From assembly GCA_963795855.1 (NCBI GenBank), contig CAWCIZ010000001.1:288001-352000 (forward strand): a stretch of 64,000 nt of DNA, in the 5' to 3' direction. This document shows, piece by piece, positions 1 to 64,000 of this stretch (its first letter is position 1; the number at the start of each line of letters is the position of its first letter). Under the pieces are notes generated by a model. That model saw only the letters and a list, made by a program, of their open reading frames with translations. It was not told the origin of the DNA and did no database searches. A program made the translations under genes and the position numbers. The stretch comes from Vulcanimicrobiota bacterium. Lineage in GTDB: Bacteria > Vulcanimicrobiota > Vulcanimicrobiia > Vulcanimicrobiales > Vulcanimicrobiaceae.

Positions 1-975
1 TACATTGGCCACTCGCTCGCGTGGTGGCAAGCCAATCATCCCAGCTGGATTCTGTACAAGTGCAACGCCACGACGAACGCGCCGACGAAGTCGCCTGCGT
101 ACGATTCCGGTCTGCCCAACGTTCCGCTGGACATTCACAATCCCGCGGTCGTTGCGTACCAGATCGCGCAAGCCGGCGGGTACGCAGCTCGCACGGGTTA
201 TAGCGCACTGGCTGCCGACGAGGTGACGTACTGGATTCCCGCGACGGGCGGAGCGGGCTATTACGGCTGCGGCATCTATTCCGGCGGCGTCTTCGTGCGC
301 CGGTACAGCGGCGAAAACGATCCGAAATGGGCGACGGACTTGGTCAACTGGGTCAAAACCGCACATTCGATTGCGGCGAACACCTATCACCTCAAGTTCA
401 TCGTGAATCACCCGGGCGGATATACCAACACGAACGAGGCGACGCTTCTCTCCAACGTCGACGCCGACATGGACGAGACCGGGTTCACGCGATACGGCAA
501 GTATCAGGTCGGCGCGGGCACCATTCTCAATGAAGTGAAGTGGATGCAGTTCGCTCAGGCGCACGGCGCCGCGGTCCTCATCAATCAGGATTGGGGTTCG
601 CTCGCGGTCGGCGCTCCGCAAAGGGACTACTCCGCGGCAACGTACCTGCTCGGCAACGAACAAGCCGCATCGGTATTCGTTACGCCGCATACCGGGTACG
701 GCGTGGAAACGTTCTACCACCCCGAGTACGCCGCGGCTAATCTCGGCGCACCCTGCGGGGAGTACTACGCCGGAACTCGTCCCTCGATCTACTACCGCCG
801 GTTCGCGAACGCGCTGGTGGTCGTGAACGCGGGCGGGACCGGTACGCAAACCGCAGCGCTTCCGAGCGGCCACAGGTGGACCGACTTGGAGGGACGCACG
901 GTCAGCAATCCGCTCAGTTTGCCGATCGCGGCGAACGACGGCTACGTCCTGAAGACGACCAACGGCTGCCACTAG
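1..975 (+). CDS. Putative secreted glycoside hydrolase-like protein, 5'-partial
   Basis: Frame 1 is open from base 1 (YIGHSLAWWQANHPSWILYKC...) into the 223..975 ORF. Aromatic-rich, with a C-terminal 'YYRRFANALVVVN' motif like putative GHL15-type hydrolases. Confidence 0.55.
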   Translation, partial: YIGHSLAWWQANHPSWILYKCNATTNAPTKSPAYDSGLPNVPLDIHNPAVVAYQIAQAGGYAARTGYSALAADEVTYWIPATGGAGYYGCGIYSGGVFVRRYSGENDPKWATDLVNWVKTAHSIAANTYHLKFIVNHPGGYTNTNEATLLSNVDADMDETGFTRYGKYQVGAGTILNEVKWMQFAQAHGAAVLINQDWGSLAVGAPQRDYSAATYLLGNEQAASVFVTPHTGYGVETFYHPEYAAANLGAPCGEYYAGTRPSIYYRRFANALVVVNAGGTGTQTAALPSGHRWTDLEGRTVSNPLSLPIAANDGYVLKTTNGCH

Positions 976-993
976 ACAGCTCCGGGCGTCAGC

Positions 994-1029
994 AAAAAGG
1001 GAGTCGCGTGCGAACGCGACTCTCTTTTT
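994..1029. terminator. Bidirectional intrinsic terminator
   Basis: AAAAAGGGAGTCGCGT-GCGA-ACGCGACTCTCTTTTT hairpin with a GNRA loop, between convergent genes. Confidence 0.85.
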
Positions 1030-1046
1030 ATTGCGAGGTGTCGCCG

Positions 1047-1792
1047 CTACATGACGTCCAGAGCGAAGACCGCCGCGTCTTCGCGCAAAACCCCGTCGAC
1101 GAAGAGCGCAACCCCGATTTCGCCGGTCCAGAGCGAGTACGAGGGCATGCCGAATCGCGCGCGCCACTCTGCAGCCTGCGCGATCGCGTGCATAGCGAAG
1201 CGCCGCGCGCGTTCCAGCCACGCCGTGTCCCCGGTGCGCTGAAAAACGCGAAGCAGCGCATACCCGTTGCCCGCGGTACCGTGGCAGAAACCCGGTCCCT
1301 TTTTCAACGGCCCGGCTTTCCAAATCGCGCGTCCGCCGCGCAGCACGGCGTCCTCAATGACCGGATCGCCCGGTGCGTACGATCCGAGCGCGATGAGGAC
1401 ACCCGGCGCGCCGTGACACCACTGCATGCGGTTACCGCTCGTGGGTTCGCCCATCGAGATCCAATTCTCCGCGTCCCCATCTTCCAGTGCGTACCGTGTG
1501 AGAAGACCGGTGATTCGCCGATGCAATTCTTCATGCCGCGTCTGCGGCAACAGGTCAAGCGCGCGAACGAACGGCGCGAGGTTTCCGAATGCGCCGTGGC
1601 CTGCGCCGACGTAGCGCTGCTTCTTGCCGTACATGTCTTGCAGCCACAGAAGCGGATGTTGCCTCGGATAGGCCAACTCTCCCACAGTTCCTCTTGAATG
1701 GCGTGCAGTACGTCGTCGAACCGCCGATCGCCCGTTGCTTCACGCACGAGGAGCGCCGCGAGCGCGCTGCCGGAGGAACCCAAAACCTTCAC
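1047..1792 (-). pseudogene. LanC-like (LanCL) protein, N-terminally truncated and frameshifted
   Basis: WCHGAPG and CHGTAGNG Zn-binding motifs. The LanC-like sequence 'GSSGSALAALL...EELWES' continues in another frame upstream of about 1685. No lanthipeptide precursor or LanB nearby. Confidence 0.7.
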
Positions 1793-1886
1793 GAGTCGGG
1801 TTGCCGACGTTGCGCCGTATCTCTCGCTCGAGACGGTCCTTTCGGCTACAGGAACGCTCCGCACTGCGCCTAACGCTTGCCGCATC

Positions 1887-4715
1887 ATGGTCGGGGCTGG
1901 AACAGGGCCCGGTCCGCGAATTCGCGCGTACGCATACACACTCGTCACGACCGTAATCGTGATGTTGTTCGCCCTCGCCGAATGGGCGACGGAACGGTAC
2001 TTTTCGGACCGTTCGCGAGCGGCGAGCACCGCGATAGAAGTGTGCATCGTCCTCGTCGCCGCCGTGGTCTTCCGCCCAATCCACCAGCGCGTCGAAGCCG
2101 CGCTCGAAGCCGCGTTCTACAAGCGCAAGCGGCAGGCGCTGGCGGCGCTCGAGAAATTCCGCCGCGAGATGACGTCGTTCAACGACATGAGCCAGCTGCT
2201 GCGGCGCGTGATCGAAGCGCTCGAACAGCACATGGAAGCGGGCGCTGCCGCCGTCTACCTGCGGCGCGAAGTGTTTCACGCGGAGGCTTCGTCGTTCGAT
2301 CTCCCCGCTGACGACGTCGGCTTCGGCGATCCGCTCGCGGTACGGCTGCGCTCGAGCGCGACGCCGGCTCGGCCTTCGCTGCTCAAGTCTTCGGCGCAGG
2401 GCACGCACGCGTTTCCGATGACGGTCGCGGGAGACTCGTAGGCTTTCTGGCGGTGCACCGCAAGCACGCGGACTACGACGCGGATGAAACGCAGATGCTC
2501 GTGGGGCTGGCGCAAGATCTTGCCGTTGCGGTCGTAGCGCTGGAACCGCTGCTGCGCGCGCAGAAACAGAGCGTGCCGAACAACCTTCCCGCCGGCCTCC
2601 CGCGCGTTATCGGACGCGAGCGGGAACTTCGTGAGATCGACGCGGCGCTCGCGCAGTCGCGGCTCGTGACGGTCACCGGCTCCGGAGGCGTCGGGAAGAC
2701 GCGCGTCGCGCTGCAGTGCGCGGCGGAGGCGCTTGCAGCGCACGAACACGGCGCGTGGTTCGTGAATCTTGCGCCGATCGAGGACGGCTCGCTCGTCGCC
2801 GCGACGATACTCTCTGCGCTCGGCGCCGGAAACGCGGAGAAGGGCGGCGAGACCGCGCGCTTGTTGCAGCACCTCGCGCCTCGCGACGCGCTGATCGTCC
2901 TCGACAATTGCGAACAGGTCGTGGGCGACGTCGCCGCGGTCGTCGCGCAGATTCGCGCGGCGTGTCCTCGCATCACCGTGCTTGCGACCAGCCGGGAAAT
3001 GCTGCATTTGGACGGCGAGCAGGTGTACCGTCTTGGCCCCTTGGCGCTCGAAGGCGCCGCCGAACTCTTTGCGCTGCGCGCCTCTGCCGTTTCGCCCGGG
3101 TTCGACGCGCGCGAGCACGCAGAACTCATAGAGCAAATCTGCGCGCATCTGGACGGCATTCCGCTCGCCATAGAACTCGCCGCCGCGCGAGCGCGAGCGC
3201 TCAGCGTTGGGGAAACGCTGGCACACTTGAGCGAACGGTTCCGGCTGCTCAAAAGCAGTGGGCGCGCGGTGCCTGCCAGACAGCAGACGCTGGAGGCAAC
3301 CATCGAGTGGAGCTGACGACCTGCTCACACTCGAAGAACAGGATTTGTTCCGGCGGCTTTCCGCGTTTCGCGGCAGTTTTTCGCTCGACGCCGCGACGGC
3401 CGTATGCGCGGCCGGCGGCCGGTGCGACGAATTCCACGTACTCGACGTGCTGACGTCGCTGACAGACAAATCGCTCGTAATCGCGCAGATCGCGGTTACG
3501 ACGCGGTACTATTTCCTCGAAACGATTCGCGAGTTCGCGATGCAGAAGGCTCTGGAGGCGAACGAGGCGCCGTCCGCATCGCACGCGCACGCCGCGTATT
3601 TTTCGGCGCTGGCATCACAGGCGTATTACGAGTTCGACTCACTCATGCCGCGCGGCTGGCTGGAACGCCTCGCACCCGACATCGACAACGTTCGCGCCGC
3701 GCTCGAGTGGACGTTGAACGGTCCGGGGGATCGGACCGTGGGAGCGAAACTCGCAGCGGATAGCGGACCGATTTTCCTACGTCTGGATTTGTTGACCGAA
3801 GGGCTGCGTTGGTGCGATGCGGCCCGCGGCGTTTCGGGAACGCCGCACGCGACCGCTGCGAGAATCGAGTACGTCGCATCGATGATGCACAACAACGCCG
3901 GCGCCAACCGATCCGCGCTGGTGTGCGTCGAGCGAGCCGTTTCGCTGTACCGAGAGTCGAGCGATAAACGCGGCTTGGTGCGAGCGCTCTCTCAACTTGC
4001 GCAACTGTACGCGCGTAACCGCCGCTACGACGAGGCTCGCGCGCCGTCGGCGGAAGCCACCGAACGCGCGCGCTCGCTCGGCGAGCCGCGGGTGCTCGCC
4101 GCCGTCCTGCGCCGATGCGCGTACGCGCTGCCGTCCTCGGAAATCGAACGAGCGCGCACGTATTTTACGGAGGCGCTGAACATCGCGCGTTCGGTGCGCG
4201 ATCCGGAAGAGGAAAGCTTGATACTCGAGTGGTGGGCAAGCCGCGAGGGCGAGTCCGGTTCGTTCGAACGCGCAATCGACCTTGGGAACCAGGCGCGGCA
4301 ATGCGCCGGTCAGGAGGCGCAACTCACGCTCGAAAGTCAAATTGCGGGCTGGTCGCTTGCGCTGGGGCGTTTCGACGACGCCGAGCCGCACGCGCGCAGG
4401 GCCGTGCAACTAGCTGCAGCCGTTCGTCATCCGCTCTTGGCCGTGAACCTCGCCTATTTCTCCGCGTTCCGCGTTTCGGAGGGTGCCGACGAGGCGGCGA
4501 TGCTATTCGGCTACGCGCGCGCCCGAATCGACGAACTCGAATGGGATTTGGGCGACGACGATCGGCTCGCGCTCGAAAACGTGTCGCAGCGCATCGGCGC
4601 GCAATTGAACGGCGCAGACTTCGAAACGCTCGCCGCTCGCGGCGCGGCATGGACGGAGCGCGAGGCGCTTGCGTCGCTTGCGCGGGAACTCAGCAGCGCG
4701 GCGGGTACGTCATAA
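1887..4715 (+). CDS. Membrane-anchored GAF + STAND/NB-ARC-type ATPase + TPR protein (two frameshifts, about 2440 and about 3310)
   Basis: N-terminal hydrophobic helices, GAF-like segment, Walker A GSGGVGKT, Walker B LIVLDNCEQ, GIPLAIELAA motif and C-terminal TPR-like helices, spread over ORFs 1698-2441, 2453-3316 and 3258-4715. Confidence 0.8.
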
Positions 4716-5199
4716 TGCGCCGAAGTGTGCTCGTGACCGTGTCGATGCACTGCTGATTCAACGTGTACGTGCCGGTATCGCCCGCGCAGTTCGTGATTGC
4801 CGTGTACGAGCCGGTGATTACCGCGCTGGTTCCGTTGTTGCTGTAGGTTCCGCTCGTGCTGAACGTGCATGTCGTGCCGTTCGGATAATCGACGACCATC
4901 GCGCCGCTCAGAGAAGTCCCCGAAGCGATCGCAAGCGACACTTGAGCGGTGAGCGTTGCGCCGGTTTGCGCAATGGTGATGGCGCCGCCGGCGTTGCTGC
5001 CGTTTTGCGCGAGCGTTGCCGTCGCGGTGCCGCTGCCGCCTTGAGCATCTTGCACCGAGCCGACGTAATCGCCGGAAACGTTCGCGGGCGACGAGCTCGG
5101 CGATGGCGACGGCGAGGGTGTGGTCGACGAGTTGCAGCCGGCCGCCGCGATGAGGCTCGCGATCGCACATGCCGCAATGCTTGTTCCAAGTTTGCGCAT
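4690..5199 (-). CDS. Hypothetical lipoprotein
   Basis: Signal peptide with lipobox AAGC, PSPSPS linker, Thr/Gly-rich beta-type domain. Confidence 0.75.
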   Translation of the reverse strand: MRKLGTSIAACAIASLIAAAGCNSSTTPSPSPSPSSSPANVSGDYVGSVQDAQGGSGTATATLAQNGSNAGGAITIAQTGATLTAQVSLAIASGTSLSGAMVVDYPNGTTCTFSTSGTYSNNGTSAVITGSYTAITNCAGDTGTYTLNQQCIDTVTSTLRRIMTYPPRC

Positions 5200-5288
5200 A
5201 CGAGACTCCTTGCCGCGCCTTTACGGCAACCGCATGCGCCGACCTGCCGCAGGTAGGGCACGCGGGCGGGTGAGGCTAACGTCGTGCC

Positions 5289-7298
5289 ATGCTGCAATCG
5301 GAGACCGCGCCCGCCGCGGTGCAGAGTGAGGCCGTTACAGCGCGTCTGGAATTGACCGTTCGCGGATTGTTGTTAGGCGCCGCAATCACGCTCGTGTTCA
5401 CTGCCGCTAACGTCTACCTCGGGCTGAAGGTTGGGCTCACGTTCGCCTCGTCGATTCCCGCCGCCGTCATTTCGATGGCGATTCTGCGCATGTTCAAAAC
5501 CGGCACGATTTACGAGAACAACATCGTGCAGACGGTTGCATCGGCGGCCGGCACGCTCTCGTCGATCATTTTCGTTTTGCCGGGTCTGGTCATGGTCGGC
5601 TGGTGGAGCGGATTCCCGTTCTGGCCGTCGTTCGGCGTTTGTGTGGTCGGCGGTGTGCTCGGCGTGATGTTCACGATTCCGCTGCGCCGCGCACTCGTGA
5701 CCACCTCGGATCTGCCGTATCCCGAAGGGGTTGCGGCCGCAGAAGTGCTGCGGGTCGGTACCGGTTCGCGCGAAGGCGCGGCCGAGGGCAAAGCGGGATT
5801 GCTCGCCGTGATTTGGGGCGCCATCGGGTCCGCCGCTTTTGCTGCGATGACGGCGACGCGCGTGTTTGCCGGAGAGATCGACTACTATTTCCGAGCCGGC
5901 GCGTCCGCAAGCGGAATCGGATTTTCGCTCTCGCTCGCGCTGCTCGGCGCGGGACACTTGATCGGTTTGGCGGTCGGCCTCGCGATTCTCGCAGGCTTCG
6001 TCATCTCGTGGGGAATTTTCGTCCCGATTCTTACCGCCATGCACCCCGCTGCAGGCGCCGCGGCAACGGTCGCAACGACGGTGTGGTCGCATCAGGTGCG
6101 GTTCATCGGCGCGGGAGCCATCGGCATTTCCGCGATCTGGACGCTGCTTCGCTTGGCCATTCCCGTGTGGACGGGATTGGTTGCCGCAATCGAGGCCTCA
6201 CGCCGTCGCGCGCAAGGCGAAGGGCATCTGATGAAGCGCACCGAGCAGGACATGCCGATCGGCATCGTCACGATCGTCAGCGTCGCGTGTTTGATACCGA
6301 TGGCGTTTCTGCTCTTCGCGTTCTTGCAGGGCGGTGCGCTCGGAGCGTACATCGTCCCACTCGTGATTGCATCGGTCCTGTACGTCGTCGTCGTCGGGTT
6401 CATCGTCGCAGCCGTCGCAGGATACATGGCCGGGCTCATCGGCAGTTCGAACAGCCCGGTCTCCGGCTTGGCGATTCTGGCGATCATCGGGATCTCGCTC
6501 ATCGTGCTGCTCGTCGCGCACGGCGCTTCAGGTGCCGCGAAAGACGCGCTGGTCGCGTTCGCGCTGTTCGTTACGTCCATCGTGCTCAGCGCCGCAACCA
6601 TCGCAAACGACAATCTGCAGGACTTGAAGACGGGACAACTCGTCGATGCGACTCCGTGGCGCCAGCAAGTCGCGCTGCTGGTCGGCGTATTGTTCGGTTC
6701 GCTCGTGATTCCGCCCGTATTGAATCTGCTCAATCTCGCGAACGGCTTTGCGGGCGCGCCGCCGCATCACGGTGCGAATGCCGCGCAGCCGCTGCCCGCG
6801 CCGCAGGCCACGCTGATCTCGACGCTCGCGAAAGGCGTCATCAGCGGCAACATCGATTGGGGAATGATCACGATCGGCGTTCTGGTCGGGATCGTCGTCA
6901 TCGGCATCGACGAGGTGCTGCGAGCATCGAGTAAACAAAAGGCGAAACTGCCGCCGCTCGCGGTTGGTTTAGGCATTTACTTGCCGACGTCCACGACGGC
7001 CGGCGCGGTGCTGGGCGCAATCGTCGGGTGGTTTTACAACCGCGCCGTTTCGCGCGGACGCAACGCCGAGATGGCAAAACGGCTAGGCGTGCTTCTCGCA
7101 TCCGGACTGATTGTCGGAGAAAGCTTGTTCGGCGTGCTGCTTTCCGGAATCATCGTGGTCAGCAAGAACGGCACGCCGCTCTCATTGGTTCCCGATTCGT
7201 TTTTGCTCCCATCCGAAATCATCGGCGGTATCGCGTTCCTCGCGCTCATCGCGCTGATGTATCGCTGGGTGGGGAGTTTGGCTCAAAAGGCGGTTTAA
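5289..7298 (+). CDS. OPT family oligopeptide transporter
   Basis: ELTVRG...NVYLGLKVGLTFASSIPAAVIS, YPEGVAAAEVL and NDNLQDLKTG motifs. Confidence 0.95.
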   Translation: MLQSETAPAAVQSEAVTARLELTVRGLLLGAAITLVFTAANVYLGLKVGLTFASSIPAAVISMAILRMFKTGTIYENNIVQTVASAAGTLSSIIFVLPGLVMVGWWSGFPFWPSFGVCVVGGVLGVMFTIPLRRALVTTSDLPYPEGVAAAEVLRVGTGSREGAAEGKAGLLAVIWGAIGSAAFAAMTATRVFAGEIDYYFRAGASASGIGFSLSLALLGAGHLIGLAVGLAILAGFVISWGIFVPILTAMHPAAGAAATVATTVWSHQVRFIGAGAIGISAIWTLLRLAIPVWTGLVAAIEASRRRAQGEGHLMKRTEQDMPIGIVTIVSVACLIPMAFLLFAFLQGGALGAYIVPLVIASVLYVVVVGFIVAAVAGYMAGLIGSSNSPVSGLAILAIIGISLIVLLVAHGASGAAKDALVAFALFVTSIVLSAATIANDNLQDLKTGQLVDATPWRQQVALLVGVLFGSLVIPPVLNLLNLANGFAGAPPHHGANAAQPLPAPQATLISTLAKGVISGNIDWGMITIGVLVGIVVIGIDEVLRASSKQKAKLPPLAVGLGIYLPTSTTAGAVLGAIVGWFYNRAVSRGRNAEMAKRLGVLLASGLIVGESLFGVLLSGIIVVSKNGTPLSLVPDSFLLPSEIIGGIAFLALIALMYRWVGSLAQKAV

Positions 7299-7309
7299 GC
7301 GCCTCCCGC

Positions 7310-8576
7310 TTACAAGTCCGAAAACGCCTCTCCGCGGCGCTCGGGCGTCACGAAGTATCCGATCGCGGTCAGCACGACGATGGCAACGAACACGACGCCA
7401 GCAACCCACGCCATCGCCTTCGCATAATCCGGATGTCCGGAGGGCAGCGGAAACTTGTCCGCGGCGAACGCCGATTCGAGTTGCAGCGCATTCGCGGAGA
7501 TGAGATTGCCGAGTTGATACGTCAAACCGGGAAACGTTCCGCGTATTTCCGCGGGCGAAATCTCGTTGAGGTGCGCCGGAATGATGCCCCATGCGCCTTG
7601 CACGGCAATCTGCATGAGGAATCCGCCCAGCCCGAGCATCACCGCGGTTTGGCTGAACGCCCAAAGCGGAATCAACACGATTCCCAACAGCGCGCACACG
7701 ACGATCATGTTGCGCCTGCCCCAGCGCTGCGAAAGCCAGCCGAACGCGACGCCCCCGACGATCGCTCCGACGTTCATGATGGCGGTCAGCGTTCCCACGA
7801 GCGCCGGCGTGAAGCCGTGCTGGAGCGTCAAAAACGTCGGATACAGATCCTGCGTTCCGTGTGACATGTAATTGAACGCCGCCATGAATAAAATTGCGTA
7901 GACGAACAGCGGCCACCGCGTCTTGAACGCTTGCACGAGCGGATGCGGGCCCGCCGCGATTTTCTCCGCGCGGCCGGCGAGCCACGCCGGCGATTCGGGG
8001 ACGTTCCTGCGAATGAAGAAGATGAGAACCGCGGGCAGCACGCCGATCGCGAACATTCCGCGCCACCCGATGTGCACGTAAAGAACCGCGAGAACGATCG
8101 CCGCCAGCAGATAGCCGACGGCATATCCTTCTTGAAGAATACCGGAAAACACGCCGCGTTTTTCGACGGGCAGCGACTCCATTGCCAGCGCCGCGCCAAT
8201 GCCCCACTCGCCGCCCATTGCCACGCCGTAAAGCGCGCGCAGAACGATAAAGACGCCGAGATTCGGCGAGAACGCGGTGGCCAATTCCAGAACGGAATAG
8301 AGGCCGACGTCCACCATCAGCGGGGTTCGGCGCCCGTACTTGTCCGCGAACCAGCCAAAGATCAGTGCGCCTAGCGGCCGCAGCATCAGCGTGATCGTCA
8401 CCGCGACCGCGACGGCTTTCACTTCGGCGTGAAAGTCTTTGGCAATGTGCGGCACGGTGACGATCACTAGAAAAAAATCGAACGCGTCGAGAGTCCAGCC
8501 GAGGAAACTCGCCGTAAACGTTCGTTTTTGCTGCGGCGTGAGGCCGCGCAGCGCGCCGGTCGTGCTAAGCGTCCAT
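7310..8576 (-). CDS. MFS transporter, sialate/carboxylate:H+ symporter (SHS; NanT/Jen1-like)
   Basis: FLGWTLDAFDFF upstream of the tracked ORF, plus ADKYGRR, MGGEWG and SHGTQDLYPTFL. The ATG at 8576 is one base out of frame, probably an indel. Confidence 0.9.
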
Positions 8577-9382
8577 TACGGCAAAGCGTCCGCGAAACTG
8601 GTCGCGTAGAAGATTCCGTGCAGCCAGTAGCCGTCGGCTACGACTTGACGTCCGACCGCGACGTTACCGGAAGCGTGCGCGTTCAGCGCGGGCTGATCGT
8701 TCAGCACGATCGTCCCGTTCGACTGCTGCAGCGTCACCTGGTTTCCGCTCACACCGGTAATCGTTCCGCTCAAGCTGTCGGGAATGTGCGCGAATGCGCC
8801 GAAGTTCGGCGCGTCTTCGGGCACGTTCGTGGACGAGGCGTCGGAGATCGTCGTCGCGTAAAACGTGCCGCCGCGCCAATAGCCTACCGCGACGACGTCG
8901 CGGCCGACGTTCACGCTGCCGGTGAGTTTGCGGTCCAAGGCCGGCTGATCGTTGATGACGATCGAATTACCGTTGCCTTGGATCGTGACGAGGTGGCCGC
9001 TAACGGCGCTGATCGTGCCGCGAACGAGGCCCCGTAGGCGTCCCGGCACCGGCGCGCCGGTCAGACCTTCTTGCGTGCCGAAACCGTCGGCATACCCGTA
9101 CACGTTCGCGTCCGCGAAACTCGTCGCGTAAAACGTGCCGTCTTGCCAATAACCGCGCGCCACGACTTGGCGGCCGACCGCGACGTTACCGGTCGTTTGA
9201 CTATTGAGAGCGGGCTGGTCGTTTACCACGATGCTGCCGCTGCTGCGCTGAATGGTGACCATGCTGCCGCTCACGGCGGTGATGGTTCCCGCGATAACGC
9301 GCGGCGTAGATGTTTGTGCGCCGGCTGCCGCAGTCGAGCCCAAGAACGCTGCGGCCGCCAAGAGTGCGTAGGTGTTTCTCAT
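8576..9382 (-). CDS. Secreted protein with three ~65-aa beta-rich repeats (DUF5666/OB-fold-like)
   Basis: Signal peptide MRNTYALLAAAAFLG, then three copies of GTI.AVSG..VT.Q...G.IV.NDQPAL......G.V.VGR.VVA.GYW..G.FYAT. Confidence 0.8.
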   Translation of the reverse strand: MRNTYALLAAAAFLGSTAAAGAQTSTPRVIAGTITAVSGSMVTIQRSSGSIVVNDQPALNSQTTGNVAVGRQVVARGYWQDGTFYATSFADANVYGYADGFGTQEGLTGAPVPGRLRGLVRGTISAVSGHLVTIQGNGNSIVINDQPALDRKLTGSVNVGRDVVAVGYWRGGTFYATTISDASSTNVPEDAPNFGAFAHIPDSLSGTITGVSGNQVTLQQSNGTIVLNDQPALNAHASGNVAVGRQVVADGYWLHGIFYATSFADALP

Positions 9383-9405
9383 AGTGTCTACAGCGTACCC
9401 AGCCT

Positions 9406-10567
9406 TCATCGTTCCTCGGGCGGCCGGATCTTGCGAAAGAACGCCCAGTACAGCCCGGCGTTGAGGGAGCTGCAGCAGTGCGGCCGCTTCCAGCATCGCG
9501 CCGATCCAGACCGAATGCAGCATCACGCCGGCGAGCGAGGGCCCGGCCATACTCGCAAACTGCGACGGCACGTTCGAAACGCTGGCGACCCGCGAGCGTT
9601 CGTGCGGCGAAACGATTCCCATGACGTACGATTGCCGCACCGGCAACGTCATGCTGTTCACCAGCACGCGGACGAGAAACACCGCGCCCGCGAACCAGAC
9701 CGTCGGCATGAGCGGCAGCACTGCGAGCAGCGCGCAAGAGACGACGCGCAATGAAACGACGGTACGAACCGCACCGCCGATGAACGCGACCGCGCGGCCC
9801 ACCACGGAATAGGATGCGATCGTGCAAAAGCCGATTACCATGTAGATCGTTCCGATTTGATCCGCGGGCGCGTGATACCGCAGGTGGAACCACAGCACGA
9901 GCATGGGGCCCAGAAAGCCTACGGCCAAACCGTTCGTCGCGTTCGTCACCATAAAGCGAAGCACGATCGCCCGTGTGCGCGCGGAGAGTGCTTGCGGCGG
10001 CCGGCGCGTTTCACGCTCGCGGTGCGCGCCCCGTTCCTGGCGAGACGATTCGCGAATCGGGGCGATCGAAATCAGCAGCAGCACCGAAATGCCGCTCGCG
10101 ATCGGAAACACGAGCCGGTACTCGTGCACGTACGTGAGAAGAAAACCGAACGCACCGCCGATGGCGCCGATCATCGAGAACGCGGCGAAGGCGCGCGTGC
10201 GCGTCTGTGGCGGGACGTGCTCGGCGACGAGTGCTTGTTCCGCGGAATAAAACGGGCCGAACGCGCCGCCGGACGCCGGGCCTCCGCCGCGGCCGATCGT
10301 TCCGAGCGCGCCGGCAAGCGCGAGCATCCAAAACGGCATGTCAAAATAAAACGCCAGCGCCGCAACGGCGCTGAGCGCGCTGAATATCGCCAGCACGAGT
10401 TTGCGGCCGAAACGGTCGCTCACGAATCCTGCGCCCAATCCCAGCAGCGCGCTTCCGCTCGCCCAGACGGTGACGAGCACGCCGACCTCCGCGGCGCTTG
10501 CGCCGCGACTCAAAAGGTAGAGCGGCGTTACGACGCCGAGATACGCTTGATTGAAGCTCCGCAGCAT
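9406..10567 (-). CDS. MFS transporter (frameshift near 9466 creates a false fusion with the downstream gene)
   Basis: SDRFGRK MFS motif and about 12 TM segments. Removing one C near 9466 gives ...LLNAGLYWAFFRKIRPPEER-stop at 9406. Start uncertain. Confidence 0.85.
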
Positions 10568-10613
10568 GCGCCCGAGCGAAAGGAAGCGCAGCGACGTCGA
10601 CGCGGTAAGCGGA

Positions 10614-11564
10614 TTAATCGTTCGGCGAAGGCGATGCGCCCGGCGTTACGCCGATGTCGGGAGCCCCAGACGGAACGGCCGAAGCGGTCGGCGACGGCGA
10701 TGGCGAGGCGTTCGGCGACGCCGGCGCCGTCGACTTGTCGTCTCCGTAAAGCACGAGCGTGTACGTGCTGCCTTTTGCGATCGTCATCGTCGGCGCACGG
10801 AACGAGAACGTGAGCGTCGTGTCGTTGAGCGTCGATTTGTCGAACGTCCAAATCGCTTTGTAGTCGACGCGTTTATGGTGCTTGTTTACTTGGAAAAGCT
10901 GCAGCGCGAAGCCGCGGCCTTCGATCACCGGCTTGGGCAAAGTGAATTGCGCGTTCGCCCACCCGTCGAGCGCGAGATCGCCGTTCGTGTCGAGTTGCAC
11001 CATCATGAGCGCGACGGTGTCGAGCGTGTTCGCCGGGATGTGCACCATCTTCGGAGCATCTTTGGGCGGTGCTTGCGCCGTTAGCGTAACGCTTGCCGGT
11101 GTCGGGCTCGGCGTTGGGCTTTTTCCGGGGCTCGCGCTGCCGGCGGGCGCGCTGGGCGTCGGAGTCGGGCTTGGCGTCGGCGTCGGCGTTGGAGTCGCCG
11201 TAGCCTTTCGCTTCACGTTCTTTGCGCCTTTGGGCGTCGGCGAAGGGGACGGCGTGGGCGCCGGAAGGTTGAAACTCAGCGTGCAAGCGTATCCGTCCGC
11301 TAGCTGCGGACATGCAAAGCCGTTCTTCGCATCGTCGATCGGATAGCTTGCCGTGCCGACCGCTCCCGGAGTTGCGGTCGGCGTTGCTTCGCCAATCGGT
11401 AAGCCGTTTTTGTCCGTCTGCGGAATCGGCGTCCCTTGGCCCATCGGCGGAATGCCGCCGGCGCCGGGTTCGGGCATGTTCGTACCGGAGGAGAAGTTGC
11501 CGGAGCACGCGCCCAGCACGAGCGCGAGTGCCAGCAGTGCGCCCAAAGCGAGTTGCGATTTCAC
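10614..11564 (-). CDS. Pro/Thr-rich hypothetical lipoprotein
   Basis: Lipobox LGAC and PTPTPSP linkers. Start overlaps the thrS stop codon. Confidence 0.75.
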   Translation of the reverse strand: MKSQLALGALLALALVLGACSGNFSSGTNMPEPGAGGIPPMGQGTPIPQTDKNGLPIGEATPTATPGAVGTASYPIDDAKNGFACPQLADGYACTLSFNLPAPTPSPSPTPKGAKNVKRKATATPTPTPTPSPTPTPSAPAGSASPGKSPTPSPTPASVTLTAQAPPKDAPKMVHIPANTLDTVALMMVQLDTNGDLALDGWANAQFTLPKPVIEGRGFALQLFQVNKHHKRVDYKAIWTFDKSTLNDTTLTFSFRAPTMTIAKGSTYTLVLYGDDKSTAPASPNASPSPSPTASAVPSGAPDIGVTPGASPSPND

Positions 11565-13286
11565 TGCTTGTTATCGACCTTTGAATGAAGTTCGGCGGCG
11601 AACTCGTCCACCGTTAGGGCTCGTTGAGCTCCGGCGCCGCGTTCGTTCACGTTGACCGTGCCGTCCGCGGCTTCTTGCTTGCCCGCCACGAGAATATACG
11701 GCACTTTTTGCGTTTTCCAGTGCCGGATTTTGTACCCGAGTTTTTCGTTCGATTCGTCGAGTTCGGCGCGAAAACCGCGAGCGTGCAGCGCGTCGCGTAC
11801 GGTACGTCCGTACTCGATCTGATGTTCGGATATCGGTGCTACGACGGCCTGAATAGGCGCGAGCCACGCGGGAAAGTTCCCGCCGAAATGCTCGATGAGA
11901 ATGCCGAAGAAGCGCTCCATGGAACCTGCAAGAGCGCGGTGGATCATCACCGGTGTTTCGTCGCCTTCCGGGCCGCGGTATTTCAAATCGAAACGCTTTG
12001 GCAAAACGAAGTCGACCTGCACGGTGCCCAGCTGCCATTTACGGCCGATTGCATCGCGGACCATGATGTCGAGTTTCGGCCCGTAGAACGCGCCGCCGCC
12101 CTCGTCGACGGCGTACGCGAACTGCTTGATTTCCAGCGCCGTTCTTATCGCACGTTCGGCGATTTCATCGGTATCGATACGCGCGGCGGCGTCGCGTCTG
12201 GACAGCACGTATTCGACGTCCTCGAAGCGGAACGCGTTCATCAAGCGCAACGCTTCGTCGAGCGTCTGCTCGAATTCGCCCTGCAATTGCTCGGCCGTGC
12301 AAAAAAGATGCGCGTCGTCTTGCGTGAAGCCGCGCACGCGCGTGAGTCCGTGCAGGACGCCGCTGCGCTCGTAGCGGTACACGGTACCGAACTCCGAATA
12401 ACGCAGCGGCAGATCCCGATAGACTGCGCAGGCGGCTCTTGTAGATGAGAATGTGGCCGGGGCAGTTCATCGGTTTGAGGCGGAAGCGCTGCTCCTCGAT
12501 CTCGAGCGCGCCGAAGATGTTCTCCGCGTAGTTTTCGAGGTGACCCGAGATTTCGTACAGCTTCTCGCTGACCACGTGCGGCGTGACGACCGGCTGATAG
12601 CCGCGTTCGCGCAATCCTTCGCGGATGAAGTTTTCCACGATGCCGCGCACGATGGCGCCGCGCGGATGCCAGAAGATCAGGCCTCCGCCGGCCTCTTCCT
12701 GGATCGAGAAGAGATCGAGTTCCTGGCCGAGTTTGCGGTGATCGCGTTTGGCTGCTTCCTCGAGCTGCTGCAGATGCGCGTCGAGTTCTTCCTTCGTATA
12801 CCAAGCCGTGCCGTAGATGCGCTGCAGCATTGCGTTGTGCTCGTCGCCGCGCCAGTATGCGCCCGCCACGCTGGTGAGTTTCAGCGCGCCGATTTCGCCG
12901 GTGGTATGCGCGTGGCCGCCGCGGCAGAGGTCCGTGAAGCTGCCGATCGTGTACAGCGTGATCGCTTCACCCTCGGGAATTTGCTGCGCGAGTTCGACCT
13001 TGTACGGGTTGCCGTTGAATCGCTCGACTGCTTGCTCGCGCGTGACCCGCTCGCCCGTCATCTCGTAATTCGATTCGACGATCTCGTTCATGCGTCGTTC
13101 GAGGCGCTCGAGGTCCTCGGGCGTAAACGGCTGCTGCCGGTCGAAATCGTAATAGAACCCGTTCTCGATGGCCGGTCCAATGGTCGGTTTTGCATCGGGA
13201 AACAAGTCTTGAACGGCATAGGCGAGCACGTGCGCTGCGGTATGACGCAATTCCGGCAGGGAAGTGCGGCGGTCGGTCGTGGTCAC
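11561..13286 (-). CDS. thrS: Threonine--tRNA ligase (frameshift near 12420)
   Basis: RHTAAH, DLCRGGH, DHRKLG, LKPMNCPGH, YRYERSG, GAFYGPKLD and HRA...GSMERF motifs. GTG start at 13286. Confidence 0.97.
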
Positions 13287-13444
13287 GGTCCAGCCCTTTT
13301 TGCCCACCGGGCGGGACGGGCCTTCGAACCGGCCCAACGCTTAACTAAGCGGCGGCTTTGTTGCAAGAGCACGCTATTCCGGCAATATGCAGAAAACGCT
13401 GGTTTCGGCAGTACGTTACCCGACTTATGCGTAATAGTCAAAGA

Positions 13445-13702
13445 ATGGCACGAGCAGCACGAAGCCGTAATGGCGCGACCGAGTTGACACCGCACATCGG
13501 CGGGTCCGCAAACGCCTTCAAATTCTCCATTAACCTCTCCGCAGAAGTAGGCGGCGAACTCCGACGCACCGCATTCGACGAGCGCGTAAGTGAAAGTTCG
13601 GTCATCGAAATAGCGCTGCGTCAGTTATTTCGCCGCGTTTCACCCGACAAGCTGGGCGTCTTCTTGAAGCAGAACGGGGCATGTCTTCGGAGGCGGTCCT
13701 AG
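13445..13702 (+). CDS. Small ribbon-helix-helix (CopG/Arc-like) DNA-binding protein
   Basis: Alternating beta pattern KFSINLS, a helix, then the 'VSESSVIEIAL' second helix, typical of RHH proteins. Confidence 0.6.
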   Translation: MARAARSRNGATELTPHIGGSANAFKFSINLSAEVGGELRRTAFDERVSESSVIEIALRQLFRRVSPDKLGVFLKQNGACLRRRS

Positions 13703-15606
13703 ACCGGCGTTTCGTCGCGCTTGCGGGATTGTTGCGCAGCGCGACCAAATCGGATCCCTCGGCGCGCGACGTCGGCGGCTTCGCCGACGCGTTGCTGCAG
13801 GCTGCACCCACGCTGTTCGCGGGCACGCTTATATTCCGTTCGCGCGAAGGCGGCAGATTCGTTTTGATTCAGCAGGCCGGCGAAGAGCGGGATCCGCCGC
13901 GAAGTTGGCTGCGTTGGCCGCTCCGTCGGCTGTTCGCGGTGCGGCGCTCCTCGATCGTTACCAACCCGCGCAGCTTACATCGGGCATTGGCCGTTCCGTT
14001 CATGGTCTCCGGCGAACGCTACGTCGTGGTAGCGACGCTGAGATCTGAACCGGTCGATTCGACCGACGGCGCATTTCTCGATGCGCTGCAAAGCGTGCCG
14101 ACGGCTTTGCCGCAGATCAGTTCAACGTATGGCACGTCCCGCTTCGTTTGGTTCGGCAGTGACGAATCGCTCGCCGCGCGTGTGGAAGCCGTTTGCGCGC
14201 AGCGCGGCTGGGATATCCATAGGGTGCCCACTTTCGGCCACTTGCTGATGCTCCTCGAAAGCGACCTCGTAGACGTTGCAGCGGTACAGGCGTCCACGCT
14301 CGCCGAGCCCCTTCACGCATTACGCGCGTTGCGCCACGCTGCAAAAATCGGCGACGCTCCGGTGCTGTACTTTACCGACGCCGATCCGGGAGCGGAAATC
14401 GGTACGCTCGTCGACGCGTGGCTGCCTTCCAATGCGAGCGACGGCGAACTGCTCAAAGCGCTAAAACGGGCGGCATCCTTGATCTCCCCAACGCGCAAAC
14501 GCGCGCTGGTCCAGCGAGCGCGCAAAATGGAGCAAGAGCTGCGCGCGTGCACGGATGAGTGCGAATTGGCTCGCGCCTGCGCACGCGCCGCGCTCACGCT
14601 CGGCGCCGAGGCGGCGTCGGTCATGCTGGTCGACGAAATTGGAAGCACGTGCGCGGCGCACGAGCCGGTCGACGACGAAACGCTGCTTGACCGCTGGCCG
14701 AACACGTTCCTGACGGGCGAACCGGTGACGCAGTCCATCTTGAATGACCGGTTCTTCGTAGAAGTGTTCGACGACGACGAATACGCCCAGCGAATCCGCA
14801 GCCAGGGTCCGGTTTCGGGCTCGGCGCTTCCGATCCGGGACGCATCGCGGACGGTCGGCACGCTGCTGGCTTTTTCGCGGACGCGCGAGATGTTCGAGCC
14901 TGAATTCACCGCTCTGAAAGTGCTTTGCAGGGTGACCGCAACGGCTTACGCGATGTTGAACGGCTCACGCCGGCAGGGATCGCCGGGCGGTGCGTTAGCG
15001 CAACGCTGGAGGCGCGTTGCGCTCGGAGACGCGCGCATCGACGTGTACGAAGGAACCCGGGGCGCCGCGCTTGGAGTTCGGGCGAGCCGAACGCTCGCGG
15101 CGATCGCTGCCGTGGAAGATGAAGATCCTGCTCGCGCGGCGTTGCACGTTCGTTCGGCATTGCAAGAAATTGCAGCGCTAGGGCAGCAAGACGTCAACGA
15201 GCAGCTCGACGTATTGCTGGAAAAATTCGACGACGGAAACCGCGGAGTATTGTTGGGCGTCTTGGATGCCGAAGGCGGTTTCACGTTTGCGTGCGCGCGC
15301 TTTCCGGCACCGCTGATCGTTCACGCGAGCGGACCGGTTCGGTCGATACGACCCGCATCGACGCGGGAATCGGGCCGCGTCCTAGTCGATCCGGGGGCGG
15401 TCACCCTCGTCTATTCGAATGAATTCGCCGCGCAGATCGAAACGGCGGAGTTTGTTTCGCACGTGCAGCACAATTTGCGGATCGGCGCGGCAAACGCCGT
15501 GCAGACCGTGCCGGATCTGGCTTCGAGCAGCGGTAAACTCGCGTTCGCGTCGATTACGATGCGGACGTATGCGGCCGACTCACGACGCTCTCAAGCGCTG
15601 ATCTGA
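13681..15606 (+). CDS. Signal-transduction protein: degenerate receiver-like + GAF + PP2C/SpoIIE-like C-terminus
   Basis: GAF-like 'GSALPIRDASRTVGTLLAFS...F...E'. The C-terminal 'FTFACARFPAPL...LVYSNEF' resembles the SpoIIE 'ANAGHPPP...LLYTDG' with catalytic residues changed. Confidence 0.5.
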   Translation: MSSEAVLDRRFVALAGLLRSATKSDPSARDVGGFADALLQAAPTLFAGTLIFRSREGGRFVLIQQAGEERDPPRSWLRWPLRRLFAVRRSSIVTNPRSLHRALAVPFMVSGERYVVVATLRSEPVDSTDGAFLDALQSVPTALPQISSTYGTSRFVWFGSDESLAARVEAVCAQRGWDIHRVPTFGHLLMLLESDLVDVAAVQASTLAEPLHALRALRHAAKIGDAPVLYFTDADPGAEIGTLVDAWLPSNASDGELLKALKRAASLISPTRKRALVQRARKMEQELRACTDECELARACARAALTLGAEAASVMLVDEIGSTCAAHEPVDDETLLDRWPNTFLTGEPVTQSILNDRFFVEVFDDDEYAQRIRSQGPVSGSALPIRDASRTVGTLLAFSRTREMFEPEFTALKVLCRVTATAYAMLNGSRRQGSPGGALAQRWRRVALGDARIDVYEGTRGAALGVRASRTLAAIAAVEDEDPARAALHVRSALQEIAALGQQDVNEQLDVLLEKFDDGNRGVLLGVLDAEGGFTFACARFPAPLIVHASGPVRSIRPASTRESGRVLVDPGAVTLVYSNEFAAQIETAEFVSHVQHNLRIGAANAVQTVPDLASSSGKLAFASITMRTYAADSRRSQALI

Positions 15607-16519
15607 TGTGCCCTTGGTCGGCCTGCAGGTGCTGCGCCTCGTTCGCATAGCGATCGGCGGTTCGTGGGTCTCCGCGATCGCGGGCCCGGCGGGACATGCG
15701 GTGAAAAAAGTCCACACGCTCTTCAAGGATACGGAGCGCCGTCCACAGCGAGTTTTCCATGGAGTCGCGCTGCGCGCTCAACATCGCGTTCGGGTTGTAG
15801 GCGTGGCCCGTACGGCACCGAAAACGCAAATCGCCGTTTTCGTCCGCTTCCCAAAGCGTTCCGCCGCAATCGGGACAGGTGAATCGGGATGGGGCGCCGA
15901 TGCTGCGCTCGTCGGGCGCGGCTTGTGAAATCGGAACTCCGCCGGCTTTTCCGACGATGTCGGCAACACTCTCGAGAATTACCATTCCGAGTTCGTCCGT
16001 GGTTGCGGTGCGCTGCACCGCATCCGCCGCAATGGCATTGCGAGGCATATCGGGAAAGAGCGCGTCGGCGGGATCCTGTGCTATCGTCATGCCGCCGGCC
16101 TTGCGAATCGAATTCATTCCGGCAACGCCGTCGTCGAGCGTGCCGGAAAGCAAAACGCCGCATGCGAGGTCTCCGAACGCGATGGCCGCGCTGCGCAGCA
16201 GAACGTCGATGGAGGGACGATGCCCGTTTTCCCGCGCGGTATCCACCACGCGCATGACGTTGCGCTCGAGGATAAGGTGAAAATTCGGCGGCGCGATGAA
16301 AATTCGGCCGGGCGTAATCGGTGCTCCGTCGATCGCGTGCGTTGCAAACAGGGCACCGCAACGCGAGAGAATATGCGGCATCGCGCTGATACCGTCCGCG
16401 GGTACGTGCGTTGCGACGAAGACCGCAGCCGGAACGTCCGCCGGCAGATCCTCAGCGATGCGTTTGAGGCCGGAGAGGGCACCCGCGGAGCCACCGATGG
16501 CGACGACGGCGAATTTCAA
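15554..16519 (-). CDS. Stand-alone CheB-type methylesterase with C-terminal Cys-rich extension
   Basis: GGSAG, TH, RPSIDVL and LSGTLDDG catalytic motifs; C-terminal TCPDCGG...RFRCRTGH. Confidence 0.9.
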   Translation of the reverse strand: MKFAVVAIGGSAGALSGLKRIAEDLPADVPAAVFVATHVPADGISAMPHILSRCGALFATHAIDGAPITPGRIFIAPPNFHLILERNVMRVVDTARENGHRPSIDVLLRSAAIAFGDLACGVLLSGTLDDGVAGMNSIRKAGGMTIAQDPADALFPDMPRNAIAADAVQRTATTDELGMVILESVADIVGKAGGVPISQAAPDERSIGAPSRFTCPDCGGTLWEADENGDLRFRCRTGHAYNPNAMLSAQRDSMENSLWTALRILEERVDFFHRMSRRARDRGDPRTADRYANEAQHLQADQGHIRSALESVVSRPHTSAS

Positions 16520-16554
16520 AGAGTTTTCAATCTCTCTTCGAAGAAGAACGTCGT

Positions 16555-19089
16555 ATGGGCGAAGTACTTCCCGTACTTGAACGCATCATTGTCGTAGTCG
16601 GCGCCTCTGCGGGCGGAATCGACGCGCTGGAACGGCTCGCGACTTCTCTGCCTTCGAACTTTCCGGCGCCCATAGTCATCGCGCAGCACCTGGACCCTTC
16701 CCACGAAAGCCGCCTCGGCGAAATATTGCGCCAGCGGACCTCCATGCGTGTCGTCTCAGTGACCGGAGCGGCACCGCTCGAGGATAGCACGATCTACGTC
16801 GTACCCGCCGGGGCCGATGTCGAAATCGGCAACTCTAGGGTTTCCGTCAAGAAGCGCGCCGTGCGCGGAGCATCGGTGCCTTCCATCGACGTTTTGTTTC
16901 GCAGCGCCGCAGCGGCTTACGGCGATCGCACGATTGCCGTCATTTTGACCGGAACGGGGAGCGACGGCCTGGCCGGTGTGAGCCACGTCAAACAAGCGGG
17001 CGGAACGGTCATCATTCAAAATCCGGCAACGGCTGCGTACCCCGGGTTGCCTGGGGCCGTTCCACCTGCAAGCGTCGACTTAGTTTCCGATATCGATTCG
17101 CTGGGAGCGCTGCTCTGGTCGATCGTCACCGAAGGCGACGCATCGGCTTCGAAAATCGACGAGGAGATGCTGCGCGCATTCCTGTTGCAATTGCGCGCGC
17201 GAAGCGGCATAGATTTCACGCAATACAAGAGTCCAACCATCAAGCGTCGTCTTGCCCGTCTCATGGCTGCCGCAAGGTGCGCGTCGCTTCCCGACTACCT
17301 ACGCTATCTCAACGCGAATCCCGAGGCGTATTACCGCCTAGTGAGCTCGTTTCTCATCAAAGTGACGGGTTTCTTCCGCGATCCGGCTTTGTATGCGAAT
17401 ATGCGAGAGCACATCATTCCCGATCTCGTCGCACAAGCCCGCCGCGAACGGCGCGAGCTGCGCATCTGGTCGGCGGGATGCGCCACGGGCGAGGAAGCGT
17501 ATTCGCTTGCGATCCTGCTTTCGGAAGTGCTCGGCGATGAAATCGACGAACTCCCCATTCGGATCTTCGCAACGGACTTGGACGCTGATTCCATCGCGTT
17601 CGCGCGGCGCGGTTTATATGCACCGTCGGCGCTCACCGAACTGCCGCCGGCACTGATAGAGAAGTACTTCACGAAGGCCGACGAGTGCTATCAGGCCCGC
17701 AAGCGCATTCGTAATATGACCGTATTCGGCGCGTACGATCTGGGCCAACGCGCGCCGTTCCCGCGCATCGATCTGATCGTGTGCCGAAACGTGCTGATCT
17801 ATTTCACCAAGGAACTGCAGCAGCGCACGTTGCAGCTGTTCGCCTTTTCCTTGCGCGACGCCGGCTATTTGGTGTTGGGAAAAGCCGAAACGACCAGCCC
17901 GATGTCAAAATATTTCGCTTGCGTGCATCCGGTGCTCAAGATCTACCGCAGGCAAGGCGAACGCCTACTGATTCCGCGTCCTGCGTTCGCCGAAGGGTCG
18001 TCGGCGCAGCGGGCCACGCCGGCTTCACGAACCGCGCAGCGTTCTTTTACGCCCCAGCGCAGAAGCTCCGAATCGGCGCCCTCGCTGAACGAGCGTCTCG
18101 GCGCCCTGCTCTTTGAATCGGACCTCGGCATCGTCGTAATCGACCGCACCTACGACATTCAATCGATCAATCAGCCGGCGCGGCAAGTGCTGGGGATCCA
18201 CGGGCGCGGCATCGGTGACGACCTCATACATTCCGTAAGTGGAATCCGGGCGGCTGACATCAAAGCGCCGCTCGACGAAGCATTGCGCGGCGTAAGAGGC
18301 GCTCCGGTGGACATCGAACTGAGCGATGCGGCCCTGGACCAAGTCACCGTCGTAAGAGTCACGTGTCACCCCGATCGAAATGCCAATGACGGCTCGATCA
18401 CCGGCGTCGTGCTCCTCATTGAGGACGTTACGATGCAAACGGCGCGCTTACGGCGCGCGCAGAGCGACAACGAGGAGAACCGCAAGCAGCTGCAGCGTGT
18501 GACGGCTCAAAACCAAGAACTGGTGGATCGGCAGCGGTCGCTGGTCGATGCGAACAGAGAACTTACGGTTGCAAACAGCGAACTCAATGCGATGAGCGAA
18601 CACCTGCTCGTCGCGGCCGAAGAAGCCGAGGCTTCCGCCGAAGAAGTCGAGACGCTCAACGAAGAGATGCAAGCGACGACTGAAGAATTAGAGACGCTCA
18701 ACGAAGAGCTGCAAGCGACTATCGAGGAATTGAACACGACGAATGAGGAGCTGAGCGCTCGCGGTAAGGAGTTCGAACAGTTGGCGAGGCAGCGCAAAGT
18801 TCAGGTGGATGAAAGCGAACGCCGGCAGGACGCTTTCCGGCATGCGCTTACGGGGCCTGCGATGATCGGTGCCGTCATCGATGGTCGCGGCGTCGTCACG
18901 AATGCAACGCCGCCGTATGTGGCCAACGCTGCCGCGAACTCCGCATTGCCCGCCATAGGAGAGGCATGGAAGGAGATTCCCGAGTCGGTCATACTGACGC
19001 TCGACGGGACGCCGGGACGGTACCGCGTAAGCGTCATCGACTTGCCCGGCAGCCCTCCGGCTGAGAAGCTGATCGTCCTTTCGAATTGA
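16555..19089 (+). CDS. CheB-CheR fusion with PAS and coiled coil (no kinase domain)
   Basis: [16 protein letters not shown] (CheB), [13 protein letters not shown] and CRNVLIYF (CheR), a PAS-like region and NEE(L/M)QATxEEL repeats. Confidence 0.92.
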
Positions 19090-19120
19090 GCGCGCGTCCC
19101 GCGCCGGGTACATGGTGCGC

Positions 19121-19975
19121 ATGACGCAAATTGAGATTCCACCGCAGCATCAGAACCGGCAACCGGGCATCGAAGCGCAGATGCAGCCGAGACCACGCTA
19201 CGTTCACCCGGAACATCGTCCTTCAGAGATGCTCCGCGATCGCGTGGTCCTGATCACGGGGGGCGACTCCGGAATCGGACGCGCAGTCGCCGTTGCGGCG
19301 GCGATGGAAGGCGCGGACGTCGCGTTCACTTACTTGAACGAGTCGGACGACGCGCGCCTGACGCAACGCGAAATAGAGGCCAAGGGCCGCAGGGCGATCG
19401 CTTTTGCGGGTGACGTGGGCGACGCGCAGTTTTGCGAGCACGTCGTTTCGGAAACGGTTGGCAAGCTCGGCAGGCTGAACGGGCTGTTCAACAACGCGGG
19501 CGAGCAGCATCCCGAAAAAGATTTCACCAACCTGGACTTCGAAAATCTCGAGAAAACGTTCCGCACGAACATCTTTGCGCAATTCTACGTTACGAAACCG
19601 GCGATACCGCACCTCGAACACGGAGGCTCGATCGTCAACAATGCATCCGTGAACGCGTATCGCGGCAGCCCGAAACTCGTCGACTATTCCGCAACGAAGG
19701 GCGCGATCGTCGCGTTCACGCGGTCGCTCGCACTTTCCGTGGTCGACAAAGAGATCCGGGTGAACGCGGTGGCACCGGGGCCGATCTGGACGCCGCTTAT
19801 TCCGGCCACGTTCGCGCCGGACGAAGTCGAAAAATTTGGTCAGGACGTTCCGATGAAACGGCCGGGGCAGCCGGACGAGGTCGCGCAAGCGGTGATCTTT
19901 CTGCTTTCCCCTCGCGCGTCGTACATCACCGGCCAAACGATCCACGTGAACGGCGGCGAGATCATCAACGGTTAA
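19121..19975 (+). CDS. SDR oxidoreductase (YhxC/YghA-like general stress type)
   Basis: PPQHQ..QPG N-terminus, [19 protein letters not shown]. Confidence 0.92.
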
Positions 19976-19991
19976 GGAGCGTAAAGAAGTA

Positions 19992-20918
19992 ATGAAAGTA
20001 CAAGAAACCCGCGCGACTACATCCGCACCAAAAGTCGCGGAAAGGATTACGATCGGCGGCGACCTCACGGTGCGCCGGCTGGGCTTCGGCGGCATGCGTT
20101 TGACCGGCCCGGGCGTGTGGGGGTGGCCGGAGGATCGCGAGAATGCGTCGCGGGTGCTTCGCCGCGCGGTGCAACTCGGCGTCAATTTCATCGACACGGC
20201 CGATGCGTATGGCCCGAACGTGAACGAGGAGCAGATAGCGTCCGCACTTTATCCGTATCCGCCAAATGTGGTGATCGCCACGAAAGGCGGATCGGTTCGT
20301 CCGGGTCCCGGACAATGGGAGCGCGATTGCCGCCCGGAGCGGTTGCGCGAATGCTGTGAGGCAAGTTTGCGCCGATTGAAACTCGAGCGCATCGATCTCT
20401 ATCAATTGCATGCGGTCGATACGAAAGTGCCGTTCGACGAACAGGTCGGCGCGTTGCGCGATTTGCGCGAGGCGGGAAAGATTCGTCACGCCGGGCTTTC
20501 CAACGTCACGTTTGCGCAGTTGCGCCAAGCGCAGAAGATCGTGCCCGTCGCTTCGGTTCAGAACCGCTACAACATGGCGTATCGCAATCCCGAAGACGAG
20601 CGCATCATCGAGTATTGCGAGGAAAGCGGGATCGCGTTCATTCCATGGTTTCCGCTCGGTGCGGGCGATGAAAACATCTCGGACAACACCGAAGCGCAGA
20701 TCGTTGCCAAGGCGCATGGCGTTCGGGTGCCGCAGATCGCGCTCGCGTGGCTGCTGCACCGCTCGCCGGCGGTTCTGCCTATTCCGGGCACCTCGTCGAT
20801 CGAGCACCTCGAGCAAAACGTGGCCGCCGCAAACATCGAGTTGAACGAGGAAGATCTCGTGCGATTGGGTCTGCGCAGACCGGTGAGTACCCACCACGGA
20901 GAGCATGATGAACGATAA
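19992..20918 (+). CDS. Aldo/keto reductase
   Basis: LGFGGMRL, IDTADAYG, IATKGG, IDLYQLH, VQNRYN, PIPGT. Confidence 0.93.
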   Translation: MKVQETRATTSAPKVAERITIGGDLTVRRLGFGGMRLTGPGVWGWPEDRENASRVLRRAVQLGVNFIDTADAYGPNVNEEQIASALYPYPPNVVIATKGGSVRPGPGQWERDCRPERLRECCEASLRRLKLERIDLYQLHAVDTKVPFDEQVGALRDLREAGKIRHAGLSNVTFAQLRQAQKIVPVASVQNRYNMAYRNPEDERIIEYCEESGIAFIPWFPLGAGDENISDNTEAQIVAKAHGVRVPQIALAWLLHRSPAVLPIPGTSSIEHLEQNVAAANIELNEEDLVRLGLRRPVSTHHGEHDER

Positions 20919-21151
20919 GTCGATTCACGAACATGTCGAGCAGCTCGTCGCCGAAGAGCATCGCCTCTACGAGCTGAGCGACGAGCGAGCGCTGTCCCAA
21001 GAAGAACGCAAACGCTTGGACGAGGTCAACGTGCAGGCTCGATCGTTACTACGATCTCCTGCGCCAGCGGCGAGCGAAGCGTGAATTCGGCGAAAATCCG
21101 AACCGCGCGCACATGCGGTCCGGAGAGACGGTCGAGAATTACGTTGAATAG
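20908..21151 (+). CDS. DUF2630 family protein (one frameshift near 21036; absent from the ORF track)
   Basis: Manual translation: MNDKSIHEHVEQLVAEEHRL...RLDEVNVQ/LDRYYDLLRQRRAKREFGENP...R...TVENYVE-stop. Confidence 0.8.
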
Positions 21152-21596
21152 CAAAACGCTCGTCTACGGGCTTGCCGCCGGCGCGGCGGGAACCGCGGTA
21201 CTGAACGCGAGCACGTACGCCGACATGGCGATTCGCGTGCGCCCGCCGAGCAAAGTCCCCAGGCGCGTCGTGAAGGAGTTCGCGCGTTGGACGGGCGTAC
21301 GGCGGTTGCCGCGCGAGCGCGCGACCGGTTTGAGTATGCTGCTCGGTTATGCCGACGGTTTCGGAACCGGCGTGCTGTTCGGCGTGCTCCGGCCGCGCAT
21401 GCGCCGCGTGCGGTGGTACGTCGCCGGCGCCGGCCTCGCTGCATTTACGCTGCTTCTGAGTGAAGGCACCGCGACGGCGATGCACAAGACGGATCCGCGT
21501 CAGTGGGGCATTTCGGGATGGATGATGGATTTGCTCCCACGCGCTTTATACGGGTGCGTGACGTGTTTGGTCTACGACGCGCTGACCGAAACTTAG
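21144..21596 (+). CDS. Hypothetical membrane protein
   Basis: GLAAGAAGTAVLNASTYADMA.R.RP.S..P and TDPRQW...W..DLLP with hydrophobic helices. TTG start overlaps the DUF2630 stop. Confidence 0.7.
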   Translation: MNSKTLVYGLAAGAAGTAVLNASTYADMAIRVRPPSKVPRRVVKEFARWTGVRRLPRERATGLSMLLGYADGFGTGVLFGVLRPRMRRVRWYVAGAGLAAFTLLLSEGTATAMHKTDPRQWGISGWMMDLLPRALYGCVTCLVYDALTET

Positions 21597-21615
21597 GAAA
21601 ACGCGTTCGACGCCG

Positions 21616-22668
21616 CTATTTCGTGCGGAAGAGTTCCTCTCCGAGCGGTGCAAAGGACGTCGTCGAATGCTGCGCCGCCGCGGCCGCGGTGTGCGGGCTG
21701 CCCAAGCGTAGACGGCGATTGCGGAAGTCGATGGATCGGACGGTCACCTCGATGGGTTCACCGATTTCGTAATCTTCGGGATTCACTTCACGATCGCTGA
21801 TGCTGCCGGTAACGCCGGGCGCGATCTCGACGTCCAGGCGGCGATCCTTGCCGATCACTTTGCCTTCGACGGTCTTGCCTTGTTTGAGCATCTCCGCATG
21901 TTCGCGCCAGGGATCGCTGAGCGCGCCCTTGCGCGACGCGGCGATTTTCTTGCCGTTCTGCTCGACGCGAAGAATGCGAACGGTGAGTTTTTCTCCCACG
22001 TGCACGACGTCGGCGGGTTTCTCGACGCGCTCGAACGCAAGTTCGCTCACCGGAACGAGAGCGTCGACGCCGGAACCGAGATCCACGAACGCCCCGAAGT
22101 CGGTGAGCCGTACGACGGTCGATTCGCGCTGTTCGCCGACTTTGAGTGCGCGAATCAATTCCTGACGATCGCCGCGACGCTGCTCCGCGAGCGCTCGACG
22201 ATGCGAAACGACGACGCGTTTGCGCGCTTCGTCGACGTCGAGCACTTTCAGCGGCACCGTCTCCTTGACCAAGCTCTCGAGCGGCGTACCTTTGGGCACT
22301 CCGGTTTGCGACGCCGGCAAAAATCCGCGATATCCCCAGATATCCACAAGCAGACCGCCCTTTACGGGTGTCTTGACCACGCCTTCCACGGTTTCGCCGC
22401 TTCCCTTCGCATCCACCAGCCGCTGCCAATTCGCCTGCGCTGCCTTGCGGCGCTCGTCCGCGGCATGCTGCTTCTCTTCGTCGGGCGCTTGTAGAGGAGG
22501 CTGCTCTTGCTGCTGCGCTTGTGCGGGAGGCTGCTCTTGCTGCTGCGCTTGTGCGGGAGGCTGCTCTTGCTGCTGCGCTTGTGCGGGAGGCTGCTCTTGC
22601 TGCTGCGCTTGTACGGGAGGCTGCTCTTGCTGTTCGGTGGGTTGCTCGTTCACTAGGTCTTCGTTCAT
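21616..22668 (-). CDS. Ribosomal protein S1-like RNA-binding protein (three S1 domains) with Gln/Pro-repeat N-terminus
   Basis: VKGGLLVDI.G.RGFLPASQ, LTDFGAFVDLG.GVDALVPVSEL and a third degenerate S1 domain. Confidence 0.88.
   Translation of the reverse strand: MNEDLVNEQPTEQQEQPPVQAQQQEQPPAQAQQQEQPPAQAQQQEQPPAQAQQQEQPPLQAPDEEKQHAADERRKAAQANWQRLVDAKGSGETVEGVVKTPVKGGLLVDIWGYRGFLPASQTGVPKGTPLESLVKETVPLKVLDVDEARKRVVVSHRRALAEQRRGDRQELIRALKVGEQRESTVVRLTDFGAFVDLGSGVDALVPVSELAFERVEKPADVVHVGEKLTVRILRVEQNGKKIAASRKGALSDPWREHAEMLKQGKTVEGKVIGKDRRLDVEIAPGVTGSISDREVNPEDYEIGEPIEVTVRSIDFRNRRLRLGSPHTAAAAAQHSTTSFAPLGEELFRTK
22485..22633. repeat. 30-bp tandem repeat, about 5 copies (encodes QQQEQPPAQA)
   Basis: Unit GCGCTTGTGCGGGAGGCTGCTCTTGCTGCT repeated in tandem within the S1-like gene. 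Confidence 0.95.
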
Positions 22669-22698
22669 GGTGGGCCGTGCGGTCTTCGCCGCCTTTCT

Positions 22699-23913
22699 TC
22701 AAAGCACTTGCTTGAGGTACGAGATTGTGGCGCCCGTCACGACTGCGAAGACGATCCATCCTGCGGCTTGCAGCCACAGCGGGGGACGAAAGCTTCCCAT
22801 CAGCGTTCTGCTGCTTGCGGCGAGCAATACGAAAAACAACGTGATCGGCGTCGCGAGGCCGCCGGCGATCGACGCGGCGAACAAGAGCCGTATCGGCTGC
22901 ACGCCGATGAACGAAATGCCTATCGCGATTACGAGCGTCGCAATGACGACCCCGTAGAAAAAAGGCGCCTGTTGAAACTTTGCGTCGATGCCTTTTCGGC
23001 GTCCGAACATTTCGGCCGCAACGTACGCGCTCGTTCCCGCAAGAACGGGAAGCGCGATCAGGCTCGAGCCCAGTAAACCGATTCCGAACAACAGCGACGC
23101 CCACCGTCCGGCAAGCGGCCTGAGCGCGTTTGCGGCATCCTGCGCCGTTTGCACCTCGTGATGACGCACGCCGAGCGTCGCGCCCGTTGCAACCAGGATG
23201 AACCAAAATACGCACCCTGCAATAACCGTTCCAATCGCAGCGTCGGCTTGGACCAGACCGAGGTTTTGCAGTTTCGGGCGCTCTTCCGACATCTCGATCG
23301 TTTCCCAAACGTACGCGTACGCCGTGAGCGTCGTTCCGAGCAGCGCGATGACGCCCGCGGAAAATGCGCGGTCGAGCCGCATATGTGGAACCAGCGTGTG
23401 GTAGAGCACGTCGTGCCAGCGAGGATGCGCCATGAACGACGCGGCCGCATATGCCAGGAACACGAGTGGAATGTAGATCAAAAAGCGCTGGACCGCGCGA
23501 TAATTCGCAAATGTCAGCATCGCCGCGGTCAGCGCCGCGAGCGGTACGACGAACCAGCGGTAATCGAACCCCGAAAGCAGTTGGAGCGCCGCGGCTCCGC
23601 CTTCGATATCCGCGGCGAGCGTGAGTTGGTTCACGATGAACACCGCAAAGAGCACGATTATTGCGACGACCTTGCCGTAGCGGCTCTTCACGATCGTTTC
23701 CAAACCTTCGCCGCAGACCGCGCCGACGCGCCCGCTGATCGCCTGTACCGCCGCGAGCATTGGGATGATCAAAATCACCAGCCACCCGAGCGCGTAGACG
23801 GTTGTGCTCCCGATCACCGCGAGCGTTGCGACGGTTGTCGGATCGTTGTCGGAGGCACCGGAAATAATGCCCGGGCCGAGCAGTCGCCACCACTGCTCTC
23901 GGCGATTTTTCAT
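22699..23913 (-). CDS. NRAMP-family divalent metal transporter
   Basis: LGPGIISGASDNDP and ALLGTTLTAY motifs; about 11 TM segments. Confidence 0.9.
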   Translation of the reverse strand: MKNRREQWWRLLGPGIISGASDNDPTTVATLAVIGSTTVYALGWLVILIIPMLAAVQAISGRVGAVCGEGLETIVKSRYGKVVAIIVLFAVFIVNQLTLAADIEGGAAALQLLSGFDYRWFVVPLAALTAAMLTFANYRAVQRFLIYIPLVFLAYAAASFMAHPRWHDVLYHTLVPHMRLDRAFSAGVIALLGTTLTAYAYVWETIEMSEERPKLQNLGLVQADAAIGTVIAGCVFWFILVATGATLGVRHHEVQTAQDAANALRPLAGRWASLLFGIGLLGSSLIALPVLAGTSAYVAAEMFGRRKGIDAKFQQAPFFYGVVIATLVIAIGISFIGVQPIRLLFAASIAGGLATPITLFFVLLAASSRTLMGSFRPPLWLQAAGWIVFAVVTGATISYLKQVL

Positions 23914-24012
23914 CTACCGCGCTCCTTACCCCGATAACGGCGAGAACCGCTACTCAAGCTTTACGCCGCGGCGGTAACGAATTTCAAACCGCTGACGATT
24001 GTATAAAGAGGA

Positions 24013-25269
24013 ATGAGAAGCCCGGTATCGCTTATGCGAGACCGCAATTTTCTGTTGTTGTGGTCCGGTCAGTTCGTCAGCGATTTCGGCAGTCAGCTCT
24101 CCATCTTTGCACTGCCTGTAGTCGCCATTTTAGTACTCCACGCTACCGCGCTCCAAGTTGCGACGCTGCAAAGCGTCGAGTTCGCGACGATTTCGGTCGT
24201 TGCGATAATCGCCGGCGCCCTAGCGGATCGCCACCGGCGCAAGTACGTCATGATGGTGACGAACGCAATCCGGCTTATCACCATGCTCACGGTTCCGCTC
24301 GCGTACGGCTTAGGCAAACTCACGCTCGCGCAACTGTTCGTCTGCGCGATCGTTGCGAGTGCAGCATCCGTGATGTTCGACGTAGCGTATCAAGCCCTGG
24401 TTCCTTCGCTCGTTGGACGGGAGCGTCTCGCCGACGGGAATGCCAAGCTTTCTATGAGCGGATCCGTGGCGGAGGCGATTGGGCAATCGACGGGCGGGGC
24501 GCTGGTGCAAATCCTCGGTGCGCCGTTTGCGATGCTCGCCGACGCCATGACGTTCGTGATCTCGCTCACGACGCTCTGGCGCATGCGGCACGACGAGCCG
24601 AAACTCGCGGCGCAACCTGCGGCGGATGCCGGCGACCATTCACTGCGCGCGTTCGCGAACGAGACGCTCGCGGGTTTTCGTGAGATCTATGAAAAGCCGG
24701 CGCTACGCATGGTCGCGCTGATGACGGCTACGAACTATCTGGGCGGGTCCATCGTCACCGCGATCTTGCCGGTACTGATCTACCGGCAGCTCCATTTATC
24801 GGCGGAGGCCGTGGGCATCATCATGGGCCTCGCCAACGTGGGGATGATCGGCGCCTTTACGGCCAAACCGCTGCAAAAGCTCTTTGGGGAGCGCGGTGCG
24901 CTGGGCAGCGCGGTGCTCATTTCCGGCGTCGGCAAGCTGCTGTACCTGGCGGCGAATCTTTCACCGCTGGGCGCGATCTTGTTCGGCCGTCTGCTCATCA
25001 CGTTTGCGGGACCGATGTACGACGTGACTCAGCAAACGTATCGTGTTGCGTTCATCGACGAGCCGCTCATGGGCCGCGTCGCGGCGGCCTTTCGCGCCGT
25101 CACCTGGGCGACGCTTCCGATTGGGTCGCTGGCGGGCGGCATTCTCGCCACGACGTGCGGCGTGCAGCACGCAATCTTTGTCGGAAGCACGATCTCGTTC
25201 TGTGCCATTTTGTGGCTCGGAACGCGGGTGCACTCCAGAGCCGAAGGGCGCCTCGCCGCTGCCGCATAG
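24013..25269 (+). CDS. MFS transporter (DHA3/MefA-like)
   Basis: RNFLLLWSGQFVSDFG, GALADR.RRK, LMGRV.A. Confidence 0.9.
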   Translation: MRSPVSLMRDRNFLLLWSGQFVSDFGSQLSIFALPVVAILVLHATALQVATLQSVEFATISVVAIIAGALADRHRRKYVMMVTNAIRLITMLTVPLAYGLGKLTLAQLFVCAIVASAASVMFDVAYQALVPSLVGRERLADGNAKLSMSGSVAEAIGQSTGGALVQILGAPFAMLADAMTFVISLTTLWRMRHDEPKLAAQPAADAGDHSLRAFANETLAGFREIYEKPALRMVALMTATNYLGGSIVTAILPVLIYRQLHLSAEAVGIIMGLANVGMIGAFTAKPLQKLFGERGALGSAVLISGVGKLLYLAANLSPLGAILFGRLLITFAGPMYDVTQQTYRVAFIDEPLMGRVAAAFRAVTWATLPIGSLAGGILATTCGVQHAIFVGSTISFCAILWLGTRVHSRAEGRLAAAA

Positions 25270-25318
25270 GCTGGAGAATGCAGGCGCGTAAGACGCAAGG
25301 CGACGAACTCCGCCGTTC

Positions 25319-26254
25319 GTGACCTCAAAAAACATGCTTCTCGCGAATCCCCGCGGCTTTTGCGCCGGCGTCGACCGGGCCATCGCCGTGGTCGATCAGC
25401 TGCTCGACCAGCACGGCGGGCCGATCTACGTGCGAAAAGAAATCGTGCACAATCGGCAAGTCGTGGAACGGCTGCGCGCGCGGGGCGCGATTTTCGTGGA
25501 AGAAGTCGACGAGGCGCCCGAAGGTGCGATTCTGGTGTTCAGCGCGCACGGCATCTCGCCGGAGGTGCGGCGCAAAGCTGCCGAGCGGCGCCTGCGCGTG
25601 GTCGACGCGACGTGTCCGCTCGTTTCAAAGGTGCATTACGAGGCGACGAAGTTCGCGAAGGCCGGGCTGCACGTGCTGCTGATCGGGCATGCGGAGCACG
25701 ACGAGGTCATCGGCACGATGGGTGAGATTCCCGGGCAGATTTCGCTGGTTGAAGACGTTGCCGCCGTAGAACACGTCACCGTGCCCGATCCGGACCGCGT
25801 CGCGGTTATCACGCAAACGACGCTGAGTGTCGATGAAACGCGCGACATCATGGATGCGGTGCGGCGCAAATTTCCGAATGTTCGCACCCCTGCGCGCGAC
25901 GATATCTGCTACGCGACGCAGAACCGGCAGGACGCGGTGCGCGATCTCGCCCGTCAATCGGACGTCGTCATCGTCGTCGGATCGCAGAACAGTTCGAATT
26001 CGCTTCGCCTGCGCGAACTTGCCGAGCAACTCGGCCCGAAGGCGTACTTAGTCGATCGCGCCGATCAAGTGCAGCGCGCTTGGTTGGAGGGTGCGCAACG
26101 CGTGGGCGTCACATCGGGTGCGTCGTCTCCGGAAGATTTGACGCAAGCCATCGTAACGCGTTTGCGTGAATTCGGCGCGTTCGAGATTACCGAGTTCGGC
26201 GAACCCGAGCCCGAAATAATCTTCACGATGCCGCGCGAGATTTCACTGATCTAA
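25319..26254 (+). CDS. ispH: 4-hydroxy-3-methylbut-2-enyl diphosphate reductase
   Basis: PRGFCAGVDRA, IVHN, FSAHG, DATCPLV, DICYATQNRQ, SSNS. Confidence 0.97.
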   Translation: MTSKNMLLANPRGFCAGVDRAIAVVDQLLDQHGGPIYVRKEIVHNRQVVERLRARGAIFVEEVDEAPEGAILVFSAHGISPEVRRKAAERRLRVVDATCPLVSKVHYEATKFAKAGLHVLLIGHAEHDEVIGTMGEIPGQISLVEDVAAVEHVTVPDPDRVAVITQTTLSVDETRDIMDAVRRKFPNVRTPARDDICYATQNRQDAVRDLARQSDVVIVVGSQNSSNSLRLRELAEQLGPKAYLVDRADQVQRAWLEGAQRVGVTSGASSPEDLTQAIVTRLREFGAFEITEFGEPEPEIIFTMPREISLI

Positions 26255-26305
26255 CCGTCCGAAAGCCCGGCTACTTTCGCGGCCGCTTGCGGGAATAAGC
26301 GCGCC

Positions 26306-27475
26306 ATGAAAGCAGTCGTTTTTCATGGCTCCGGCGACATCCGGTTTGAGGACGTCAACCGCCCGAAGATCTTGCACGACAACGATGCCGTCATCGAAAC
26401 GACGGCCAGCGCCATTTGCGGCACGGATCTGCACTTCATCCGCGGTTCGATGCCGCCGCTGAAGAAAGGCAAAATTCTCGGCCACGAGGCCGTCGGCATC
26501 GTGCGCGAAACCGGAAAGAACGCGCGCAATCTGCGGGAAGGCGATCGCGTCGTGGTTGGTTCGACAATCGCGTGCGGGTATTGCAGCTATTGCCGAGACT
26601 CGTACTATTCCAAGTGCGACAACGCGAACCCGAACGGTCCCGAACACACGGCGTTCTTCGGCGGACCGGAAGAAGCCGGGCCGTTCGAGGGACTGCAAGC
26701 GGAGTTTGCGCGTATTCCGTTCGCGAACGTCGGGGCCGTCAAATTACCTGACGACGTCAGCGACGACGACGCGATCTTGCTCTCCGACATCCTGCCGACG
26801 GCGTATTTTGCAGCGGACATGGCAAGCATCAAGCCGGGGCATAGCGTTGCCGTGCTCGGATGCGGCCCGGTAGGACAGATGGCGATCGCGTGCGCGAAAC
26901 TCTACGACGCGGGGCGCATCTTCGCCGTCGACGCGGAGCCGTCTCGCATGGAGGTCGCACGCAAACAAGGCGCGGAAGTCGTGGACTTTTCGAAAGAAGA
27001 GCCGACGAACGTGATCAAGGAACTGACCGGAGGTATCGGCGTCGATGCGGTGATCGACGCGGTCGGCGTCGACGCGTACAAGAAAGCTCATCCGCCCAAG
27101 CAATGGGCAAAAGGCGATGCGCCGGAGATGCCGCTTGCCGGTGCGATCGAGATGGTCGCGAAAGCGGGCCACATTTCGATCGTCGGGCTCTATCCCGCCG
27201 GATTCAATCAAATCGATTTGGGCAAAGCGTTCGGGAAGAACCTCACGATTCGGATGGGCGATTGCCCACACCGCCGGTACCTGCCCAAACTGGTGCGCAT
27301 GGTTGCCGCGGGGCTGCTGCGCCCGTCGAACATTCTTACCAAACGGCTGGCGTTCAGCGATGCGATCGAGGCGTACAAAGCGTTCGATTCGCACGCCGAA
27401 GGCTGGCTCAAAGTCGAACTCGTTCCGTCCGCGACGCGCAAGACGGCCGAAAAGGGCGAACTCGTTACCGCCTAG
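26306..27475 (+). CDS. Zn-dependent alcohol/formaldehyde dehydrogenase-like (MDR)
   Basis: ICGTDLH, GHE, CGYCSYC...C, LSDILPT, GCGPVG. Confidence 0.92.
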   Translation: MKAVVFHGSGDIRFEDVNRPKILHDNDAVIETTASAICGTDLHFIRGSMPPLKKGKILGHEAVGIVRETGKNARNLREGDRVVVGSTIACGYCSYCRDSYYSKCDNANPNGPEHTAFFGGPEEAGPFEGLQAEFARIPFANVGAVKLPDDVSDDDAILLSDILPTAYFAADMASIKPGHSVAVLGCGPVGQMAIACAKLYDAGRIFAVDAEPSRMEVARKQGAEVVDFSKEEPTNVIKELTGGIGVDAVIDAVGVDAYKKAHPPKQWAKGDAPEMPLAGAIEMVAKAGHISIVGLYPAGFNQIDLGKAFGKNLTIRMGDCPHRRYLPKLVRMVAAGLLRPSNILTKRLAFSDAIEAYKAFDSHAEGWLKVELVPSATRKTAEKGELVTA

Positions 27476-27535
27476 GCGTGCACATGGTGGGGCGGCGCGC
27501 TTTCGCCGCCCTTGCATGCGTTTACTCAGCGTTGA

Positions 27536-27988
27536 TTAGGTTGAAAACGATTGCAGCGGAACAGCGGTACAACTGCTGCCGTTGTACTCCTGCAACCGCA
27601 CCGTCCACGTCATTCCAGCGGGCAATTGACTGAACGACGAGGCGTAGTAGAAATCGGATCCATAAGGCGTAAAGCCGTTACCCGGAACCAAACTCAAATT
27701 GCTTCCCGTAATCGTGTTGCCGTTCTGATCCGTCAGGGTCAGATTCCAGTTGCTATACGTGCTGTAAAGCGTATTATTGTTGCTGTTGGCCACAATCATG
27801 ACGCGTCCGATAGTGGTCGAAACGCCGGTTTGCCCGGCGGTAGGACTCGCGAGTTCCACTTGCGTGCCCGGATTGCACTGCGGCGTCGGATTCAAGCCGC
27901 CGAGTATGCCGCCGATGCCGGAGCCGCCGCCGCACGCGGTGAGCGCCAGGACGAGTACGGCGCCAAGAGTAAGTCGAACGAATGACAT
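27536..27988 (-). CDS. Hypothetical lipoprotein
   Basis: MSFVRLTLGAVLVLALTACGGG lipobox, followed by an Ig-like Thr/Asn-rich domain. Confidence 0.75.
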   Translation of the reverse strand: MSFVRLTLGAVLVLALTACGGGSGIGGILGGLNPTPQCNPGTQVELASPTAGQTGVSTTIGRVMIVANSNNNTLYSTYSNWNLTLTDQNGNTITGSNLSLVPGNGFTPYGSDFYYASSFSQLPAGMTWTVRLQEYNGSSCTAVPLQSFST

Positions 27989-28088
27989 GGTGCTGTTGTT
28001 CCCTCCGTTCGTTGAAACGCTGAGCGCGCGGCAGATATCCTGAGGGAATCCTGGGAAATCGGATGCTCGCCCGAGTAGAAGAGGAAGT

Positions 28089-28535
28089 TTGAAACGCATC
28101 GTGGTCGGATCGATGACCGACGCGCAGGCGTACCGGCCGCATGAAGGCGAGCGGTACGCCGTCTTGTCGTTCGTGGACGTCGGGGTGGAGGTTCCTCACG
28201 TCGAGCGCCGTGCAGGTTTTACGGAACGCCTCGTAATCCATGCGGACGACTGCATGCCGGACGATCCGCCCTTCAACGGCCGCCGTCTTCGCCCGCTTTC
28301 CGATGCGCAGGCGCAGCAAGTAGCGCGGTTCGTTCACGCCAATGCCGAACGGATCGACACGCTGTTCATTCACTGCCACGCCGGCATATCGCGATCGCCC
28401 GGGGCAGCAATGGCCATCGCCGAAGCGCTCGCGATCGCAGAAATCGAAATGATGAACGGCGACGAGATCGCTCCGAACGCGCACGTGCGCGAGAGCGTTC
28501 GCGCGGCATTGGAACGGCAGACCCGCGCGCGCTGA
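28089..28535 (+). CDS. Cys-dependent protein-tyrosine/dual-specificity phosphatase-like protein
   Basis: HCHAGISRS (CX5R) and downstream PN..V motif. Confidence 0.8.
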   Translation: MKRIVVGSMTDAQAYRPHEGERYAVLSFVDVGVEVPHVERRAGFTERLVIHADDCMPDDPPFNGRRLRPLSDAQAQQVARFVHANAERIDTLFIHCHAGISRSPGAAMAIAEALAIAEIEMMNGDEIAPNAHVRESVRAALERQTRAR

Positions 28536-28552
28536 GCGGGTACAAGCCGTTC

Positions 28553-29212
28553 GTGCACATTTTCGGCTTCAACCTCGACCACGTGCTGCAGACGTACGGG
28601 TACTGGGCCGTCTGCGGCCTCGTATTCTTGGAAACGACCGGCGTACCCGCACCCGGCGAAACGATGCTCATTGCCGCCGGCGCATATGCCGGCGCGACGC
28701 ATCATTTGTCGATCGTTCTGGTGATAGCGGCGGCCGCCGGTGCGGCCATCCTGGGAGATAATGCGGGTTTTTGGATCGGGCGCGAGGGCGGATGGCGGCT
28801 GCTGTGCCGGTACGGTCACATGGTGCACGTCAAACCGTACATGCTCAAAGTCGGCGTTTACGTGTTCCGCCTCCACGGATCCAAGATCGTGTATTTCGGA
28901 CGCTTCATTCCGGTCTTGCGAACCTGGGGCGCGCTGCTCACCGGCGTGAACCGCTATCCGTGGAACAAGTTTTTGCCGTGGAACGCATTCGGGGCGATCA
29001 GTTGGGCAACGCTTTGGGGCGTGCTCGCGTTTATGTTCGGAAAAGCGCTCGAGCACATGGAAACGTGGGCGTCGATTGCAGCAGTCGCAGTTGCGCTGTG
29101 CGTCACGGTCGTTTCGGCGTGGCTTGTCAAACGGCGAGCGGCGGAACTGCGCGAATGCGCGGAACGCGCCTTTCCGGGTGAGTTGTGCGACATCGACCGA
29201 AAAGCAGCGTAG
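28553..29212 (+). CDS. DedA family membrane protein
   Basis: LETTGVPAPGET, GDN.GFWIGR, GRFIPVLR. Confidence 0.93.
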   Translation: MHIFGFNLDHVLQTYGYWAVCGLVFLETTGVPAPGETMLIAAGAYAGATHHLSIVLVIAAAAGAAILGDNAGFWIGREGGWRLLCRYGHMVHVKPYMLKVGVYVFRLHGSKIVYFGRFIPVLRTWGALLTGVNRYPWNKFLPWNAFGAISWATLWGVLAFMFGKALEHMETWASIAAVAVALCVTVVSAWLVKRRAAELRECAERAFPGELCDIDRKAA

Positions 29213-29218
29213 CATCGG

Positions 29219-29887
29219 TCACGGCGTAATATCTTCGATCGTCCCATCCGCACAAAGCAGCACAGCTTTCTCGAAGGTATTGCGCACGAAGAGTTGCGCA
29301 TAGGCGTGCCGGTAGACGTCGGCCGGCGTAACGCCGGCGGCATCCGCGATCACCAGCCACCGATTGCCCTTGAACGCACTCCCGCGCCCGCTTCCGATCT
29401 CAACTTCGATGCCTGCGATAAGCGCTTGCGCCGCGTCCAAAACAATCTCCGGATCGGAATCGGCGTTGTGCACGAATCCCAGCAGTTTTGACGTACTCGG
29501 CAAGTCGCAATTCACGATCCGAACGTGGACGTGGTTGCCGCTCAGCGTTTCTTCGAACTCTGCTCGCGAGCGGCTGCTTAGAGCGCTGCGGATTCGCTCT
29601 CCCAAAGCGGCAACCGTTTTCGACGGCAGACGTATCGGTGCCGTGACGGTAACGAGGACGGCCTTGCCATCGGGTATCAAATCGCACATGTCATCGCGCA
29701 AGTCCGCAATAACCCGCTGCGCGACTTTATCGAAACGGATTCGGGGTTTCGCCACGCGCGCTGAAGCGGAGCTGCCGCGCGTGATGAGAGCGACATCGAT
29801 GAGAGCTCGCCTTAGCTCGAAGGCCTGCGAAAAATGCCGTGCGACGGCCTGGATTGCGGCTCGTCTTCGCGTTATCAGCGTGCCCAT
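29219..29887 (-). CDS. Hypothetical protein
   Basis: 222-aa ORF with plausible composition; no motif recognised. Confidence 0.55.
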   Translation of the reverse strand: MGTLITRRRAAIQAVARHFSQAFELRRALIDVALITRGSSASARVAKPRIRFDKVAQRVIADLRDDMCDLIPDGKAVLVTVTAPIRLPSKTVAALGERIRSALSSRSRAEFEETLSGNHVHVRIVNCDLPSTSKLLGFVHNADSDPEIVLDAAQALIAGIEVEIGSGRGSAFKGNRWLVIADAAGVTPADVYRHAYAQLFVRNTFEKAVLLCADGTIEDITP

Positions 29888-29958
29888 GGGTTGAGGTCCA
29901 TAGTTAGGCGCATGGTTGGCTAATCACTTGGGAACAACCGAATCGAGAGAAATCTGAA

Positions 29959-30492
29959 ATGCGCCCACGGCTACGCCTTTTCGGTACGGTTGCCGCTTCG
30001 GTGTCGCTTCTCGCCGCCTGCGGTGGGGCAGGCGCTACTCCCGCCATGTCGGTGACGGCGACGGAATCGCCGGCGCAAACGCCCGCCTCCGCCGCTACGT
30101 GTCCGCCGCCGTCGCCTGGACCGGCCCCGTTTCCGGCGTGGCTCGCATATCCGCCCAGCGGCACCACGAACGTCGCTACAACCATCGGCGAGATCATCGA
30201 AAAGGGCGCGGACGCTCCGAATGAAGGGGTGACGATCACGGTGTCATCGGCGAATGGGAGCATCGCACTGGGTATACCTATAGCGGCGCCGTCGCCGTAT
30301 CCCACGCCTTTTGCGACGCCGCCGCCCACGTTTCCATTATCGGGTTTTCCGTATCTCGCCATTCCGTTGCCGACCTTATCGCCGTCCACGACGTACACCG
30401 TGAACGATGTCTACACGGGCTGGGCGAACAACCCGCCGCAATGCAGCGCACAAGTCACGCAATTCGTCGGCACGTTCGAGACGGGTTTATAA
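29959..30492 (+). CDS. Hypothetical Pro-rich lipoprotein
   Basis: Lipobox LAACGG; Pro/Thr-rich. Confidence 0.7.
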   Translation: MRPRLRLFGTVAASVSLLAACGGAGATPAMSVTATESPAQTPASAATCPPPSPGPAPFPAWLAYPPSGTTNVATTIGEIIEKGADAPNEGVTITVSSANGSIALGIPIAAPSPYPTPFATPPPTFPLSGFPYLAIPLPTLSPSTTYTVNDVYTGWANNPPQCSAQVTQFVGTFETGL

Positions 30493-30533
30493 GGCGCGCA
30501 ATAACGCCCTAGAAAGCTTTAGTAAGAGGCGAC

Positions 30534-30929
30534 ATGTTCAGACTAAAGATATTCGCGTTTGCCTGTATTACGTGCGTCGTGACCGCCGGCTGCGGCGGCG
30601 GTAAATCCATGACAACGCTGCCTCGGTTACCGCTTTCTCTAAAGGCTTCCGTTGACGCCGGTAATACGGTGGACGTGACCGCGCCGCACTCGCTCAACTT
30701 GCCCAATATCGGCGATTCCGGCGTCTTAACCGCGTACGAAGGGAACCAACAAGTGTCGTTCTCACTTTCGCCCGACGCCGCATGTATGGGCGTCGTCGAC
30801 ATTTCGCCCGAAGCGAACGCCATGCAGCAGACCGTCACCGCGAGTAGTTCGGGGCAATGCAACGCCACCGTCCAAGCGAGTGACGGAAGCACGGCGACGT
30901 TGGCGATATTCTCCCTACCGCCGCCCTAG
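30534..30929 (+). CDS. Hypothetical lipoprotein
   Basis: Lipobox TAGCGGG; GAGG RBS upstream. Confidence 0.7.
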   Translation: MFRLKIFAFACITCVVTAGCGGGKSMTTLPRLPLSLKASVDAGNTVDVTAPHSLNLPNIGDSGVLTAYEGNQQVSFSLSPDAACMGVVDISPEANAMQQTVTASSSGQCNATVQASDGSTATLAIFSLPPP

Positions 30930-30970
30930 TGGTAAGCGAACAGCCCGACCGCGGCGCTGCAACGACGGGC

Positions 30971-31006
30971 AAAAATAAAAAACGCCGACGAGATCGGCGT
31001 TTTTAC
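30971..31006. terminator. Intrinsic terminator downstream of tRNA-Val(GAC)
   Basis: AAAAACGCCGA-CGAGA-TCGGCGTTTTT inverted repeat. Confidence 0.8.
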
Positions 31007-31008
31007 AA

Positions 31009-31083
31009 TGGTGGGCGGTAGAAGGATTGAACTTCTGACCTCTTCCGTGTCAAGGAAGCGCTCTCCCACTGAGCTAACCGCCC
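31009..31083 (-). tRNA. tRNA-Val(GAC)
   Basis: Reverse complement GGGCGGTTAGCTCAGTGGGAGAGCGCTTCC-TTGACAC-GGAAGAGGTCAGAAGTTCAATCCTTCTACCGCCCACCA. Confidence 0.97.
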
Positions 31084-31175
31084 GCGCTTTGAGAACCGGC
31101 CGAGTATAGCAAAGGACCCCGCGGCCGTCAAACGATTTGCGTCAACGGTTGCGGGGCCCTCTTTAGTGCTGCGGT

Positions 31176-31865
31176 TTATTTACGCAATGAGAACAGCGGC
31201 ACCAGTTCGCGCTGCCAGGCGCTGTTGACGATGTTGGCCGTGGCGGCGTAGAAGGCGAAGAACGATGCTGCCAGCAGGAAGTATCCGCCGAGAATGCCCA
31301 GTTCGCGCGCTGCACCCAGGAATTGGATCCCCGGGAGCGTGTAACCGGCGATAAGGCATGCCGTGATCAGCACGTACGTAACATTCAGACGCAGTGCGCC
31401 CAGCATGAGCGCGACCGAGATGTATCCCATACAGAACAGATCCACGGCGAGAAGCAGCATGTTGCTGGGAGTGCGCGGGATCAGGCCGCCGACTTGCATC
31501 CAGACGAACATTGCAACGATGACGTTGTTCGCACCGTATGCGCACATTGCTGTGCCGGCCCACGTGTTGGTGCGTGAGAGCGCGTACAGGCCGGCGATGA
31601 ATTGACCGATGCCGGCGAAGACGAGGAGCGAGGGGACAGCGGCAACGAGCGATGCGGGCATCGCGGCCCACCCGGAAAGAACCCATGCAATCACGACGGT
31701 GCCGACGCAAAAACCGAACAGCCCCATCGCGCCGGGGTCGCCGATACGTGCTTCGCTGGTGGCTTCCTGGCGCTGGACCTCGGTGCTCTCAATAATGGTT
31801 TTGACCGGTCCACCCTCTGTCCACTGCTGTTTCGGGGGACGGGTCAGGGTCGAAGAATCATTCAC
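31176..31865 (-). CDS. GPR1/FUN34/YaaH (SatP) acetate uptake family transporter
   Basis: IGDPGAMGLFGF and GIGQFIAG, 6 TM segments; GTG start after a GAGG RBS. Confidence 0.85.
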   Translation of the reverse strand: MNDSSTLTRPPKQQWTEGGPVKTIIESTEVQRQEATSEARIGDPGAMGLFGFCVGTVVIAWVLSGWAAMPASLVAAVPSLLVFAGIGQFIAGLYALSRTNTWAGTAMCAYGANNVIVAMFVWMQVGGLIPRTPSNMLLLAVDLFCMGYISVALMLGALRLNVTYVLITACLIAGYTLPGIQFLGAARELGILGGYFLLAASFFAFYAATANIVNSAWQRELVPLFSLRK

Positions 31866-31977
31866 GAGAACTACCTCACTTTTGATGTGCCGCGCGGCGC
31901 GACGCACGGCCTCTTAAAGTAATTCCCAGCGTCCGCACGCGTTAAATGGCGGCCGCACGCACGTTTTCGCATATTGT

Positions 31978-32007
31978 TTGACAATGTAAGCGAGCGCGTG
32001 TTATCGT
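31978..32007 (+). promoter_or_regulatory. Putative sigma70 promoter
   Basis: TTGACA-18 nt-TATCGT, upstream of the leader ORF. Confidence 0.55.
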
Positions 32008-32064
32008 GAGTGAACTTTTCGAACGACCCAGAGACACAATGTGCAGAAAGGAGTGACGGCAGTT

Positions 32065-32229
32065 ATGATTTCCAGTATTAAAACCGGCATGCGCCCGCAT
32101 GGGCTCGCAATTTTTACATGCACCGTCAATCCGAACGGCGGAGTGCTGCACATTGCGGAGTTGTTTCGAATCGAGGTTCGGCGCCTTAGGGCAAGCCGTC
32201 AACCGCACCTTCGAAGCCTCCGCGAGTAA
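32065..32229 (+). CDS. Putative leader peptide (54 aa)
   Basis: AGAAAGGAG RBS; the stop codon lies in the loop of the terminator hairpin. Confidence 0.4.
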   Translation: MISSIKTGMRPHGLAIFTCTVNPNGGVLHIAELFRIEVRRLRASRQPHLRSLRE

Positions 32230-32244
32230 TCCGGAGGCTTTTTT
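32214..32244 (+). terminator. Intrinsic terminator/attenuator
   Basis: AAGCCTCCG...CGGAGGCTT followed by a T run, 23 nt before the next ATG. Confidence 0.8.
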
Positions 32245-32267
32245 CATTCACAAAAGTGAGGCGTATC

Positions 32268-32456
32268 ATGGACCACTGGATAAGTGCGCACATCGATAGA
32301 CGCCGCGACGAACTGCAAGCCGACGCCGCCCGCACCCGCATGATACGCATGCTGGAGAGCGGCCGAAGTATCAGCGTCCGCGGCCGCATTGCAGACGGAG
32401 CTGACTCGCTCAGCACTGCATTAGCGAATCTGGCGCAGCGGTTGAGGACTTCCTAA
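32268..32456 (+). CDS. Small hypothetical protein (62 aa)
   Basis: GTGAGG RBS; helical sequence MDHWISAHIDRRRDELQADAAR... Confidence 0.6.
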   Translation: MDHWISAHIDRRRDELQADAARTRMIRMLESGRSISVRGRIADGADSLSTALANLAQRLRTS

Positions 32457-33067
32457 CGGGAGTCCTCTTCGCGCAGCAGCGCGTACAGCGCGTGATCGTG
32501 AAACCGATCGCGCGATCGCTGCACTTCGCGCAGAATGCCTTCGAGCTGGAACCCTAAGCGCTCGGGAATCCGGCGGCTGCGAACGTTTTCCGTTTCCGCG
32601 CGAATTTCGATACGGTGCAGATCGAGCGCTTCGAATGCGTATTCCGCGAGCAGATGGACGGCCCGCGTCATGATGCCGTGGCCGCTGTGTTCTTTGTCGA
32701 GCCAGTAGCCGACGCGCGCATTGGCGTTCACCCAGTCGATCTGATGTAAGTCGATGGCGCCAATCGGCGTGCCGTGGCGCCAAATGCCGGCTTTGAACGC
32801 GGTGTGTTCGTACGCTTCCTTTTCGGCTGCGCGCAAAAATCCGTACGTGTCCGAAACGTCGATGACGCGATCGATCCACGGCATCCACGGCGCCAGATGT
32901 TCGCGGTTGCGAATCGTCACGTCGTAGAGCGAATCGGCGTCTTGCACGCGAAGAAGACGCACCTCGGTGCGCTCGTCGACGTGCAGGCAGAAGTCAACGA
33001 GCGCCGCCGTTATACGCGGCGGCCGAATTACAGATTCCCGAGGTCCGGTGGCGTCGGCTGCGTCCAT
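32453..33067 (-). CDS. RimJ/RimL family GNAT N-acetyltransferase
   Basis: NREHL.PWMPW, VGYWL....G.GIMT, N..SRRIPERLGF..EG. Start uncertain. Confidence 0.9.
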   Translation of the reverse strand: MDAADATGPRESVIRPPRITAALVDFCLHVDERTEVRLLRVQDADSLYDVTIRNREHLAPWMPWIDRVIDVSDTYGFLRAAEKEAYEHTAFKAGIWRHGTPIGAIDLHQIDWVNANARVGYWLDKEHSGHGIMTRAVHLLAEYAFEALDLHRIEIRAETENVRSRRIPERLGFQLEGILREVQRSRDRFHDHALYALLREEDSR

Positions 33068-34449
33068 ATCGTCGTAAAGGTTTTCAGCGTGGCTTGCGAA
33101 CTTACTGCTTGCCCGAGCGCGCGTTGTGAAAGCGCCAAGCCGTAGAGCGCGCGCGGATCGTTCGGGTAGCGCGTCAGCGCAGCTTCGAACGCAGTTTGCG
33201 CTTGGTCGTAGCGCTTTTGCCGGTAGTAGAACGCGCCCAGCGCCTCTGCCGCGGGAAATACCGGCAACTGTTCGGCGCCGTCTTCGCGCTGCTGATAGGC
33301 GATCGCGCGCGTAAGCGCGTCAACGGCGGCATCGGTTCGCCCATCGTGCTCGTCGATCGCCGCTGCGAGCAGCCACCGGTAATCGCCATCGATGTTTCCG
33401 TATAGCGCCAGCATTTTGCGAGCATCGTCCATCACGCCGAAATGCACGTCGGTCAATCCTCGCGCGAGCGGAGCGTAGAACTCATTCGTCGCGCCCGACG
33501 AAGCGATGCGCTGCCACTGTCCAAAGCGCGCCCAGGTTGCCCACAGATCGCTGCCTTCGTATTCATGACCGACGCGCGCGGCCCACGCTTCCGCAACGTG
33601 CAGATCTCCGAGCATCAGCGCGTTCGTCCATCCGGTGTACGCGTCGTGCGCGCCGTAATGCAGTTTGAACGGCCGATCGGTTTGCGCGTTCCATTGCTCG
33701 CGCAGGCGCCAGGCGGTCTCGCTTACCGCCAGGGCCTTCGCGTACTCGCCGACTTCCGTATACGTGTGCGCGGGCATATGCGCGAGGTGCTCTTCGGCGG
33801 GATCGAGCGTCCATGTTGCCACGCGATCTGCGCACACAAGTGCGGGACCGCGGTCTGCCGCGTAATCGTACGCGTGCATGCACAAGTGATTGGCGAATAC
33901 GTGGTTTGGATCGCGAGCCAGGACACGTGTGATAATTGCGACCGCATCGGCATCGGGATGTTCGACACCGCTGTGCTCGAGCAGCGCCTCGGCATCCAAC
34001 ATGGCCGCATCGTCGTCTTGCGGATAGGCCGACACCAGCGCCGCCATCGCCGCGCGGTATTGCGCTTCGGCGCCGTCGTGCTGTTCGTAGATGCCGCCGT
34101 AGCGTTTCGCAGCCGCATCGATGTACGCGCGTTCCTCCGGCGAGGCATAGCGTTGGAGCGAGAGTGCGTGAAGTGCGGCTGCGTGTGCGCGCGCGAAGCG
34201 GGCCGGATCGAGCGGCGTGTTGAGATCGGTACCGTTGGCGAGCGCTTCGCCCCAAGCCGCGATCGCGAGGTGCGGGTCATGGCGCAGCGCCGCCTGAAAC
34301 GCGAGGTTCGCCGCATCGCCGTCGTAGGTGTACAGCAGCGTAAGGCCGCGATCGAACGCCGCTTGCGCTTGCGCATCGCGCGTCGTTACCGGATGATGAG
34401 CGCTCGGGGTGAAAGCGAGCGCGGCTGCCAGGGCGAGGGCGGCTATCAC
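33028..34449 (-). CDS. Secreted TPR-containing protein
   Basis: Signal peptide from the GTG at 34449, AQAAFDRGL, H.FANH..MHA, HLAHMPAHTY and C-terminal TPRs. Confidence 0.8.
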   Translation of the reverse strand: MIAALALAAALAFTPSAHHPVTTRDAQAQAAFDRGLTLLYTYDGDAANLAFQAALRHDPHLAIAAWGEALANGTDLNTPLDPARFARAHAAALHALSLQRYASPEERAYIDAAAKRYGGIYEQHDGAEAQYRAAMAALVSAYPQDDDAAMLDAEALLEHSGVEHPDADAVAIITRVLARDPNHVFANHLCMHAYDYAADRGPALVCADRVATWTLDPAEEHLAHMPAHTYTEVGEYAKALAVSETAWRLREQWNAQTDRPFKLHYGAHDAYTGWTNALMLGDLHVAEAWAARVGHEYEGSDLWATWARFGQWQRIASSGATNEFYAPLARGLTDVHFGVMDDARKMLALYGNIDGDYRWLLAAAIDEHDGRTDAAVDALTRAIAYQQREDGAEQLPVFPAAEALGAFYYRQKRYDQAQTAFEAALTRYPNDPRALYGLALSQRALGQAVSSQATLKTFTTIWTQPTPPDLGNL

Positions 34450-35558
34450 GCCGCTTTCTTCTTGCGTCCCTTCAACGATTGCTTCAATTGGCGAACGGTT
34501 CGTGAACTGTCGGTTTCCTTCGCTCGCTCGCGCAGCAGGGCAAGAACGAATACCTCGTCCGGAAGCAGTCCGTCGGTGTGGCGCATCGCTGCCGGTGCAG
34601 AGATGGCGCCGTGTTCGAGATATGCGTCCACAACCTCGGGGTGCACGTAGCATTTGCGGCACACCGCGGGTGTGTTGCCGAGGCGTTGCGCGACGTCTTT
34701 GATGACGTCCGTCAACCGCTGCTTGCGCTCGGTTTGCGTCTCCGCTGCTTCCAGCTGCGCGAGCAGCGATGCGCAGGTTACGGTACCCAACCACGTGCGA
34801 AAATCTTTCGCGGAAAATTCTTCGTCCGAAATCGCCCGAATGTAGTCGTTGACGTCCGACGAGTCGATCGCGCGCGTCGCGCCATCGTCGTCGACGTACT
34901 CGAAGAGTTGTTGTCCCGGCAAATCTTGGCATTTGCGAATGATGCGCGCGAGGCGGTTGTCGCGCAAATCGATCGCGTGACGCACGCCGCTCTTTCCGCG
35001 AAACGAGAAGCGTACAGTCGAGCCTTGCACTTTCGCGTGCTTGTTTTGCAGCGTGGTCAGTCCGAAGGAGCCGTTGTCTTTGGCGTATTCGTCGTTGCCG
35101 ACACGAATCGCCGTGCTTTCCAGCAATTGCACCACGGTGGCCAGGACTTTTTCGCGCGGCAGTCCCGCAAGCGCCAAATCCGCTTCGACGCGTTTGCGGA
35201 TCGCCGGAAGCGCTTGCGCGAACGCGATCATGCGCCCGTATTTCGTTTCATCGCGGATTTCACGCCAGCGTTTATGGTAGCGATACTGCTTACGCCCGCG
35301 GGCGTCGCGCCCGGTGGCCTGCAGATGACCGTTCTCAAGCGGACAGATCCACACGTCCGCATAAGCGGGCGGGACCGCCAGCGATTTGATGCGTGCCAGA
35401 TCTTTTTCATCGGTAATTTCTTTGCCGTCCGGGGCAACGTACGCGAAATGCTTTCCGCGCGCGATGCGTTTGATGCCGGGCATCGCATCGCTCACGTAGC
35501 GAAGCCCGGCGGCTTTCGCCGCGGCGACCGGATCCGCGAGCGTTTCAGGAGCGGTCAT
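34446..35558 (-). CDS. DNA topoisomerase IB (bacterial, poxvirus-like)
   Basis: GHLQATGRDARGRKQYRYH, IRVGN, SFGLTT, F.GKSG, KDFRTW and LGNTPAVCRKCYVHP (catalytic Tyr). Confidence 0.95.
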   Translation of the reverse strand: MTAPETLADPVAAAKAAGLRYVSDAMPGIKRIARGKHFAYVAPDGKEITDEKDLARIKSLAVPPAYADVWICPLENGHLQATGRDARGRKQYRYHKRWREIRDETKYGRMIAFAQALPAIRKRVEADLALAGLPREKVLATVVQLLESTAIRVGNDEYAKDNGSFGLTTLQNKHAKVQGSTVRFSFRGKSGVRHAIDLRDNRLARIIRKCQDLPGQQLFEYVDDDGATRAIDSSDVNDYIRAISDEEFSAKDFRTWLGTVTCASLLAQLEAAETQTERKQRLTDVIKDVAQRLGNTPAVCRKCYVHPEVVDAYLEHGAISAPAAMRHTDGLLPDEVFVLALLRERAKETDSSRTVRQLKQSLKGRKKKAA

Positions 35559-36082
35559 GCGGCCTGACCATCGTAGCGCAGTGTGCCGCCGGCGCGGCGA
35601 ACGCCTTGCGTCAACGCGTGCGGCTGCAGCCGGCCGTTCGCCATGAGGTGCCGCACGTCGATGCCGTGCAGCAGTACGGCAGCGTCGGAAATGAGCCGGC
35701 GGTGGCACCGCCACCACAACGTTTCCGAGCACATGATTGCCGTTTTGCGATGCGACAACGAGTCGACCAGCGAATTCAGGGCGCTCAAAAACCGTTCCGT
35801 TTCCATGTAATCGGCGTATCCGCGAAATGACGGATTGCGCAGCGCCGTATGATGTGAACTCGGTTGCGGGGTGCGGAATCCGCCGAGATCGCGCTCCCAA
35901 ACGTACTCCGCTCCCGCTTCCGCGGGAACCCAGATCGCCATCTTGTCGCCCCACACCCATGGGTGGACGCGACTTTTCGGAACCGTGCGGACATCCACCA
36001 CGCGAGCGATGCCGGCCGCCTGTATCAGGCTTGCGAGTTCGTCCTGCGTAAGTGTGCCGTGCCCGAACGTCAGAAGTTCCAC
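35555..36082 (-). CDS. DUF488 family protein
   Basis: TFGHG, VDVR..P.SR, LGG.R, FRGYADYM, MCSE..WWRCHRRLI.D. Confidence 0.92.
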   Translation of the reverse strand: MELLTFGHGTLTQDELASLIQAAGIARVVDVRTVPKSRVHPWVWGDKMAIWVPAEAGAEYVWERDLGGFRTPQPSSHHTALRNPSFRGYADYMETERFLSALNSLVDSLSHRKTAIMCSETLWWRCHRRLISDAAVLLHGIDVRHLMANGRLQPHALTQGVRRAGGTLRYDGQAA

Positions 36083-36246
36083 GTCTACCTGTATATCCGC
36101 TAGCCGCCGCTTTCATACTTGAAGACGCTCTCAATGCGGTCGGTGCATGGCGGCCGTTCGGCCGGTCAGCGCGTCAATGGCATTCGAGCAAGCCGGTAGA
36201 CAGGTGGACGCGCGGTAGCGTAAAATAGCCCGGTCCCCGACAGCAT

Positions 36247-36321
36247 GGGCGCGTAGCTCAGTGGGAGAGCATCCGCTTCACACGCGGGGGGTCGTTGGTT
36301 CAATCCCAACCGTGCCCACCA
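36247..36321 (+). tRNA. tRNA-Val(CAC)
   Basis: GGGCGCGTAGCTCAGTGGGAGAGC...CCGC-TTCACAC-GCGG...GGTTCAATCC...GCCCACCA cloverleaf. Confidence 0.95.
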
Positions 36322-36392
36322 TTTTGTCGCAGACACGCTTAGAGGTCCGAGTCCGGCGGAGTGCCAATAGTGCTCGCCGGTCTCATGGCGAT

Positions 36393-36469
36393 GGCGCTGT
36401 AGCTCAGTTGGTTAGAGCGCCGCCCTGTCACGGCGGAGGTCGAGGGTTCGAGCCCCTTCAGCGTCGCCA
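36393..36469 (+). tRNA. tRNA-Asp(GTC)
   Basis: GGCGCTGTAGCTCAGTTGGTTAGAGCG-CCGCC-CTGTCAC-GGCGG-AGGTCGAGGGTTCGAGCCCCTTCAGCGTCGCCA. Confidence 0.97.
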
Positions 36470-36499
36470 TTTTTTCGGACCTCCAACAAGGTTCCGCAA

Positions 36500-36533
36500 A
36501 CGAAGAAGCCCCGTAAACACGAGGCTTTTTCGT
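36500..36533. terminator. Hairpin terminator after tRNA-Asp
   Basis: ACGAAGAAGCCCCGT-AAAC-ACGAGGCTTTTTCGT. Confidence 0.7.
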
Positions 36534-36618
36534 CTTTTACGGGGCCACGCGCTAAGGCCCGCGAGATGGGAGTATGCCTTTTTGCTGACTACAAAGAACG
36601 ACATAGAATCGCCGGCGC

Positions 36619-36855
36619 TCACGAGTGAAATGCAACAATCAACAGCACCACTACGGCAGCGAGGACTACCGCGCCGCCGATTACCGTAGACAGCACGACC
36701 ATGCCACCGCCGATAAAGCGTATCGCCGGCACACTCGGGTAAAAACGGGACGACTTCAGCCAACCCTCGGCATGGCGTCCAAGCAGAACGATGAACAAAC
36801 CGACGAGCACCCAAAAGCCGCAAATGAAAACTGCGAGCAGCATCATCGGATTCAT
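36619..36855 (-). CDS. Small membrane protein (78 aa)
   Basis: Two strongly hydrophobic segments; lies inside the first repeat-bounded unit. Confidence 0.55.
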   Translation of the reverse strand: MNPMMLLAVFICGFWVLVGLFIVLLGRHAEGWLKSSRFYPSVPAIRFIGGGMVVLSTVIGGAVVLAAVVVLLIVAFHS

Positions 36856-37128
36856 TAGGCTTGCGCGTCATCTTGAGGCGCAGGTAGTAATTCCGATAAC
36901 TTTTCGGCTTCTATGCTGGCCCTCTCGATCGCCTTCGGATCTCAGCTATTACTTTCGCGTACTGACTAATCTCCTCGTCCTCGATGCTCTCAGCGGCACC
37001 GCTCGCCTACACGTCAAAGGAGTAGCCTTTGCGAATGCGGTTTCAAAATCTCCTAAGCGATACGTGAAGTCTGTTTCGGAGAGCGTTACATTCTTTAGTG
37101 GTTGCGTCACCAAGTTGCCTTCTTGTGT

Positions 37129-37603
37129 TTATTGACGGTGTGTGAAGGCTTCCGTAGGCGAAACATCGAGCCCGCGTGAGTTCACCCAGTGAACAACGTC
37201 GGCGCCGTCTTGCAAATTGTAGGCCGTGCACTCTGAAATACAATGGAACGAGTGGACGCGCCGCGCCGGTAAGTAGACATAATCACCGGCGTGCAAAGTG
37301 ACGGGTGCTTCTCCTTTGAATTGATGCGACCCGTATCCGCTTATGAGGATTAGCTGCGTATTTGCGGCGTGCCAGTGTGGTGGAATCATGCATCCCGATG
37401 CTATTTTGGCAATCTCCACGGAAGCGCCTCGGCGCGGATCCCCTTCCACCATGGCGACGCGCACGCACGGCGGCAAGAACGGCACTTTAACGAAGCGGGC
37501 GCTTTGGAGTGAAGAGACGTGGGCTGCGGGAGGCTTCTGCGGCCGCCACTCCCGACACCGCAATGATGCCGAGGAGGAGAAACACATATATGGTCGGTCT
37601 CAT
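37129..37603 (-). CDS. Secreted cupin-domain protein (DUF4437-like), frameshift near 37505
   Basis: AGGAGG RBS, then signal peptide MRPTIYVFLLLGIIAVSGVAAA; continues in another frame with GDP..G, IPPHWH...ISG and L.AGDYVYLPA...H. Confidence 0.75.
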
Positions 37604-37642
37604 GACGAACCTCCTAATCGTGTGTTCCGGCTAGGGTTCCGT

Positions 37643-37691
37643 CGCCCTGTCACGGCGGAGGTCGAGGGTTCGAGCCCCTTCAGCGTCGCCA
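37643..37691 (+). repeat. Direct repeat of the tRNA-Asp 3' 49 bp (att-like), copy 2
   Basis: Identical to 36421-36469. Confidence 0.97.
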
Positions 37692-37696
37692 TTTAA

Positions 37697-37732
37697 AAAG
37701 AAGCCTCGGTGCATATGCGCTGGGGCTTCTTT
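37697..37732. terminator. Hairpin terminator after repeat copy 2
   Basis: AAAGAAGCCTCGGTGC-ATAT-GCGCTGGGGCTTCTTT. Confidence 0.75.
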
Positions 37733-37733
37733 G

Positions 37734-38249
37734 TTATTTCGCAGCGGCCGGATCGCTGAGCAATTTGCCCGCTCCAACAGCTGCCGAAAGAACGTTTCGA
37801 ACTCCGGATCCAATGCTTGCGCTCGACCGCATTTTCAAAGATTGCTTGTGCGATCGGCATGCGCGCAACCGGCGCGAACGCCGATACCCAAGTGCGCCAG
37901 CGGTGATCGTCCACTGAGCGACCGTTTGCGTAAGAAATAGATGTCCTGCAAGCCGTCAATCCCATTGCGAACGAACATCATTGATTGCAGGTACTCGGGG
38001 TCGTGGTAAGCGCAACTCGCCGATTGTGGGATCGCCGGAGAGATATTCCTTCAACGCTATCGGGCGATCAGTGAGTTGAGCCCGTATATCGTAGATGCGC
38101 TGCACCATGGCGTTTTGAATCTCCATAGTGGCCGCCCTATGCGCCGCATCCGCCTGACGCTTCACTTGAAGTGCTTGCGTGCGAGTATAAACCAACGAAA
38201 TGATGCCGACGCCTATGCCGGACAACCCGAAGACAATGCCCAGGTCCAT
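37734..38249 (-). pseudogene. Hypothetical protein with N-terminal TM helix (several frameshifts)
   Basis: Pieces in successive frames: MDLGIVFGLSGIGVGIISLVYTRTQ.../YHDPEYLQSMMFVRNGIDGLQDIYFLRK/DDHRWRTWVSAF.../LDPEFETFFRQLL. Probable stop at about 37734, next to the hairpin. Confidence 0.55.
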
Positions 38250-38281
38250 TTGATCGGCCCGCTTTCAACGCGTTAGCGGCG

Positions 38282-38330
38282 CGCCCTGTCACGGCGGAGG
38301 TCGAGGGTTCGAGCCCCTTCAGCATCGCCA
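38282..38330 (+). repeat. Direct repeat of the tRNA-Asp 3' 49 bp (att-like), copy 3
   Basis: Matches 36421-36469 with one mismatch (AGCATCGCCA versus AGCGTCGCCA). Confidence 0.97.
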
Positions 38331-38367
38331 TTTTTCCCCTAGAGTTCTGACCTCCGGGGGGCATAGA

Positions 38368-38395
38368 GAAAAGCCCTGATTTGTCGGGGCTTTTC
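38368..38395. terminator. Hairpin after repeat copy 3
   Basis: GAAAAGCCCTGA-TTTG-TCGGGGCTTTTC. Confidence 0.7.
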
Positions 38396-38920
38396 GCGTC
38401 CTCTGGATACGGCTACAAGGCTGCACGTATGTGGTTCGCATGGACGCCTGACGAGGCACAGCGCTTGCCGATTACGCCGCGCACCTGATGTCGACGGGGA
38501 GAGGCTGCTTCTTGCCGATTAGCATGTCGGTGAACACGATTGATCAGCGGTGCTTGCTCTCTGAGTTCTGATCGCGTTTCCCTCGATGGAATACGAGCGA
38601 TTGCGTATGAGCAAGGCATTGTGCGCCGTGTTGGCACAATGCCAAGGTGGGATGAAGCGCCTTTCTGGTATTGATGCCCGCCTGGAAAAGCGAAGGGCGG
38701 GGATGCGGACATTCGCTGGACTAGGGTGAATTAACCACCGCTGCGAGGCATTGGCGCGCGGCAGATAGCGTACGCGGTGTCGCGACCGCAATAACATGAA
38801 CTCTAACAACGACGTCTTTGAATCGTTCCAGCGGCGGCGCATAGCATTTATGCGTGACTGGCGATGCGGAAGTGACGAGAAGCCGCGCAGCCCTACGATA
38901 TATGTTATAGTGAGCCGCGC

Positions 38921-39185
38921 TTGGACGTGTGCCCCTGTTGCGCATATCCGACTCTGCTCACGTCTCGCCAGTCAACGCACGCGTGTGAGCTGCGACGGCT
39001 GGTGCGATGATGGACAGGACGATCCTCGCTATCGAATAAGACCCGATTACTATGGCGCAGACGAGACAGCCGGGGTTCCCGACTGCGGTCCCAACTACAA
39101 TTACTCGCTGACGGAAGCGCGCCTGAACTTTTCGCGTTATCAGCAGAAGTACCGTCGCAACGACGATCATTTTGATCGCTACTAG
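38921..39185 (+). pseudogene. CPCC cysteine-rich family protein, disrupted
   Basis: VCPCCAYPTL...CEL, then in another frame WCDDGQDDP...GPNYNYSLTEARLNF. Confidence 0.65.
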
Positions 39186-40192
39186 CTGATGAAAGAGTGA
39201 GGACGGCACTGATCGCCGCATTCGATTCCCGACCGCCATCGGTCGAACCACAACGCTACATTTCGGCGTTGCCGAAGATCAATGCGATCTTTGGCAGCGC
39301 TCTACGAAGCGCCTCGGGGAAAGCCGTATCTGGGCGGCCAGAAGACGAAGGAATGATACGAGGCGCACAGAAGGCCAGAGCCGCGCGAGACGGGCTCTTC
39401 TGGCGCAGGCTGTACGAGAAGGCGGGCATCGACCCAAGCAGCGGGGCGATTAAGAAGCAGGTCAGCCGTTAGTTATTCTCGTCACCCCGTCCGGTTCTGT
39501 TCTTTTCGGGCTGGATTCGCCCCCCCCAGATAGTAGGCCGCACACGAAATGCAGCGTGATGCGAATGTCAGCGCCGTCCACAGCGAGCGCATCAAACGGT
39601 CATCCTCGACTGCGTCGATCGACGATGCGCCCTCAAAAAACAAATAGGGACGTCGTAATTCTACGAGTCGAGAAATTGAGCGATTCTGCTGGAACCTCTT
39701 CGATAGAACGCTCTCTCAGTGCATAGCGCTCGATACGATCCGCTTTGCGCCACAGACCGCGGTCTTGTTCTGTCAAACCGCGGTAATCCACATGTGGAAC
39801 AGAGGCTGTTTCTTCATCGCGTGGGTATGCGCGAACGAAATGACTCAGCCTGTCAGGGGTGGCTATCAGGGGAGCGACGGCGTATGTTAAGTCCAGCGTT
39901 GTAGCCACTACGGCGTAGGCGCTTTCTGCGTTCCATGAGCCAGCGGTTCGCAGACATCGTTTCGCCGCGACGGAATATCCCAGAGCGGCATAGCGTCTAT
40001 GTGAAAGCCTGTGCTAGAGTCGCACTGCGAAGCCAAGAGCGACGATGGCACCTAGTCGATAGAAAAGCGTATTTCACTTTCGGTCACGGACTTTCTGCCC
40101 AAAGCCAGGAGTCTTCAAAGTGTGCTTTATGCCAACGCGGGCAATGAATCGGCATTTAAAACAAGTCGATGTTCTGCGCCGTGGTTTCTTCC

Positions 40193-40512
40193 TCACTCCT
40201 TGGGGACGAACGTCTGGAAATCTATGCCGCCGATTTTACCACTTGGATCGAAGGCAATGTGCTCGATAACCCTGCCGTTTCGGAACGTTATGGCAAATAC
40301 GTAACCGGTCGCGTCAGTTCCGCGCTTGTCACCGCGTCGAGTTGCGAGCGATCGACGTTTCCGGTTTGAAAGCGGTAGAACCACTCTTTGGCGAGCGCGA
40401 TGATGAACGGCTGAACCGGCCCCGTCGTGGCAGCCGGCGCGCTATCTTGAGCAAAGGCTGGAACGGTGCAAGCCGCAACGGCAATCAAGACCGCGTAGCA
40501 TAACTTAAGCAT
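40193..40512 (-). pseudogene. Small secreted protein, frameshifted or internally deleted
   Basis: Signal peptide MLKLCYAVLIAVAAC...AQ and LAKEWFYRFQTGNVDRSQL; the C-terminus GYVFAITF...FDPSGKIGGIDF is in a second frame. Confidence 0.55.
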
Positions 40513-40577
40513 GAAATTAAGTACTAAACGGGTTGCGAGCGGCCTGAGATTTTGCGGCTGCATCTGCCTGAACCCGC

Positions 40578-41285
40578 CTAGTGCGCGAACCACGCGAAGT
40601 ACGGGTCACCTAAGAGTATAGCCGAGCTCGGCCGGATTTGCTTTGGTTTGTTTGGTGGTGCGAACGTCACGATGCGCGGGCCGGTTGGAAGAGCGTTTGT
40701 TACAACGTCAAGGATCCAGCTCGCAGCATCGGATCCACCCTCGCCGGCCGGGACCGATATGCGATCGATCGAGGCCGCGCGAACTTCAGATGTCGGGTGC
40801 GGCACGCTCGACCATAGCGCGTAATACCGAGCTCCGAGATACGCGTAGCGACCGCCGGTGCGCACCGGGACGAAGACGATCGGAACCGCCATACATCCCT
40901 TTTCAGCAAGCACGACGAACGCAACGACGTAAGGCAGGCGCGATCCGGCCTTCGGTACGATTGTAAGGTTTGTGGCGGCGCCGCATCCGTCGCCGGGACC
41001 ATCGACCGGCGCGTACGCGTGACCGGCGGCTAAAAACGGCGTAAGCGAAAGCACCTGCGGCGTCATGCCAGGCGCGGACACGCGCACGTATGCCGGCCCG
41101 AGCGCCGTGGCTTTGTATCGTTGGCCCGTCTCGTCGGGATGCTGCCAGCGCAGTTCGGCGGTCCAGTGCAGCGTCGCCCGCACGTCGTCGTACGTCTTGG
41201 TGGTAACGTGATGCGACGTCGAGATCAACGGTCCCAGCGTGAGCGAACAAGCCAAGAGCAGCGTCGACGAAATCGCCTGCGCCAT
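40578..41285 (-). CDS. Hypothetical secreted protein
   Basis: 235-aa ORF with signal-like N-terminus; TAAGAT -10-like element 6 nt before the ATG. Confidence 0.6.
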   Translation of the reverse strand: MAQAISSTLLLACSLTLGPLISTSHHVTTKTYDDVRATLHWTAELRWQHPDETGQRYKATALGPAYVRVSAPGMTPQVLSLTPFLAAGHAYAPVDGPGDGCGAATNLTIVPKAGSRLPYVVAFVVLAEKGCMAVPIVFVPVRTGGRYAYLGARYYALWSSVPHPTSEVRAASIDRISVPAGEGGSDAASWILDVVTNALPTGPRIVTFAPPNKPKQIRPSSAILLGDPYFAWFAH

Positions 41286-41313
41286 GCGCCTATCTTACCA
41301 TGCCGCTGATGCG

Positions 41314-42077
41314 TCAGGCGACGTCGGTCGTGCCGAGCTGCCGGATTCTTTTCAGCGTTTGGGCGGTTAGAGCGATGCTGTTTGCGATCTCTTCCGCTTG
41401 CGAGAGTTCTGCCAGCGCCGCTTCGTGCGCTTCACGGCATTTCGCGACGTGTATCTGCGCGTCGCGAGTCAAGACGCCCGCCAAGGCGGCGCGCTTTACG
41501 GCCTCCGTTGCGCGCGATTCAGTTTCAAGCAGTTTCGCCTTCGAGAGAGCCACGACGTCCTGCGCTTGGGCTAACCGCGCTTGCAGTTCTTTGACGGAGG
41601 CCTCCGCCGCGGTGAGTTCCTGTCGGACCGAAGCGACCTCGCCTTCCACCTTCGTTTGATAGGCTGCCGCTTTTTCGCTATTTCGAGCGTAGGCCGAAGC
41701 TTCGGCAGTCGCGGTTCGCTCGGCTTCGGCGGCTTGGGCCGCTGCTGCGCGTTTCTCGTCGAGCTTCAGGTTCTCACTCAACGAGCGTGCCTGTGCAGCC
41801 TCCTTCGCGAGCATTTCCTCGATGTGGCGCGCGTTTGCCAGCAGCTGTTCCAGCCTCTTGCGGTGTGCCTCCAGCTCTCCGCGCGCTGCGCCGGTAACGG
41901 GCGGTTCGGCGGAAATCGGCGCTGCCCCGGCGGTTTCGGCAAAATGAATCTGCTCGATCTCGCAAGGCTGATCGTTTTCCCGCTCGCTGATGTGAACTCC
42001 GTGAGCACCTCGTCGAGGTCCGGAGCCGAATCGTTTCCTAGACGTGACGAGCGGGAGCCGAACGCGCGGCTCACCAT
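41314..42077 (-). CDS. Ala/Glu-rich coiled-coil protein (frameshifted)
   Basis: Heptad-rich C-terminal ORF 41314-41814; the N-terminal part is in another frame. Confidence 0.55.
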
Positions 42078-42282
42078 GCCCCGTAAGGAGGTATCTTCAA
42101 TATTTCGCTTAGGGTGCAAGGCCGTAATTGCACCTCCGTTGCCGTGGTTCGAAAGACTCCCCCTCCAAGGATAATCGGCAGAACCGGCGGCCATTGTAGG
42201 CACAGGCCTCTTCCCACGGCCGAGCCCGTGACTTTCCCCACGCAGCGCCGCAGAAGCGCCTTGCCGCGGGGCCTAAAGGCCG

Positions 42283-42663
42283 CTATGAGGTGCTATAGGT
42301 GACGCCGCTGGCATGAATATGTACGTTGACGGCAGCGCAGATCGGGATCTTTCCGCCGCTGATCACGGCACCGTTCGAGAACACCGCTTTTACATCGTAC
42401 AGTTTGTAATCACGCGTATCGCTCGACATGTCGACGACCGTATTTTCGCCCGAGTACAGAACATGGTCGCCGAGGACGTCGTCTTCCCAGCTCCCGGCTG
42501 CGGTGGGCGCAACGTACAACTGTTCGATAGCGGTATCGGTGTCGTTAAAGACCCGGAACGATTTCGTGCATGCGCCGGCCGGTGCGACTGACACCGCGAT
42601 AGCGGTCCCGAGAAATGCTAAAGCCAGCATGAACGCGGCAATACGCCGCAATAGAAAAGCCAT
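42283..42663 (-). CDS. Small secreted protein
   Basis: AAAGGA RBS, signal peptide, F.V.N.T...I.QLYVAP.....W..DVLG...YDVKAVF..G pattern. Confidence 0.75.
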   Translation of the reverse strand: MAFLLRRIAAFMLALAFLGTAIAVSVAPAGACTKSFRVFNDTDTAIEQLYVAPTAAGSWEDDVLGDHVLYSGENTVVDMSSDTRDYKLYDVKAVFSNGAVISGGKIPICAAVNVHIHASGVTYSTS

Positions 42664-43196
42664 GATAACACGGTCCTTTCGAATGATTGCCTGCCCGCCG
42701 CATCACTATAGCCGGATGTCTGCTGAATTACCATAGGGCGGAAAGCCCACGGAGTAGTAAGCACGCCAGGATGCGCCGCAACACCGAGGCCCTACGGCCG
42801 AACGGCATCCTAAGGTAAACCGAAAGCGTCGCTCCTATATCACCTTTCGGCGGGCCATCGCGTTGCGTATGCAGCGCACCGGCAAATGCCCGCTGCCTTT
42901 TTGTGCAGGAACGCCGACTGAAATTCGCTCTTGCAAATGGCGCGCAAGGATTCGGCGCCGGCGACGCTTGGTGCGCGTGCGACTTCACCGCCGCAAAGCA
43001 CGCCACGGGCCGTTCGTTACAGGTCGCGGAGGCGAAGCATGGCCAGTTCGGATACGGCTGGCTATACGTTTTCGGCCTCGCCGTAGCAGTCGCGGTTACC
43101 AGCGCTAGCAGATGCAGCATTCAACACCTCCCGGCCATGCAGTGCTCGAAACAAGAATAGGGTACGCAAGGCGTTCGTGACAAATGACGCCGGTCG

Positions 43197-43586
43197 TCAC
43201 GTTCGATTATGCCGGCGCAGGAAGTCGCCGAGGCGCGTCCGTTCGCCCGGCGGATACGTCAGCTGGAGTCCGCAGATCAAGCCGTCGTCGGAAAGCTTCA
43301 CCGACATGGTATGGTCCAGCACGAATTCTTCACCGTCGAGTTGCAGAACGTCGATGAAGCGAATGTCCAGCGGCGCGTTCGGGTCGATTTCGTGGCGAAA
43401 CTCGACTGAGTCGAAAACGTTGCGTCCCTTCTCCGATGCGGCGCGAAACGATTCGACGATTTGGTCCGAGCCGATGATGATTTTCTCGCTTGTGTCGTAC
43501 TGCGCACGCTCCGCTAGGCACGCCGCGGCCGCGACGTAGTCGTCGTCGTCGAGCGCTTGGGCGAAGCGGTGCACGATGCGGCACAT
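43197..43586 (-). CDS. SnoaL/NTF2-like protein
   Basis: VHRFAQALDDDDY....ACLAE.A.Y......G...IV.SF pattern. Confidence 0.6.
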   Translation of the reverse strand: MCRIVHRFAQALDDDDYVAAAACLAERAQYDTSEKIIIGSDQIVESFRAASEKGRNVFDSVEFRHEIDPNAPLDIRFIDVLQLDGEEFVLDHTMSVKLSDDGLICGLQLTYPPGERTRLGDFLRRHNRT

Positions 43587-43703
43587 ACCATGGCTTGGTC
43601 GCCCGCTTGCTTGCCGAATCCTTGTGGGATTCGCCCTGATAAGCGCTATAATAGTAACCTAAGTTACTATTTACTGCGCATATCGCACGCAGGGAGGTTT
43701 TCC

Positions 43704-44075
43704 ATGCAGAGCCTTGATCAACGCGCTCAACACCTCAGTTTCGCCACACCCGAAGAAGTACGCGAGTTTCCGAACGGAAAGGCGGAGATCATCATCATCG
43801 GCGGTTCGGAAATCGGCCGATATACGTTTCGCCCGGGCTGGCGCTGGTCGGTCGACGTAAAGCCAATCGCCAAAACCGACAGTTGCCAAGTCCCGCACAT
43901 GCAATACCATCTGGCCGGACGGGTTGCGATTCAAATGGACGACGGTACGCAGTTCGTCGCAAACCCCGGCGACGTGACGTCACTCCCGAGCGGACACGAC
44001 GCGTGGGTCATCGGTGACGAGCCGGCCGTGACTATCGACTGGTTCGGCGCCAGCACGTACGCAAAAAAGCAGTAG
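43704..44075 (+). CDS. Cupin domain protein
   Basis: GGGAGG RBS; PGWRWS..VKPIA.T.SCQ.PH and PGD...LP.GHDAWV. Confidence 0.88.
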   Translation: MQSLDQRAQHLSFATPEEVREFPNGKAEIIIIGGSEIGRYTFRPGWRWSVDVKPIAKTDSCQVPHMQYHLAGRVAIQMDDGTQFVANPGDVTSLPSGHDAWVIGDEPAVTIDWFGASTYAKKQ

Positions 44076-44087
44076 GGTAACGCGAAC

Positions 44088-44729
44088 GTGAAACCTCGCA
44101 TCTTCGGCACGGCGTTGCCGGTGCTGTTGCTTATCAGCGCTCCGGCCGCCGCGCAAGTCGCCTCGCCCAACGCGTTCGTCTACAACATGAAGTTGAGTTC
44201 GGGACAACGCGGCATGGACATTTCGCTGGCCTTTACGGTTACTGCGACGGATAGCGACGGCAACCGAAAGGCCGTCGCCGTCGTGAGAGCGCCGAAAATG
44301 GTGCCGCTGGACGGCAAGAAATTCGATGTGACCGTCGATCGCGCAGGCGTCATTACCGTCGGAAGTACGGGAACATTCACGACCGGCGGTGCGGCCGAAG
44401 CGAAGGCGAACAGCGCCGCCGCGATCGGGCCGCTGCTGCAAATGATGATTAATCCGCTCAACGTGTTCGCCGCGGGCTGTGCCGCGGCGCCGTCGCAAAA
44501 AGTCGGCACGACGTGGCATGCGTATTCGAGCGCAGTGATGACGGACGTCGTGTTCACGATCACGGGGCGCGAACAGCAAGGCGGTCACAACACGATCGCC
44601 GTCACAATGTCGTCGCCGGGATCCGGGGCAAGTGTGACGGGGAAAGGTAATTACGACCCGGCCGCGCGTGTCGTCGTGAACGTACATTCGGAAGTGCGCC
44701 AAGCCGCAGGCGCGCGCGAACTGAAGTGA
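44088..44729 (+). CDS. Hypothetical secreted protein
   Basis: Signal peptide followed by a beta-rich domain. Confidence 0.65.
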   Translation: MKPRIFGTALPVLLLISAPAAAQVASPNAFVYNMKLSSGQRGMDISLAFTVTATDSDGNRKAVAVVRAPKMVPLDGKKFDVTVDRAGVITVGSTGTFTTGGAAEAKANSAAAIGPLLQMMINPLNVFAAGCAAAPSQKVGTTWHAYSSAVMTDVVFTITGREQQGGHNTIAVTMSSPGSGASVTGKGNYDPAARVVVNVHSEVRQAAGARELK

Positions 44730-44793
44730 TGGACGCCGCACTCGCAAGTCCGTAACGCCGTCACGATCGGAGTTGCTGCGCTGTTATTCGCAT

Positions 44794-45048
44794 ATGAACG
44801 CAGCATCGAACGGTCGTGTTCTTCGCATCGCGTTTGCCGCTTCACTCGCGGTGCATTTGATCGTCGCGGCGGTGTTGTATTCGCGCCCGGTTACGGCGGC
44901 TCCCGAACAAATTCCGGAGCACATGCACGTGTACAAGTTGCAACTTCCGCCGCCGACGCCTACTCCGCCGCCGCCGAAGCCCGCGCTGCCGCATCCACAG
45001 CGCAAGAGCACCGCCGTGCTGCCGGCGATACATCGCGTGCGATTGTCA
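44794..45048 (+). pseudogene. TonB-like N-terminal fragment
   Basis: TM anchor SLAVHL (SxxxH) and Pro-rich linker. No C-terminal TonB domain; the frame runs into the antisense of csaA. Confidence 0.5.
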
Positions 45049-45387
45049 GTACAGGCGCGCGCCGTTCGTGACGTTTTGATCCGGGCGAACGAGAACGACG
45101 GCGCCGTTCGCATCGGGAACGCCCAACACGAGGACGTCGCTGGAAAAGCCCGCAATTCTGCGCGGCGGAAAGTTGACGATCGCCAGCACTTGCTTGTCCA
45201 CTAAATCCGCGAGCGCATAGTGCGCCGTAATTTGCGCGCTCGACCGTTTCACGCCGATCTCGCTTCCGAAGTCGATCGTCAGTTTGTATGCGGGTTTGCG
45301 CGCTTGCGGAAATGGCTCCGCTGCAACGATAGTGCCGGTGCGCACGTCGAGGGCGGCGAAGGCGTCCAAAGACGAGATTTGACTCAC
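45046..45387 (-). CDS. csaA: tRNA-binding/chaperone CsaA family protein
   Basis: F..LDVR.GTI, ARKPAYKL.IDFG..IG.K.SSAQIT.HY, VNFPPR.IAGF.S.VL.LG. Confidence 0.92.
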   Translation of the reverse strand: MSQISSLDAFAALDVRTGTIVAAEPFPQARKPAYKLTIDFGSEIGVKRSSAQITAHYALADLVDKQVLAIVNFPPRRIAGFSSDVLVLGVPDANGAVVLVRPDQNVTNGARLY

Positions 45388-45451
45388 GATGCCGCCTGTT
45401 GGCGCGGCAAGGGGACGACGCCTGCGCAGAGAATCCAAGGCGGTCGCCCGT

Positions 45452-45527
45452 GCCAAGGTAGACCAGTTGGTAGAGCACGTGACTGAAAATTACGGTGTCG
45501 CCGGTTCGATTCCGGCCCTTGGCACCA
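45452..45527 (+). tRNA. tRNA-Phe(GAA), D-stem mismatched
   Basis: GCCAAGG/CCTTGGC acceptor stem, CGTGA-CTGAAAA-TTACG anticodon arm, GGTTCGATTCC T loop and CCA end. Confidence 0.9.
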
Positions 45528-45528
45528 T

Positions 45529-46113
45529 CTAAGAAGCAGAGCCCCGCGTTATGCGGGGCTCTGCGATTTCTCCGGTGACGGCGTTTCGCCGGTTGTCGTT
45601 TCTTGCGAAAACGTTCGCTGCGAAAGCATCGAAATTGCGCCGGCGACCGCGCCGCCGACCGCAAGCCACGCATGCAGCGGACGCAGTCTTCTGCCCGAGG
45701 CCGGTTAGACCGTCGAACGAGAACGATCCGTAGCCCTCGTTCGCGAGCACGAGCGCGAGCGCGAGATACATTACGTTCATCTCGTAGCCGCCGCCCGAAT
45801 TCCAGTAGCCCTTCGCTCGATGCACCGTTTCTATGGCGACGAGCATGACCGAAACCAAAAGCGCGGGCCCTATCGGACCGAAGGCGCCGATTGAGATGAG
45901 CGTGCCCGCCGTAAGTTCCGTTGCCGACGCTGCGGTCGCGAAGCGCTCGCCGGGCCGAAATCCGAGCGAATGCATCATCTGCGCGGCTTTGTCGGGGCCG
46001 GGTCCGTCGAACGCGCCGAAAAGTTTCTGCGCGCCGTGCGCTGCCAGCGTTCCGCCGAGTGCGAGGCGGGCTGCCAGCAGCGCGGTATTGCGAAGCGTCT
46101 TGTCGATGTCCAC
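45529..46113 (-). CDS. DoxX family membrane protein (C-terminal frameshift likely)
   Basis: RLALG....HGAQKLFG.F.GPG, ELTAG, H...G.W...GGYE. Confidence 0.9.
   Translation of the reverse strand: MDIDKTLRNTALLAARLALGGTLAAHGAQKLFGAFDGPGPDKAAQMMHSLGFRPGERFATAASATELTAGTLISIGAFGPIGPALLVSVMLVAIETVHRAKGYWNSGGGYEMNVMYLALALVLANEGYGSFSFDGLTGLGQKTASAACVACGRRRGRRRNFDAFAANVFARNDNRRNAVTGEIAEPRITRGSAS
45536..45564. terminator. Hairpin between tRNA-Phe and the convergent DoxX gene
   Basis: GCAGAGCCCCGC-GTTAT-GCGGGGCTCTGC. Confidence 0.75.
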
Positions 46114-46115
46114 GT

Positions 46116-46676
46116 TTAACGGATGGCTTGACGGCGCGCCGTGCGCAGTGTGACGCGCACCGCGGATCCTGCGGGCACGCTCATGTTGGTGCGGTTGTTG
46201 CGTGCGATGAGATAACCGCCGGCAGCGCCCAAGAAACCGCCCATGCCGCTCGCCGCGTGAAAGATTGTTTTGCCGAGAATGTTGCCGACGATCATACCGG
46301 CAAGCGCGCCGCCGACCTCTTTGAGCGCATTGTTCTTGGTTTTCGCCTGCATGCCGGTCACGACGCCGTCTACCGCGTAGGTTGCTCCGCTCGGAAGTAC
46401 GAGTTTCGTGAAGGTCATTTGCAACTGCGCCGGACGCCCTTGCCCCGCACGAACGACGCGGGTCACGGAGCCGTACATGTGCGCTCCTTTAACCGAACCG
46501 TCTTCCGAGGTGACGTTTGAGAGTGTGACGGGTTGGCCGGCGTACGCGCTGCCCGTGTCGACGTTGGAAGTAATGACGCCGGCATATTGTGCGCCCGCAT
46601 ATGGGGCTGCGCCAGCGACCTGCGCCGCAAAGAGAATGGTTAGAACCGCCGCCGCGGACGCAAAAACATGACGCAT
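46116..46676 (-). CDS. Secreted protein with glycine-zipper-like C-terminus
   Basis: AGGAGG RBS, signal peptide MRHVFASAAAVL, GGALAGMIVGNILG...GGFLGAAGG. Confidence 0.75.
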   Translation of the reverse strand: MRHVFASAAAVLTILFAAQVAGAAPYAGAQYAGVITSNVDTGSAYAGQPVTLSNVTSEDGSVKGAHMYGSVTRVVRAGQGRPAQLQMTFTKLVLPSGATYAVDGVVTGMQAKTKNNALKEVGGALAGMIVGNILGKTIFHAASGMGGFLGAAGGYLIARNNRTNMSVPAGSAVRVTLRTARRQAIR

Positions 46677-46720
46677 ATCGTTGAAGACCTCCTGAACTGG
46701 TGGTAATCGGCTAAAGCGAG

Positions 46721-48130
46721 TTACCCGCCTTTGGCGATTTCCCAGCTTCGCAGAATATGGGCTGCAGCCGCGCGGCCGGTCGCAACGCAATCCGGAATAC
46801 CGACGCCGCGGTAAGCGCAGCCGGCAAGCGCAAGGCCGGGCAGCGCATTCACATGCTGATCGATCGCTTCGACGAGTGGTACGTGCCCGACCGCGTACTC
46901 CGGAAGTAGCCGGTTCCACCGTCGCGTAACCGCGAATTCCGGTTCGGCCGTTATGCCGAGCAGCGCGTGAAATTCGTCGCGCGCGATGTTCGCAAGTTCC
47001 GCGTCGGGCAATTCGACCAGTTGCGGCTGGAGAGCGCCGCCGATAAATGCCCGCAGCAGCATCGCGCCGCTGGGCGAGCGTTCGGGGTACTTTTGCGTCG
47101 CGATCGTTGCCGCGGTAATCCGCCGGTTTTCGATATACGGGACGACGAAGCCAGGAGTGGACGGCAGCGGCGGAAGCTCGCGCGCGTCGTACGCAACGTT
47201 GACCGTGGCGATCGAGTTGTAGCGGATGCTTTCCAGCAGCTCCTGCAAGTTGTGGATCGCAATCACGGATGGCGCGCGCTCCCGCATACGCGGGCAGCGC
47301 GCACACCACGGCGTCGGCTTGCGCACGCGAGCCGTCCGCGAATGCGATTCGCCATTCGTTCTCGGCGCGAGCGATCGCGACGACGTCACTCGCCGCGCGC
47401 ACGTGCGGTCCGATGATGTCGAGCATGGCGTCGACGATGCTTTGCAGACCCCCGCGCAAACTCATCAGTTGCGGATTTGCACCGTGTGAAGTACCGGCGC
47501 CGCCGTGCGCGCGCATCGCTCGAGTCAGACTTCCATACGTGCGCTCCATCTCGACGAATTGCGGAAGCGTGGCTTGCATGCTCAGGCGCTCGGGATCGCC
47601 GGAATAGATGCCGCCGATGAGCGGTTGCGCGAGCCGTTCGAGCACTTCAAGTCCGAAGCGGCGCGTCACGAACGAAGCCAAACTCTCGTCTCTCACTCGA
47701 CAATCGTGCGGGAACGAACGGCTCCAATGCCGCTCGTGCCATACCCGGTACGCTGAAGATGCCGCTGGTCAGCAGCGCGGGCAGCGACTTCGGCGAGAAC
47801 AGCCGAAACTCGCTCGGAATCCGGTGCAACTTGCCGCGATGCACGATACGCGAGCCGCGATACTCCGCGCGCATCGCGAACGAGTTCGCGTTCGAGGTTT
47901 AAGCGGCGTAGCAGATCGCGCGCGGCGGGCTTCTCCGCGAGCAGCGAATCGGGCCCGAGCTCCATCGTATAGCCGCCGTCGTGCAGCGTCTGAATGCAGC
48001 CGCCGGCACGAATGCTGCGTTCGTACACTGCGAGGTCGAGGTCTACTCCGCGTTCGCGTTTTGCGTCGAGAAGATCGAGCGCGGCGGACAAGCCGCTCAC
48101 GCCGGCGCCTAGGATCGCTACGCGGCGCAT
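46721..48130 (-). CDS. hemY: Protoporphyrinogen/coproporphyrinogen oxidase (HemY type), multiple frameshifts
   Basis: ILGAGVSGL, ELGPDSLL, GGIYSGDP..LS, PEY.VGH, GVGIPDC. Confidence 0.92.
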
Positions 48131-49023
48131 TGCTCGACGAGATCCGCCAGCATTCGAATGAACAGCGGATGATCGTTGAGCGCGGCGGCGCGCTCCATGC
48201 GCACGCCCGCTTCGCGCAGCTGCATTCGCGGCGTCGACGTCGAGATCGTAGAGTATCTCCACATGGTCGCACAAGAAGCCGATGGGCGCGACGATCGCTT
48301 CCCGTATGCCGTGCGAGGGCAAGTCGCGCAGGACGTCTCGCACGTCCGGCTCGAGCCACGTGTCCGCGGGCGAACCGCTGCGGCTCTGATAGGCGATCTG
48401 CCAACACGCGGCGCGCGACGCATTCTGCGACGAGGCGCGCCGAACGCTGAGATTGCGCGACGTAAGGGCTCGCATCCGCCATCGCCTGCGGAATACTGTG
48501 CGCGGTAAAGATCAACGCAACGCCGTCGAACGCATCTTTGCCGAGCCGCTTCAGCGCTTCGAGCACGCGCTCCGCATGCGCCTGGACGAAAAGCGGCCGG
48601 TCGTAATACGGCGGAACGTACGATCGCGTCGGGAATCAAGCCGGCGATATTTGTCCCAACTCGCCGGACTTTGATGCGCAGCCAGAATGACGACGACCGG
48701 CCGAGTGCGGCTTTGCCGCAGCTCGCTCGGCGACGTCGGTCACGAACGGTGCGGCATTGACGTACGCCGGACGAACCGTTGCATCGATGCCGCGGGCCCG
48801 GCAGTTCGCGCGCAAGCGCATCCGCCTGACGCTGCGTGAGTTCGTTGAACGGCGATTTGCCGCCGATGAGCTCGTAATGCTGGACGACTGACTTCGTAGC
48901 GCGCTTGCGGCACGGCCGGCCGTGCAGCACGCGATCCAGAAACGGACGGATCTCGTCCGGCGCTTTCGGGACCGCCGAAGCCCAGCAGCACGACTGCGTC
49001 GCACGCGTCATCGCGCGCTGCAT
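48118..49023 (-). CDS. hemH: Ferrochelatase, multiple frameshifts
   Basis: LLGFGGPE, YELIGGKSP, IFTAHSIP, YQSRSG.P...WLEPD, GFLCDHVEILYDLD. Confidence 0.9.
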   Translation of the reverse strand: MQRAMTRATQSCCWASAVPKAPDEIRPFLDRVLHGRPCRKRATKSVVQHYELIGGKSPFNELTQRQADALARELPGPRHRCNGSSGVRQCRTVRDRRRRASCGKAALGRSSSFWLRIKVRRVGTNIAGLIPDAIVRSAVLRPAAFRPGACGARARSAEAARQRCVRRRCVDLYRAQYSAGDGGCEPLRRAISAFGAPRRRMRRAPRVGRSPIRAAAVRPRTRGSSRTCETSCATCPRTAYGKRSSRPSASCATMWRYSTISTSTPRMQLREAGVRMERAAALNDHPLFIRMLADLVEQCAA

Positions 49024-50055
49024 TCGTGCACCGCATCGATCAGCGCAAGCACGTTGTCGACCGGCGTTTCCGGCAATATGCCATGTCCCAAATTGAAGAT
49101 GTGTCCCGGCTTGCCGCCGGCGCGCCGCAGAATATCGCGCACGCCGCTGCGCGCATCCTCGCCGGCGTTGCAAAGAGCAAGACGGGATCGAGATTTCCCT
49201 GAACGCCGACGCCGTCGCCCAACCGTGCCCACGCCTTCGTCCAGTTCGACGCGCCAGTCCAGGCCGATGACGTCGCCGCCCGCATCGCGCATATCGGTCA
49301 GCAAGCGCCGGTCATCGTTCCGAAATGAATCACGGGCATGCCCGGCGCAATCGCGTCGATCACTTTGCTGAATGCGGAAGAACGTAATCGCGGTAGTCGT
49401 GCGGCGAAAGCGCGCCGACCCAACTATCGAAGAGTTGCACGGCGTGCGCGCCCGCATCGATCTGCATGTTAAGGTAGGCCGCGGTAAGTTGCGCGACCAC
49501 GATCCATGAAGCGATGCCACGTCTGCCGGATCGCGGTACATCAGCGATTTCGTGGCGACGTAGTTGCGCGAGCCTCCGCCTTCGATCGCGTACGATGCGA
49601 CGGTGAACGGCGCGCCCGCGAACCCGATGACCGGCGCCTCGTTGTCGAATTCCTTGCATACGAGCCGCACCGTCTGCGCGACGAATCCGAGCGATTCTTG
49701 CACGCTGACCGGATGCAGCGCGTCGACGTCGCCCATCGGTGCGCACGGTGCGCTCGATGCGCGGGCCGTCGCCCTTTTCGTACGTCAGTCCGGCGCCCAT
49801 CGGCACCAGCGGCAGCAGGATGTCGGCGAAGATGATCGCGGCATCGACGCCCAGCCGCCGAACCGTATCGACCGTCACCTGTGCCGCCGCGTCCGAGTCC
49901 CGGCAAAGTTCGAGAAACGAGAAGCGATCGCGAATGCGCCGGTATTCGGGCAGATATCGTCCCGCTTGCCGCATCAGCCAGACCGGCGTATATGGGGCCG
50001 GCTCGCGCCGGCACGCCCGCAGAAACGGGTGATCGGCTAGGGCGTGCGCGGGCAT
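49008..50055 (-). CDS. hemE: Uroporphyrinogen decarboxylase, multiple frameshifts
   Basis: PVWLMRQAGRYLPEYR, DAAIIFADIL, IGFAGAPFT.ASY.IEG, QGNLDP, HIFNLGHG. Confidence 0.95.
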
Positions 50056-50156
50056 CGTAGCGCTGCGTTCATCGAGTGCATCCGGCGTCCTTTTTGACTA
50101 ACCTGCGGCCGCCCAGTCTACCGATAAGCAGTTCTGGACACTATTTGGGGGCGTGC

Positions 50157-50981
50157 ATGAAATCGCGTTTTCGCCCGCGTGCTCGTGCTTCGTTCTCGCC
50201 ATGGCGCCGATCGCGGCGCCGCGCATCGCACGCCAGCTGCGCGTCGGCTCGGACATCTCGTACGCGCCGCTCGAATTCTACGCGGGCCATTCCAAGCAGG
50301 TTCAAGGCTTCGACTACGATCTGGCTCAGGCGCTCGTCCGCGCAGATCGGTGACGGCCTTCGATTTCAAAACCACGACTTCAACGACTTGATCAAGATCT
50401 CAACGGCGGCAAGTACGATCTCGTCATCTCCGCGATGTCGGACACGCGCGAGCGCTCGAAGACGGTGGATTTCGTCGACTATTTCTTGGCCGGCAGCGGC
50501 ATGCTGGTGCAGGCCGGCAATCCGCATCACATCTTCAATCTCGCGAGCCTGTGCGGCATGACCGTCGACTTGGAACGCGGCACGTCGCAGGAGACCGCGC
50601 GTCGCAGGCGCAGTCGCAAGAAGTGCGTCGCGCTGGGACTGCACCCGATCACGATGCAGGCGTATGCGACCGACGACGAAGCGCTCCGGCATTTCTTGGC
50701 CGGCGAATCGATGGCGCACATCTCCGACTATCCCGTCGTCGCGCATCTTGCGCGCACGCTCGGCGGCGGCAACAGCGTACATGGTTGGCGGACAGCAGTT
50801 CGGCGTGATTCCGTACGGCATCGCGGTTTCGAAGAAGAATCCGCAGCTGCGCGATCGCGTTCAGACGGCGCTCAAAGCCGTCATCGCAAACGGCACCTAC
50901 GATCGCCTGTTGCGCAAATGGGGCCTGCAGCAAGGCGCGATGCGCTCCGCGCCGGTGAACGCCGGAACGAAATTCGAATAG
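50157..50981 (+). CDS. Polar amino-acid ABC transporter substrate-binding protein, frameshifted
   Basis: VGSD.SYAPLEF, GFDYDLA, DTRER.K.VDFVDY, PYGIAVSK...GTYD.LL.KWG. Confidence 0.85.
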
Positions 50982-51689
50982 CTACGGCGAAGCGTCACTC
51001 CGAGCGTGTTCTTGAAAAACCGGACCGCACGCTCCCACGCCTCGTGCGCGGCGGCCGCATGGTAGTGGCCTAACCCCGCGTTGCCGGGCTGGGTTCGGAT
51101 TGCAGAAGCCGTGTTCTGCGTCGTACCAGTACACTTCGTGCGGCACTTTGCCTGTCTTCAGCCGCTCTTCAAACTCGCCGACCTTGTCGGGTGTGAAAAA
51201 CTCGTCGTGAGTTCGCGTAATGGCATTGCAGCGGAATTTCGATCGTGCCGGGATCGCCCGCTTCCGTCGGCGGCAACCCGTAAAAGGCAACGGCGGCGTC
51301 CGGTTCTTTCAAATGCATTGCAGCGAGCAGCGCGAGCGCGCCGCCCATGCAGTATCCGGTGACGCCGGCTCTTCTTGCCGTTCTTCTTGAGATGTTGCAG
51401 CGCGCCGCGCACGTCTTGCGATATGCGTCGTCCGAAAGTCCAGGCCTTCGACCAAATGGTTGGCCTCGTCGCCCACCGCGGCGGTTCGCCCGCGAAACAG
51501 ATCGGGAATCAGCGCGCGATAACCGAGCGCCGCGTAGCGGTCTGCGATGTCCATGATTCGCGGCGTAACGCCCCACCATTCTTCGATGATGACCACGCCC
51601 GGTGCGCTCCGCGTCTTTTTCCGGCGCCGCGTAATAGCCGGGCGCACGCCTTGCCGTCGGGCCGCATGAACTCGATTCTTTTGTCCCAT
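50982..51689 (-). CDS. Dienelactone hydrolase family protein, frameshifted
   Basis: GVVIIEEWWG, PDLFRG, GYCMGG, YDAEHGF.N. Confidence 0.88.
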
Positions 51690-51701
51690 GGGCCGGATAT
51701 G

Positions 51702-52063
51702 TTATGCTGTCGCGCCGGCGCCTTCCTCGGAGTCCTGCCGGTCGAGGTTTTCGGCTTTTTCGCTGACAAGCCACCGGTTCGCGGCCTCGATCTGCTTCGG
51801 CGTCGTCGCGCGATTGCAGCCACGTCAAAATCGCCTCGTCGGTCGTGTTCGTACGAATGGCGGCGTCGAATTGCGCCGGGCGTGATGCCCCAGCGCTCCA
51901 AGACGCCCTTGTCCATCGGACACGGATAGATGTAGTCGTGAATCGTGCCGCTCGCGGATGCGCGCGCTTTGTCGAACAGCGCGCGCAAGCCACAGTACGC
52001 GCCGCCCAGCGGCTCGCGGCCGCGCCGCGGGAACGTTTTGCCGTCGCGAAAATCGGTTGCCAT
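51702..52063 (-). CDS. DUF5069-like protein, frameshifted
   Basis: FPR..RE.LGG...L....DKARA...GTI.DYIYPCPMD. Confidence 0.7.
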
Positions 52064-52134
52064 GAGTCGACATAACAGCCTGGCGATCCGGCGACGAGGA
52101 TGCAAAGCGGCGGCTGCTCGCGAACGTAGAGCGC

Positions 52135-52853
52135 ATGCATGAAGAGACGCCTCGTGACGAGCCACGCTGGCATGCGGCATTGGCGTGCCGTGGCGCGCTC
52201 GTGCTCTACGTACGCTGCCGCCCGAAGCTCGTGGTCGGCCCGTTCTGGCTGTTGCCGCTCTCGCTGCTGGCGATCTTGGTGCCGCTCATGGTCGTTCCGC
52301 CGCAGCGCCATCAGGAAGCAACAGTGGCAGCGCCTGCCTCGATCGCGCACATCGCGGTGCTGAACGCTTTCAACGTCGCGACGATCGTGCTGCTTTTCAC
52401 CTGGCAGCTCTCCGCAGCATCATGCGAGGCGATCAACGGGCGAGCAGTTGCTGCTCGCGGCCGTGCAGATTTGGCTCACGAACATGATCGTGTACGCGTT
52501 GTGGTTCTGGGAGATCGACGGCGGCGGACCCGACTCGCGCGGTGCACACGGATGCCGATCGCAGAACTGCGCCGCGCGGACTTTCTTGTTTCCGCAGATG
52601 TCGCTGCGGACCGACGTGCGCGACGCGCATGCGCTGGAGACCGCGGTTTATCGATTACGTCTTTCTTTCGTTCACGAACGCGACGGCGTTCAGCCCGACC
52701 GACACGTTTCCGCTCACCCGACTGGCAAAGGTGCTGATGATGGCCGAGGCGCTGACGTCGCTCGTGACTATCGCGATCATCGCCGGCCGCGCCGTCAACA
52801 TTCTGGGCGGCAGACTATCGCGTGCGACGACGTTCGTGCAATGCTATGCATGA
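52135..52853 (+). CDS. DUF1345-like membrane protein, frameshifted
   Basis: IWLTN.IV.ALWFWE.D.GGP, FLFPQ, W.P.F.DY.FLSFTNATAFSPTDT.PL. Confidence 0.8.
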
Positions 52854-53610
52854 GTGTGCAGCAAACGAGTACGGCATCGACGGCAATGTCGCCGCGAAAC
52901 GGATAGTCGAGTTCAGCGATGAGCGAGAAGTGACGGCGATCACCGCCGTCAAGGCGAGGACCATCAGGTACTGCGCCTGCGGACGATCGACGCGAAAATA
53001 GAATGAAAACACGACGGTTACCTGCCGGTGAGCAGCATCGTGGCCCAAAGGACGAGCGGGATGCCTTGGCGGTTGTCGTGAATGCGGCTGCGCCGGGCGT
53101 CCAGAAACGTGCCGGCCAAACGTTCGCGCTCGCGTCTGCAGCGCTTGGTCGGCCGCATTGCGCGGGCGCAACGCGGCGACAGTCGCTTCGATATCGTACG
53201 CTGTCGTCGTGCGCTTCGAGGCTCTCGCCGCCGTGACGCATGCTCGGCCATTCGTCGCGTCGACGACGAGTAATGTACCGGTCGACTCGTGCTTTGCAGA
53301 CGCGTGCGCTCGGTTCCGGAAGGCATCCGCGAGGTGATGGAGATCCGACGAGCGCGCTGGCTTCGGTCTGCGCGGTTTGCGCGGCCGTGTCGTACTCTTG
53401 CCAAACGCCGACGACCATGAACGACATCATGACCGCCAGCACGGTGCCGATGATCGTGAGAATCGGGCCCGCGACGTCGTTATGCGTGATCCGTTCGTTG
53501 CGCGTGATGCGCGCCGCGTGAAGGCGAGCGCGCCGCATGCGAGCGCGCACGCGCCGATGACCGAGGCCGATCATAAACAGCCATGCGGGAATGGCATAAA
53601 TCCACGTCAC
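52815..53610 (-). CDS. DUF4239/bestrophin-like membrane protein, frameshifted (ends approximate)
   Basis: HNDVAG.I..IIG...AV...F.VV.VW..Y..A......EA and LI.ELDYPFRG.I.V. Confidence 0.75.
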
Positions 53611-53704
53611 GCCTGCCCGGTTCGCCGCTGCAACCAGCCGCTCCGGCCGGCGATTGTAGGGCGCGGGCCGCGACCGGGGAGAACGAGGGCCTCGCCCAGC
53701 GTGG

Positions 53705-53775
53705 GCGGGTGTGATGTAATGGCAGCCTGCGACCTTCCCAAGGTTGACGCGCGGGTTCGATTCCCGCCACCCGCT
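53705..53775 (+). tRNA. tRNA-Gly(CCC), CCA not encoded
   Basis: GCGGGTG/CACCCGC acceptor stem, CGACC-TTCCCAA-GGTTG anticodon arm, GGTTCGATTCC. Confidence 0.93.
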
Positions 53776-53785
53776 CGGGATGTTC

Positions 53786-53857
53786 GGCGACGTAGCCAAG
53801 TGGTAAGGCAGAGCTCTGCAAAAGCTCCATTCGGCAGTTCGAATCTGCCCGTCGCCT
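53786..53857 (+). tRNA. tRNA-Cys(GCA), CCA not encoded
   Basis: GGCGACG/CGTCGCC acceptor stem, GAGCT-CTGCAAA-AGCTC anticodon arm, GTTCGAATC. Confidence 0.95.
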
Positions 53858-53877
53858 TATAAAATTTTACGATGACT

Positions 53878-54842
53878 GTGCGAGATTGCAGTATTCGGCG
53901 CCGGCGCGATCGGCGGGTTCATAGCCGCCGCGCTTGCGCGTTCCGGCGTCGAGGTGTGCGTCGTTGCGCGCGGCGCCCACCTCGAAGCGATCCGGCGCGA
54001 CGGTCTGCAGCGTCCGCAGCGAGCTCGGCCGCTTTACCGCCACAGTTCCCGCGTCGCACGATCTGCGCGACTTCGGCGATCCCGATTTCGTGCTGATAAC
54101 CTTCAAGTCGCAGCAGTGGACGGGCGTCTTGCCGCAGTTCGAGCGCGATCCTGCGCGAGCGTGCCGTCTTCGTCACGCTGCAAAACGGCTTGCCGTTCTG
54201 GTATTCACGCGAACGCGCCGCTCGAAAGCGTCGACCCGGGCGGCTGCGATCCTGCGGACGATTCCGTACGAGCGCATCATCGGCGGCGTCGTGCATGCGT
54301 CCGGACATCGTTCCGCGTCCCGGGTTCGTGAATCAAAGCGGCGGCATCGCTCTATCCGATCGGCGAACTCGACGGCATCGACGACGCGGCGCATCAGCGA
54401 GCTTTCGGGAGCGTTCGCGCAAGCGGGACTCACGGCGCCGATCGAGCCGGACATCCGCAGAAACATCTGGCGAAAGCTCGTCAACAACCTCGCGCTCAAT
54501 CCCGTGAGCGCGCTCACGCGAGCGACCGTGCAAAACGATGCTGAGCGATCCGCCCGTGCGCGCGCTGCTGCGCGTCATCATCGAAGAAGGTTTGACGATA
54601 GCGCGAGCGTCGGGCGTCGAACCCGGCGTCGATGCGGACGAGCGTCTGCAAATGGGCGGAGCACATCGCGGACGTGAAGACTTCGATGCTGCAGGACTTG
54701 GAAGCCGGCACGTCCGCTCGAACTCGAGCCGATCGCCGGCGCGGCGCTCGAACTTGCGCGCAGCTACGGCCTCGAAGTTCCGCATGTGGAAACGGTGTAC
54801 GGCCTCACGAAACTGCTCGAACGTGATGCGCTCGGCGGTTGA
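53878..54842 (+). CDS. panE: 2-dehydropantoate 2-reductase (ketopantoate reductase) family, multiple frameshifts
   Basis: IAVFGAGAIGG, ARGAHL.AI, LQNGLP.W, IW.KL..N...NP.SALT, KTSMLQD.E.G. Confidence 0.85.
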
Positions 54843-55287
54843 ATGCCGCGCAGGGCGCGTCGAGGAGTATCCCGCCGCCGCCGCGTTGCGTCAAGAGATG
54901 GCGATCGAAATGGGCAGCGACTTCGACGCGCGGTCGAAGGAATGGCGCGCAAAATTTTGCGCGTATTTCGGCGGACGACAATCTGCAGGCAACGCGCAGC
55001 TTTTCCTGGCTCTCGACGGCGAGAGACCCGTCGGCTGCGCGATGATTTCCGTTTCGGACGACTACCGCAGGTTTTGCTTCGGGACGCTGAGCGGGCACGT
55101 GAACGCCGTCTTCGTTCAGCCCGCATATCGCCGCAGCGGGGTAGCGACGCGTTTGATGCAGCTCGTCATCGCGTGGGCGCGCGAGCGCGGCTGCGCGCGG
55201 GTTTTGCTGCGATCGAGCGACGAAGGCCGCGCGTTGTACCAGGAACTCGGTTTTGCCACGGGGCGCGAGATGGAACTCTATCTCTGA
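54826..55287 (+). CDS. GNAT family N-acetyltransferase
   Basis: [23 protein letters not shown]. Confidence 0.88.
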
Positions 55288-56059
55288 TGCTCGCGCGCCG
55301 CATCGTACCGTGCCTGGACATCAAGGATGGGCGCGTCGTGAAAGGCGTACGTTTCGTACAGACTGCGCGACGCCGGAGATCCCGTCGAACTTGCCCGTCT
55401 CTACGAAGAATCCGGCGCCGACGAACTCGTATTTCTCGACATCACCGCGACCATAGAAGGGCGTAAAGCGACGCGCGAGGTCGTCCGCGCGGTTGCGGAA
55501 CAGACTCACCATTCCGTTCGCCGTCGGGGGCGGCGCGAGCAGCGTGGACGACGTGCGTGCACTGCTTCGCGCCGGCTGCGATAAAGTTTCGCTCAACAGC
55601 GCCGCCGTTCGGACGCCGCAAGTGCTCGAGGAAGCGGCCGCGGACTTCGGAAGCCAGTGCGTCGTGCTGGCAATCGACGCCCGGCGTAAGCCCGGCACGG
55701 GCAGCTGGGAAGTCGCGATCGACGGCGGCCGCACCCCGACGGGCCTCGAAGCGGTTGCGTGGGCGCAGCGTGGCGCGCAACTTGGCGCAGGCGAGATTCT
55801 GCTCACGAGTATGGACCGCGACGGAACGAAGTCCGGTTTCGACGTTGAACTCACGCGCGCGGTGCGCGACGCCGTAGACGTTCCCGTGATTGCGTCGGGC
55901 GGGGCCGGCAATGCAGACGACTTTGCGCGCGTGTTCGAAGAAGCCGGCGCGGATGCGGCGCTCGCCGCGTCGCTCTTTCACTTCGGCGAACTGGCGATCT
56001 CCGACCTCAAGGCGTTTTTGCGCGCGCGGGGGATTCCAATAAGGCCTTCGACAAGCTGA
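55287..56059 (+). CDS. hisF: Imidazole glycerol phosphate synthase subunit HisF, frameshifted
   Basis: [58 protein letters not shown]. Confidence 0.96.
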
Positions 56060-56063
56060 GCGC

Positions 56064-56672
56064 ATGCTGGAGAACGTTAAGTGGAACGCGGACGGACTCG
56101 TTCCGGTGGTGATCGCCGATGCGCGGACCAACGCGGTGTTGACGCTTGCCTACGCGAACCCCGAGGCGCTCGAAAAAACGATCGCCGAAAAATCGACGTA
56201 TTTGTACAGCCGCTCGCGTCAAAAACTTTGGCATAAAGGCGAAGAGTCCGGAAACACGCAGCGCGTCGTCGAGGTGCTTTCGGATTGCGATCGAGATGCG
56301 GTGCTCTACCGCGTCATTCCGAACGGACCGGCCTGCCATACGGGCGCGGCCTCATGTTTTTACGACGTCGTGCTGCCCGAGCAAAACGCGTTTACTCAGG
56401 CGGTCGCGCATTTACAAGACGTTCTCGAAGCGCGAAAGAACGCCGATCCGCAATCTTCGTACGTAGCCAAACTCTATGCCGGCGGCATCGACGCGATCGG
56501 CAAGAAAATCGGCGAGGAGGCCACGGAGGTGGTGATCGCGGCGAAAAACGCCTCGCGCGACGAACTCGTGTGGGAAGCGGCGGATCTGCTCTTTCACCTC
56601 TTCGTGATGCTCAAAGCCTCGAACGTGACGCTCGAGGATGTAGGCGGAGAGCTGCTACGGCGCGCCAAGTAG
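56064..56672 (+). CDS. hisIE: Bifunctional phosphoribosyl-AMP cyclohydrolase/phosphoribosyl-ATP diphosphatase
   Basis: SRSRQ.LW.KGE.SGN, DCD.D, ACHTG..SCF, KKIGEEA.E, EAADL.FH. Confidence 0.96.
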   Translation: MLENVKWNADGLVPVVIADARTNAVLTLAYANPEALEKTIAEKSTYLYSRSRQKLWHKGEESGNTQRVVEVLSDCDRDAVLYRVIPNGPACHTGAASCFYDVVLPEQNAFTQAVAHLQDVLEARKNADPQSSYVAKLYAGGIDAIGKKIGEEATEVVIAAKNASRDELVWEAADLLFHLFVMLKASNVTLEDVGGELLRRAK

Positions 56673-56707
56673 CGGCGCGCAAAGCGCCGCCCGCGCGCAT
56701 TGAGGAT

Positions 56708-58744
56708 TTGGCCGGCGTAGGCGGCGAAACGGCGGAGCGCTTCGCGGAACTCGGCATCCGCACGCCGCTCGACTTGCTGAGCGATTTTCCGTACCGCTAC
56801 GAAGATCTGCGTTATCCGACGCCGGCATCGGCGTTGGGGCTCGGGCGGGGCGAAAATGCCGAGGAAAATGCCGTCGGGCGGATTGTGTGGGTCAAGGAAC
56901 GGCGCGCGCGGCATCTGGCAATCGTGGAAGCGGAACTCGAAGACGAAAGCGGCACGTTCGTTGCAACGTGGTTCGGGCGAACGTATCTCATCGGCGCGCT
57001 GAAGAAAGGGATGCGCCTCTTCGTTCGCGGCCGCGTGCAGCGCACGCTCGCGGGTGCGAAGATGAATGTGGTCACGCATCGCGTGCTCGCGGAGAACGAA
57101 ACGTACACCGGCGAAATCGTGCCGGTGTATTCCGCCAGTAAGACGCTGACGACGCGCAAAATTCATCAAGTGATTTCGCGCAATCTGCCGCACCTGTTGC
57201 TGCTGGCCGTCGAGGATCCGCTGCCGCCATCGATCGTGAGGGAAAAAGCCTTTCCGGCACTCGAGAAGGCTTATCGCGCGATGCATGCGCCGCAAAATCC
57301 GGAGGACGCGGAAAAAGCGCGCGAGCGGTTCATCTTCACCGAGTTTCTCGCGCTTGCGCTTGCCGCGCAGTTGAAGCGCCGCGAACGCAGCTCGGAACAC
57401 ACCGCAGAGCGATTGCGCGCCGCGCCGACGCTGCTTGCCGAATTGGAACGCGAGTTGCCGTTCCCGCTCACGGGCGCCCAGCGGCGCGTCATCACCGAGA
57501 TCTGGGGCGACATGGCGCAGGACGCGCCGATGAACCGGCTTCTGCAGGGCGACGTCGGAAGCGGCAAAACGCTCGTTGCCGCCGCGGCCATTCTGCTTGC
57601 GTCGCGCAGCCGCGTTCAATCCGCACTCATGGCGCCGACGGAAATTCTCGCAGCGCAGCACGCCGCCAAACTCGCGCCGCTTCTGGTTCCCTTCGGCATT
57701 ACGGTCGAAGCCGTCTTCGGAAGTCAGAGCGCCAAAGCGCGCGCCGTCGCGGCGCAGCGCATCGCAAGCGGTGAAGCGCTGCTTGCGGTCGGCACGCATG
57801 CCCTGCTTACCGAGGGCGTGGATTTCAAGCGCCTCGGGCTCGTGGTAATCGACGAGCAGCACCGCTTCGGCGTGCAGCAGCGCGCGCGTTTACGCGCCAA
57901 AGGCGTCGCGCCCCACACGCTTCACATGACGGCGACGCCGATTCCGCGCACGTTGGCGCAATCGATTTACGCGGACTTGGACGTCTCGACCATCGACGAA
58001 TTGCCGCCGGGGCGCACGCCGATCGAAACCTTCGCGCTGCGCCGCACGCGTTTGCATCTGGCGTACGACTTCGTCGAGAAGAACGTTGCCGCGGGACATC
58101 AGGCCTACATAGTAGCGCCCGCGATCGACGAATCGGAAAACGATCTCACGAGCGTCGTCGCGGAAGCCGAGCGTCTGCAGAACGACGTGTTTCCGCATTT
58201 GAAACTCGGACTGCTGCACGGACGGATGACGCCGCGCGAAAAAGAAGACGTGATGCAGCGCTTTTCGCGGAACGACCTGCAGGTGCTCGTGGCGACGACC
58301 GTCATTGAGGTCGGCGTGGACATTCCCAATGCCAGCGTCATGGTGGTGCTCGACGCCAACCGATACGGGCTGGCGCAACTGCATCAGCTGCGCGGCCGGG
58401 TCGGGCGAGGTGCCGCCAAGTCGTATTGCCTGCTCATTGCGCCGGACGAAGCGGGCGAAGTCGAGCGCTTGCAGATCCTGACCGAATCTACGGACGGCTT
58501 CAAGATCGCCGAAGAAGATTTGCAACTGCGGGGGGCGGGCCAGTTCGCCGGCACGGCCCAGTCGGGCAGGACCGAGTTTCGCTTCGGCGACATCGTCCGG
58601 GATTTCGCGCTTTATAAAGAAGCCAGCGCAATCGCTGCGCGGATCGTTCAGGACGATTCGACGCTCGAGCGCGTCGAGCATCGCGGCCTGCGCGCGCTGA
58701 TCGAGGGCGAACCCAGCGCGAGGGCGATGCTCCTGTCGTCTTGA
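56708..58744 (+). CDS. recG: ATP-dependent DNA helicase RecG (start uncertain, about 56669-56708)
   Basis: MNRLLQGDVGSGKT, IDEQHRFGV.QR, MTATPIPRTL, QLHQLRGRVGRG, DGF.IAE.DL..RG.G...GT.QSG. Confidence 0.96.
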   Translation: MAGVGGETAERFAELGIRTPLDLLSDFPYRYEDLRYPTPASALGLGRGENAEENAVGRIVWVKERRARHLAIVEAELEDESGTFVATWFGRTYLIGALKKGMRLFVRGRVQRTLAGAKMNVVTHRVLAENETYTGEIVPVYSASKTLTTRKIHQVISRNLPHLLLLAVEDPLPPSIVREKAFPALEKAYRAMHAPQNPEDAEKARERFIFTEFLALALAAQLKRRERSSEHTAERLRAAPTLLAELERELPFPLTGAQRRVITEIWGDMAQDAPMNRLLQGDVGSGKTLVAAAAILLASRSRVQSALMAPTEILAAQHAAKLAPLLVPFGITVEAVFGSQSAKARAVAAQRIASGEALLAVGTHALLTEGVDFKRLGLVVIDEQHRFGVQQRARLRAKGVAPHTLHMTATPIPRTLAQSIYADLDVSTIDELPPGRTPIETFALRRTRLHLAYDFVEKNVAAGHQAYIVAPAIDESENDLTSVVAEAERLQNDVFPHLKLGLLHGRMTPREKEDVMQRFSRNDLQVLVATTVIEVGVDIPNASVMVVLDANRYGLAQLHQLRGRVGRGAAKSYCLLIAPDEAGEVERLQILTESTDGFKIAEEDLQLRGAGQFAGTAQSGRTEFRFGDIVRDFALYKEASAIAARIVQDDSTLERVEHRGLRALIEGEPSARAMLLSS

Positions 58745-58755
58745 ATTCCGGGCGC

Positions 58756-61428
58756 ATGAACAATGCAGTACGCTTCGTCCGTGCGGCCGCCTTGGTTATC
58801 GGGGCGGCTTTTTTCGCGCATTTGCCCGCGGCGGCGCAGCCGCTTCAAGTGACGCGCGCAACGCTCCGGAATGGTTTGCAAGTCGTGGTCGTTCGCGATC
58901 CGCTCGCGCCGGTGGTCACATCGGTTCTCAATTACCGCGCCGGTTCCAACGAGCAGCAGTTCCCCGGCGAAGCGCACGCCCTCGAACATATGATGTTCCG
59001 CGGCACGCCCGACGTATCGCAAACGCAACTGTTCGAAATCAGCCAGTTGATGGGCGGCGATTACGACGCGGACACGCAAGCGGAAGTCACGCAGTATTTC
59101 TTCCAGGTACCCGCGCAGTATCTGGATGTGGCGCTGCGCGTCGAAGCGGACCGCGCAAAACATGTGACGCTCGCGCAGTCGGGATGGGAAGCCGAGAGCG
59201 GCGCCATCAAACAAGAAGTGACTCAAGACGACAGCGTACCGATCGAAAAGTTGTTTCTTCGCACCATTTTACCGTCGATTTTCAAGGGTACGCCGTATGC
59301 CAAAGACGGCTTGGGCACCCTGTACTCCTTCAATCATCAAATCAACGCAGCCGTGGTGCGCAAGTTCTACGATGCGTGGTACCACCCGAACAACGCGACG
59401 TACGTCATCGCCGGTAATGTCGACGGCCCGTCGACCGTGAAGCTGGTCGAGAAGTATTTCGGAACGATCCCCGCGGCCAAATTGCCGGCGCGCGGCAGAG
59501 TCGTACTGCAGCCGATGAAGTCGGCGACCTACCACGTCGACAGCGATCAGCCGTACTCGATCGTCGCGATGGCATACCGGCTGCCGGGCTGGAAAGACAA
59601 AGATTACGCCGCCGCGCAGATTTTGGAATCGGTGCTGAACAACCAGCGCGGCGACCTCTACGGCTTGGTCGCGTCCGGAAAAGCGCTCTATGCGGGCTTC
59701 CAAGACGTTGAATCCCACGCGTACGCAACGGCGACTGCCGCGCTCTCCATCGTGCCCGTCACGACCAAAGCGGAAAGCGCGGAGGCGGACCTGCGTGCGG
59801 TTCTGCAGGCATATCGCACCAACGGTTTGCCGGCCGATCTGGTCGAAGTCGCGAAGCAGCGCGCGATTGCGGACGCGCAATTCGGTGGCAATTCGATCCA
59901 AGGGTTGGCGTTCGAATGGAGCGATGCCGTTGCCGCGCGCGGCGCGGCGTCGCCCGACGAGTTGATCGACGCGATGAAACGCGTGACCGTTGCCGACGTG
60001 AATCGCGTCTTCCGCGAATACGTGAACCCCGACAAGGCGATCGTCGCGTATGCGGTGCCGAAAAATATCGGCAAAGTGAGTGCCGGCGCCTCCGCTCCGG
60101 CCAAAGAAAACAATACGCTCACGCCGGAAAAGCCGCAGCCGCTTCCGGCTTGGGCGAGCGCCGCATTCTCAAAAGTCGAAGTGCCCGCGGACACGCTGCA
60201 TCCGGTTTCGATGACGCTCGCCAACGGCATGCGCCTCATCGTGGTACCGGAGCATGTGACGAAGACGGTGGAAGTGCACGGCTCCATTCTCTCGGACGAA
60301 GCGATTCAAGCGCCGGCCGATAAACAGGGCGTCGCGGACGTGCTTGCCGGCCTGTTTCCGTTCGGCACCGAGCAATACAGCCGCATTCAACTGCGCCGGC
60401 AGCTGGACCAAATTGCCGCCGACGTCGAAGCGGGAACGGATTTTTCGCTTCGCGTGCTAAGCGATAAATTCGACCGAGGCGTGCAATTGCTCGCGGATGA
60501 GGAACTGCATCCGGCATTGCCCGACGCGGCGTTTCAAATCGTGAAAGGGCAAACGGTCGGGTCGCTCACCGGAGAGATGACGTCTCCCGAACACCTCACG
60601 TCCGTCGCGCTGAACAAGGCGCTCTTCCCGTCCGACGATCCGCTGCAGAAGTTTGCGACGCCGCAAACGGCGAGTGCCGTTGGAATGGACGACGTGAGGT
60701 CGTACTTCGCGAGCGTTTACCGCCCGGACATGACGACCGCCGTCGTCATCGGCGACGTCACGCCGCAGCAAGTGCGCGCGACGTTCGAAAAGTATTTCGG
60801 CGCATGGACCGCGCACGGGCCGAAACCGGACGTGACGCTTCCGCAGGTTCCGAAAAACGACGCGGCGAGCGTCGTCGTTCCGGACGTCGGACGCGTGCAA
60901 TCCGACGTGCAGCTCGCGCAAGTGCTGGACTTGGCGCGCTCCGATCCGGATTGGGCGCTGCTGCAAGTCGCGAACAACGTGCTCGGCGGCGGCGGTTTCG
61001 GCTCGCTGCTCATGGACGACCTTCGCGTCAAACACGGCTACGTCTACGGTGCGTATTCGGAACTGAACTCGAATAAGAATCGCGCGACGTTCGTGTTGGG
61101 ATACGCTTGCGATCCGGACAAGATCGTTCCGGCCCAGCAGCTCGCGCTCGCCGATTTGCGAACGCTGCAGGAAGGCGTCATCTCCGCGGACCGGTTGACG
61201 CGCAGCAAAGCGATGCTGATGAGCGACGTGCCGCTGCGAAGCGCGAGTTTCGACGGCGTCGCTTCCCAATTGCTGCGTTTCGCGTCGTTCGGTCTACCCC
61301 TCGATCAGGCACAAATCGACGCCCAACGGGAACTTCAGGCACAGCCGGCCACGGTGCGGCAAGCCCTGGTGAAATGGGTCAACCCAAGCCGGTTCGTGCG
61401 CGTGGTCCGAGGCCCCGGGCCGAAGTAA
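58756..61428 (+). CDS. Secreted M16 family (pitrilysin-like) zinc peptidase
   Basis: Signal peptide, TL.NGL.V, inverted zincin motif HALEH, and a second M16 half starting TLANGMRL. Confidence 0.93.
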   Translation: MNNAVRFVRAAALVIGAAFFAHLPAAAQPLQVTRATLRNGLQVVVVRDPLAPVVTSVLNYRAGSNEQQFPGEAHALEHMMFRGTPDVSQTQLFEISQLMGGDYDADTQAEVTQYFFQVPAQYLDVALRVEADRAKHVTLAQSGWEAESGAIKQEVTQDDSVPIEKLFLRTILPSIFKGTPYAKDGLGTLYSFNHQINAAVVRKFYDAWYHPNNATYVIAGNVDGPSTVKLVEKYFGTIPAAKLPARGRVVLQPMKSATYHVDSDQPYSIVAMAYRLPGWKDKDYAAAQILESVLNNQRGDLYGLVASGKALYAGFQDVESHAYATATAALSIVPVTTKAESAEADLRAVLQAYRTNGLPADLVEVAKQRAIADAQFGGNSIQGLAFEWSDAVAARGAASPDELIDAMKRVTVADVNRVFREYVNPDKAIVAYAVPKNIGKVSAGASAPAKENNTLTPEKPQPLPAWASAAFSKVEVPADTLHPVSMTLANGMRLIVVPEHVTKTVEVHGSILSDEAIQAPADKQGVADVLAGLFPFGTEQYSRIQLRRQLDQIAADVEAGTDFSLRVLSDKFDRGVQLLADEELHPALPDAAFQIVKGQTVGSLTGEMTSPEHLTSVALNKALFPSDDPLQKFATPQTASAVGMDDVRSYFASVYRPDMTTAVVIGDVTPQQVRATFEKYFGAWTAHGPKPDVTLPQVPKNDAASVVVPDVGRVQSDVQLAQVLDLARSDPDWALLQVANNVLGGGGFGSLLMDDLRVKHGYVYGAYSELNSNKNRATFVLGYACDPDKIVPAQQLALADLRTLQEGVISADRLTRSKAMLMSDVPLRSASFDGVASQLLRFASFGLPLDQAQIDAQRELQAQPATVRQALVKWVNPSRFVRVVRGPGPK

Positions 61429-61515
61429 TTCAGCCTGTTTACCCGCTGGACGAGCAACTTCAGCGCGCTTTTTCTTGGTAATATAGTCCAAACGTCCTGC
61501 GATTTAGGTAGGAGA

Positions 61516-63286
61516 ATGGGCGGTACTTTCCCAAGCCTGGACCCAACAGCAACGCGTCCTATGGACTCGGGGGGTGCCGCCATATTTCAGCAAGCGGGCG
61601 CTGACAATCTCGTAGAGCCTTCCCAGCAACACCTTGCTCGTTTGCGCGCTTTGTGGGAGCTGTCGCTCGACCGGCAGAACCACGGGACGCAGATCGAAGG
61701 TTTACTGCAAGAGGCTCGCAGCGCATTGCAATGCGACTACGCGGAGCTTTGGAACGCGCGTTCCGAGCAGCGCGTCGCGTATGCAGGCTCTGACGCATCG
61801 CGCTCGCTCGGCGCGTTGGTAATCGCTGAGGACGTTCCGGCAGACGAACAAGCGATGTTCGTTTTGGAACCGGGTGAAGACGCGCAACTGCAAGCCACGC
61901 TGCGCAGGGCCGGGAAGTCGGCGCTTCTGGTTCGCCGGTTTGAAACGGGACGCGACCGCTACGCAATACTGTTTGCGTGGAGCGAGCGGCGTCCGCGCAC
62001 GCTGAGCCATGCCGAAGAGCAGTACCTCGATTTTCTACAGCACGTTGTCTCGCGCGTGTTGGTGCTTGCGGATAAGCATCGCGAACTTCACGATCGCATC
62101 TCGATCGATCCGCTCACCGGTTTGCAGAATCGCGCAGTCTACGCTCGATCGTATCGGTCATCTCGTTTCGTCCGCGCAGCGCACGCCCTCCGAATTCGCC
62201 GTGCTGTACGTCGATCTGAACGGGTTCAAACAGGTCAATGATTCCCACGGGCATGCCCTAGGCGATCAGGCGATTGCGGAAACGGCCGCGCGCATGCGGG
62301 CCGTGCTTCGCCGCCACGAAATGGCCGGACGGATCGGAGGCGACGAGTTTGCGGTGGTCGTGAAGTTCGACAGCCCCGCGGATTTGGAAGCGGTCGCGCA
62401 ACGCTTGATCGAAGCAATCGCCGAACCAATGACGTTCGGCGGCGTGCGCGTGCGTTTGAATGCCAGTATCGGCATCGCTACGTTTCCCGAGCATGCCGGT
62501 TCGGCGGACGAACTGCTGTCGCGCGCCGACAGCGCGATGTACGTTGCCAAGCGAGGCAACGGGCCGCACTACGCGTTCTACGACCCGCAAAACAAACCGC
62601 GCTTGCCGTCTGCGCCCCCGGTGCACGAAGCCGCGCCGCCGTTCGTGTTTTGCTTTCAGCCAATCGTGGATGCGCGAACGGGCCGCATCGTCGCGGCGGA
62701 AGCGCTCATTCGCTGGTTCGACCCTCTACGCGGGCTCGTGCTGCCGACGGCACTGAACGAGGGCGGCTCGATGCCTCGGCACATCGACCGCAGCGTCGTC
62801 GACACACTCACGCGCGGAGAATACGCGCAGACGCTGCGCGCGCTGCCCATTCACGTCAACGTGAGCGAAGCCGACGACGAATTGCTCGCCGCCTCGTCGG
62901 GCGACGCCGTCATCGCCTTGGAAATTCCGGAATCGCTCGTCGCAAACGAGGCCGATCGGTACGCGGAGTTCATCCGGAACGCGCGCAAGAGCGGCGTGCG
63001 TGTCGGGCTCTCGGATTTCGGCGGAGCCGGTCTGCCGCTGCGGTTTCTCGCCGATCTGCCCATCGACTTCGTGAAGATCGGGAAGATGTCCGCGGTCACG
63101 GCGCGCGCGGCAATCGCGCAAGCGCACCATTTCGGCTGGACCGTCATCGCCGAAAACGTGGAAGAGGAAACGCAGCGTGATTGGCTCGTAAGCGCGGGCG
63201 TCGACGCCGTGCAGGGCTACCAGATCTGCAGCCCGCTGACGCACCGCGATTTCACCAACTGGCTGCGCTATCGGATGCTGAAATAA
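61516..63286 (+). CDS. GAF + GGDEF + EAL protein (frameshift near 62140)
   Basis: DPLTGL.NR, DLNGFK.VND..GH..GD, intact GGDEF; FQPIV...AEALIRW, DFG.G, ENVE, QGY. Confidence 0.9.
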
Positions 63287-64000
63287 TGAGCGCACCTCGG
63301 CTCGCGCGGGATCGGCTCACCGCGCGGTTGCGCGCATCGGCTCGCTATGCAGCAACGGTCGTCTGCGCGCCCGAAGGGTTCGGAAAAACGACTGCGGTGC
63401 GCCAGTACGTGCAAACTCTCGATTGCGAAACGCTCGAACTCGCGCTGCTGCCCGAGCACGGCTCGCTCGCTGCATTCGCGCGCGCTCTCGCGCAGACGCT
63501 GGCGCCGGTCGCACCCGGTTTGGCGTCTTCGTACGCGCACGCGATCGAGTGCGCGCTGCAGTCCGACAAAGCGGAAGAAGAACTCGCGATCTGGTTCCTC
63601 GGGCATCTCGATCGGAAAACCGAGCGGCTCATCGTCGTGGACGATCTGCAGCATGCGAAAGGCGATCCGCGGATCGTTCGGCTCACGGAACGGCTGCTGC
63701 AAGGCGCGCGTCCCGGCTACCGCTGGGTCATCGCCGCGCGCGAACTTCCGGAGGCTCAGCGCTGGACCGCGAACGGCTTGTGCGCACCGGCGATCGACGA
63801 ACTCGAACTGCGCCTCACGCGCGAGGAAATGCGGCAAATCGCCGAGTCGATGGAAATCTCCGCCTCGCTCGCGGAGGCACTATACGGCATGAGCGACGGT
63901 TGGCCGCTGGCGTTCGGCCTCGGCGCGTCCATGCCGGAATGGATCGCGCGGTTGGAGCAGTTGAACCCGGCGAATGCACGCGGGTTGCTCGCCTTTTTGG
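63286..64000 (+). CDS. MalT-like STAND ATPase, 3'-partial (frameshift in Walker A region)
   Basis: Manual translation: R.RL..RL...VVCAP.G(F)GKTTAVRQY...LIVVDDLQH...VIAAR...L.LT.EE...DGWPLA. Confidence 0.7.
   Translation, partial: MSAPRLARDRLTARLRASARYAATVVCAPEGFGKTTAVRQYVQTLDCETLELALLPEHGSLAAFARALAQTLAPVAPGLASSYAHAIECALQSDKAEEELAIWFLGHLDRKTERLIVVDDLQHAKGDPRIVRLTERLLQGARPGYRWVIAARELPEAQRWTANGLCAPAIDELELRLTREEMRQIAESMEISASLAEALYGMSDGWPLAFGLGASMPEWIARLEQLNPANARGLLAFL

Follow-up and report, generated by a model that had tools for sequence, protein, structure and literature searches.

How can short DNA units accumulate behind a tRNA gene, each closed by a copy of the 3' half of that gene, when no recombinase accompanies them? 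This question is raised by a tandem array found in the window, i.e. the whole stretch of 64,000 nucleotides analysed here, which comes from a 3.06-Mb genome of the Vulcanimicrobiota that is 86% complete (G000). The array was compared with the tRNA-Asp loci of related genomes.

The tRNA-Asp gene and its 3'-half repeats

The target of the array is a tRNA-Asp(GTC) gene, preceded by a tRNA-Val gene (ARAGORN; Table 1). The source of both repeats is the segment 36421-36469, which corresponds to nucleotides 29 to 77 of the tRNA and runs from the anticodon stem to the CCA end. The start-to-start distances between the three copies are 1222 and 639 nucleotides, TTT directly follows all three and a hairpin is present 3' of each. 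The tRNA was used as query with BLASTN against the whole genome. Only the two 3'-half copies already known were recovered, with E-values of 8e-22 and 2e-19, whereas the next matches were of 21 nucleotides at most; a chance origin of the repeats is therefore excluded. The repeats and the unit sizes of 1222 and 639 bp reported in the first-pass annotation, which had also proposed this genome-wide search, are thus real.

Among the ten bases that precede repeat 3 (38272-38281), five are in register with nucleotides 19-23 of the tRNA, and this repeat may once have been longer. The T-stem of tRNA-Asp varies among eight genomes of the same genus, with three main variants (window 36421-36469; L031, L046, L047, L049, L068, L085 and L086). 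The tRNA-Asp repeats nearly always match the T-stem variant of their own host, with the exception of G158. Integrating elements that exchange the 3' halves of tRNAs could account for this variation.

Table 1. Features of the tRNA-Asp array and of the adjoining interval (positions in the window).
Feature	Position	Strand	Remarks
tRNA-Asp(GTC), intact target gene	36393..36469	+	ARAGORN, Rfam RF00005
Unit 1 body	36470..37642	.	1222 bp including repeat; GC 0.56 (contig 0.62); no arm-type repeats detected
Terminator-like hairpin, left end of unit 1	36506..36527	-	
78-aa hydrophobic ORF, doubtful	36619..36855	-	Found in 1 of 251 genomes (own only)
Cupin_2 gene, likely signal peptide	37129..37603	-	One frame change near start; start 37603 read from sequence
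Repeat 2, tRNA-Asp nt 29-77, displaced 3' half, attR core	37643..37691	+	49/49 identical
16-pair hairpin, left end of unit 2	37697..37732	.	
Gene of unnamed family of ~170 aa, probable pseudogene	37788..38249	-	Three indels relative to best homologue (72% nt)
Repeat 3, tRNA-Asp nt 29-77	38282..38330	+	48/49, one mismatch
Left-end remnant of integrase element	38331..38394	+	85% over 65 nt with left end of the 4.1-kb tRNA-Asp element of G057
Older, repeat-free part of variable Asp-Phe interval	38395..45451	.	

Gene content of the two units

All three genes of units 1 and 2 face tRNA-Asp. The hairpin that begins unit 1 has matches of 25-33 nucleotides, at 94-96%, located after tRNA-Thr, tRNA-Glu or 3' repeats of tRNA-Glu in three other genomes. 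The 78-aa ORF has no homologue in the 250 other genomes, and its Atlas matches are all under 0.9. The start codon of the cupin gene is situated 39 nucleotides from repeat 2, and its single frame change is within the background of the assembly. This gene is present in 5 of the 251 genomes of the family. In G094, which belongs to another genus, it is the sole gene of a 624-bp tRNA-Asp unit, with the same orientation and a similar distance to the repeat. The copies of G000 and G094 are 68% identical, and the alignment of their leaders is no better than that of shuffled sequences (p=0.33). A conserved cupin leader was significant in none of 10 pairs once the last 12 nucleotides were removed. As the start codon in G094 is possibly located 6 nucleotides later, the equal distance of 39 nucleotides is weak evidence. 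Three of the five close copies have no adjoining repeat: one is in a stretch of an Asp-Phe interval that has no repeats, another adjoins tRNA-Ala, and no tRNA is in view around the third. Cupin neighbourhoods were examined for 13 of 16 metagenome loci, and a scan of the genome-contig collection for the cupin found none. The search for a promoter issuing from the repeat gave one sigma-70-like site, which is at chance level.

The type of hairpin found at the start of unit 2 follows tRNA-Asp in none of 30 empty loci, 8 of 52 filled loci and 7 of 37 unresolved loci. The start codon of the unit-2 gene is 32 nucleotides from repeat 3. We observe three indels in 463 nucleotides, against a rough background of 0.58 frame changes per kb in the assembly (23 in 39.5 kb; Poisson ~0.003). 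Because the indels exceed this rough background, the gene is probably a pseudogene, albeit in an indel-rich assembly. Homologues were detected in 22 of 301 genomes, its own included. Neither a tRNA-Asp repeat nor an integrase match occurs in the 19 homologue loci examined, where one copy lies between two tRNA-Val genes and another near a weak 27-nt match to tRNA-Gln. The nearest Atlas cluster of this family comes mostly from Vulcanimicrobiota, and a 158-nt soil contig spans positions 37829-37965 with 14 differences and one gap. The four sequencing runs listed contain only 0.05 of the words searched and are made up of contigs from other organisms, with no joint reported.

The variable region extends past position 38395, for about 9 kb, to the tRNA-Phe gene (45452), the Asp-Phe gap being of 8982 nucleotides. 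Within it, the ORF 40578-41285 is the gene that a 933-bp unit of G097 carries between its repeats.

Tyrosine integrases in the genome and in its relatives

Tyrosine integrases often cross over at the anticodon loop of tRNA genes. The profile PF00589 has no match in the window, and integrase and transposase families were detected neither from the 23 ORFs around the array (E<=0.1) nor from 143 of the 154 window ORFs of at least 135 aa (E<=1e-12). Nine of the other 11 ORFs were scanned otherwise, and two overlapping shadow ORFs were dropped. These profile scans uphold the earlier statement that neither the units nor the rest of the window contain a recognisable integrase or transposase. A tblastn search with integrase pieces from the genome itself and from six relatives revealed no integrase remnant in units 1 and 2 at E<=1e-3 among the matches listed.

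Elsewhere in G000, nine matches to PF00589 are located at C1:701k, C3:113k (beside tRNA-SeC), C5:13k (near tRNA-Ala) and C3:841-877k, and the nearest one on the same contig is at approximately 375 kb from the array. The first-pass annotation had suggested a search of the genome for a tyrosine integrase tied to tRNA-Asp. The best match of G000 to the tRNA-Asp integrase has an E-value of 5e-4, and this genome, which is 86% complete, yielded no close homologue. The large serine recombinase (PF07508) and the reverse transcriptase (PF00078) profiles have no match in G000, and the integrase scan of the viral-contig collection found none.

The segment C3:840215-877383 of G000 is a cluster of tyrosine recombinases, some of them adjacent and frameshifted, and has no link to tRNA-Asp. 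In the window, a bacterial topoisomerase IB gene (34446-35558) adjoins a DUF488 gene about 0.8 kb upstream of tRNA-Asp. The fold of topoisomerase IB is related to that of tyrosine recombinases. Of 29 loci of relatives, 10 likewise have such a gene close to the tRNA pair, and nothing connects the gene to the repeats.

Integrases do occur at this site in relatives. G057 displays a 4.1-kb repeat-bounded unit with an intact PF00589 integrase of 426 aa and an AAA_25 gene. Homologues of this integrase exist in 6 of the 251 genomes of the family, G057 counted. In G237, one of them (72%) comes immediately after tRNA-Asp, and another (44%) is found in G197 beside a repeat with the same limits as in the window (nucleotides 29-77); the remaining homologues are at tRNA-Val or tRNA-Ser. 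Broken integrases are included in units of G019, G020, G032 and G033. The genome of G037 (98% complete) has four repeats and a single PF00589 match genome-wide.

The tRNA-Asp locus as an integration hotspot

The distance between tRNA-Asp and tRNA-Phe is below 140 nucleotides in 30 of the 82 loci with both tRNAs in view, and these correspond to empty sites. In the remainder, the gap ranges from 0.43 to 12 kb. In 13 of 122 oriented loci, the window's included, one or more 3'-half repeats were detected (E<=1e-6, weaker matches not being counted), and two of these loci have four repeats; a few of the 122 loci share one genome, and related genomes are not independent. Excluded from this set are ten loci in which no tRNA-Asp could be called and nine others that were off-target, duplicates or continuations. 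The unpublished genomes G036, G043, G050 and G063 count in the search tallies alone. Three more contigs without tRNA each contain two repeats. Additional pattern matches in G096, G163 and G164 were rejected as repeats, as they correspond to whole tRNA-Asp loci.

The well-preserved repeats of relatives begin at approximately nucleotides 27-35 of the tRNA, around the anticodon loop, which indicates a site-specific crossover at this loop. In relatives, tRNA-Asp is followed by integrase-less units of 0.35-5 kb, by elements that bear an integrase or by fragments of an integrase, or the site is empty; this gene is an integration hotspot in the lineage. Units with a single gene are found in several genera (624, 933, 655 and 957 bp). 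The orientation of the genes is mixed, those of G150 and G001 pointing the opposite way. The number and the content of the units vary between relatives in a comparison of one genome per species; the content at tRNA-Asp is thus not invariant across this comparison, empty sites among them, in agreement with the variation foreseen in the first-pass annotation.

The cargo of several units is found elsewhere without repeats, in or near the Asp-Phe region. This is the case of the cupin in L176, of the gene of G097 in the window, of the gene of G150 in G017, of the genes of G103 in G004, G007 and G123, and of the gene of G001 in G002. Such repeat-free cargo fits a loss of old repeats, and also a capture of island genes at secondary sites. 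In G001 (L085:1-234), the upstream leader of tRNA-Asp and at least the first 49 nucleotides of the gene occur a second time behind it, at a contig end; this structure is a whole-gene duplication or an assembly break.

Arm-type repeats and graded remnants

Arm-type repeats were searched in 28 units, as words common to both ends and as tandem 7-mers, with 60 shuffles (floor p=0.016), a procedure that degenerate or non-tandem arms would escape. All four integrase-bearing units have tandem repeats at the right end. In G057, G019 and G020, words of 13-14 nucleotides are common to both ends (p=0.016, the floor), and the fourth has different words at each end. Words of 14-15 nucleotides are also present at both ends of two integrase-less units, in G037 (2063 bp, L040:9226-11288) and in G033 (1642 bp, L041:231-1872). 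The arm repeats at the two ends of a tRNA-Glu unit of G085 (1421 bp, L227:1497-2917), equally integrase-less, are weaker. For units 1 and 2, the longest common words are of 7 and 8 nucleotides (p=0.74 and 0.59) and tandem 7-mers occur at neither end in this test, which misses degenerate arms. Neither sign was detected in the small units of G094, G097, G150, G158, G103 and G089; G157 has one left-end 7-mer and G001 an 11-nt word (p=0.033). The units of G037, G033 and G085 are better candidates for mobilisation in trans than those of the window.

G002 preserves 394 nucleotides of the left end of the G057 element (81%), G158 retains this end as a 347-bp unit, and 74 nucleotides of it are left in L176 and 65 in the window, behind repeat 3. 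In G158, the homology stops within the last codons of the integrase, at a short word common to the core, so that a complete element can be reduced to a unit without arms. The junction with repeat-free copies is 0-1 nucleotide from the repeat in G158 and G150 (1 nucleotide in G150).

Origin of the units

We consider it probable that the locus is an additive tRNA-Asp island, formed by successive integrase elements that were trimmed to a terminator, cargo and core. Small tyrosine-integrase elements would cross over in the anticodon loop of tRNA-Asp, each incoming element restoring the tRNA with its own 3' half and terminator and pushing the prior 3' half downstream. The site of the window would have received at least two insertions, unit 2 before unit 1, over an older remnant. 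The integrase and the arm sites of each element would subsequently have been lost, and what remains would be the 49-nt core, a terminator and one or two cargo genes with their short leader. We infer, by analogy with relatives, that units 1 and 2 once had an integrase, and that it disappeared through deletion at microhomologies or through the action of the integrase at an internal secondary site. By themselves the units are probably immobile, and they would move only together with a new element inserted next to them. Among the loci compared, we found no parent element that contains either the cupin or the gene of unit 2, and as no integrase trace was detected either, the decay origin of these two units is based on analogy. 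Two further observations go against decay: the homology stops 0-1 nucleotide from the repeat in G158 and G150, which random deletion does not predict, and the same cupin fills the 624-bp unit of G094.

These junctions at or next to the repeat edge argue for a gene capture by mobilisation in cis; mobilisation in cis is described in excerpts of PMC5704250 and PMC7563491. A helper element would excise with a neighbouring terminator and an island gene by means of a secondary site beyond this gene. The composite would integrate at tRNA-Asp elsewhere and the helper would leave, which would give an arm-less terminator-gene-core structure, the units then being captured host-island DNA. The fact that other genomes have the cargo of arm-less units, free of repeats, within or close to their Asp-Phe region is consistent with this scheme, as is the presence of the unit-2 type of start hairpin after tRNA-Asp in 15 of 89 non-empty or unresolved loci. 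However, the same overlap of gene pools is expected if old insertions lose their repeats. Moreover, none of the 19 unit-2 homologue loci examined is at tRNA-Asp, the start hairpin of unit 1 is also found behind other tRNAs and their repeats, and no composite intermediate was seen. We hold capture to be unlikely.

The first-pass annotation had proposed that a tyrosine integrase crosses over at the anticodon loop and that the units were captured one after another. Both points are supported, and such integrases exist in the family. It had further suggested that the units may be minimal cassettes served by a trans-acting integrase, in the manner of an integron array. They would circularise and integrate at tRNA-Asp through core-only sites, with an integrase encoded elsewhere or passing through. 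The recurrence of single-gene units in several genera, the occupation of a tRNA-Asp unit by one cupin family in two genera, the four repeats of G037 for one PF00589 match and the integrase-less units with both arms in G037 and G033 (weaker in G085) all point in this direction. This proposal is nevertheless unsupported for units 1 and 2, and we judge it quite unlikely: these units have no detected arms, the search of G000 gave no close homologue of the tRNA-Asp integrase, the unit-2 gene looks decayed and the remnants of one integrase element in relatives form a graded decay series. In addition, the two cupin copies are only 68% identical with leaders that do not align beyond shuffles, three of the five close copies are without repeat, gene orientation is mixed and no attC-like boxes were found. 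The annotation had itself named, as an observation against the proposal, the occurrence of the same genes inside large integrase-bearing islands of relatives. This was not found, and the cassette idea is weakened rather than excluded. A further scheme seems unlikely: an integrase acting at secondary sites would make arm-less cassettes of a single transcription unit, composed of a terminator, a gene, a short leader and the tRNA 3' half, and passing core-only integrases would reinsert them at tRNA-Asp, thereby recycling a pool of island genes in an integron-like tRNA system.

A non-integrase origin is very improbable, whether through an assembly artefact, a local duplication or the copying into DNA of transcripts primed at the ends of tRNAs. 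The many frame changes of the assembly, the inclusion of the tRNA 5' half in the duplication of G001 and the orientation of the three window genes towards the tRNA, as expected for transcript copies, could be advanced in its favour. Nevertheless, a single base distinguishes the two repeats, whose flanks are unique, the well-preserved repeats of relatives start around the anticodon loop, the genome has no match to PF00078 and the genes of two relatives face the other way.

Comparison with known systems

The arrangement itself and its route of decay are already described in other bacteria, as excerpts of PMC4898812, PMC7771536, PMC10872708, PMC5704250, PMC7563491 and PMC3146451 indicate. Additive flexible islands anchored at tRNAs, with cassettes that end in a partial tRNA repeat, are reported in excerpts on Alteromonas (PMC4898812), Ca. 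Actinomarinales (PMC7771536) and Ca. Methylopumilus (PMC10872708). In the latter, cassettes range from 330 bp to 42 kb and from 1 to 63 genes, and PMC7771536, which names tRNA-Asp as one of the tRNAs concerned, reports such islands from genomes that contain hardly any mobile elements. The locus of the window is likewise fixed behind a tRNA, empty in some relatives, marked by partial tRNA repeats and variable in number and content of units. It differs by its lineage and by the integrase-bearing relatives and arm repeats identifiable here, and the near-identical cross-species cassettes of Alteromonas were not found (68-84% at best).

The CIMEs and microCIMEs described in excerpts of PMC5704250 and PMC7563491 decay to recombinase-less elements and accrete in tandem, with sizes of 1.2-13 kb for classical CIMEs and of 130-220 bp for microCIMEs. 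Units 1 and 2 share with them the lack of recombination or transfer genes and the stacking at one target. However, CIMEs keep attL and attR whereas these units keep the core, their arms not being detected by a test that degenerate arms would escape, and no ICE or IME parent was identified for them; the units of G037 and G033, with both arms, fit the definition better. The islands of Dehalococcoides (excerpts of PMC3146451) are tandem at ssrA and bounded by a 3' repeat, and 15 of them have no integration module, but they involve a serine recombinase and a tmRNA target. For the tycheposon islands of Prochlorococcus, likewise in tandem and bounded by a 3' repeat of the target gene, in which partial tRNAs and remnants are seen as older insertions (excerpts of 10.1101/2020.12.28.424599), the difference is that the units of the window are far smaller and devoid of replication genes. 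The units also differ from an intact tyrosine-integrase island at a tRNA, which has its own integrase.

Integrons are composed of an adjacent integrase and of attC sites that delimit short units, each with one or two genes of like orientation and a start codon close to the recombination site. The short units and the position of the start codon are shared by the array of the window. In contrast, this array has no adjacent integrase, and what is repeated in it is half of a tRNA gene with a terminator behind it. No pair of attC-like boxes RYYYAAC...GTTRRRY 40-130 nucleotides apart was found on either strand of 36401-38450, and Rfam matches only tRNAs over the array.

Among the papers listed, our literature search found no report of tRNA-anchored additive islands in this soil lineage (Eremiobacterota). 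The value of the locus resides in a comparative series at one site, composed of an intact element, broken integrases, units with both arms, arm-less units and a bare left end, which makes the origin of integrase-less tRNA cassettes testable. If arm-less units do excise with an integrase in trans, this would explain the turnover of islands in genomes without resident mobile elements.

Repeats at other tRNA genes

In G197, we have detected three 3' repeats of tRNA-Glu (L219:10881-17171) and two 3' halves of tRNA-Val, 887 bp apart, beside an integrase (L221:6649-7582); tandem units thus occur also at other tRNAs in the family. In G000, a 28-nt 3' repeat of tRNA-Glu (C3:656219-656246) is located 3.5 kb behind its gene, and a 39-nt copy of the 5' part of tRNA-Val (C3:686290-686327) is located 3.9 kb in front of its gene.
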